Source: a virus
Taxonomy: Duplodnaviria > Caudoviricetes
Length of the DNA stretch: 26,994 nucleotides
Direction: 5' to 3' (one strand)
Virus record (IMG/VR): IMGVR_UViG_3300037470_000016
Span: 1 to 26,994 of that record
Under the pieces are notes generated by a model. That model worked only from the letters and a program-made list of their open reading frames with translations, did not search any database and had not been told where the DNA came from. Within the stretch, counting starts at the first letter, position 1, and each line of letters begins with the position of its first letter. Shown here piece by piece: positions 1 to 26,994 of the stretch. Both the position numbers and the translations under genes were made by a program.

Positions 1-1
1 A

Positions 2-310
2 CCCAAAGTCGGCCACAACGCCTGGACCTACGGCGCTCAGGGCATTGAACGTGACGCTGTTCACGAGCGTGCCAGTGGTGGTCACCATTCCCGCACCGAG
101 GTTCGGTCCGGGTAGTGCGATGTTCACCGTGCTGACTCCGTCAGAGAACTCGACAGGCCACGCATTGGCCGTAACGGCAGGAGTTCCCTGGTTGGCCGTT
201 ACCGTTCCTCCTCCAGAGGAGATGGTGCCGGTGACGGTGATACTTCCGTCTGCTCCGATGAGCAGCTTGTCTCCGTTGTCGTCGGAGATTCCTACATACT
301 GACTCGGCAT
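2..310 (-). CDS. Putative virion/tail structural protein, 3' end runs off the window (MPSQYVGISDDNGDKLLIGADGSITVTG...)
   Basis: Hand translation: ATG at 310, 3 nt after the upstream stop, frame open to the window edge. Thr/Gly/Val-rich beta-type composition. Not in the ORF track because it is truncated. Confidence 0.7.
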   Translation of the reverse strand, partial: MPSQYVGISDDNGDKLLIGADGSITVTGTISSGGGTVTANQGTPAVTANAWPVEFSDGVSTVNIALPGPNLGAGMVTTTGTLVNSVTFNALSAVGPGVVADFG

Positions 311-313
311 GCC

Positions 314-580
314 TTACGCTCCCTGATATGCCTGGCCTGTCGCGTCAGAGATTCTCATCGCATCGTCGATCTGGGCCTGTGTGGTCCCACGAGGCTGCAC
401 GCCCTGGCGGCGTGCATCTCGATAGGATTCTAGCTCCCCGTCCCAGCTCTTGGTTCGCTGGGTGTCGCTCAGGTTCGGATTGAGCTGAAGGTTCTTGGAC
501 CTCATGCACTCACCGAACGTCTTGTGATCCTTGGTCAGGCAGGCGGAGGAACAGTTCTTCCCCTTCTTCACCCTTGGCAC
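314..580 (-). CDS. Hypothetical protein, Cys/His-containing (CSSAC...H...EC)
   Basis: ORF 314..607 in track. GTG at 580 has GAGGAG 5 nt upstream and is the preferred start. Confidence 0.7.
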   Translation of the reverse strand: MPRVKKGKNCSSACLTKDHKTFGECMRSKNLQLNPNLSDTQRTKSWDGELESYRDARRQGVQPRGTTQAQIDDAMRISDATGQAYQGA

Positions 581-623
581 GAGCACTCCTCGAAAGGCTT
601 CTTGCACAGCATGCAGGTAGGCA

Positions 624-821
624 TTACTGGTTCCTCGCGATGTCTGCGTTTAGCCAGAACATGGCCTCTTCCACCTTGGTGATGGCCAGAGCCTTCTCCC
701 GGCTTGCCGATGCGACCTCGTTGATCACATTGAAGAATGCATCGGCAGCCTCTCGGGCTGCCTGGTGCTTGTCGATGGTCTCGTCACCCTTGGGTGGGTG
801 ATGCTTGAACCGCTCGTCCAT
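624..821 (-). CDS. Acb2/Tad1-like helical-hairpin protein, candidate immune-signal (cyclic nucleotide) sponge
   Basis: SREKALAITKVEEAMFWLNADIARN resembles the recalled Tad1 C-terminal motif [21 protein letters not shown]. TGATG coupling to the upstream gene. Confidence 0.65.
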   Translation of the reverse strand: MDERFKHHPPKGDETIDKHQAAREAADAFFNVINEVASASREKALAITKVEEAMFWLNADIARNQ

Positions 822-1066
822 CAGTCTCGGTCTCCCATAGAGTTGGTGGTGTAGATGCCCTGCTTGTGGCTGTCATGGTCGGAACCAAGCTCGGCGAACT
901 GATGCCTGGAGAGAAGCTTAAAGATTCCCTGCTCCAGGATGCCCTTCTCGTTGTTCTCCGTCAGCGTGCTGTTGCCGCCAGGTCCAACCTTGCACATGTC
1001 ACAGTCCATGCATGGGTGGAACTCTGGATCGCAAGGCTGCTTCGCCGGATCGTATACGTAGCTCAT
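821..1066 (-). CDS. Hypothetical small Cys-rich protein
   Basis: 81 aa, CDPEFHPCMDCDMC; start/stop overlaps with both neighbours. Confidence 0.7.
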   Translation of the reverse strand: MSYVYDPAKQPCDPEFHPCMDCDMCKVGPGGNSTLTENNEKGILEQGIFKLLSRHQFAELGSDHDSHKQGIYTTNSMGDRD

Positions 1067-2307
1067 GGTGTTGCCGTCCTTACGGGAGCGCTGGTCAGTC
1101 CAGTGGCAGTGACCACGTTGCCCTGCTGGTAGATGGTGTTGGTCGCCTGGACAATGCCAGTCGTGTTGGCGTGGACGTAAGCGGTGTCCACCTGGATGCA
1201 GGCGCTGCCGTTGAACGATCCACCGATCTGAGGTGAGTTGGTTCCGGTACCGTCATCATCGATGCCTGGATACTGAGTCCAGCCACTGATCACGATCGGA
1301 GTGGTAGCCGCCGCCACGAAGACGGCGGCGTAACCGCCACCTCCAGCACCATTGTTCCTGCCGTCCCGACGAGTCATGAGACCGTCGATGATGATGGGAG
1401 CGTTGCCGGTGGAGGTGATGTCCAGTCCGTTCTGAGCGTTCCGGTCGGTGGAGCAACCCACCATGACCAGTCCACCAGAACCCTGGCCGGTGCCGAAGTT
1501 CCCCTGGATCTTGTATCCATGGGCATCGGACCATTCTGCACGACAGTTGGTCAGCCTGGAGTTCGGCATGTTGGACAGGATCCAATTGGATCCACCGGAG
1601 CCGATGGAGATTACGTCGTAGGCGGTGAAGTCGGAGTGGTTGATCAGCTCGATGCCGTTGCCTACAGCGTTGTCTACGACAACGCGGTTCATGGTCCAGG
1701 AGAACGGCTGGGAGGCATTCTCCGTGAACGTGTAGATCCCCTTGCCCTTGACTGCCTTGATGGCCACGTCACGGAGTACAACTCCGTGGATGTAGTCACT
1801 GGCCTGGATCCCGTGCAGACCAGCCGGTCCGTTGGTACCGTCAATGGTCAGGTTGTAGATGCGCTGCTCGGCAGACTTGTTGGAGTAACCGCCTGCGGTC
1901 TGTCCCAGCATGACGATGACTGCCCCGCCGACGAACTCGGCGACAGGGTTGAGGTATGACTGAACGGTCAGCTGGTTGGGGTTGAAGATCTGGTCACCGT
2001 GCGCACCGTAGAAGGTGACGCGAGGATGGAGAGTGATCGGAGCGGAAACGTTGAAGTGCCCACCGGACAGCCTGACGATTCCACCTCCAGCAGAGTTGGC
2101 GCTGTCGATGGCTGCCTGGATCTCCACCTGATCGGCGGTTCCATCACAGACATAGTCCGCCTTCTGGCGGACGTGGCTGGTTGCATCATTCGCAGCCACC
2201 AGCCAGTAGTAGGTCTCACCCGCAGTGCGGGTATCGAGTGCAGTGAATGCTGCATTGACCGGAACGTCCCAGTTGGACGTTCCCCTTGCGATCGGAACGT
2301 AAGTCAC
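1063..2307 (-). CDS. Tail spike / receptor-binding protein with right-handed parallel beta-helix (pectate-lyase-like)
   Basis: ADYVCDGTADQVEIQAAID...GGGIVRLSGG leader followed by Asn/Gly-rich beta-helix repeats. Confidence 0.8.
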   Translation of the reverse strand: MTYVPIARGTSNWDVPVNAAFTALDTRTAGETYYWLVAANDATSHVRQKADYVCDGTADQVEIQAAIDSANSAGGGIVRLSGGHFNVSAPITLHPRVTFYGAHGDQIFNPNQLTVQSYLNPVAEFVGGAVIVMLGQTAGGYSNKSAEQRIYNLTIDGTNGPAGLHGIQASDYIHGVVLRDVAIKAVKGKGIYTFTENASQPFSWTMNRVVVDNAVGNGIELINHSDFTAYDVISIGSGGSNWILSNMPNSRLTNCRAEWSDAHGYKIQGNFGTGQGSGGLVMVGCSTDRNAQNGLDITSTGNAPIIIDGLMTRRDGRNNGAGGGGYAAVFVAAATTPIVISGWTQYPGIDDDGTGTNSPQIGGSFNGSACIQVDTAYVHANTTGIVQATNTIYQQGNVVTATGLTSAPVRTATP

Positions 2308-2687
2308 TCTCCGAACCTTCCCTCTCCGAACCCGCCGAAGCCGAATGTGCCGGGCACTGGCCCGAAGTTGTCTTCAGTGGCCACGCCTGAACTGATCAGG
2401 CAGGCCTTCACCGCATCGGAGACGATGTGCTCGTATCCACCACGGAAGTAGTGCAGCCCCGCAGAGGGCTGCTCCCAGAAGTTGGGATCTCCCCATCCTC
2501 CTGCTGGAGTGGGGATGTTGACTGCGCCAAGCTCGTTGGTGTATGAGTCGTAGCGCACTTCAACGTATGTGCAAGGGCTGATCTCCTTGACGGAGATCCC
2601 CCTCGGCATCCTGAAACGCTCGTGGAGAGGGTTCCAGGCGAAAGGAGCCTCATCCACAGTGTTGAGGGTGTAAAGCCAGTCAGCCAT
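2304..2687 (-). CDS. Hypothetical virion protein
   Basis: 127 aa in the late operon; GTGA overlap with the tail spike gene. Confidence 0.7.
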   Translation of the reverse strand: MADWLYTLNTVDEAPFAWNPLHERFRMPRGISVKEISPCTYVEVRYDSYTNELGAVNIPTPAGGWGDPNFWEQPSAGLHYFRGGYEHIVSDAVKACLISSGVATEDNFGPVPGTFGFGGFGEGRFGE

Positions 2688-2704
2688 GGATGAGGCTCCT
2701 CAGA

Positions 2705-3034
2705 TCACGCCGCTGCTGCGTCGTACTCGTTGATGATGAACCAGGCAGTTCCGTTGGAGACGAAAGTCTTCGCGTGAACCTGACCGGTGATCAGGGTGGT
2801 GCTTGCTCCACCGTCGATGGTCTCAGCTCCCGCTGGGTCGATGGTGATGGTCTGGGCCGCGTTGTCCTTGTAGACAGTGTACGGACGGCCAGGCTGTAGA
2901 GCAGTCACGGATGGAAGGGTGATGGTAACTGCTCCACCCGCTCCGATGACGAGAAGAACGTAGTCATTCTGAGTCATCGTGGTGGACACTGCGGTAGTGC
3001 GCAGCGTAAGGCTGGTGTTATCTGCTCCGGACAT
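2705..3034 (-). CDS. Small beta-rich structural protein (decoration or fibre-like)
   Basis: 109 aa, AAGGAGG RBS, VTITLPS...TITIDPAGAETIDG motif typical of phage fibre/decoration domains; directly after the capsid gene. Confidence 0.65.
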   Translation of the reverse strand: MSGADNTSLTLRTTAVSTTMTQNDYVLLVIGAGGAVTITLPSVTALQPGRPYTVYKDNAAQTITIDPAGAETIDGGASTTLITGQVHAKTFVSNGTAWFIINEYDAAAA

Positions 3035-3051
3035 GGAGCCTCCTTGGATAT

Positions 3052-3082
3052 AGAAGAAGGGGCCCGCCGAAGCGGGCCCCTT
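3052..3082 (-). terminator. Intrinsic terminator after the major capsid gene
   Basis: Minus strand AAGGGGCCCGC-TTCG-GCGGGCCCCTT followed by CTTCT. Confidence 0.8.
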
Positions 3083-3089
3083 TCATTCA

Positions 3090-4055
3090 TCAGGTGTTGA
3101 CTGCGATGGAGCTAGCAGACTCGGCCCTGATGAGGGCCTCCTGACGGTACAGGCTCCAGCCCGCAACGCCGTACCAACCCAGAGGCTGGAGGCGCTGGAG
3201 CTTGTCGACCACGGGACCGCGCACAGTGTGGAACTCCTCCGCGACAGCCTCGGCCAGGGCCTGCTGTCCAGTGAAGTACGTGTTGTACACGTCCACAGTG
3301 CCACCGGCTCCGCCGTTGACGTTCACGTTCGCACGAGGAGTCTCGATGAAGACGGCTCCCTCGTACTCTCCGATCTCTCCAGCCCAGATGTTCTGAGCAG
3401 AAGAGTAGCTGTGCGGCAGACGCCATCCGGCGTCTCCGGTCTCAGCACGGAGGTCGTGCGATACCTCGGGGTGAATGTACGCGGTGTAGAAGCTTCCCTT
3501 GTTGGGGTGCACCTTGTTGGTGCGAAGCTTCGCGACAGCCAGACGAACCCATGCAGACGCGAACGTGTCGGCTGCGGTGGTTCCTACAGTGGTCTGCGCA
3601 CCGTTGTACACGGGACCAGAGGCACCGTTGTCACGGATGTAGTTCGTTCCACCGTCAAGGACGGCACGGACTACGGTGTCAACCGAGTCTCCTAGGTTCC
3701 ACGCCACCTGGTTGACGAGACCTGCGGTCACGTCAGTGAAGCTGAACAGATCCAGCTTGTTGGAGACGAGGATCGAGTTACCGTACTCGTTCAGAGTAAC
3801 GGAAACAGTGGTTGGGTTACCGGCAGCTACTGCGTCCGGATCAACCAGCTCGTTCAGTGGCGTAGTCGCCACTGCGAGATCCTGGTACAGCGAGAAGACT
3901 ACGCTGGAACCAGGCATGGCCTGCTGTACCGGTCGCTTGTCAGCGATGGAACGGAACAGAGGCTGTGCACGGAGAGCGAACTCAAGTGCACGGTCGTACG
4001 TGGTCTGGACGAGATTGCTCATCGCCGCAGTACCAGTGAAGGCGTTAGCCACCAC
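3090..4055 (-). CDS. Major capsid protein (N4-gp56-like family, HK97 fold)
   Basis: 321 aa; VTLNEYGN, YIHPEVSHDL, GEIGEYEGAVFIET and VDKLQR..LGWYG motifs; follows the scaffold gene and precedes a terminator. Confidence 0.9.
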   Translation of the reverse strand: MVANAFTGTAAMSNLVQTTYDRALEFALRAQPLFRSIADKRPVQQAMPGSSVVFSLYQDLAVATTPLNELVDPDAVAAGNPTTVSVTLNEYGNSILVSNKLDLFSFTDVTAGLVNQVAWNLGDSVDTVVRAVLDGGTNYIRDNGASGPVYNGAQTTVGTTAADTFASAWVRLAVAKLRTNKVHPNKGSFYTAYIHPEVSHDLRAETGDAGWRLPHSYSSAQNIWAGEIGEYEGAVFIETPRANVNVNGGAGGTVDVYNTYFTGQQALAEAVAEEFHTVRGPVVDKLQRLQPLGWYGVAGWSLYRQEALIRAESASSIAVNT

Positions 4056-4077
4056 TACCCCCTAGGGGTTACCGGAC

Positions 4078-4557
4078 TTACAGCGTCTTCCACGCTGCGA
4101 GTAGTCCGTTGAGATCAGTAGCGTCGTTGATCCGAGCGTTCGCTGCCTCGACGTTGCCGAGGGGCTGACCCTGCTGTCCCGCATCGTTCATGCGGTTGAA
4201 CTGAGCCTGCTGTTCTGGAGTCAGAGCCGGAGGGCTCTGCTGCTGGTCAACTGGATTCTGGGTGTTCGGCATTCCCGAACCACCGCCGAAGATAGTCTGC
4301 ATAGTGGTCGCCCACTCGCGGACCTTCTCCGGGTCCGCCTCTCCCGTGTACTGCGATGCGGCAGCGGCGGGGATGCCAAGCGTGCTGAGGGTGCTCGTCA
4401 CCGCAGTCTCACGGAGCTGCTTGTTCACGGCGGCCAGTCCGTTTGCAAGCTCGGTGTTCTGCTGCTTCAGAGCGACGTATGCGTCACGAAGTGCCTTAGG
4501 CCCATCTGCCGGTGGCGTGGCCAGGTTCGTGTCGTCCTCGATACCCCAGTTGCTCAT
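4078..4557 (-). CDS. Capsid scaffolding protein
   Basis: 159 aa, acidic N-terminus plus coiled coil, immediately upstream of the capsid gene; AGGAG RBS. Confidence 0.7.
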   Translation of the reverse strand: MSNWGIEDDTNLATPPADGPKALRDAYVALKQQNTELANGLAAVNKQLRETAVTSTLSTLGIPAAAASQYTGEADPEKVREWATTMQTIFGGGSGMPNTQNPVDQQQSPPALTPEQQAQFNRMNDAGQQGQPLGNVEAANARINDATDLNGLLAAWKTL

Positions 4558-4583
4558 GATTCTCCTAGAAAGTAGTGCATGCC

Positions 4584-4612
4584 AAAAACCCCGGCTAGGG
4601 AACCGGGGTCTC
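4584..4612 (-). terminator. Terminator-like hairpin between the tRNA cluster and the scaffold gene
   Basis: Minus strand GAGACCCCGG-TTCCCTAG-CCGGGGTTTTT. Confidence 0.5.
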
Positions 4613-4670
4613 GCTCATGCCGTGATGCCAGTCTTCACTACAGTACTGCCTGCTGGCGACAGCGTACCGG

Positions 4671-4741
4671 TACCCAATGACGGAATCGAACCGCCGTGAT
4701 CTCTTTGTAAGAGAGACGTTCTCCCATTGAACTAATCGGGC
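4671..4741 (-). tRNA. tRNA-Val(UAC)
   Basis: Cloverleaf: GCCCGAT/ATTGGGT acceptor, TCTCT-CTTACAA-AGAGA, GTTCGATTC T-loop, A73. Confidence 0.9.
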
Positions 4742-4812
4742 TTGTCGTCCGGTAGTCGGGAGTATTTCGCCCGACTCAATACAATCAGCCCCGGTTGCCC
4801 GGCTGATCAAAG

Positions 4813-4879
4813 TAGACCTGCGGGGAGTCGAACCCCGATCTCTCGCTTAGGAGGCGAGACTGCGTCCTTCACCAGGTCA
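4813..4879 (-). tRNA. tRNA-Arg(CCU), non-canonical with reduced D-arm
   Basis: TGACCTG/CAGGTCT acceptor, TCTCGC-CTCCTAA-GCGAGA, CGGGG-TTCGACT-CCCCG; D region GTGAAGGACGC; 67 nt. Confidence 0.75.
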
Positions 4880-4880
4880 G

Positions 4881-4951
4881 CTCTCATACCAGGATTCGAA
4901 CCTAGATCCGACGGTTAACAGCCGCCTGCACTACCCTTGTGCTATACGAGA
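4881..4951 (-). tRNA. tRNA-Asn(GUU)
   Basis: TCTCGTA/TATGAGA, GGCGG-CTGTTAA-CCGTC, G73. Confidence 0.9.
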
Positions 4952-4957
4952 TTGAGG

Positions 4958-5323
4958 CTAGCGCTTTGGGCGCTTGCCGCTCCCCTTGTTGCGACCCTTA
5001 TAGGTGTCTAGCTGACTGTCGCAGTTGGGGCAAATCATTCGGAGGTTTGGCCTGCTGTGGTCGGTTGCATCTCCAGAGATGTGATCGAGGATAAAGACTA
5101 GTTCTCGATCGTTGTGAATCTGACTGCATCCGCAGATGTCACACAGGCCGCTCTGATCATTCAGAACGTATACTCGCATCCAGTGAGTGCGGCTGGTGTG
5201 ATACTGACCCACGCCAGTTTCCAGCCATGCCTCAATCTTGCCAGCTATCAGCTTGGCCTGCTGGCACTTGGCGTTGCAGTAGGATGCCTTGACGTCAGAT
5301 CCACAGTGCTTACACTTATTCAC
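4958..5323 (-). CDS. HNH endonuclease (free-standing homing-endonuclease type) within the tRNA cluster
   Basis: CKHC..YCNAKC zinc motif; CDICG...LDHISGDATDHSRPNLRMICPNCD HNH motif. Confidence 0.9.
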   Translation of the reverse strand: MNKCKHCGSDVKASYCNAKCQQAKLIAGKIEAWLETGVGQYHTSRTHWMRVYVLNDQSGLCDICGCSQIHNDRELVFILDHISGDATDHSRPNLRMICPNCDSQLDTYKGRNKGSGKRPKR

Positions 5324-5324
5324 G

Positions 5325-5399
5325 AGCCTGATGCAGGAATTGAACCCGCGTACTCCTACTTACTAGGTAGGTGCTAAAGCCAGCATTAGCTAATCAGGC
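5325..5399 (-). tRNA. tRNA-Thr(AGU)
   Basis: GCCTGAT/ATCAGGC, CCTAC-CTAGTAA-GTAGG; G1-C72, C2-G71 and G35U36 fit Thr identity. Confidence 0.85.
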
Positions 5400-5400
5400 G

Positions 5401-5474
5401 TGATTCAGGTGGGACTTGAACCCACATTCTCCCGGGGTAAGAGCCCGATGCACTTCCATTTGTGCGACTGAATC
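5401..5474 (-). tRNA. tRNA-Lys(CUU)
   Basis: GATTCAG/CTGAATC, TCGGG-CTCTTAC-CCCGG, A73. Confidence 0.9.
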
Positions 5475-5478
5475 AAGG

Positions 5479-5550
5479 TACCTCACGAGGGACTCGAACC
5501 CCCATCACCAAGTTCGTAGCCTGGTGTCCTGTCCTTTGAACGAGTGAGGC
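5479..5550 (-). tRNA. tRNA-Arg(ACG)
   Basis: GCCTCAC/GTGAGGT, CCAGG-CTACGAA-CTTGG. Confidence 0.9.
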
Positions 5551-5552
5551 GG

Positions 5553-5623
5553 GGTGACCAGAGGGAATCGAACCCTCGCAGCCAGGGACACAACCTGGCA
5601 GGCTACCATTACAACATGGTCAC
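5553..5623 (-). tRNA. tRNA-His(GUG)
   Basis: GTGACCA/TGGTCAC, C73, GCCAGG-TTGTGTC-CCTGGC; encoded -1 base is T, not G. Confidence 0.85.
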
Positions 5624-5625
5624 AG

Positions 5626-5696
5626 TGCCGATCCGTGGAATCGAACCACAGCCCCCGGGTTTTCAGGCCGGTGCTCTACCACTGAGCTAGAAGGGC
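5626..5696 (-). tRNA. tRNA-Phe(GAA)
   Basis: Canonical D and T arms, loop CTGAAAA; two acceptor mismatches and C31-C39 mismatch. Confidence 0.8.
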
Positions 5697-5699
5697 AAA

Positions 5700-5734
5700 G
5701 CCACGCTTGTGCGCCATGGTGCGTGACGACCATG
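5700..5734 (-). ncRNA. Predicted H-type pseudoknot filling the Glu-Phe spacer
   Basis: CATGGT-C-GTCACGC-ACCATG-GCGCACAA-GCGTGGC: 6-bp and 7-bp crossing stems. Confidence 0.5.
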
Positions 5735-5737
5735 AAG

Positions 5738-5809
5738 TACTCCATCGGGGAGTTGAACCCCGCCTAGCAGGTTGAGAACCTGATGTGCTAACCGCTACAC
5801 AAATGGAGC
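5738..5809 (-). tRNA. tRNA-Glu(CUC)
   Basis: GCTCCAT/ATGGAGT, CAGG-TTCTCAA-CCTG. Confidence 0.9.
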
Positions 5810-5814
5810 AAGAG

Positions 5815-5891
5815 AGCCTGTGGAGGGATTCGAACCCTCACTTGTACGGTTTCTAAGACCGACGCCTCTACCAATTGGGACATACACAGGC
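5815..5891 (-). tRNA. tRNA-Leu(UAG), short variable region, U73
   Basis: GCCTGTG/CACAGGC, CGGT-CTTAGAA-ACCG, Leu-like D-loop CCAATTGGTAGA. Confidence 0.8.
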
Positions 5892-5937
5892 ATTGTCCAC
5901 GCTGTGGACATCACGTCACGACGAAGTCGTGATGCGG

Positions 5938-6009
5938 CGCATATGAAGGGAATCGAACCCTCGACGAGTCGCTCGACAGGCGACCGTTCTACCATTGAAC
6001 TACATATGC
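5938..6009 (-). tRNA. tRNA-Asp(GUC)
   Basis: GCATATG/CATATGC, GTCGC-CTGTCGA-GCGAC, G73. Confidence 0.92.
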
Positions 6010-6012
6010 AAG

Positions 6013-6087
6013 TGGTACAGAAGCAGGGAGTTGAACCCTGATCGTCGGTGTATCAGACCGATGCTCTAACCATTGAGCTACCTCTGA
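6013..6087 (-). tRNA. tRNA-Ile(GAU)
   Basis: TCGGT-CTGATAC-ACCGA; U1-U72 mismatch; the only tRNA here with encoded CCA. Confidence 0.9.
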
Positions 6088-6088
6088 G

Positions 6089-6157
6089 TGGAAACGGAGG
6101 GAATCGAACCCGTCCTGAGCCAGTTTGCAAAACTAGCCTGTCACCTTGACCATCCCC
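6089..6157 (-). tRNA. tRNA-Ala(UGC), non-canonical with reduced D-arm
   Basis: GGGGATG/CGTTTCC with G3-U70 and A73 (Ala identity); GCTAGT-TTTGCAA-ACTGGC; D hairpin GTCA-AGG-TGAC. Confidence 0.8.
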
Positions 6158-6161
6158 ATTG

Positions 6162-6229
6162 AGGCCCACCTCGGAGTCGAACCGAGCTGCGTCCCTTTGC
6201 AGGGGACGCCACTACCTTAGTAGCAGACC
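6162..6229 (-). tRNA. tRNA-Cys(GCA), non-canonical with reduced D-arm
   Basis: GGTCTGC/GTGGGCC, U73; GCGTCCC-CTGCAAA-GGGACGC; D hairpin ACTA-AGG-TAGT. Confidence 0.8.
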
Positions 6230-6233
6230 AGAG

Positions 6234-6314
6234 TTCCTCGTCTTGGAATCGAACCAAGCAAGCCGTCGCGCGACGCAGGGGTTACAGCCCCGCTTGTGTC
6301 CCAGCACCCAAGGA
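6234..6314 (-). tRNA. tRNA-Tyr(GUA), long variable arm, reduced D-arm
   Basis: GCGGGG-CTGTAAC-CCCTGC, variable hairpin GTCG-CG-CGAC, A73. Confidence 0.8.
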
Positions 6315-6315
6315 G

Positions 6316-6398
6316 CGGAGAGCAAAGGAGTCGAACCCTCGGGGGTTACCCCGGCCTGGTTTTCTAGACCAGTTGGGCACCACTGCCCGCTGCAATCC
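6316..6398 (-). tRNA. tRNA-Ser(AGA)
   Basis: CTGGT-CTAGAAA-ACCAG, long variable arm GGGG-TAA-CCCC, G73, 5-bp D-stem with 4-nt loop. Confidence 0.82.
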
Positions 6399-6402
6399 AA
6401 AG

Positions 6403-6475
6403 CTGCTCCCCCAGGATTCGAACCCAGAACAAGTGGTTCAGAGCCACTCATGTTACCAAATTACACCAAGGAGCA
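6403..6475 (-). tRNA. tRNA-Gln(CUG)
   Basis: TGCTCCT/GGGAGCA, AGTGG-CTCTGAA-CCACT, U1-A72, G73. Confidence 0.92.
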
Positions 6476-6480
6476 TCGAG

Positions 6481-6551
6481 CACATCGCCAAGGAATCGAA
6501 CCCTGTCCAAGAGGTTTGGAAGCTCTTGTGCTGCCAGTACACCAGCAATGT
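6481..6551 (-). tRNA. tRNA-Trp(CCA)
   Basis: ACATTGC/GCGATGT, G73, loop TTCCAAA; C31-C39 mismatch. Confidence 0.85.
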
Positions 6552-6552
6552 A

Positions 6553-6623
6553 TGGCTGGACTGGGATTCGAACCCAGGTTTCCGAGTTATGAGCACGGCG
6601 TGGAACCTCTCCACTATCCAGCA
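6553..6623 (-). tRNA. tRNA-Met(CAU), initiator-like
   Basis: U1-C72 mismatch, G2-C71, C3-G70, A73; CCGTG-CTCATAA-CTCGG. Confidence 0.85.
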
Positions 6624-6624
6624 G

Positions 6625-6695
6625 AGCCCCACCTCGGGTTCGAACCGAGGAGCCTAGTTTGGAAGACTAGTATGTTACCACTACATCAGTGGGGC
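6625..6695 (-). tRNA. tRNA-Gly(UCC)
   Basis: GCCCCAC/GTGGGGC, U73, CTAGT-CTTCCAA-ACTAG. Confidence 0.92.
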
Positions 6696-6702
6696 AAGTC
6701 GC

Positions 6703-6774
6703 GTACGGCGGGTTGCCAGCACCCTCCATGGTCTAATCTAGACCAGCCAGGAATCGAACCTGGTATCTCCGTAC
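6703..6774 (-). ncRNA. Circularly permuted tRNA-like RNA (Y RNA YrlA-like tRNA-mimic module)
   Basis: GTACGG-AGATA-CCAGG(TTCGATT)CCTGG-CTGGTCTA(GAT)TAGACCATG-GA-GGGT(GCTGGCA)ACCC-G-CCGTAC: T arm, closed acceptor stem, D arm, open anticodon stem. Confidence 0.7.
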
Positions 6775-6777
6775 TCG

Positions 6778-6848
6778 TGCGGAAGGCAGGAATCGAACCC
6801 GCGTTGCCTGTTCCCAAAACAGGTGTGATGCCATTTCACTACATCCAC
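6778..6848 (-). tRNA. tRNA-Pro(UGG)
   Basis: CCTGT-TTTGGGA-ACAGG, GTGGATG/CTTCCGC, A73. Confidence 0.88.
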
Positions 6849-6854
6849 TTGAGT

Positions 6855-6885
6855 GTGACAGCCGTACTTGCGTACGGCTGGTCAC
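6855..6885 (-). other. GNRA-capped hairpin at the head of the tRNA cluster
   Basis: GTGAC-C-AGCCGTAC-GCAA-GTACGGCT-GTCAC. Confidence 0.65.
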
Positions 6886-6895
6886 GTCTCCTATA

Positions 6896-7996
6896 TTACC
6901 TTGCTCCTCCGGCCTGCGCAAGTCCACCACGCGCGCCCCCAGTAGCTCCGCTGAAGGATCCCTTCTCGCGGCCTACCAGCTTGTCACGCTGCTGACTTCC
7001 AGCAGCACCACCTACGAAGGCATCTTCCTCAGCCTGGCGCTGAGACCATCCACCTCCATAGATCTGACCGAGGGTTCCGAGATCGGAGAACTCGTCAGCA
7101 ATCTTGGCGTAACCCTGAGCAGCCTGCTCTCGCGAGACTCCCATGGTAGCAAGATCCTGAGCGTACGACTGATCGAATGCCAGTCCACGCTGAAGAGCCT
7201 CAGCTCCGACCGCCGCAGTAGCGGCGCTCCTCTGAAGGATGGGAAGTGCCCTCTCCTGGTCAAGGAAGTAGGCTGCAAGTTCACCCTGAGACAGCCCCAT
7301 CTGTGCAAGCGCTGCCTTGAACGACGGATTGGCCAGAGCAGTTGCCTGAGTAGCCAGATCCACTCGACCCTGAAGCTCCGTCGGACTCATGTCTCCAGAG
7401 ATCCAACTGGTGAAGTCCTCGTTCGTGTCGTAGAAGCCTTCCGGAAGTCCCGACTGCCTCATGATCTGACGATAGCTGTTCTCCACTGAGATGTACTCGG
7501 CTGGAGAGAGAACAGACATGCCTGCACTGATGCGTGCCTGATTGGCGGAGAACCTCTTCTTGTACTCCGGCGTATCCTGGAGCAGAATGGAGATGGTATC
7601 TGCACCATAGCCGTTCTTCACGAACTCGTAGATCTTACCGGCAAGGCTGCCGAGACCGTACTGCGAGAACAGTGAGTTCAGCGCCATGTACGCGTCACGG
7701 TTGTTCCCAGTCAGGAGCTTGTCGTACTGCCCGGTCGACTGGTAGTACTTGCCCTGAATGGTGGTGAACTTGGCGGTAGCCGTCTTCACCTGATTGGTCA
7801 GCCGGGTCTTGGATCCCTGAGCAGCGGCCAGGAGCCGCTTGCTCTTGGCATCCTTCTTCCCGGTGTACCTCTTGATCTGAGCGTTGATCCCAGCCAGAGC
7901 CTTCTGGGCCTGCTTCATCTGAGCTTCTGCGGCCTTCAGCTGAAGCTGAAGCGCCGTACCGGGGTCAACGTTCCCCACTGGATTGCTGATGGCCAC
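6896..7996 (-). CDS. Putative internal virion (ejection) protein with N-terminal coiled coil
   Basis: 366 aa, Ala/Gln/Gly-rich and helical; AAGGAG RBS; lies in the ejection-protein block. Confidence 0.65.
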   Translation of the reverse strand: MAISNPVGNVDPGTALQLQLKAAEAQMKQAQKALAGINAQIKRYTGKKDAKSKRLLAAAQGSKTRLTNQVKTATAKFTTIQGKYYQSTGQYDKLLTGNNRDAYMALNSLFSQYGLGSLAGKIYEFVKNGYGADTISILLQDTPEYKKRFSANQARISAGMSVLSPAEYISVENSYRQIMRQSGLPEGFYDTNEDFTSWISGDMSPTELQGRVDLATQATALANPSFKAALAQMGLSQGELAAYFLDQERALPILQRSAATAAVGAEALQRGLAFDQSYAQDLATMGVSREQAAQGYAKIADEFSDLGTLGQIYGGGWSQRQAEEDAFVGGAAGSQQRDKLVGREKGSFSGATGGARGGLAQAGGAR

Positions 7997-8005
7997 CGAT
8001 ACTCC

Positions 8006-9310
8006 TTAGTGCTTGAACCCGAAGTCTGCCAGGACCTGATGGCCCACCTGGAACAGACTGTCCTGAGCGTTCTTCGTCTTCTTCCAGCGAGGATCTGCTC
8101 GCAGTTCGTTCTCGAACTGCCAGAGAGGCTTGGCCTCCTTCTGGAGCGTGCCTGGATTGGTGTAACTGAGCGCCTTCTTGATGGTTGAGTCGAAGAGATT
8201 GACGCTGCCCGAAGGCAGCTCAAGAACCTGAGACATGGACTGCATGTACGGCTGAGCGATATCGGCCACGGACTGGCCTGCCTCGATCTGCTTGTTCCAC
8301 TGAGGGAATGCAGCCTTCGCCTTGTTCATGATCTCAGACTTGTAGTCCTGAAGAGTGGCCTTGCCTCGCAGGACATTCCTCGCCCTTGCGGTGTACCAGC
8401 TGTCGGCGAGGTTGACGCCCATGCTGTATGCATACTGGCGCATCTCGTTGATAGCCTCTCCGCCCTCGCCCTGAAGCATCTCCTTGGGGAAGGAGACGTA
8501 GGAACCTAGGTAGTAACGAAGCTGGCCTTCATCCCAACCCCTGGCGACCATGGCGTAAGTCGCGGCATCGATGTACTTCCTGACGCTGCCGTTAACCTCC
8601 ATGCCCATCTGACTTGCCAGCTGAATGACCTTGGTCCTGGCCTGCTGGTACGCCTGCTTGGCGGTGGCCGGATCGGTGAAGCGCAGGACTAGGTAGTCCC
8701 GCTCATCCTTGTTGTGAGTCTTCCACCACTTGGTATTGCGCAGCTTGGCCTGGAACTTCTCCTTGGCCCACGTCCCTGCAACCATCTGCTTGAAGAGGTC
8801 CTTGATCTCCGGGTTGGCGTTCAGGAAGGACGAGGTGAAGCCATACTGCTCGGCAAGCTCTTCCTCTGATAGCTTAGGTGCCACGACACTCCCTGTGGAG
8901 AAGTTGGACTGAGAGCCGCCGGTCGGATATCCGGCAGCATTGTTCATGACGTCGTCTACGTACTTCTTGATGGACGGACCTCCCTGCTGGGAGGCCGTAC
9001 TCATGTGCAGATTGGCAGATCCAGGACCACCGTACCAGGCTGCTGCGGCGCCTCGGGCGCCGTACTTGTTCCAGTACGACTGAAGCTTACCCCTCGCCAC
9101 CGCATCCTGCGCTGCGTGATTGTTCAGGAACTGCTGAGTGGTGAGAGACTTACCGTAGTACGCCTTGGTCCAGCCCGGGATGTTGGATTCGAGGACCTGA
9201 TACTTCCCGTAGGCGCGACCGTAGGATGTCATCACACCCTTGGCGTTGTAGTCACCGCCCGACTCCTGCTGCACGATGGCAGAGAAGAACTGCTGGAAGG
9301 TGATAGCCAC
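8006..9310 (-). CDS. Virion-associated lytic transglycosylase/lysozyme-like domain plus internal-virion domain
   Basis: AIVQQESGGDY...AYGKYQV...AAAAWYGGPG SLT-like motifs at the N-terminus. Confidence 0.8.
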   Translation of the reverse strand: MAITFQQFFSAIVQQESGGDYNAKGVMTSYGRAYGKYQVLESNIPGWTKAYYGKSLTTQQFLNNHAAQDAVARGKLQSYWNKYGARGAAAAWYGGPGSANLHMSTASQQGGPSIKKYVDDVMNNAAGYPTGGSQSNFSTGSVVAPKLSEEELAEQYGFTSSFLNANPEIKDLFKQMVAGTWAKEKFQAKLRNTKWWKTHNKDERDYLVLRFTDPATAKQAYQQARTKVIQLASQMGMEVNGSVRKYIDAATYAMVARGWDEGQLRYYLGSYVSFPKEMLQGEGGEAINEMRQYAYSMGVNLADSWYTARARNVLRGKATLQDYKSEIMNKAKAAFPQWNKQIEAGQSVADIAQPYMQSMSQVLELPSGSVNLFDSTIKKALSYTNPGTLQKEAKPLWQFENELRADPRWKKTKNAQDSLFQVGHQVLADFGFKH

Positions 9311-10615
9311 TTACCCTCCGATCATCCCGAAATCCTGAAGTACCTTCAGTCCAGTAGACATCATGTTGTCCTGAGCCTTGCTGGACCTGACCCATCGGGG
9401 GTCATTCCTCACCTGGTTCTGGAACGTTACCGTATCCATTCCGACAGGCTTGCCCTGCTGATTCACACCATTCAGGGCCCGCTTGATGAGCGGGTCCGAG
9501 AGCGTGATATTGGAGAAGGGAATCTCCAGATCATCAGCCATCTGCTGCATGTATGGCGAAGCGATATCCATCATCGTCTGGCCAGCCTGTAGCTGAGCGG
9601 CGTAACCAGGGTACGTGCTGACCGCCTGGTTGGTGATCTGGTTCTTGAAGTCCTGCTCCGTAGCCATGCCGCGACCGATCAGCTGAGCCTGGTTCTTCAC
9701 GGTCTGCTTGTCCAGGGTGACGCCCTGAGTGAATGCGAACTGCTTGATCATGTGCTCATACTGTCCAGCCTGACCATTCAGTGTCGAGCCGTTCCCCTGG
9801 AAGGTAATGTAACCACCAAGGACATTCCTGAGCCCGGCCTCATCGAGGCCGGTCTTCAGTACCTGCTCAGCAATCTTTCCGATCTTGCCCTGGGGGATCG
9901 CTGCACCCATCTCTGCCGAGAGCTGCATGACCTGGACCTTGGCTGCGGAGAGCTTCGCCTCCCATGTTGCGGGGTCAGTGGACTTCTCTTGCGCAGCCTT
10001 GCGCATGGTGTCGGAGTTCTCCTTCCACCACTTGGTGTTCCGAAGTTCAGCCTGGAACTTCTCCTTGGTCCATGTCTCACCAACATAGCTGCCGAACAGA
10101 GTCTTCAGCTCTGGGATGGAGTTGAGGAAGGAGTAGGCAAAGCCGTAACTGGCGGCCAGCTCCTCGGGGCTCAGGGACGGGGCTTCAGTGTCCGTAGTGC
10201 TCCACGAGTCGGCCTTGCCTCCACCCTCAATACCGCTGACACGACGACCACCCATGAAGGCGTTCTGGTAGTAGCCATTCGTCATGTCCGTGATCTCGAC
10301 ACTCTTGCCAGGCCTTGGTGCATGGAGCATCTTACCGTTACCGAGATAGAGCCCGACATGGTCAGGCCCTCCCGTCTCAGGATTGGTATCGAAGAACACC
10401 ATATCGCCAGACTGAAGCTGGTTCATGCCGACAGACTTGCCCTCACCGATCTGACTGTAAGTCGTCCTGGTGACGTTGATGCCGAAATGCTTGTAGACCT
10501 GCTGGACAAGGCCGGAGCAGTCCACTCCGCTGGAGAGGGAGTTGCCTCCCCACACGTAGGGAGTTCCGGCCCACTGCTTGGCCCACTCCATCAGTTCTGC
10601 TCCGTTGACTGCCAT
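9311..10615 (-). CDS. Virion-associated NlpC/P60 peptidase domain plus internal-virion domain
   Basis: GTPYVWGG...GVDCSGL...DHVGLYLGNGKMLHA. Confidence 0.9.
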   Translation of the reverse strand: MAVNGAELMEWAKQWAGTPYVWGGNSLSSGVDCSGLVQQVYKHFGINVTRTTYSQIGEGKSVGMNQLQSGDMVFFDTNPETGGPDHVGLYLGNGKMLHAPRPGKSVEITDMTNGYYQNAFMGGRRVSGIEGGGKADSWSTTDTEAPSLSPEELAASYGFAYSFLNSIPELKTLFGSYVGETWTKEKFQAELRNTKWWKENSDTMRKAAQEKSTDPATWEAKLSAAKVQVMQLSAEMGAAIPQGKIGKIAEQVLKTGLDEAGLRNVLGGYITFQGNGSTLNGQAGQYEHMIKQFAFTQGVTLDKQTVKNQAQLIGRGMATEQDFKNQITNQAVSTYPGYAAQLQAGQTMMDIASPYMQQMADDLEIPFSNITLSDPLIKRALNGVNQQGKPVGMDTVTFQNQVRNDPRWVRSSKAQDNMMSTGLKVLQDFGMIGG

Positions 10616-11445
10616 TATCCTCCGTCCACCATTTCCATGAGCCAGTTCATTCCGTTGGTTGCTGCCTGGTAGGCGCCGTACTCCGGATCAGCCTTGACGT
10701 CCTCCATGGCCATCAGGGAACGTGCGGAGTCCTTGACTCCGCCAGTAGTCGTGCTGGTCTGTCCAGTCACCTCGTCACCCATGTAGTTCGTGGTGGCAGT
10801 GGTGACCGTTGGGTTGGCCTTCTCGTATGCATTGACTGCACGCCGGAAGGTGGCAACCTCGGACTTGGTAGGGTCCCTACCCAGCAGGGACTGCGCAGCC
10901 TGCATGAAGATGGCGTGCGCGTCCTGCTGGGTGGACATGTCGTAGCTGGTGCTGGTCTGGGTGACAGAGCGGGGAGTCTTGGACTCCGACTCCCGCTGAG
11001 CCCTATCCTTGGCCAGGATGTCCCACGGAGTGAGACGCTGGCCTCGACCTGCCTTGTAGTACGCCGCCGCCTGCTCGGCGTACGTTCCCCACATCTGAGC
11101 GATGTCACCATCCTTCATCTTGGTGACGTCATACCCAGCGAGACCGAGCTGAGTGAGGAACTTGTTCTTCGTCTTCGCGTCCCAGTCGTAGTACTGATCC
11201 GCCACCTCGCTGAGCGAGGTGGCCTTGTCGTACTGACCTGGCGTGGCGAACCGCATCTCGCCCATCAGGGTGTCGTTCTGTCCCAGATAGACGAGAGGGT
11301 CCTTAGTGCCACCGGAGGAAGAAGATGGCTGAGCGAGAGAGGCGAAGTCTGACAGGATGTCGTCCTTCGTCCTCTTGGCGGAGCCAGTGATCTCATCCTT
11401 GGCGGCGATGCCACCGGCTCCGAGCTGACCGATTCCGTCAGCCAT
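10615..11445 (-). CDS. Putative internal virion protein
   Basis: 276 aa; one-base start/stop overlaps on both sides. Confidence 0.65.
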   Translation of the reverse strand: MADGIGQLGAGGIAAKDEITGSAKRTKDDILSDFASLAQPSSSSGGTKDPLVYLGQNDTLMGEMRFATPGQYDKATSLSEVADQYYDWDAKTKNKFLTQLGLAGYDVTKMKDGDIAQMWGTYAEQAAAYYKAGRGQRLTPWDILAKDRAQRESESKTPRSVTQTSTSYDMSTQQDAHAIFMQAAQSLLGRDPTKSEVATFRRAVNAYEKANPTVTTATTNYMGDEVTGQTSTTTGGVKDSARSLMAMEDVKADPEYGAYQAATNGMNWLMEMVDGG

Positions 11446-14400
11446 CAGCTTCCTCCTTGTGCGAGGGTGTCAGTGATATCAACCTGGACGGGGGCGGCCT
11501 CTTGGCCGACCACCGTCGCGTCGGACTGTTCGAGCCTCTCCTGATCCTCCGCGCTGTAGTGAGTGTTCATGTTGAATCCCATGTCAGTGGCGAAGTACCT
11601 GGAGTGAACCCATGCGAACCTGGTGTCAGACTCGATGAGACTCATGGTCAGCTTGTCCCACCAGTTCTTAAGGTCGTAGTTCGCGTTAGCGGTGATGTCG
11701 TCAGACCCGCCATTCATCTTGCGAATGACGAGAGCCTGCTGCATGTCCTTGCGGTACGACAGGTAACCCTTCAGGGTGTAGATGTCAGAACGCTGTCCGA
11801 TGGTGCCGTCAGGCATCATGGACTTGGCCCACAGCTCAGGATCGTCTACGACCTCCTGAAGCTCAAGCGCGGTGCGATCGTACTTACCCTTATCGAGGGA
11901 GCTGAACTCAGCCTCCCAGGACTTGTTGTAGTACGGATTCTTCGTACCGTCAGGCAGGTAGATGGACGTCAGAACCATGTTGATGGCCTGCCGCTTCGCC
12001 TTCAGATCCTCGGCTCCATCGTCGTCGAAGGTCTGAAGTCCACGGTCGAACAGTGCGGCATTGACTCCCTCCATCATGGAGTTGTAGTCACGCCATCCGC
12101 GAGCAGTCTGTGCCTCCGTCCATGCCTCCTGTGCGCCCATCTGGGTGCGCTGAGTGTCGGTGGACGCAGTGCCGGTAGAGTGCGTCTTCTGGTAGAAGTA
12201 TGCACCCTCCGAGTAGGTTCCGTCACCCTCGGATCCAACGATCAGGCCAGCATACTTGCTGCCGACCTTGTCGATCAGATCCTTGTAGTACTTGGACATC
12301 TTCACGGACTCGGCAGTGGGCCTTAGCCCACTGTTGTTCTTGCTCATGGACTGAGAGAACATGTAGAACGACTCGCCGTACTTGTCGTAGAACTTCTCGT
12401 CAGCACTGTTGGGGTCGAGCTTCTGCATGCGCTGGAACTCGTCACGGAAGAACTGGTAAGGGTCCTGCCCGTTGACAGAGAACGGCAGCGACCAAGCTGC
12501 CGCAGTCCTGAAGATGGTCCAGCGGTCTGCCCGCTCCTTCAGTTCCTTCCAGGTGGGCTCGGTGGTCCTGAGACCCTGCTCCCACTTGTAGTTCTCCACC
12601 TGCATCATGTAGAGCAGTGCACGCTGCTTGGTCTCACCCATGTCATCGGTTGCATCGCCGAGGCGCTTGCCGGTATTGGGGTTGACGAAGTCGGTCCAGC
12701 TGTCCTGTGGTCCGAACGGAAGTACACCGAGCTTCTTGCTCCAGTCGGCGAACTTGGGATCGTCCTGAGCGAAGTGGTTGGCAGAGATCTGAACGTACGG
12801 ACCTACACCAACAGGAAGCGCGCCGTCTCCATGGTTGAGCACCAGCTCTACGCTGGACATGGGAACAGTCAGCGCAGCATCCTCATCCAGGCCAAGCTCC
12901 TTGTTCAGGGCCTTGCCTCCCAGATACTCTGGGATCTGGATGAGCATCTTCCGCTCAGAGTACTTGATGAGCTTCTTCTCGCCAGTGGCTGGATCAGTCA
13001 CGTGGCCGGACGCGTCAACAGTGTTGCCGTCCTGATCCACCGTAATGCCTGCCCTAGTGGGCATGCCGTACGTCTGAGCCACTCGTGCAAGCACGTCAGG
13101 CTTGTCGGAGATGATACGTCCCCAGCGGTTCCACGACTCCTGCTGCGCTCCGAAGAATGCACCGAAGTGACGCATCATGTACGCCATCTTCGTCTCGTGA
13201 TCCATGGTGAACGTGAACTTCTTCACGTCATCAAGAGCGCCCTTGCGGGCGTTCTTCTCAAGGATCTTCCTGGTGGACTCGTCCACGTGGGTGACACCCT
13301 GAGACCTCATGATCTGCATCTGCTGAGACAGATGAGCCTTGTAGCTCTGACCGAACAGCGGATTACGCAGGAGCTTGGTTGCCGGGATCTGGTTGGCGAT
13401 GTTGTACCAACCGTTGATCGACTTGTCCAGCAGCTTCGAGACTGCACTCTCTCCAGTCGCGTAGCGGAATGCCTCGGCATTGACCATCGGGCGGTTGGCC
13501 TGAGGGATTGCCTTCAGCGTCTCAGGATCCAGCTTGCCCTGAAGTACGGACGCCCTGACGGCGTCCATTCCTGGCATTGCCGGGTCCAGCACATAGTCCA
13601 CCTGAGCCTTCACTCGCTGAGCAAGTTCATAGTCAGGCATGTGCTTGAGACCGATGTCAGTCCTGTAGCGAAGCCCCTCTGGGGTGCTTCGCATCCAGTT
13701 GACCAGCTGACCCTCATCGAGACCCTCAAGGACCTTACGGCCAACACTGCTCTGGCCGATCTGATCGTTGAGCAGACGAGTCCACGCCTCCATGTGCTTG
13801 TCTGCTCCATGGCTGGCTGGAGTGATGTTCTCCCAGTCTGCACGTCGCATCCTCTTGAGGTACCAGTCGGACTGAGATCCCATGAGGTTCTGGAAGTTCC
13901 TCTGGCCTGCTGCAAGGTCCTTGTACAGCTCTCCCTGCTTGCCTCCGTAGGCTGGAGCGAATACCTCTCGCCCAACCTTCACGTCACGAGTCTGGGCGCC
14001 GTAAGCGACCAGCGATCCGTAGTCGGCATGAGTCTGCCTGGCTGCTGCGATGTCGTCAGTGAGATCCTTCAGGCCATCCTCAAGGGTCTGGATCTTGTGT
14101 GGGTTCTGGCCGAGAGCCTTCTCCCTCAGTAGATCATTCCTGATCTCGGTGTGGACAACAGACATCTCGTCGATGTGCTGAGCCAGCGCCCCCTCGGTCT
14201 GCCTTGCGGCAGCCACGGAGTCGCTTGCCCACTTGCCACGGATGAAGTCCTCCATCATGACCTTGCCGCCACTGGCTGCACGCTGCATCATGGCCAGTCC
14301 GCCGAAGCGTGCTACCTGGCCAAGGAAGTCATCGGCAAGTGCCCTTGGGGCGTAGCCGAGACGGAACAGCTGAGCGAACTTCCAAGTGGTGGACAGGGTG

Positions 14401-16319
14401 TCCAGAACTTCGGAGGTGTTCATCCATGCGTTACCAGCCTGGTTCTTCATTCGCTGGAACGTGGAGCCGTGAGCGTTCAGGGTCTTCTCGAACGTTGCGA
14501 AGTCCATCATGACGTGACTGTTGGCGAGCTGAGTGTCGAAGATCGGAGTGGAAACTACTCGTCCACCGTCAGCCTCGATTTCAGCAACCCTGATGGTGCG
14601 GGTTGGATCGTTCGGATCCGGCATGGTTGCCGATCCGTAGGATCGCTGGCCCTGAGCCGCAGACTGTCCAGCACGTCGCCTGAGGGCGAAGTCCTTGTAG
14701 AGGTCGTTAGCCAGCTCATAAGTGATCTGATCGTTCGGTCCCTTGCCAAGGTTGTAGCGGTCCACCATACGGTGAGTGATCTGCTGCTCAAGCTGGATCA
14801 GAGTCATCTGACGATCAGCCACAGAAGAATCCAGGTAGCGGGAGACGTACATCTCCCGACCCTCACGACTCAGTCCCTTGACCTCTCGCAGACTTGCGTC
14901 CAGCTCCTTGAAGCTGTCCTCTGCGTGAATGTCGATGAAGCTGGTAGGCCTGATGTCGTTGTAGGTGCGCACCACCTTGACCGGGAATCCGATCGAAGCG
15001 TTGTACACCAGGGCTGCACTACCCTTGATGACTCCCTGTCCAGTGACCTTCTTGAGTCCACCGTCCTGGAGAGTCTTGGATCCACGGAACTTCATTCCCG
15101 CTGGAGTAGTCACACGGTTGAAGTTCATGTTGTCGACAGACGCGAAGGCGTCGAGCTTGTCGTCGATGATCCTGGACTGACGGTTCATGTCGTTGATGAT
15201 CTTGGTCTGGTTGTCAAGGTAAGTCTTGATCATCTGACCACGGGCGCTTGCCTGCTGAGCGGCAGGCAGTGTGCTGTAGTGAGTTCCCAGTCCAGTGACG
15301 CGCTGAGTCAGCATGTCGATCTGTCCGCTGATCTTGGCGCTCTTGACGTCGAGGACGTCCTTCGCTGCCTTGTCACCCATCGACACACGTAGGATGTCAG
15401 ACACCTCGTCTGCATCGTTCGCCTGCGAGAGCAGGCGTGCGAGTGCGTCACCATTGGCAGACTTGCTCAGTGTGGGCATGTCGCGACGGAGGACGAGTGC
15501 TGCATTGTCAGGGTTGGTCTGCTTGGTCTTCATGACCAGGTCGACCATGGACTGGAATGCTGGCTTCTGGAAGAAGCCGTCAAGAGTCTTAGTGCCAGTG
15601 GTCTGTGCTGCCACATTCTTCGTGAACAGCTTGGACTTGGCCACTCCAGCAGACTTGCCAGCAAGGACGAGAGGATCCATGTACCAGGACACAGCGAAGT
15701 CGGTGGCGCCAGTGACGTACTTGGACGCACCGGAGCCGAAGTACTCCTGAGCCCTGGTCTTGACTCCGAAGATGTCGTTCTTGGTTGCCTCGTCCTTGTA
15801 CTGACCACGATCAAGGAGGCTGTTATCCTCGGCGATCTGGTCAGGCCGAATGCCACGAGCCTTCAGCTCCTTGTCATTCAGACCCATCATCCAGATAGCC
15901 TGGCCTGGGCTCACATCGTGAGCCAGGTCCCAGTAGTCCTTGAAGGCGTCGACCTCTCCGTCCTCACCGATGTAGTCAGGACGGCCGTAGACGACACTGT
16001 GTGCAGCCATGGCTCCAGCGCTGAGTGCTGGTGACACGGTGGCGCTGTACAGGGCGTACAGCTTGGATCCAACCCACTCGATCGGCTTGAACAGGGGCGA
16101 GTCGAAGACGCTTCCTCCGGTCGCAGCGTTACGCTGCTCCTGGAGTGCGTTGATCTGTTCACTCGAAACCTCCGGGTTCTCAAGGTCAACGCCAGCGTTC
16201 TGCCAGTAGCTCTGAAGAGCGTACTGGGCAGCCTTCGGCATCTGGTCAACCTCAAGATCACCATCAAGGACAGCGTTGGAGAGAACCTCCATGTCCTTCT
16301 GGTTCGGGTTGTAAGCCAT
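11445..16319 (-). CDS. Large internal virion / DNA-ejection protein (functional analogue of T7 gp16)
   Basis: 1624 aa helical protein between portal and capsid genes in a podovirus-like layout. Function is inferred from size and position. Confidence 0.65.
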   Translation of the reverse strand: MAYNPNQKDMEVLSNAVLDGDLEVDQMPKAAQYALQSYWQNAGVDLENPEVSSEQINALQEQRNAATGGSVFDSPLFKPIEWVGSKLYALYSATVSPALSAGAMAAHSVVYGRPDYIGEDGEVDAFKDYWDLAHDVSPGQAIWMMGLNDKELKARGIRPDQIAEDNSLLDRGQYKDEATKNDIFGVKTRAQEYFGSGASKYVTGATDFAVSWYMDPLVLAGKSAGVAKSKLFTKNVAAQTTGTKTLDGFFQKPAFQSMVDLVMKTKQTNPDNAALVLRRDMPTLSKSANGDALARLLSQANDADEVSDILRVSMGDKAAKDVLDVKSAKISGQIDMLTQRVTGLGTHYSTLPAAQQASARGQMIKTYLDNQTKIINDMNRQSRIIDDKLDAFASVDNMNFNRVTTPAGMKFRGSKTLQDGGLKKVTGQGVIKGSAALVYNASIGFPVKVVRTYNDIRPTSFIDIHAEDSFKELDASLREVKGLSREGREMYVSRYLDSSVADRQMTLIQLEQQITHRMVDRYNLGKGPNDQITYELANDLYKDFALRRRAGQSAAQGQRSYGSATMPDPNDPTRTIRVAEIEADGGRVVSTPIFDTQLANSHVMMDFATFEKTLNAHGSTFQRMKNQAGNAWMNTSEVLDTLSTTWKFAQLFRLGYAPRALADDFLGQVARFGGLAMMQRAASGGKVMMEDFIRGKWASDSVAAARQTEGALAQHIDEMSVVHTEIRNDLLREKALGQNPHKIQTLEDGLKDLTDDIAAARQTHADYGSLVAYGAQTRDVKVGREVFAPAYGGKQGELYKDLAAGQRNFQNLMGSQSDWYLKRMRRADWENITPASHGADKHMEAWTRLLNDQIGQSSVGRKVLEGLDEGQLVNWMRSTPEGLRYRTDIGLKHMPDYELAQRVKAQVDYVLDPAMPGMDAVRASVLQGKLDPETLKAIPQANRPMVNAEAFRYATGESAVSKLLDKSINGWYNIANQIPATKLLRNPLFGQSYKAHLSQQMQIMRSQGVTHVDESTRKILEKNARKGALDDVKKFTFTMDHETKMAYMMRHFGAFFGAQQESWNRWGRIISDKPDVLARVAQTYGMPTRAGITVDQDGNTVDASGHVTDPATGEKKLIKYSERKMLIQIPEYLGGKALNKELGLDEDAALTVPMSSVELVLNHGDGALPVGVGPYVQISANHFAQDDPKFADWSKKLGVLPFGPQDSWTDFVNPNTGKRLGDATDDMGETKQRALLYMMQVENYKWEQGLRTTEPTWKELKERADRWTIFRTAAAWSLPFSVNGQDPYQFFRDEFQRMQKLDPNSADEKFYDKYGESFYMFSQSMSKNNSGLRPTAESVKMSKYYKDLIDKVGSKYAGLIVGSEGDGTYSEGAYFYQKTHSTGTASTDTQRTQMGAQEAWTEAQTARGWRDYNSMMEGVNAALFDRGLQTFDDDGAEDLKAKRQAINMVLTSIYLPDGTKNPYYNKSWEAEFSSLDKGKYDRTALELQEVVDDPELWAKSMMPDGTIGQRSDIYTLKGYLSYRKDMQQALVIRKMNGGSDDITANANYDLKNWWDKLTMSLIESDTRFAWVHSRYFATDMGFNMNTHYSAEDQERLEQSDATVVGQEAAPVQVDITDTLAQGGS

Positions 16320-16528
16320 TATGCCTCCGTGTTCATGTCGGTCGGATCGTCGTACGGCTGGATCTCACTGCGGATCAGGTTCTTGGCCAGGTCGTTGGCC
16401 TGAGCCCTCGACACGCCAGAGCGTGCGAGGGAGATGCCCATCACTGGTGCATCATGGAACGCCAGGGCGAGAGAGCCCATGTCGTCGAACCACTGCCCGC
16501 CGTACTGGTAGTCGAGGTCTTCGTTCAC
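16319..16528 (-). CDS. Hypothetical small virion protein
   Basis: Track start is 16570. GTG at 16528 gives a GTGA overlap with the upstream stop and is preferred. Confidence 0.65.
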   Translation of the reverse strand: MNEDLDYQYGGQWFDDMGSLALAFHDAPVMGISLARSGVSRAQANDLAKNLIRSEIQPYDDPTDMNTEA

Positions 16529-16944
16529 TGGAGTGCCTTGGCCTTCCTTACTACGTTCCTCATCGCCCACGCTGCTCCTGGCTGGTTGGCCATGAACTCA
16601 AGCACTGGTAGATAAGGAATGAGGGACTGGAGATCCTCTTCCTTCTGGTTTGCCAGCCCCAGGACCTCTGCTCCAGCACCGGCGCCGAGAGCGGCGCCGT
16701 CAGTCACTGGAGTGTTAGGCTGTGCACTTGGTGCGTTCAGGCCGACAACCCTTGAGGATGGATCTCCGAACATGGATGCGAAGTCGGCAGAGCCTCCAGG
16801 GCTCTGACCGACAGGTGCACCAGACTTCTGCTCCTGGTAGTCCCTCTGCTCACCATAGCCAGCATCCGGCAGGCTAGTGTTCGCGGCAGATACTGCCTTG
16901 TCAGTCCTCTCGCTGAACGCGCCTGGACCGGATACTTCAGCCAT
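16525..16944 (-). CDS. Hypothetical protein of the portal-downstream block (VSGPGAFSERTD motif)
   Basis: 139 aa; AAGGA RBS. Confidence 0.75.
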   Translation of the reverse strand: MAEVSGPGAFSERTDKAVSAANTSLPDAGYGEQRDYQEQKSGAPVGQSPGGSADFASMFGDPSSRVVGLNAPSAQPNTPVTDGAALGAGAGAEVLGLANQKEEDLQSLIPYLPVLEFMANQPGAAWAMRNVVRKAKALQ

Positions 16945-16953
16945 GATTATTCC

Positions 16954-17169
16954 TTACTTGGCCATCGTTCCGCCACCACGGGTCATGCCCGTGTTGACGA
17001 GGATCTGAGTCTCCCAGCCGATGGTGGGTGCAGTCGCCTGGTGGCGGCTGTCTCCATGCGCCGTGGAGTGCATCGGCTGTGCGGTGTGAGGCTCAAGCAT
17101 GCGCCCCTTCAGGGTCTTCCAGTCCCCCTCCGGTCCGTGCTGTCCTCCGAACCAAGTTCCGTCACTCAT
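16954..17169 (-). CDS. Hypothetical protein
   Basis: 71 aa; AAGGAG RBS; ATGA overlap. Confidence 0.7.
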   Translation of the reverse strand: MSDGTWFGGQHGPEGDWKTLKGRMLEPHTAQPMHSTAHGDSRHQATAPTIGWETQILVNTGMTRGGGTMAK

Positions 17170-17339
17170 GACTTGCTCCTTGCTACTCGCCTTGCGGGAG
17201 CCTTCGGCTCCACTGTCTTGACGACCCTGATGTTCTTGGGATCGTCCTTCTCCTTCTGCCCACAGCGTGGACAGCGGATGCCGTGATTGTCCTTGTAGTT
17301 GTGGTACTCGGACATCTGGCAGCTCCAGCAGAGATTCAT
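17166..17339 (-). CDS. Small zinc-ribbon protein (MNLCWSCQ...RCPRCGQ..., 57 aa), not in the ORF track
   Basis: Hand translation; TGATG overlap with the portal stop and ATGA overlap with the next gene; two CxxC motifs. Confidence 0.75.
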   Translation of the reverse strand: MNLCWSCQMSEYHNYKDNHGIRCPRCGQKEKDDPKNIRVVKTVEPKAPARRVARSKS

Positions 17340-19138
17340 CAGATTCCCGTCTGTCGCTGAGTTCGAGCGCTCATAGTCGCTTCACCCTTTCCGGTTAGTC
17401 CCGCCAGGAGCGACATCATGTCGAACCCCTGCGGCTGTCCTGCACCGCCAGGAGCGGTGCTTCCCCCTGGTGGAGCCTGACCCGGCTGACCTCCGCCCGA
17501 TGCACCCATCAGTGCTGCCAGTGGATCAGCCGCCTGAGCGGCTGCCTGAGGCTTCGGCTTGAACACCTTGAGCACAGCGTCATGGACACTGGTGCCCTTC
17601 TCGCGCTCCTCGATGAGCTTGCCCATCTTCTGGAGTGCATCAACTGGATCGATCTGGCCCTGCTGCGCCATCGGAAGGATCGACTGCATGTAGCCCATGA
17701 TGCCCTGCTTGAGTGCATCGGTGAACTGCTCGTTGTCAATCTGAGTCTGAAGCTGCACAACATCCAGATCCATCGGCAGCTGACGCTGCACGAAGTCCCG
17801 GGAGACAAGCTGGTCACCACGGAGCTGAAGGAGCGCAACGATGGCACGTGCTGGATCCTGCCCTGCGGCAAAGCCGTAGGTCACGTCCGTCATGTAGCTG
17901 CCGTTGATGTCCTTGCGTGGTACGTAGTTCTCCTCGAAGGGAGTTCCCTGCACAACACCAGTGACGATCTTCTGCTCGTTGGGCCACAGCTTCTCATCCA
18001 TCTCGAAGCACAGCTCGATGGCCTTGGCCAGCGCCTGCGAGATCACAGACTGCCCAGTCGTGATGACGGTGTTGAAGCCGCCCATCAGGGCCTGGACACC
18101 GCGACCGGTGATGATGGATGCGTCGATGTTTCCGGAGCGAACCTCCGGACTCCTCATGGCCTGACGCGCCTCCATGTCCAGGAGGCTTCCCTCCTGGAAT
18201 GCGTACTGAGGAATGTCACGCGTCGGGTACATCACGCCCTGTGGGTTGTCCGTACGGATGATGGCGTCGTCTCCGAACGTCATCTTCTGTACGTCGCGAG
18301 GGACGATCAGCGGTGCACGCACCGCCTTCTCAGTGGCCTCCATGCCAAGCAGGGCCATGCGAGCCTTCGCGAGCTGAACCCAGATGGCATCGTCGAACGC
18401 ACCACGAACCTCCTGGTCATAGCCAGGACGCTTCGCAATGGAGACATAGACACGGCCCATGGGGTTGGGCATCATGTCCACGACCTGATTGCCGTGGTTG
18501 GGAAGGTACATGGTGATCTGGTCAGGGTCGCAGTACTTCACGACCTCGATCTCGCGATGAGACCAGCCGACCTCCTGGCCACCAGTCTCGTTGGACTGAA
18601 GTACGCGGAGAAGGTGTGGGAACTTCGCCACGAGATTGATGGCCTCGTCACGCCAGACCTTGGTGTAGGACTTGACGCGACCGTAGAGGTCGATCTCCGG
18701 ATAGATGCCCATAGGGTTCTCGATCCGGATCCTGGGAACCTTCTCCTCGAAGTCAGGCTCTACGATGTAGACCCCAAGGCCGAAGGTGTTGTAGTAGTCG
18801 CAGAAGGTGACCTGCTGCCCTGCTGGCAGCTGGCTGCTCTGGACGTATGCGTTGGCGATCTTCGTCCTCTTGCCGGAGAACTTCTTCGCCTTGTCGGTGG
18901 TGATGACACCAGAGGCACAGTTGATGGATGGCATGGTTCCCATCACCTCGGCCATGTCGCGAGCGGCCGTGTCGATCATGTTCGCAATGATCGGCTTGGG
19001 CCATGCGTCAGGCATGGCCCCTGGCATCACCGTGTCTACATCTCCGGAACGGACGTCGTGCACATCGCGCTGACGCTGGTCACGTCCGGCCGCTGCACGT
19101 CGCAGCGCTTCTACCTTCTGCGCGACATTTTCAATCAT
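17339..19138 (-). CDS. Portal protein
   Basis: 599 aa downstream of terminase and lysin; portal-like size and helical pattern; Gln/Pro/Gly-rich disordered tail. Confidence 0.8.
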   Translation of the reverse strand: MIENVAQKVEALRRAAAGRDQRQRDVHDVRSGDVDTVMPGAMPDAWPKPIIANMIDTAARDMAEVMGTMPSINCASGVITTDKAKKFSGKRTKIANAYVQSSQLPAGQQVTFCDYYNTFGLGVYIVEPDFEEKVPRIRIENPMGIYPEIDLYGRVKSYTKVWRDEAINLVAKFPHLLRVLQSNETGGQEVGWSHREIEVVKYCDPDQITMYLPNHGNQVVDMMPNPMGRVYVSIAKRPGYDQEVRGAFDDAIWVQLAKARMALLGMEATEKAVRAPLIVPRDVQKMTFGDDAIIRTDNPQGVMYPTRDIPQYAFQEGSLLDMEARQAMRSPEVRSGNIDASIITGRGVQALMGGFNTVITTGQSVISQALAKAIELCFEMDEKLWPNEQKIVTGVVQGTPFEENYVPRKDINGSYMTDVTYGFAAGQDPARAIVALLQLRGDQLVSRDFVQRQLPMDLDVVQLQTQIDNEQFTDALKQGIMGYMQSILPMAQQGQIDPVDALQKMGKLIEEREKGTSVHDAVLKVFKPKPQAAAQAADPLAALMGASGGGQPGQAPPGGSTAPGGAGQPQGFDMMSLLAGLTGKGEATMSARTQRQTGI

Positions 19139-19157
19139 GAGCGCGATGGTGTACTCC

Positions 19158-19931
19158 TTACTTGGGCTTGGCTACCTTGAGCTTCTTCCAGGAGTCTGCT
19201 CCTGGGTAGCCGTCAGCAGCCTTACCGGTGTAGTTCAGCTTCCGCTGGTACCACGCGTAGGCCTTGATGTCCGCACGAGTGAACTCGTTGGTGGGCGTGT
19301 ACTCCGCCTTGTAGCCAGCCTTCTTGAGGGCCTTGCCCATCTCGGTGATGATGTCGTGCTTCTTGCCCAGACGGAAGAAGCCGACGCCCGGGAAGGGGGC
19401 GTAGACGGGCTTGGGAGTGGGTGCTGGTACAGGAAGGTCGGGCTCCAGCTTTCCGGCCTTCACGAGGGCGTACAGAGGCTCTCCAGGGCACGCGGTGGCG
19501 TGCCCGTCCCTGTGACCCTTGATCTCCTTGCCAGCTCCGTAGCCACGCATGTAAGCGACTGCGTCCTTGATCCCGGAGATCATCTCGGGGGTCGGAGCCA
19601 CATCGCCCTTCGAACCGAGGAGACCCATGACTGCGTAGTGGGCCTTGTTGAGATCCTGGTTCCCGTTAGCGCCAGTCCGCTTACGCTTGCCCCTGCCCTC
19701 AAACACGTACCCGTGAAGGCATACGAGAAGGTTGTACGCGATGTCGGAATAGTTCTCCTTCGTGTTTGCCAGGTGACTCTTCCGGATCGCCTTGACGAGC
19801 GCCACGCAGTCAGCGTGCTTCTCGCAGGTGACCTCCGTACCCTCATAGTGGATCTTCACCCCCTTCGCCGTCAGCTGGTCGGGGGCTGCGCTAGCAGGCC
19901 ACCCGAGGTCAGTCCTTGATACCCACTTCAT
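19158..19931 (-). CDS. Endolysin: N-acetylmuramoyl-L-alanine amidase (Amidase_2/PGRP-like) plus C-terminal peptidoglycan-binding domain
   Basis: VKIHYEG...YSDIAYN...GYVFEGRG...GHRD...TACPG; C-terminal ADGYPGADSW. ATG at 19931 with AGGAGAG RBS is preferred over 19964. Confidence 0.9.
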   Translation of the reverse strand: MKWVSRTDLGWPASAAPDQLTAKGVKIHYEGTEVTCEKHADCVALVKAIRKSHLANTKENYSDIAYNLLVCLHGYVFEGRGKRKRTGANGNQDLNKAHYAVMGLLGSKGDVAPTPEMISGIKDAVAYMRGYGAGKEIKGHRDGHATACPGEPLYALVKAGKLEPDLPVPAPTPKPVYAPFPGVGFFRLGKKHDIITEMGKALKKAGYKAEYTPTNEFTRADIKAYAWYQRKLNYTGKAADGYPGADSWKKLKVAKPK

Positions 19932-20080
19932 TTGCTCTCCTTGTTGTGGCAAGGGCAGATGCACCGAGCCTGACAGAACTTACACTGAGCGGGCGCCTTT
20001 GCGCCCGCCAGTCCACTCTTTCCTTGGCAGTAATCATGCCTGCCATGGAGGCAGCCGGTAGACAAGTACTCATGCCTCAC
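19928..20080 (-). CDS. Small Cys/His-rich zinc-binding protein (50 aa), not in the ORF track
   Basis: MRHEYLSTGCLHGRHDYCQGKSGLAGAKAPAQCKFCQARCICPCHNKESK; GTGA overlap with the terminase stop and ATGA overlap with the lysin start. Confidence 0.75.
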   Translation of the reverse strand: MRHEYLSTGCLHGRHDYCQGKSGLAGAKAPAQCKFCQARCICPCHNKESK

Positions 20081-22071
20081 TTGCCGCCCCACCAGCTTCC
20101 GTTGTTCTCAAGCAGGTCTGCTTGAGCCATGTAATCCAGGTCGATCGTGATCGTGCGTTCCTTGTCCCGCGCCGACTGGTACTCGTTGGTCACGTGGAAC
20201 ACGTTGTCGATCTCACCAATCAGCTCTCGTGCGCGGATCTCCGCGAACCAGAGTGCCATCACGGTGTCAGTCTTCTTCTTGTTCTTCTGGCCTGGAGGCA
20301 GAGGCTCCCAGGTGGTGAGCTGCTCGATGAGCATCTTGACGCCCTCCCCGCTTGAGCGGGAGGGCAGGTGGATCAGCTGCTGCTTGCGCTCCCAGCCCTC
20401 GAACAGGACGGACATGGAGGCCACACCGAAGTCTGTATCCCACTTGTTGGAGCCGGTGAAGTGCTCACGGAGAAGGCATCCACGAGAGCCGAGGAAGTTC
20501 TTGATGTCCCGGTTCTGCGTGACCATCAGGTTCATGGCGTTCTTCTCGATACGCCACTCGTTGATGTTGTACTTGACCGTCAGTTCCTTGATCTTGTCGA
20601 AGATATCGTCAGGCTTCAGGTTACCCTTCGACCAGACATCCAGGACCCAGCGCTCACCGGAGTAGCGATCCACTCCCATGACGACGGAGGCGGAGTGCCC
20701 GGTCATCGCAGGGTCGAACCCGCCGACAACGTACAGACCGTCCATGCCATTGCGCCTGTGTCCAGGCGCTCCCTTGCTCATCACTCCGGCAGCACGCATC
20801 CCGTCCACTGCGGCAGTCACTGCCTTCATGGGGAAGATCGCGTCCTCGACCACGGACTCCTGCATGTAGACGAGAGCCCAGTTCTTCGGACTCATAGAGG
20901 CGCGGCGCTTCCTTAGCGCCTCGCCGGTCCACATGGGCCAGAGGCCGTCTTCGTCCTGCTCGACCAGAAGCCGCCCAGCGATGGATACAGGTGGACGGTT
21001 GGTCCTTGGCCAAAGCGTGACCCAGTCGTCGCTGGTGTCAGCGAATTCAAGAACAGCTGGTTGAGTAAGATAAGTCCATGGGCTCGTCTCCTCGCCGTAG
21101 TAATCGTCCTTGATGATCTCACCGTACAGGTCGATGGGAGCAAGACGAGTACCAACCAGCAGGATGCGGCCACCAGGGTACGAGAGACGGTTGTAGACCT
21201 CTCGCTGGAGCCAGTCCATCTGCTTCTCATACTCATGAGCGTTCTTTCCGGTCACGCAGTCATCGAGGATGATGAGGTCTGCTCGGGAGCCGTAGATGTG
21301 TCCGCCGATACCCAGGGCCTGGACCGTGGGGTCCTTCTCTCCGGAGTCTCGGGTGGAGCTGGATACATAGATGCTGTCCGCCGTCCAGGCGGACGCTCCA
21401 TCGTCGAACCCGCCTTCAGGGCCGAAGTCGATCTGGAGCTTCTGATAGTTCTTGTTCTCTGACGCCAGGCGGTCCTTGATTCCACGGAGGAACCTCTTGG
21501 CCATCTCCTGCGTCTGAGACACGATGATCACTCGGATGTTCGGATCCTGACAGATCCGGTACGTCACATAGTTCATCGTGATCGTAGTGGACTTCGCGTG
21601 CTCCGGAGGAGTGTTGATCAGAAGGAACTCTGGTTCACCCTTGATGTAGGTCTGATTCTCGTGAAGGTTCCTTGGGTCATCACCCTCCAGTACGTCGATC
21701 CACTGAAGATGATGGTTGAACAGCTCGGTGTCCAGGTACTCCTTGCACCACTCCGGGAAGGGGAGGATGTTCTGACGGTTCTCCTCAGCCTGAGATCCGT
21801 TCTGCGTCATCAGACGCAGACGGTCCATCTCATCCCTGAAGTTGGAGTCGCTCTGCCGAAGGTACTTGTACTGGGCCTCCGTGAGGCCCATGTCCTGACA
21901 AGCCTCCTTGATGGACTTGCCGTTCTTGACGTACTTGACGAACGTCTGCTTCCTGACCTGAGCGTCTGAGTACTTGTTCCTGTCACTCGTCCTGACGTCC
22001 GTCTTCCTGGTCGGAGCCTTGCGAGGATCCGACTTGAGCTTACGTCCATCCTCGGTCACGAAGACCTTCAC
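20077..22071 (-). CDS. terL: Terminase large subunit with N-terminal HTH extension
   Basis: Walker A PPEHAKST, GSRADLIILDD Walker B, coupling motif LVGTR, nuclease GGFDPA...KTDTVMALW. Confidence 0.92.
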   Translation of the reverse strand: MKVFVTEDGRKLKSDPRKAPTRKTDVRTSDRNKYSDAQVRKQTFVKYVKNGKSIKEACQDMGLTEAQYKYLRQSDSNFRDEMDRLRLMTQNGSQAEENRQNILPFPEWCKEYLDTELFNHHLQWIDVLEGDDPRNLHENQTYIKGEPEFLLINTPPEHAKSTTITMNYVTYRICQDPNIRVIIVSQTQEMAKRFLRGIKDRLASENKNYQKLQIDFGPEGGFDDGASAWTADSIYVSSSTRDSGEKDPTVQALGIGGHIYGSRADLIILDDCVTGKNAHEYEKQMDWLQREVYNRLSYPGGRILLVGTRLAPIDLYGEIIKDDYYGEETSPWTYLTQPAVLEFADTSDDWVTLWPRTNRPPVSIAGRLLVEQDEDGLWPMWTGEALRKRRASMSPKNWALVYMQESVVEDAIFPMKAVTAAVDGMRAAGVMSKGAPGHRRNGMDGLYVVGGFDPAMTGHSASVVMGVDRYSGERWVLDVWSKGNLKPDDIFDKIKELTVKYNINEWRIEKNAMNLMVTQNRDIKNFLGSRGCLLREHFTGSNKWDTDFGVASMSVLFEGWERKQQLIHLPSRSSGEGVKMLIEQLTTWEPLPPGQKNKKKTDTVMALWFAEIRARELIGEIDNVFHVTNEYQSARDKERTITIDLDYMAQADLLENNGSWWGGK

Positions 22072-22356
22072 TGGTTCTACCCCTCTTAACTATGCAACTC
22101 AGACGCCGTGCGGCTCAACTACGGAGGTACCGGCCTTGAGGCCGGACCTCTGAATGGAGGAATGATCCCGAGGTAACCGAGGGCTGTCTCCCCTTAAGTG
22201 TAAGTTGGTTCGTCTGGGGTTCAGCGCCCTCAGGGGCGCTGTTCCCTCTCCAGTGGAACCTCGTCAGCAGGGGGTTCAGCGATGACCCATTGCTTCACTT
22301 AGTACCCCTAGTTATATATACCCATCCCGAGGGGGTTGCTAGGACAGGGCATTTCA

Positions 22357-22372
22357 TGTGATCTGGGTCACG
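22357..22372. promoter_or_regulatory. CRP-family box
   Basis: TGTGA-TCTGGG-TCACG; one mismatch to TGTGA-N6-TCACA. Confidence 0.45.
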
Positions 22373-22411
22373 TGCCTACATCCCTTACGTAGCAAGGGCT
22401 CTGAGGGGTCG

Positions 22412-22427
22412 TGTGACGTAGATCACA
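22412..22427. promoter_or_regulatory. CRP-family box
   Basis: TGTGA-CGTAGA-TCACA; perfect match to TGTGA-N6-TCACA. Confidence 0.5.
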
Positions 22428-22499
22428 GGCATGTATGGTGGATTTTAGATGGGAGTCACTCCCCCATGATCATCCCCGTTTAACAACCCCCGGGTCAGA

Positions 22500-23135
22500 T
22501 GTCATGACATGGCAGGGCAAACTGGACATCGGACATCGTGGGACATGGTAGGACATGTGTGGACATGGGCTGGCCAGGCTGGGGCAGGGCTGGCATGGGT
22601 GGGCATGTGTTGACATGTACAGAAGGGGCAGCATGTGTACTCATATGCAGGGATATGTGCCCATTTGCCTGTGATTTGCGGGTGATTCGCCCGATTCGCC
22701 TTGGATGTGAAGGTGTGGACTGACACATGCCTACATATCCACCCATGTGTGGACACCCTACGCGCGCGTGTGCGTGTGCGCCTGTTCCATCCATGATCAT
22801 ACGTGCGTGCTCATGTGAGCACAGCTGTGCCCATGTGTGCATGAGTGGAGGAACAAACAGGACATCAGAGGACATAGCGGAAGACTTACTGGGGCAAGTC
22901 GTACATGTCCTTATTCACAGTCACCTTCGCTCCAGTGAATCCAAGGCTCTTTGATCATGGGATCAGCCTGCCCTCAGGGGCAGGATGTCCTGCTGTGTCC
23001 TGGTTTGCCCTGATCTTTTGTCCTAGTTTAGTGTGACATGTGGGCAGCTTCTGGACACCTCAAAGAAGTTTTCTGCCCTGTTGTGTCCTAGTTTGCCCTC
23101 CAGTGAAGCGCCTGACATGTCCGACTTGCCCCAGA
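22500..23135. repeat. Short-repeat region (GGACAT at 10-bp period; inverted TGTCC copies), probable genome terminus / packaging region
   Basis: GGACAT at 22524, 22531, 22541, 22551, 22561, 22860, 22870; TGTCC at 22906, 22986, 22996, 23019, 23084, 23118; sits between divergent late and early operons. Confidence 0.65.
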
Positions 23136-23152
23136 ATGCCGGCCTGTTCACC

Positions 23153-23181
23153 TTTGCGGTCACTCCTGCAATCCGTAGTGT
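23153..23181 (+). promoter_or_regulatory. Putative early sigma70/HrdB-type promoter P1
   Basis: TTTGCG-N17-TAGTGT. Confidence 0.5.
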
Positions 23182-23240
23182 TCTGGTTGTCAGCCAAACG
23201 AACCGCAAGGGGAGTGAGGCGGGGATCAAACCCCGGACAA

Positions 23241-23256
23241 CTTGAGAACTTCAGAG
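23241..23256 (+). promoter_or_regulatory. rrn-leader boxA-like element
   Basis: CTTGAGAACTTCAGAG resembles the recalled actinobacterial rrn leader motif CTTGAGAACTCAACAG; lies downstream of P1 and hairpins. Confidence 0.4.
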
Positions 23257-23414
23257 CACGATCAGACTCAAGCTCACACTTGTGAGCATGGGCCAGCACG
23301 CAGAGCAGCCTCCCCTTACTTAGGTTTGGGGACTTGCGAGCCGAGCGTGTGACCGGAGCTTCCCAGTATCCGCTTGACGGCGGGGAAGAGGAGTGGGGCA
23401 TTACTGGTCTGGTC

Positions 23415-23443
23415 TTGACAGGTTCCTGTGAACCTGCGAGAGT
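23415..23443 (+). promoter_or_regulatory. Putative early promoter P2
   Basis: TTGACA-N17-GAGAGT with extended -10 TG. Confidence 0.55.
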
Positions 23444-23546
23444 CCCCCTGTCCGCTTGCAGTGAGCAAGCGGCCTGGATCACGATGCTAACCTTCGGGGA
23501 TGCGTGAGCGGGCCGTGAATCGCTGCTACAGGACACCAAGAGGGGC

Positions 23547-23575
23547 TTGACAAGGTGAACACGACCTGACAGAGT
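23547..23575 (+). promoter_or_regulatory. Putative early promoter P3
   Basis: TTGACA-N17-CAGAGT with extended -10 TG; shares CTTGACA-N11-ACCTG-NN-AGAGTC with P2. Confidence 0.6.
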
Positions 23576-23582
23576 CTGACTC

Positions 23583-24230
23583 GTGCCGAGGAGCTTTCAA
23601 GGTCCTTGACGCAAAAGCCAGTAACGCCCGGAGTAAGGGGAGTTGCCTGTAGATCCTTGCGGGTGGCGAACTTTAAGTCGAGAGCGGTAACCACGGTGAG
23701 AGCTGAGCTGTACTCACTCCCCGAGAGGGGTGCCTGACTCGATCAAAGGCAGCGTCTGTTCCTTACCGGTCACCATGCCGGAACCAATTCCATAAATGCA
23801 GTGTGTGATCCCAGGCAGAGAAAGACTGCCCCTCGCACCGTTCATACCCTAACCGGGTGCCCTTGTCGGGCCCTAGGGGTGATGTACGTTCGATCGGATC
23901 GTGTGTGCTGCTCTGAGGGGTACAGTGATATGGCTGTGCTTGAGGAGCGGTGCGAGCTGGATCACACACATTCTCTTCCTCTTATCGTGCCGCAAGGTGC
24001 GATAAGGGCTCACCGGGCCGTATGCTAGGCTCGGTGGGTCCCCTTGTTGAGGGGCTTGCCGGTCATGAGACACTCGTAAGAGTGTCCACGTGGCCTTCTG
24101 AGCCCCTCGGGGAGCCTGCGGGTACTTCGGTATCCAAGGGCTGTCCGGGAGCCTCACAGAGAGCCATGTGGCTGCTTTGCAGCCAAAGGGCACGGCGCTG
24201 ACGAATGTCAGCGACGATCTGTGAGGGCCT
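23583..24230 (+). ncRNA. Candidate large structured ncRNA or structured early leader
   Basis: No credible ORF; nested long-range helices and GAGA, GCAA, GTAA and TTCG tetraloops on the plus strand. Confidence 0.55.
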
Positions 24231-24249
24231 TAACGCAAGGGAGAGAGAC

Positions 24250-24579
24250 ATGGCCAAGAACACGTACACCTTCGTCTGCATGCTGGATGGACAGCGTGTC
24301 GCTGGCACGTCGGAGGATTCTTACTCCGACGTCTACGACCTCATGACTTGCGTCAACTGCAACCATGGGGCAGGCCGCGACTGCCCCTCCATCAACTTCA
24401 TGCTTGACCTGAAGGCGACGGAACAGGCCACCCTGATCACTCGCACCGAGGATGGTGTGGGTGTGAACGTGGCCTACCTGAACAAGGAATTCGTCCCGGT
24501 GCACACGATGGACAACTGCCCGGTGTACAACTGCGAGACGTGCAGCGATCTGTATGCATGGGCTCGTCAAGATGGCTGA
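24250..24579 (+). CDS. Early hypothetical protein, Cys-rich (CxxC motifs)
   Basis: ATG at 24250 after the CAAGGGAGAGA motif; high-GC3 codon usage. Confidence 0.8.
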   Translation: MAKNTYTFVCMLDGQRVAGTSEDSYSDVYDLMTCVNCNHGAGRDCPSINFMLDLKATEQATLITRTEDGVGVNVAYLNKEFVPVHTMDNCPVYNCETCSDLYAWARQDG

Positions 24580-24658
24580 CAGTCAGTGACCAGATGGAGC
24601 CGACGCCTTCAGGGCGTCGGTTGCCTCGGCATCACTGCCGGACACAAGGGAGAGAAAC

Positions 24659-24985
24659 GTGAAGATGTCCGAGAAGATCGCCAAGATCGAAGAGCAGCTC
24701 ACTCGTGGGCTCATCACTTCCGACGAGTTCTGCTCGGAAGTGGATCTGGTAGTCAGCAGGGTGGTACGTCAGCTGTCGCTCAAGAAGGGCGAGGTCTGGC
24801 GTGCCAAGGACAAGTACGGCAACTTCCAGTCCTTCCTGGTCGGAGAGGTGTCCTACCAGGACCACTTGGTCCTGTGGAGGTTGGACGAGAGCCCCTCGCA
24901 CTGCTCCATGGACTACTGGACGAACAACAAGGGCTACACCGGCTGGACGAAGACCCTCAGCTCGACGGGGACCCTTGCGGCCTGA
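24659..24985 (+). CDS. Early hypothetical protein
   Basis: GTG after CAAGGGAGAGA; 108 aa. Confidence 0.8.
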   Translation: MKMSEKIAKIEEQLTRGLITSDEFCSEVDLVVSRVVRQLSLKKGEVWRAKDKYGNFQSFLVGEVSYQDHLVLWRLDESPSHCSMDYWTNNKGYTGWTKTLSSTGTLAA

Positions 24986-25068
24986 CAGTACATGACCACG
25001 GTGAACGTTCCCCTCCGGGGGAACGTTGACCCGGCATCATGTGCCGAACTGAACAAGGGAGAGAGACC

Positions 25069-25464
25069 TTGAAGAGCATTGAGTTCAATGACGCCTTCAT
25101 GGGTAGTGGTGACCCCCTCAAGGGTTCCACGATCCCCGGTTTCGGTGCGGGCAACCGTACCGCCTCCACCCCACGGGTGGGGCGTAACCGAGCGAAGGCC
25201 GCGCCGCTGAAGCCCGTCAAGAAGGCCAAGGCGCCGCTGAAGCCCGTCAAGAAGGGCTTGGCGCGGTGTGCTGTCTCTGTCAAGTCCATCGGTGACCGCA
25301 CCTTCGAGGTGCGCGTCAAGGGCACCCTTCACATTCTGGGGCACATTCGCTCCAGTCAGGGCGCCAAGGGCAAGGCGTACAGCTACCGCATCATCGGAGA
25401 GGCAAGCCACAACGGCTTCGCCTCTCAGAAGGCTGCCGTCGACCGGATGCTGGAGAAGTGCTGA
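25069..25464 (+). CDS. Early highly basic protein, possibly nucleic-acid-binding
   Basis: TTG at 25069 after CAAGGGAGAGA; APLKPVKK repeated twice. Confidence 0.75.
   Translation: MKSIEFNDAFMGSGDPLKGSTIPGFGAGNRTASTPRVGRNRAKAAPLKPVKKAKAPLKPVKKGLARCAVSVKSIGDRTFEVRVKGTLHILGHIRSSQGAKGKAYSYRIIGEASHNGFASQKAAVDRMLEKC
25201..25255 (+). repeat. 25-bp direct repeat at 30-bp period, in frame
   Basis: GCGCCGCTGAAGCCCGTCAAGAAGG at 25201 and 25231. Confidence 0.9.
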
Positions 25465-25541
25465 TGGGTGGCGCATGCCTCCTGATCGGCATCTTCGGCT
25501 GGTTCTTCCTTCTCCAAGTCATACTTCAGGAGGACAAATGA
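25464..25541 (+). CDS. Putative 25-aa membrane microprotein (MGGACLLIGIFGWFFLLQVILQEDK)
   Basis: TGATG coupling upstream, ATGA coupling downstream; single hydrophobic helix. Confidence 0.5.
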   Translation: MGGACLLIGIFGWFFLLQVILQEDK

Positions 25542-25618
25542 TCCTGTACGCCATACTCGGCTCCTGTGGGATGCTGACAGGCTGGAAGTTCACTCTGGAC
25601 TGGTTCTGCAAGAACTGA
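25538..25618 (+). CDS. Putative 26-aa membrane microprotein (MILYAILGSCGMLTGWKFTLDWFCKN)
   Basis: AGGAGG RBS; ATGA overlap; hydrophobic. Confidence 0.55.
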   Translation: MILYAILGSCGMLTGWKFTLDWFCKN

Positions 25619-25762
25619 GGTGATCCACAATCTTCATCATCATCGTCTCTGACGATGTTGGTGATGTGCCATGGATTATGGTACGGCATGCGGATGCTTG
25701 CATCCGAATGGCATGACTGTGACAACGTCACAGTCAATAAACCCACACAAGGGGAGAGAATC

Positions 25763-26440
25763 ATGACCGACCACTCCGCAGCCGTCAACGCCGGTATCCA
25801 GCTCCTGGACGCCGAGCGTCCCGGCTGGAAGTCGGAAGTCGACCTCGACAACCTGGACCTGGGTTCGTGCGGTGTCTGTGTGCTGGGCCAGATCTTCGGA
25901 GAGTACTCCGAGGGCCTGTCCGAGCTGGGCATCAGCGTGGGCTCGCGCTACGGTTTCGACCTGGTGGGCGGAAGCGGCTCGTACACTGAGCTGACCAAGG
26001 CCTGGAAGGACGCTCTCGGCACGAACAACGTGCTGGTCGAGAAGGGCGACGTGTACAAGGACACCTACGGCTACGCCGTCATGGTGCTCCAGACGCACCT
26101 CGTCTCGGTCGACGGCAACACCATCACCACGTACATCGTGCAGACCGGCTCGACCAGCACGGCGGGCGTCTTCACGCCGTACAACGCCAAGAGCGTGTCC
26201 GTCCTTCTGAAGACGGACTTCGAGACCACGTACAAGACCAAGGTCGAGAAGTTCGCTCCGAAGAAGGGCATGTTCGTCACGAACGCGGCGGGCCAGAACT
26301 TCTACATGGTCGGCGACGACGAGGTCCGTGAGATCAAGCACGGCTCGTACTCCCGATACCTGCGGACGGAAGACCTGGTGGGCATGAAGGAGATGCTCAC
26401 GGGTCCCGGCCACAAGTTCTCGTCGGTGATCGTCAAGTGA
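25763..26440 (+). CDS. Early hypothetical protein (LLDAERPGW...CVLGQIFG domain plus beta-rich modules)
   Basis: ATG at 25763 after CAAGGGGAGAGA; strong codon bias. Confidence 0.85.
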   Translation: MTDHSAAVNAGIQLLDAERPGWKSEVDLDNLDLGSCGVCVLGQIFGEYSEGLSELGISVGSRYGFDLVGGSGSYTELTKAWKDALGTNNVLVEKGDVYKDTYGYAVMVLQTHLVSVDGNTITTYIVQTGSTSTAGVFTPYNAKSVSVLLKTDFETTYKTKVEKFAPKKGMFVTNAAGQNFYMVGDDEVREIKHGSYSRYLRTEDLVGMKEMLTGPGHKFSSVIVK

Positions 26441-26540
26441 TCCAATCGCACTAGCTGCGAGCATGGTACTCACCTTCGGGTGAGTGCCGTGTGCCTAGCT
26501 ATGTTCGGTTAGGTACAACTCTGCACAAGGGGAGAGAATC

Positions 26541-26994
26541 ATGGGACTCAAGGCTCTCGACAAGACGTACGAGATGTTCTCGGTCGGCGACATCGTCGTG
26601 CACAACTCCTACGGGAGCGTGTACGGCGTGGAGCTGCTCAAGAAGGTCTTCGTCGAAGAGACGAACGAGTACCACTTCATCGGCCGCACGGTCAACGTCG
26701 TGAACGGCAAGTCGTTCCCCGACAAGAACCACAAGGGTGACCCCGCGCTGGACGTCCTGACCGTGAAGACGCTCCGTGGCTACAGCCACAAGTGGACGCC
26801 CGGTGTGGTCTTCAAGGCCGGTCAGGTCCTCAAGGACCAGGACGGCATCACCTTCCTGGTGGTGTCCGACAGCCGGATCTGGAACCTCAAGACCGGCACC
26901 CAGACCACGCAGGAAAAGTGGGAGGGCGACAACGGAAGCTACGGCAACCGCAAGTTCGAGGAGGTCAAGACTGCCTCCGGAACGTCCTTCACCT
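26541..26994 (+). CDS. Early hypothetical protein, runs off the window (MGLKALDKTYEMFSVGDIVVHNSYG...)
   Basis: ATG at 26541 after CAAGGGGAGAGA; frame open to the window end; absent from the track because truncated. Confidence 0.85.
   Translation, partial: MGLKALDKTYEMFSVGDIVVHNSYGSVYGVELLKKVFVEETNEYHFIGRTVNVVNGKSFPDKNHKGDPALDVLTVKTLRGYSHKWTPGVVFKAGQVLKDQDGITFLVVSDSRIWNLKTGTQTTQEKWEGDNGSYGNRKFEEVKTASGTSFT

Follow-up and report, generated by a model that had tools for sequence, protein, structure and literature searches.

Four tRNA genes of a Streptomyces phage, those for Ala(UGC), Arg(CCU), Cys(GCA) and Tyr(GUA), share a compact core that, as judged by sequence comparison, is a conserved fold made of a re-registered D stem, a short GG loop and an additional 26:44 pair. 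The window, i.e., the whole stretch of 26,994 nucleotides that was analyzed, derives from a Beephvirinae (cluster BF)-like phage with an array of 21 tRNAs, flanked by a structural-module gene on one side and the scaffold and major capsid genes on the other, all on the same strand. The original prediction had described four elements with a miniature D hairpin and a linker of 0-1 nucleotides; all four lie on the minus strand where it had placed them, and the observation not only holds but extends more widely than first described. The relevant features are as follows.

4669..6848, minus strand: array of 21 tRNA genes, in the same order and position as in named Beephvirinae
4813..4879, minus strand: tRNA-Arg(CCU), 67 nt; anticodon 4851-4849; 0-nt linker; AAGGA loop on a 3-bp D stem
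4958..5323, minus strand: HNH endonuclease gene inside the array (PHROGs HNH matches, E 3.7e-17)
5552..5623, minus strand: tRNA-His(GUG); U8, canonical length, slid D-stem register, G26-C44, U at 37
6089..6157, minus strand: tRNA-Ala(UGC); anticodon 6129-6127; 0-nt linker; AAGGT loop on a 3(-4)-bp D stem
6162..6229, minus strand: tRNA-Cys(GCA); anticodon 6200-6198; U8 that may pair with 24; AAGGT loop on a 3(-4)-bp D stem
6234..6314, minus strand: tRNA-Tyr(GUA); anticodon 6285-6283; 0-nt linker; CTGGGA loop on a 3-bp D stem
6316..6398, minus strand: tRNA-Ser(AGA); no U8, 5-bp D stem and tetraloop
6696..6778, minus strand: unannotated, circularly permuted tRNA-like RNA of YrlA-like topology

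The interval from the acceptor stem to position 27 is 14 nt in Ala and Arg(CCU) and 15 nt in Cys and Tyr, against 18-22 nt in the remaining 17 tRNAs of the array and 18-21 nt in canonical tRNAs. The common plan consists of a linker of 0-1 nt, a D stem of 3 bp with a GG-containing loop of 5-6 nt, a 3-nt spacer and the 26:44 pair, and the hairpin is most uniformly read as 3 bp with a 5-nt NNGGN loop (6 nt in Tyr) followed by the spacer; a triloop drawing of Ala and Cys requires an A-U closing pair which, being invariant, is beyond the reach of covariation. Spacers of 3 nt and anticodon stems of 6 bp are found in Ala, which also has G3.U70, A73 and a bulged C in the T stem; in Arg(CCU), which keeps A20 and has a U1.U72 mismatch and A73; and in Tyr, which has a G7.A66 purine pair, a long variable arm starting at position 45 and A73. 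Cys combines a 7-bp anticodon stem with a 2-nt variable loop and U73; beyond the extended stem, the variable loop measures 4 nt in Ala and 3 nt in Arg. The GG, the TTCGA loop and the identity bases G3-U70/A73 (Ala) and U73 (Cys) are present as originally claimed. The canonical U8-N9 connector, the D stem at 10-13/22-25 and the 5-bp anticodon stem are absent, while the four are canonical in their 7/5 acceptor-T branch, in the T-loop motif and in the anticodon loop (7 nt, with U33 and purine 37); the exceptions are the U1.U72 of Arg, the 7:66 purine-purine pair of Tyr and the T-stem bulge of the window Ala, the last being absent from the other 16 distinct compact Ala sequences. Sequencing or assembly error was ruled out by contigs of independent runs, which had 0 differences over Ala, Cys and Tyr (run X2, 6070-6420) and over Arg (X3, 4780-5381; X5, 4813-4956), and also because L102, a different IMG/VR phage, has the identical Ala, bulged C included.

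Evidence for the fold came from comparison of 87 Tyr, 17 Ala, 19 Arg and 6 Cys distinct compact sequences. Positions 26 and 44 were paired in all 87 Tyr, all 17 Ala, all 6 Cys and 17 of the 19 Arg, but in only 158 of 600 canonical tRNAs of the same loci. The seventh pair, 25:45, was formed in all 6 Cys (as GC and AU), but in no more than 9 of 17 Ala, 11 of 19 Arg and 18 of 87 Tyr; thus, the 6-bp anticodon stem of the original prediction stands, whereas a 7-bp stem was retained for Cys and dropped as a general trait. In Tyr, every D pair as well as 26:44 was paired in 69 of 69 distinct segments, each with two-sided changes, and the covariation was 0.947, compared to 0.267 when shuffled (0/500) and 0.10-0.16 in slid registers; the canonical register was rejected, as the Tyr D stem then pairs only 36.7%. 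RNAalifold predicted the same compact fold, unprompted, from 15 Arg genes, and the acceptor, T and anticodon stems covaried throughout the compact sets. It is to be noted that 49:65 was unpaired in 22 of the 87 Tyr, and thus a minority of Tyr may shift the branch register. Single-sequence folding was weak evidence (z of -0.96 for Ala, -1.30 for Arg, -2.24 for Cys and -0.07 for Tyr); it gave Tyr a minimum-energy fold other than the cloverleaf, in which the spacer forms an additional helix with the 3' side of the variable arm; this helix was discarded as not conserved. No substitute for U8-A14 or the Levitt pair could be demonstrated, the candidates being invariant in the alignments. The claim of a selected alternative fold is therefore strongly supported by covariation, and the orthologues, inspected for uncompensated decay, showed compensated pairing instead.

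Other members of the array also deviate from the canonical form. The tRNA-His, described earlier as partly similar, is fairly so described, considering its slid register (4/4 D pairs, compared to 2/4 in the canonical register) and G26-C44, although U8 and an 18-nt interval are kept; it is likely an intermediate form. Ser(AGA) is of a non-canonical type distinct from the compact four and can be drawn as 8/4, resembling allo-tRNAs, or as 7/5 (8:65 paired in 16/17, 49:65 in 17/17), while in relatives the Ser(GCU) of the array fits 8/4 (8:65 in 18/19 versus 49:65 in 12/19). The permuted RNA has a T arm, an acceptor-like hairpin and a D arm inside a closing helix, in the order of YrlA, but had no Rfam match, and the exact YrlA motif GNCGAAN0-1G was absent from 6778-6696; nor was the YrlA combination of this motif with a Ro60/TROVE gene within 4 kb found, TROVE being absent from all 4 complete Beephvirinae genomes but present in the Comrade control. 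The HNH gene is missing from a related contig (run X5), where 181 other bases take its place. The array genes do not encode CCA ends, and a promoter scan gave no signal above chance.

Compact and canonical Ala occupy the same slot in the sister phage pairs L019/L020 and L030/L029, which differ in the capsid gene by 0.008 and 0.03 changes per site, respectively, and a full-length but slid Ala occurs in L011, L027 and L028. The Cys slot, followed in 33 arrays, held a 7/4 type in 18 and the compact type in 10. The plan was also found in other isotypes, namely in mycobacteriophage Myrna, in further IMG/VR contigs and in tRNA arrays of bacteria. Altogether, it covers nine amino-acid types at least, in arrays that are unrelated. 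It was not seen among host housekeeping tRNAs: Ala, Arg(CCU), Cys and Tyr were canonical in 3/3 Streptomyces genomes, and when 121 genomes from the order of the host were scanned with an Arg covariance model, at 42 scored candidates per genome, the best matches listed, above 601 weaker ones, were, with few exceptions, genes of canonical length (72-73 nt); one shorter top match, in an unpublished genome, was set aside. In the ranking by this model, built from 15 genes, the training gene was followed by 67-nt compact genes of other isotypes (46.8-43.8 bits), with canonical tRNAs close behind (42.9 bits), and thus it is not a clean discriminator. A plasmid search with compact Tyr gave no match, and none of the 29 parsed tRNAs of Comrade (cluster BK) had an interval below 18 nt. 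A fixed-pattern Ala/Cys scan, which covered 8 of 64 parts and returned mostly canonical Cys, gave 0 of 94 distinct Cys with 14-15 nt and three with 17 nt, suggesting that compact Cys is uncommon in viruses at large.

That standard scanners may miss or mis-call such genes, as had been predicted, was borne out. Rfam RF00005 missed Ala, Cys and Tyr and scored Arg at 30 bits, while default ARAGORN missed Ala, which was recovered at -ps80, and found the other three, although with a wrong 5' end for Arg that overlaps Asn. In the JXY1 record exactly the seven non-canonical slots were left unannotated, as were Tyr in Zeigle and Arg(CCU) in Stella and FlowerPower, and a Myrna gene that reads as a compact Trp(CCA) is annotated as Leu; most SEA-PHAGES records, on the other hand, list the compact genes as ordinary tRNAs. 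A literature search returned no description of this compact core in phages, and the accessible text on the Beephvirinae/cluster BF arrays (PMC9753666), which describes the same array, position and isotypes, leaves the structure unremarked.

The closest known forms are mammalian mt-tRNA-Ser(UCN) and tRNA-Pyl, a likeness that the original prediction had drawn and that agrees with the available review text, PMC7609411 among it. According to the latter, type I mt-tRNA-Ser(UCN) has a short connector, a small D loop, a 6-bp anticodon stem and a short variable loop, and retains G18G19 and the T-loop motif. The phage genes have the 6-bp stem and the small D loop with G18G19 and an intact T-loop motif, but not exactly one connector nucleotide together with a 3-nt variable loop; they differ in the 0-nt connector of Ala, Arg and Tyr, the 3-nt spacer after the D stem, the 7 bp of Cys, and the long variable arm and 7:66 purine pair of Tyr, and they are presumably served by bacterial enzymes and ribosomes. 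With tRNA-Pyl, reported to be served by the ordinary translation machinery, they share the 7/5 branch, the 0-1 nt connector, the small D loop and the 6-bp anticodon stem; this holds especially for the form of Methanomethylophilus alvus, with no connector and a 4-nt D loop. However, the CUA anticodon, G73, G1:C72 and 3-nt variable arm that define tRNA-Pyl are not found as a set; the four have the standard anticodons UGC, CCU, GCA and GUA with matching identity elements, discriminators A, A, U and A, and variable loops of 2-4 nt or long, and they keep the G18G19 and T-loop motif reported as missing in M. barkeri and D. hafniense tRNA-Pyl. Allo-tRNAs, (8/4) tRNA-Ser/His and selC* tRNA-Cys likewise occur in bacteria and phage tRNA clusters, and some of them reportedly lack connector nucleotides 9-10 and may have a D triloop (PMC5389517); however, their acceptor branch is 8/4 or 9/3, the D stem is long, with a tetraloop in allo-tRNAs, and so is the variable arm, in contrast to the 7/5 branch and miniature D arm of the four.

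Identity elements and codon demand suggest that the four are likely used in translation. G3.U70 and A73 were present in 17/17 Ala, GGA (A20) and A73 in 19/19 Arg, U73 in 6/6 Cys and A73 in 87/87 Tyr; together with the anticodons, these are the cognate elements, in agreement with the bacterial determinants as tabulated in PMC9976931. In 14 window genes, GCA made up 158 of 623 Ala codons and AGG 73 of 281 Arg codons, i.e., 4-5 times the share in Streptomyces (5.5% and 6.3%; 65 ORFs of one genome). At equal GC3, relatives with the array had higher medians than those in which no array was seen (GCA, 0.24 vs 0.14; AGG, 0.23 vs 0.17), in a comparison of 19 with 47 loci that are phylogenetically dependent and of which some 'no array' loci are merely truncated; the canonical Gly(UCC)/GGA followed the same trend.

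The explanation that we favor, with confidence that is about evenly balanced, is that the four are conserved, re-registered compact-core tRNAs, likely charged by the host and used by the ribosome, and that the core is probably kept for altering the surfaces read by defences. The array would be transcribed with the late genes and cut into single tRNAs, to which host enzymes would add CCA. Sequence comparison shows that the D stem, of 3 bp with a short GG loop, begins right at position 8 (or 9), with predicted pairs of 8-10 with 16-18 (17-19 in Tyr), and that pairing of the final spacer base with 44 lengthens the anticodon helix to 6 bp (7 in Cys). This longer helix may compensate for the shorter D stem and the missing U8-N9 connector, so that neither the L shape nor the anticodon-to-CCA distance would change, which is what has been reported of mt-tRNA-Ser(UCN) and tRNA-Pyl, while GG and TTCGA would preserve the G18-U55/G19-C56 elbow needed by RNase P, EF-Tu-bound delivery and the ribosome. 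Such tRNAs would feed GCA, AGG, UAC/U and UGC/U codons once host tRNAs are depleted, and the core would be retained because the surfaces read by host tRNA-cutting defences are changed.

By analogy, the compact tRNAs may evade toxins. Known anti-defence phage tRNAs (T5 tRNA-Lys with PARIS, T5/SP15 tRNA-Tyr with retron Eco7, and those of mycobacteriophage C1) are likewise redundant and different from the host's; as described in the available texts, their escape relies on point changes close to the anticodon, or else on over-expression, with no mention of a changed core. T5 tRNA-Lys is resistant to AriB, and cleavage does not return when only the cut site is restored, for which reason distal contacts including the D loop were proposed (PMC12409363). 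Against evasion, over-expressed host-sequence tRNA-Tyr reportedly rescues from Eco7 as well as the phage tRNA-Tyr (PMC11555353), so that dose can outweigh shape, and the evasion signature reported for the C1 system consists of anticodon-loop variants (PMC10264068), whereas the compact four keep near-host loops. Furthermore, no more than seven of about 22 slots are remodelled, and these largely belong to isotypes in which the D arm contributes little to recognition by the synthetase, and thus tolerance alone could explain the choice. Against the translational part, some intact-looking allo-tRNAs are reportedly not used in translation (PMC5389517), and the window Ala has its T-stem bulge. A bolder and tentative extension, somewhat doubtful at present, is that of a general second phage tRNA architecture for at least nine amino acids, used by ordinary bacterial synthetases and ribosomes and swapped in and out of array slots, in an arms race, as an allele invisible to shape-reading host tRNases. 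This architecture would be connector-less, with a 3-bp D stem, an NNGGN loop and an anticodon helix of 6-8 layers.

Rather unlikely, in our estimate, is that these are working tRNAs with no role in defence, whose core was selected for self-sufficient folding through extra Watson-Crick pairs. U8 and most D-loop positions are indeed lost, with covarying pairs instead, and the title of a cited paper has a non-canonical structure stabilizing mt-tRNA-Ser(UCN); as the pairs would stand in for tertiary contacts and for modifications of the core at position 8, in the D-loop and at 46, maturation late in infection would be fast. Nonetheless, Tyr folds poorly alone in silico, and of the roughly 22 slots of the array only seven are remodelled, most keeping the canonical core. 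Neutral drift is quite unlikely: codon-supplementing tRNAs would have undergone register slip and short deletion in redundant copies, with function kept by purifying selection. The slid Ala and the slid window His are suitable intermediates, sister phages hold both alleles, and the codon match fits the supplementation described in PMC9753666; however, recurrence in so many amino-acid types and in unrelated arrays, with no such case seen among host housekeeping tRNAs, speaks against drift, and the alternation of several non-canonical designs at the Cys slot looks like diversifying selection. It is improbable that the four are mimics with no part in translation, acting either as decoys, charged or not, that bind tRNA-targeting effectors and inhibit them, or as aminoacyl-tRNA donors outside the ribosome. 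The permuted mimic in the array, the competitive inhibition by over-expressed phage tRNAs raised in PMC12409363 and the charged but untranslated irregular tRNAs reported in PMC5389517 are in its favor, but almost every copy retains the anticodon, U33, purine 37, the T loop and the T-stem pairs 50:64 and 51:63, the matching codons are over-represented in the phage, and canonical alleles replace the compact ones one for one. Decay into pseudogenes by D-arm deletions, which low scanner scores and the window Ala bulge might suggest, is highly improbable and largely refuted by the near-perfect, compensated pairing of all stems across the distinct sequences of all four isotypes.

To our knowledge, U8-N9 and the 5-bp anticodon stem are held to be near-universal outside mitochondria, tRNA-Pyl and Sec-like tRNAs. 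Natural, deeply covarying tRNAs for standard amino acids that lack both document the extent to which the bacterial tRNA core can be rebuilt, and imply that phage tRNA counts are under-called and mis-called. They also offer small natural scaffolds for the design of suppressor and orthogonal tRNAs. Lastly, since canonical/compact allele pairs exist naturally in near-identical phages, and cultured carriers such as Manuel, RosePharie, Immanuel3 and Treat are available together with laboratory hosts, the question of why phages carry tRNAs becomes testable by shape and not by dose.

The tRNA array lies in an IMG/VR virus record that is 27 kb long and 59% complete. Its major capsid protein shares 94% identity with the counterpart in Streptomyces phage Stella, and its tRNA region is 72-77% identical, over parts of that region, to Beephvirinae (cluster BF) phages; from these matches we infer a streptomycete host. 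With a custom, T-loop-anchored parser, 21 tRNA genes were called on the minus strand (6848-4669), upstream of the genes for scaffold and capsid, the gene order being the same in 12 named relatives. An HNH endonuclease within the array (5323-4958, minus strand) is missing from a close relative, and the tRNA-Leu(UAG) at 5891-5814 has a short variable region (6 nt). The Ser(GCU) slot has been lost; in relatives its gene (L001:992-1074 and orthologues) fits an 8/4 allo-tRNA (acceptor/T-stem bp), with 8:65 paired in 18 of 19. Four genes are compact:

Compact tRNA genes in the window, with the length from acceptor stem to position 27
6157-6089, minus strand, tRNA-Ala, 14 nt
4879-4813, minus strand, tRNA-Arg(CCU), 14 nt
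6229-6162, minus strand, tRNA-Cys, 15 nt
6314-6234, minus strand, tRNA-Tyr, 15 nt

In the remaining 17 array tRNAs, this region measures 18-22 nt. Since the letters of the compact genes are identical in contigs from other runs and in another IMG/VR phage, the non-canonical architecture is a real observation. The tRNA-His (5623-5552), originally described as partly similar, does pair better with its D stem in a shifted (slid) register, but is not compacted, being among the 17; it has U at 37, as in most relatives, and no encoded G at -1. The expectation that standard scanners would miss or mis-call such genes was borne out: at E up to 1, Rfam found none of Ala, Cys and Tyr, and scored Arg at 30.1 bits, while ARAGORN at default settings missed Ala, misplaced the Arg start and gave Cys and Tyr different D arms. 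The record of JXY1, a Beephvirinae-type relative, likewise lacks Trp, both Ser, Tyr, Cys, Ala and Arg(CCU), which are the seven non-canonical slots.

The fold was examined most extensively in Tyr, using a search pattern that fixed only the D loop, one spacer A, the anticodon loop and the T loop, and thus included no tested pairing. It matched 119 loci in the 60 of 64 IMG/VR parts that were scanned, plus 29 in GTDB; genes with a 15-nt region were kept, and other-length forms set aside, leaving 87 distinct sequences. All three D pairs and 26:44 were paired in 87/87, most with four or five pair types, although the parser slightly rewards D hairpins of any kind; 7:66 was A.G or G.A in 85/87. Over 69 distinct 41-nt segments, 99.4% of cells pair, and covariation was 0.947, against 0.267 when shuffled and at most 0.164 when slid. 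A D stem in the canonical register was only 36.7% paired and was rejected. Mutual information recovered the same pairs, ranked 7:66 among the real ones and had the variable helix begin at position 45. For Arg, RNAalifold on 15 equal-length genes (of 19 distinct) returned the zero-linker fold with a 6-bp anticodon stem, and two-sided changes at 16 of 20 pairs. The Ala D stem, paired in 17/17, is nearly invariant, with no two-sided change, and therefore rests on conservation and analogy; Cys offered only six distinct sequences, in which 26:44 and 25:45 both covary and one D stem is damaged. The original reading of an anticodon stem extendable to 6 bp, or 7 bp in Cys, stood for the sixth pair in all four isotypes and for the seventh in Cys (6/6); in the others the seventh is not general, forming in Ala (9/17), Arg (11/19) and Tyr (18/87). 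Canonical tRNAs at these loci also pair 26:44 in 158 of 600 cases, so what marks the compact form is the combination of features and not the sixth pair by itself. Covariation strongly supports what had been proposed: the compact fold is under selection.

Conservation was surveyed slot by slot in 33 related arrays (the window, 12 named phages and 20 IMG/VR loci). Ala is compact in 25, canonical in 5, slid at full length in 2 and unparsed in 1; Arg(CCU) measures 14-15 nt in 30, Tyr 15 nt in 25 and 16-17 nt in 4, and Trp 15-17 nt in 20, being canonical in 3 including the window. Cys is compact in 10 and of a 7/4 type in 18. This commoner Cys allele (L022:3094-3162, L042:3065-3135 and 16 other arrays) is a different odd design, with a 7-bp acceptor and 4-bp T stem (11-bp branch), a 5-6-bp D stem, a 6-bp anticodon stem and U73. 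Asn, Val, Ile, Asp, Gly, Gln, Arg(ACG), Lys, Glu, Thr and Met are canonical wherever parsed. When 21 arrays were placed on a tree of the capsid gene, two near-identical sister pairs differed in having compact or canonical Ala, and thus the two forms replace each other. The slid His, and Ala slid at full length in loci L011, L027 and L028, suggest a path in which register slip came first and loop deletion after.

The gap between tRNA-Pro and tRNA-Gly (6778-6696, minus strand) holds an unannotated, circularly permuted tRNA-like RNA, ordered as T arm, acceptor-like hairpin and D arm, with a covarying closing helix. It has 15 distinct versions among the fetched loci, and in some relatives is deleted or reduced to a hairpin. 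In topology it resembles YrlA (PMC4201824, in part), but the exact Ro-binding motif is absent; none of four complete Beephvirinae genomes carries a TROVE gene.

Beyond these relatives, the compact plan occurs in the cultured mycobacteriophage Myrna (L236:7935-8002, 9567-9635, 11699-11768) in Trp(CCA) (annotated as Leu), in Val(CAC) and in Arg(CCG), and in other arrays in Arg(ACG), Met, Trp, Gly(UCC), Gln(UUG) and His. By spacing pattern, 51 distinct viral Arg(CCU) genes divide into 14 nt (20), 15-16 nt (2), 18-19 nt (25) and unclear (4), and several of the compact genes sit on 99-178 kb contigs, a size beyond that of Beephvirinae. Among the 29 GTDB Tyr matches, 25 are compact, in carriers including Streptomycetaceae, Polyangia, a planctomycete and a Mycobacterium bin, and 22 of these 25 lie within 1.5 kb of further tRNA genes; three such Streptomyces genomes also possess canonical Tyr, Ala, Arg(CCU) and Cys genes, making the compact copies accessory. 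The other four are an 8/4 type. A second unusual tRNA-Tyr, with an 8/4 branch and a 5-bp D stem (L123, L128, L239, L244, L248, L262), is located in small prophage-like clusters, some of them in Pseudomonas and Halomonas genomes, and is adjoined by a compact Gly(UCC) in L128 and L193. Another remodelled Ala core, in which position 8 is C and a triloop caps a 6-bp D stem, is seen in mycobacteriophage Ala(UGC) (L236:8829, L237:9856). Other results weigh against the plan being ubiquitous: close sequence matches among cultured phages were confined to Beephvirinae, none of 29 parsed tRNAs in the cluster BK phage Comrade fell below 18 nt, none of 94 distinct Cys genes in the 8 of 64 parts scanned had 14-15 nt, and a plasmid search gave no match.

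Identity elements are kept in the compact genes, their T arms and anticodon loops are intact, and all 19 Arg genes have A directly after GG, reportedly the chief position by which ArgRS recognises its tRNA (PMC9976931, in part). GCA makes up 25% of phage Ala codons and AGG 26% of Arg codons, compared with 5.5% and 6.3% in 100 kb of sampled Streptomyces sequence, a bias common to array-bearing relatives that are not phylogenetically independent, and equalled by the trend for canonical Gly. The 14 window ORFs (5920 codons) contain no AGA or TTA, and the array has no Arg(UCU) or Leu(UAA) tRNA. Thr(AGU) and Ser(AGA), at 5399-5324 and 6398-6316, bear A34 anticodons, which are rare in bacteria; ACT accounts for 122 of 399 phage Thr codons versus 2% in the sample. 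The compact tRNAs would be charged by host synthetases and delivered by EF-Tu, the L shape being kept by trading a shorter D stem and connector for a longer anticodon helix, a layer-compensation rule reportedly due to Steinberg and colleagues. The same trade is described for mt-tRNA-Ser(UCN) and tRNA-Pyl (PMC7609411 and the PMC5389517 supplement, both in part). Summed over the explanations in which they translate, the compact tRNAs are probably, with good confidence, functional in translation.

This account is least secure on the reason for the fold's retention. Escape from tRNA-targeting defence is favoured, because the same slots hold one or another of several unrelated designs, and AriB reportedly needs contacts away from its cut site (PMC12409363, in part). 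Against such escape, dose alone rescued in the case of retron Eco7 (PMC11555353, in part), and it is in the anticodon loop that escape changes have been published (PMC10264068, in part); the remodelled slots also tend to be ones with synthetases that tolerate changes in the core. Among the rivals, self-sufficient folding as the selective reason is unlikely, though the best placed, and is closely followed by neutral drift of the core. A decoy role is quite improbable given the intact anticodon loops and the codon use, and pseudogenes can be dismissed almost entirely in view of the compensated pairing in the stems.

In the text of open-access literature, no description of the compact architecture in phages was found, the sources, each covered in part, including PMC7609411, PMC5389517, PMC4201824, PMC12803027, PMC9753666 and PMC5370408. 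D-arm differences are noted, without detail, for the tRNA-Tyr of a Mycobacterium avium array (PMC12803027, in part), and the cloverleaf drawings of that paper and of Mukai et al. (PMC5389517) may include related forms. The likeness to the type I mitochondrial and tRNA-Pyl compact core is one of working, the four genes belonging to neither family; they represent a new variant of tRNA architecture, spanning many isotypes in phage-type arrays.

Follow-up and report, generated by a model that had tools for sequence, protein, structure and literature searches.

The window, by which we mean the whole 26,994-nt stretch of DNA that was analysed, is a 27-kb virus record whose terminase shares 86–88% identity with those in 29 GenBank records, all from Streptomyces phages of cluster BF (Beephvirinae). 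BF phages are described as podoviruses with short direct terminal repeats (PMC9753666). The portal, capsid and tail genes of the window reside on its minus strand together with 17 tRNA matches, which are clustered (4671–6848), as is typical for BF phages. A 1624-aa protein encoded in the virion region (11445–16319, minus strand) has no Pfam match and a sole PHROG match of unknown function, and is a candidate ejected protein.

Because the right genome end of phage Stella aligns at position 22457, the contig crosses the end junction, and the folded region considered here (23583–24230) lies ~1.1–1.8 kb inside the right end. It points inward, ahead of small genes without assigned function, and fills the gap from the final early promoter-like site (23547) to early gene 1 (24250; Table 1). 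In one relative gene 1 is swapped for other sequence, with its flanks retained. The corresponding arm of Stella extends ~16 kb behind the leader, its genes are mostly co-oriented and include replication genes and one that resembles ardA, and Stella has no annotated RNA polymerase.

Two contigs from an independent metagenome (X2) are identical to the window over 23100–24400, with zero differences, which excludes an assembly artefact for the folded region. A BLASTN search against GenBank phages matched the promoter end alone, in two records, with the P3 region as the best kept part in Stella and Dennebes, and the syntenic region was therefore gathered through the terminase instead. The resulting collection holds 60 IMG/VR loci obtained in this way, nine GenBank ends, and loci from pattern scans. 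Later pattern scans contributed 18 loci, many of them duplicates and two of them chance matches (L253, L254), and several matches of an earlier scan in AT-rich coding sequence were disregarded. Counts were made on 25 leaders that span promoter to gene 1; these are related to one another, such that the counts are not independent events, and the set used for fold, Shine-Dalgarno and exact rRNA matches differs by one member from that used for 16S fragments and boxA.

Three promoter-like sites stand in tandem ahead of the folded region, which on sequence alone is the arrangement that an rrn-type antitermination leader would need. They were read by hand, as a consensus promoter scan returned nothing in this region. 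Another candidate, TTGACG at 23374, lacks a good -10 element, and its segment is replaced in a relative. Transcripts from P3 would start near 23582. The preliminary description took the RNA behind P3 to be the first early transcript, a ranking that is put in doubt by the two further sites upstream. The segments between promoters are exchanged among relatives. Between P2 and P3 lies a structured module (23465–23520) with a conserved GATGCTAAC-hairpin motif, which is common to L014, L011, L249, L022 and L035.

Table 1. Features of the early region of the window, in order of position
Feature	Position	Strand	Description and basis
P0 promoter-like site	23153–23181	+	-35/-10 with 17-nt spacer; read from sequence; similar site at the same place in relatives
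Upstream partial boxA-like copy	23241–23257	+	Has the 3′ half of the host motif, without its first bases
P2 promoter-like site	23415–23443	+	TTGACA, 17 nt, GAGAGT; read from sequence; kept in L014
P3 promoter-like site	23547–23575	+	TTGACA, 17 nt, CAGAGT; -10 region aligns with TAGAGT of Streptomyces rrn tandem promoters
5′ hairpin	23583–23610	+	Predicted fold, weak alone (z -1.9); hairpin seen by eye at this place in many relatives
D1	23624–23755	+	Host rrn-leader frame around a phage-specific insert; covariation in 15 phages
D1 inner three-way junction	23686–23734	+	4-bp stem, conserved ACCAC linker, 6-bp hairpin, 4-bp GNRA hairpin; covariation helices
boxA core UGUUCCUUA	23757–23765	+	Aligned to host leaders and relatives; the host's downstream GAACUCAACA half is not contiguous
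Replacement of boxA 3′ half	23766–23788	+	Predicted 16-nt hairpin (23766–23781) and spacer-like remnant (23781–23788); the same in L014 and X2
D2 accessory multibranch domain	23801–23969	+	Nearly invariant 25-nt hairpin core (23884–23908)
Optional two-hairpin insert	23980–24039	+	Splits the anti-Shine-Dalgarno strand
D3 four-way junction	24041–24241	+	Closing helix 24041–24046/24236–24241, extended by 23973–23979, covers the gene 1 Shine-Dalgarno sequence
Early gene 1	24250–24579	+	109 aa; no PHROG or Pfam match

Fold and domains of the plus-strand RNA

The folded region was first noticed as a candidate multi-domain, non-coding RNA of the plus strand, of no recognized family, and these broad assignments hold. 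Every motif quoted at that time is found at its given coordinates. The plus strand folds with a z score of -7.99, and 0 of 20 shuffles are as low, compared with -3.68 for the minus strand; G-U pairs make up 36 of 227 predicted pairs on the plus strand and 13 of 216 on the minus strand, and the sense strand folds lower in each of the 25 syntenic leaders. In the nearest relatives, stop codons or frame changes interrupt three internal open reading frames (ORFs) and one upstream; a fifth ORF that overlaps or abuts the region can be aligned over 26 of its 83 residues only. No Rfam family was matched at its gathering score or in an E-value search, in which four weak matches were rejected, one of them on the wrong strand. 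Likewise, no Rfam model of a group I intron or of a known self-cleaving ribozyme core has a match in the region.

Comparison with relatives reveals three domains (D1, D2 and D3). The local helices of the preliminary description are kept in relatives, namely 23801/23969, 23832/23956, the two hairpins at 23981–24038 and three 3′ hairpins, several with compensatory changes. Its long-range closures fare poorly in a fold extended to the start codon (23582–24252). There, the pairing proposed to close a first domain has a probability of 0.04. This helix is complete in the window only. L014 also has the outer 11 pairs in full but four of the inner seven, and 13 other phages keep 4–6 of the outer 11. 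The pairing proposed to close a second domain (23774/24067) has a probability of 0.00, and its 3′ strand pairs locally within D3. The original 3′ boundary (24230) is too short, since the outermost D3 helix takes in the Shine-Dalgarno sequence.

Both D1 and D3 exhibit covariation among 15 phages. In D1, 95.7% of alignment cells are paired and two-sided changes occur at 15 of 18 pairs, whereas none of 500 shuffles scores as high and slid controls reach 30–50%; in D3, 96.7% of cells are paired and 12 of 30 pairs change on both sides. These counts lean in favour of the structures, which were derived from the same sequences, and the shuffle control ignores relatedness. Within the inner junction of D1, the GAGA loop becomes GCAA in three relatives. 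Two further helices (2 and 3), seen only in a five-sequence alignment of D1 (fam2), were rejected at 64–65% paired, as that alignment looks out of register.

D2 also occurs in L014, in L247 and in three relatives from soil or root metagenomes, and a different domain occupies its place in most others. Its closing stem is kept at 11 of 11 pairs in L247 and 10 of 11 in L014, and the stem 23832/23956 carries three compensatory pairs in each of the two. A resemblance of the closing stem to the 5′ and 3′ ends of 16S rRNA, noted by eye, gave no ungapped match at threshold. The optional insert that follows retains both hairpins in L247, with three and two compensatory pairs. Its insertion site (23979/24040) occurs in three states. 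The site is empty in X11, X16 and X24; two hairpins occupy it in the window, L247 and L011/L250; and L014 and X5 have 532 nt of other sequence there. The latter insert carries an endonuclease gene (L014 1953–2420, minus strand; also in X5) with a Pfam HNH_3 domain (E 2e-11) and a C-terminal HTH. This gene lies in the loop of a predicted leader hairpin, with its start codon and ribosome-binding site within the hairpin stem, and may be a homing element that targets the empty site.

D3, or at least its closing helix over the Shine-Dalgarno sequence, is kept across the subfamily, and a covariance model of D3 (R3) finds 14 further loci, duplicates among them, at E values of at most 0.0013. The closing helix itself has zero pairs with two-sided change, each pair being invariant or changed on one side, and the gene 1 Shine-Dalgarno sequence forms its 3′ strand. 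Among the leaders, predicted pairing of this sequence averages 0.81 for gene 1 and exceeds 0.8 in 17 of 25, compared with 0.58 and 7 of 45 for later genes, a count in which L032 was probably scored on a later gene. For the window alone the gene 1 value is 0.64, against later values of 0.66 (gene 2) and 0.33. No match to R3 or to a model of the D1 interior, R2, was found in three of three Streptomyces genomes, with 150 of several thousand candidates scored in each and no positive control. A scan that requires a U-tract found no terminator-like site at the 3′ end of the region; Streptomyces terminators often lack a U-tract. The idea of a free-standing ncRNA thus loses ground: because the last helix closes over the ribosome-binding sequence of gene 1, an mRNA leader fits better than a discrete ncRNA.

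Long hairpins with z scores of -2.1 to -5.6 also reside ahead of later early genes (24578–24655, 24982–25065, 25690–25760 and 26437–26540) and are candidate processing sites. Each precedes a near-identical ACAAGGG(G)AGAGA ribosome-binding sequence, and the first two share flanking motifs that are kept in relatives. Within the third early gene, a 30-nt tandem duplication (25201–25260) yields a repeated lysine/proline-rich peptide.

Relation to the host rrn leader and rRNA

The 5′ part of the region resembles the promoter and leader of the host rRNA operon, a homology that is absent from the preliminary interpretation. The D1 frame consists of an outer 4-bp stem (23624–23627/23752–23755) and a conserved purine-rich CCGGAG/AAAGG internal loop. 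A covariance model built from phage D1 sequences only (R1) matches the leader in 19 of 19 host loci, the weakest with an E value of 0.047, as well as the 16S-23S spacer copy in several loci, and matches nothing in mature rRNA. In host and phage alignments alike, the stem and CCGGAG are followed by AAGGAAGCG and boxA. The interior of the frame measures 23–25 nt in three of the four host alignments shown and ~120 nt in phage. No host counterpart of the inner three-way junction was found by profile and covariance searches of rRNA, or among the 150 candidates scored in each of the three Streptomyces genomes.

In relatives, D1 is followed by a motif that in Actinobacteria stands ahead of 16S genes. 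Of the 32 host matches with sufficient downstream sequence, 31 have a 16S start no more than 450 nt away, and rRNA operons were confirmed at all eight host loci checked. The sole match without a 16S gene after it (L091 6001–6019, Kitasatospora) could be a leader copy in a prophage or mobile element. Tiled host-operon profiles yield 47 matches in 70 phage sequences, duplicates included; all 47 are in the sense orientation and nearly all are to leader or spacer, and none lies in the window. The host leader also matches 119 phage records, all from Streptomyces phages, of ~46, 50 and 128 kb.

The window's own 270-nt segment 23541–23810, which includes the -10 region, aligns above shuffles to seven Streptomyces leaders, with 0, 1, 0, 0, 0, 6 and 0 of 500 shuffles scoring as high. 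In a scan of 594 tiles of the window against one host leader, the top tile was 5941 in the tRNA region (57.1), and leader tiles ranked second and sixth. The outer stem of D1 falls outside the minimum-energy fold of the window (probability 0.0; -52.2 kcal/mol when constrained versus -54.3). As judged by sequence comparison, the D1 frame is homologous to the Streptomyces rrn leader, and the RNA would thereby possess one feature of an rrn-type antitermination leader, a stem-loop frame upstream of boxA that is shared by descent with the host.

The boxA element is altered in the window. The 19-nt host motif is present at 15 or more of 19 positions in 23 of the 25 leaders, and 13 leaders carry two copies at 13 or more. 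Only the window and its closest relative, L014, fail the full motif, and both keep the 9-nt core; no ungapped boxA copy above background was found in the window leader. Positions 23757–23764 agree with the host motif at boxA positions 2–8 and retain G2, C5, C6 and U8, in our own alignment to numbering taken from PMC3177189. The alteration is common to a whole lineage. In X16 and X24, among the differences listed, the changes within 23766–23788 fall at 23770–23775. The upstream partial copy is 12/19 identical to the host motif in the window, a value equal to antisense background, and 11–17/19 at the same place in relatives.

The bases that replace the 3′ half of boxA are complementary to the 5′ strand of D1, with 11 of 11 pairs in the window and L014 and 4–6 in others. 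This complementarity is the outer helix of the preliminary description. Pairing of these bases onto D1 may form an alternative state that hides boxA; its predicted probability is 0.04. In Escherichia coli, boxA is reported to be necessary and sufficient for the rRNA antitermination complex (PMC10250234). An Aquifex structure is described in which NusB-NusE reads boxA positions 1–8 only, with G9A judged tolerable (PMC3177189), and NusA is described to bind flanking spacer sequence (PMC2724277). If NusB-NusE needs positions 1–8 and NusA uses the flanking spacer, the core could work with the downstream half displaced. Work on M. tuberculosis reportedly places the actinobacterial NusA site in that downstream half.

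Two other features of rrn-type leaders are lacking, namely a full contiguous actinobacterial boxA motif and a leader-trailer helix enclosing rRNA. The window fold contains no complement to the boxA 3′ half of the kind that forms the host-type helix, and no rRNA gene is enclosed. The closing stem of D2 stands at a place similar to that of the leader-trailer helix.

Fragments of 16S rRNA are present in eight of the 25 leaders; in the window, no 16S or 23S fragment is detectable by Rfam, profile or exact-match searches. Stella carries a miniature 16S (model positions 106–311 with the interior deleted) that scores 85 bits with the Rfam SSU model, and L244, L247 and L208 carry such a module too. 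The 25 leaders give nine 16S matches of at least 10 bits, all in the sense orientation, compared with none in antisense, none in reversed and 0–1 in shuffled sequences. Positions 238–308 recur in six leaders and 399–428 in three, presumably helices 11–12 and 16. Short exact matches to mature rRNA at a score of at least 12 number 20 sense and 6 antisense among the 25 leaders, against 9.8±3.6 in shuffled sequences, and show no excess at a score of at least 11. Several helices inside D1 look by eye as if derived from 23S rRNA, but such an origin was rejected as unsupported, with profile E values of at least 0.68 that were no better than reversed controls and R2 values of at least 1.2 inside rRNA.

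The miniature 16S 5′-domain module of Stella (45525–45633, record minus strand; L001 879–987) lies upstream of a promoter, as it does in L244, L247, L208, L012, L021 and L022. Two gene calls in Stella, gp90 (hypothetical, opposite strand) and gp89, overlap this module and the leader, respectively, and both are therefore probably spurious. The 16S hairpin (~234–304) also occurs in unrelated phages: before the early genes of Streptomyces phage Omar (L256 548–665), in an intergenic gap of Klebsiella phage SBP (L257 1501–1548), and directly behind a gene and ahead of a tRNA in Serratia phage Muldoon (L258 1501–1538).

Possible function and comparison with known systems

What is established for the folded region is its position, the homology of the D1 frame, the covarying folds of D1 and D3, the complementarity of D3 to the Shine-Dalgarno sequence, and the lack of a conserved ORF. 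The leader would be continuous with gene 1. We propose that this region is the 5′ leader of an early polycistronic mRNA that recruits host Nus antitermination factors onto RNA polymerase. We assign this reading a probability of roughly 0.45, and our confidence is higher for those relatives in which the boxA motif is intact.

In such a mechanism, host RNA polymerase would start at P0, P2 and P3, and NusB-S10 would bind the boxA core when it appears behind D1 in the nascent RNA; NusA, NusG and SuhB/S4 would be added as they are on pre-rRNA. Neither Rho nor hairpins would then terminate the modified polymerase along ~0.7–1.1 kb of untranslated RNA and an early arm rich in hairpins. D3 would keep the ribosome-binding site of gene 1 shut until a nuclease cut or a protein opens the junction, and D2, the D1 inner junction and the optional inserts would serve as exchangeable modules. 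Because the downstream half of boxA is displaced by a hairpin in the window, loading would rest on the 9-nt core, perhaps aided by the upstream partial copy.

The boxA motifs of the other 23 leaders, the R1 matches to every host locus, the uniform sense orientation of the profile matches, and the lack of an annotated polymerase in Stella favour recruitment of Nus factors. Against it stand several properties of the window, in which a good ungapped boxA is missing (as in L014), host profiles find no match, the best tile lies elsewhere, the outer stem of D1 is off the minimum-energy fold, and the boxA core could be hidden. The modest pairing of the gene 1 Shine-Dalgarno sequence in the window and the absence of two-sided changes in the D3 closing helix weigh on the same side, as does an RNA size far beyond the needs of a boxA site. 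Also, Omar has its 16S fragment before early genes, and no boxA was seen there by eye.

Alternatively, boxA could be vestigial in this lineage, with the leader now acting solely at the post-transcriptional level, where its 5′ structure would resist nucleases and gate the translation of gene 1. Such a gate could possibly be opened by RNase III-type cuts, by analogy to those that occur in T7 early mRNA. This alternative, which we judge somewhat unlikely, draws on the broken, lineage-wide state of the motif, on the retention of D3 or its closing helix across the subfamily, and on the long hairpins before later early genes. However, the lineage has retained both the D1 frame and the 9-nt core, the upstream partial copy is kept, and nothing in D3 was identified as the kind of long, regular duplex that usually marks an RNase III site. 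The size of the RNA and the number of its covarying domains might instead suggest that cleavage or termination releases the leader as a stable RNA of 0.5–0.7 kb. In an extension of the function suggested in the preliminary description, this product would act in trans as a decoy or scaffold that titrates ribosomal proteins, Nus factors or RNA-targeting defence nucleases. The sense-oriented 16S fragments of relatives agree with this idea, and tolerance of the HNH gene only in a hairpin loop is expected where the fold matters. Yet the window offers no direct support for it, no such rRNA fragment is detectable there, the U-tract scan gave no terminator-like site, the last helix includes the gene 1 Shine-Dalgarno sequence, and modules are exchanged freely among relatives, and we consider a trans-acting product unlikely.

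The inverted repeats could also be read as DNA structures that signal entry, replication or packaging, given that the region is 1.1–1.8 kb from the genome end. This is highly improbable, as G-U pairs are kept (one in 15 of 15 phages), loops are of the GNRA and UUCG types, the sense strand folds lower in every leader, and the homology is to a host signal that acts at the RNA level. A broader reading joins several of these functions and is quite unlikely as a whole. Here the first transcript of Beephvirinae would be a counterfeit pre-rRNA, composed of an rrn leader and exchangeable folded modules, some of them real 16S helices. Nus factors and ribosomal proteins would assemble on it into a ribonucleoprotein that protects early transcription against termination and titrates defence nucleases directed at rRNA. 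In the lineage of the window, boxA would be a two-state switch, with its core exposed by the local hairpin or paired onto D1, the four-way junction that locks the Shine-Dalgarno sequence would time the first protein, and the mobile HNH nuclease would home into the leader.

The proposed Nus-recruiting leader shares several features with the host rrn leader: tandem promoters with a similar -10, a boxA core preceded by the same frame of stem and internal loop, a structured downstream RNA that is untranslated, and a second boxA-like copy per transcription unit. It differs in that it sits on early mRNA with no rRNA gene after it, its frame holds a 120-nt phage insert, the 3′ half of boxA is displaced in the window lineage, and it ends in a junction that sequesters the Shine-Dalgarno sequence. 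The nut site of phage lambda (boxA-boxB, used with N protein) is likewise a phage RNA signal behind an early promoter and, similarly, the leader would recruit host Nus factors. Lambda nut has its boxB hairpin 3′ of boxA, and a short hairpin (23766–23781) follows the boxA core in the window. The order and sequence of the phage leader follow the host rrn leader, not nut, and the RNA is far larger. Despite lacking the two rrn features named above, the leader likely works like an rrn or nut leader.

T7 has an early leader with host promoters in tandem and a boxA, and with RNase III hairpins ahead of its early genes; this leader is short and is followed by the phage's own RNA polymerase gene. Both T7 and the phage studied here are podoviruses with tandem host-type promoters near one genome end and hairpins before each early gene, whereas no RNA polymerase gene is annotated in the BF phage Stella. 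ROOL, GOLLD, raiA, HEARO and group I introns, which we take to be the large phage and bacterial ncRNAs in Rfam suited for comparison, are similar in size and in having a multi-domain covarying fold, and one relative of the leader carries an HNH ORF in a peripheral loop. Unlike these classes, the leader has no Rfam match at gathering or E-value thresholds, its modules are exchangeable, and it appears continuous with mRNA.

In the literature covered, which lay mostly outside subscription journals, neither this leader nor rrn-leader copies in Streptomyces phages are described. New here are the covariation map of D1 and D3, the split-boxA lineage, and the three-state insertion site with its HNH gene. 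If the Nus-leader reading is true, it would indicate how host polymerase could be kept going along the early arm in lytic Streptomyces phages that have neither an RNA polymerase nor an N protein annotated. Such a leader would offer a natural probe of rRNA antitermination in Actinobacteria, a process studied mostly in E. coli, and its split boxA is a natural variant that separates the NusB-S10 core from the downstream half. The three-way junction of D1 and the four-way junction of D3, covarying and without an Rfam family, are ready for modelling. A further candidate structured RNA was encountered in a distant relative (L215 289–352, plus strand), where a Hammerhead type II-like match of 29.9 bits (gathering score 37; E 0.043) lies ~1.2 kb upstream of a boxA copy.
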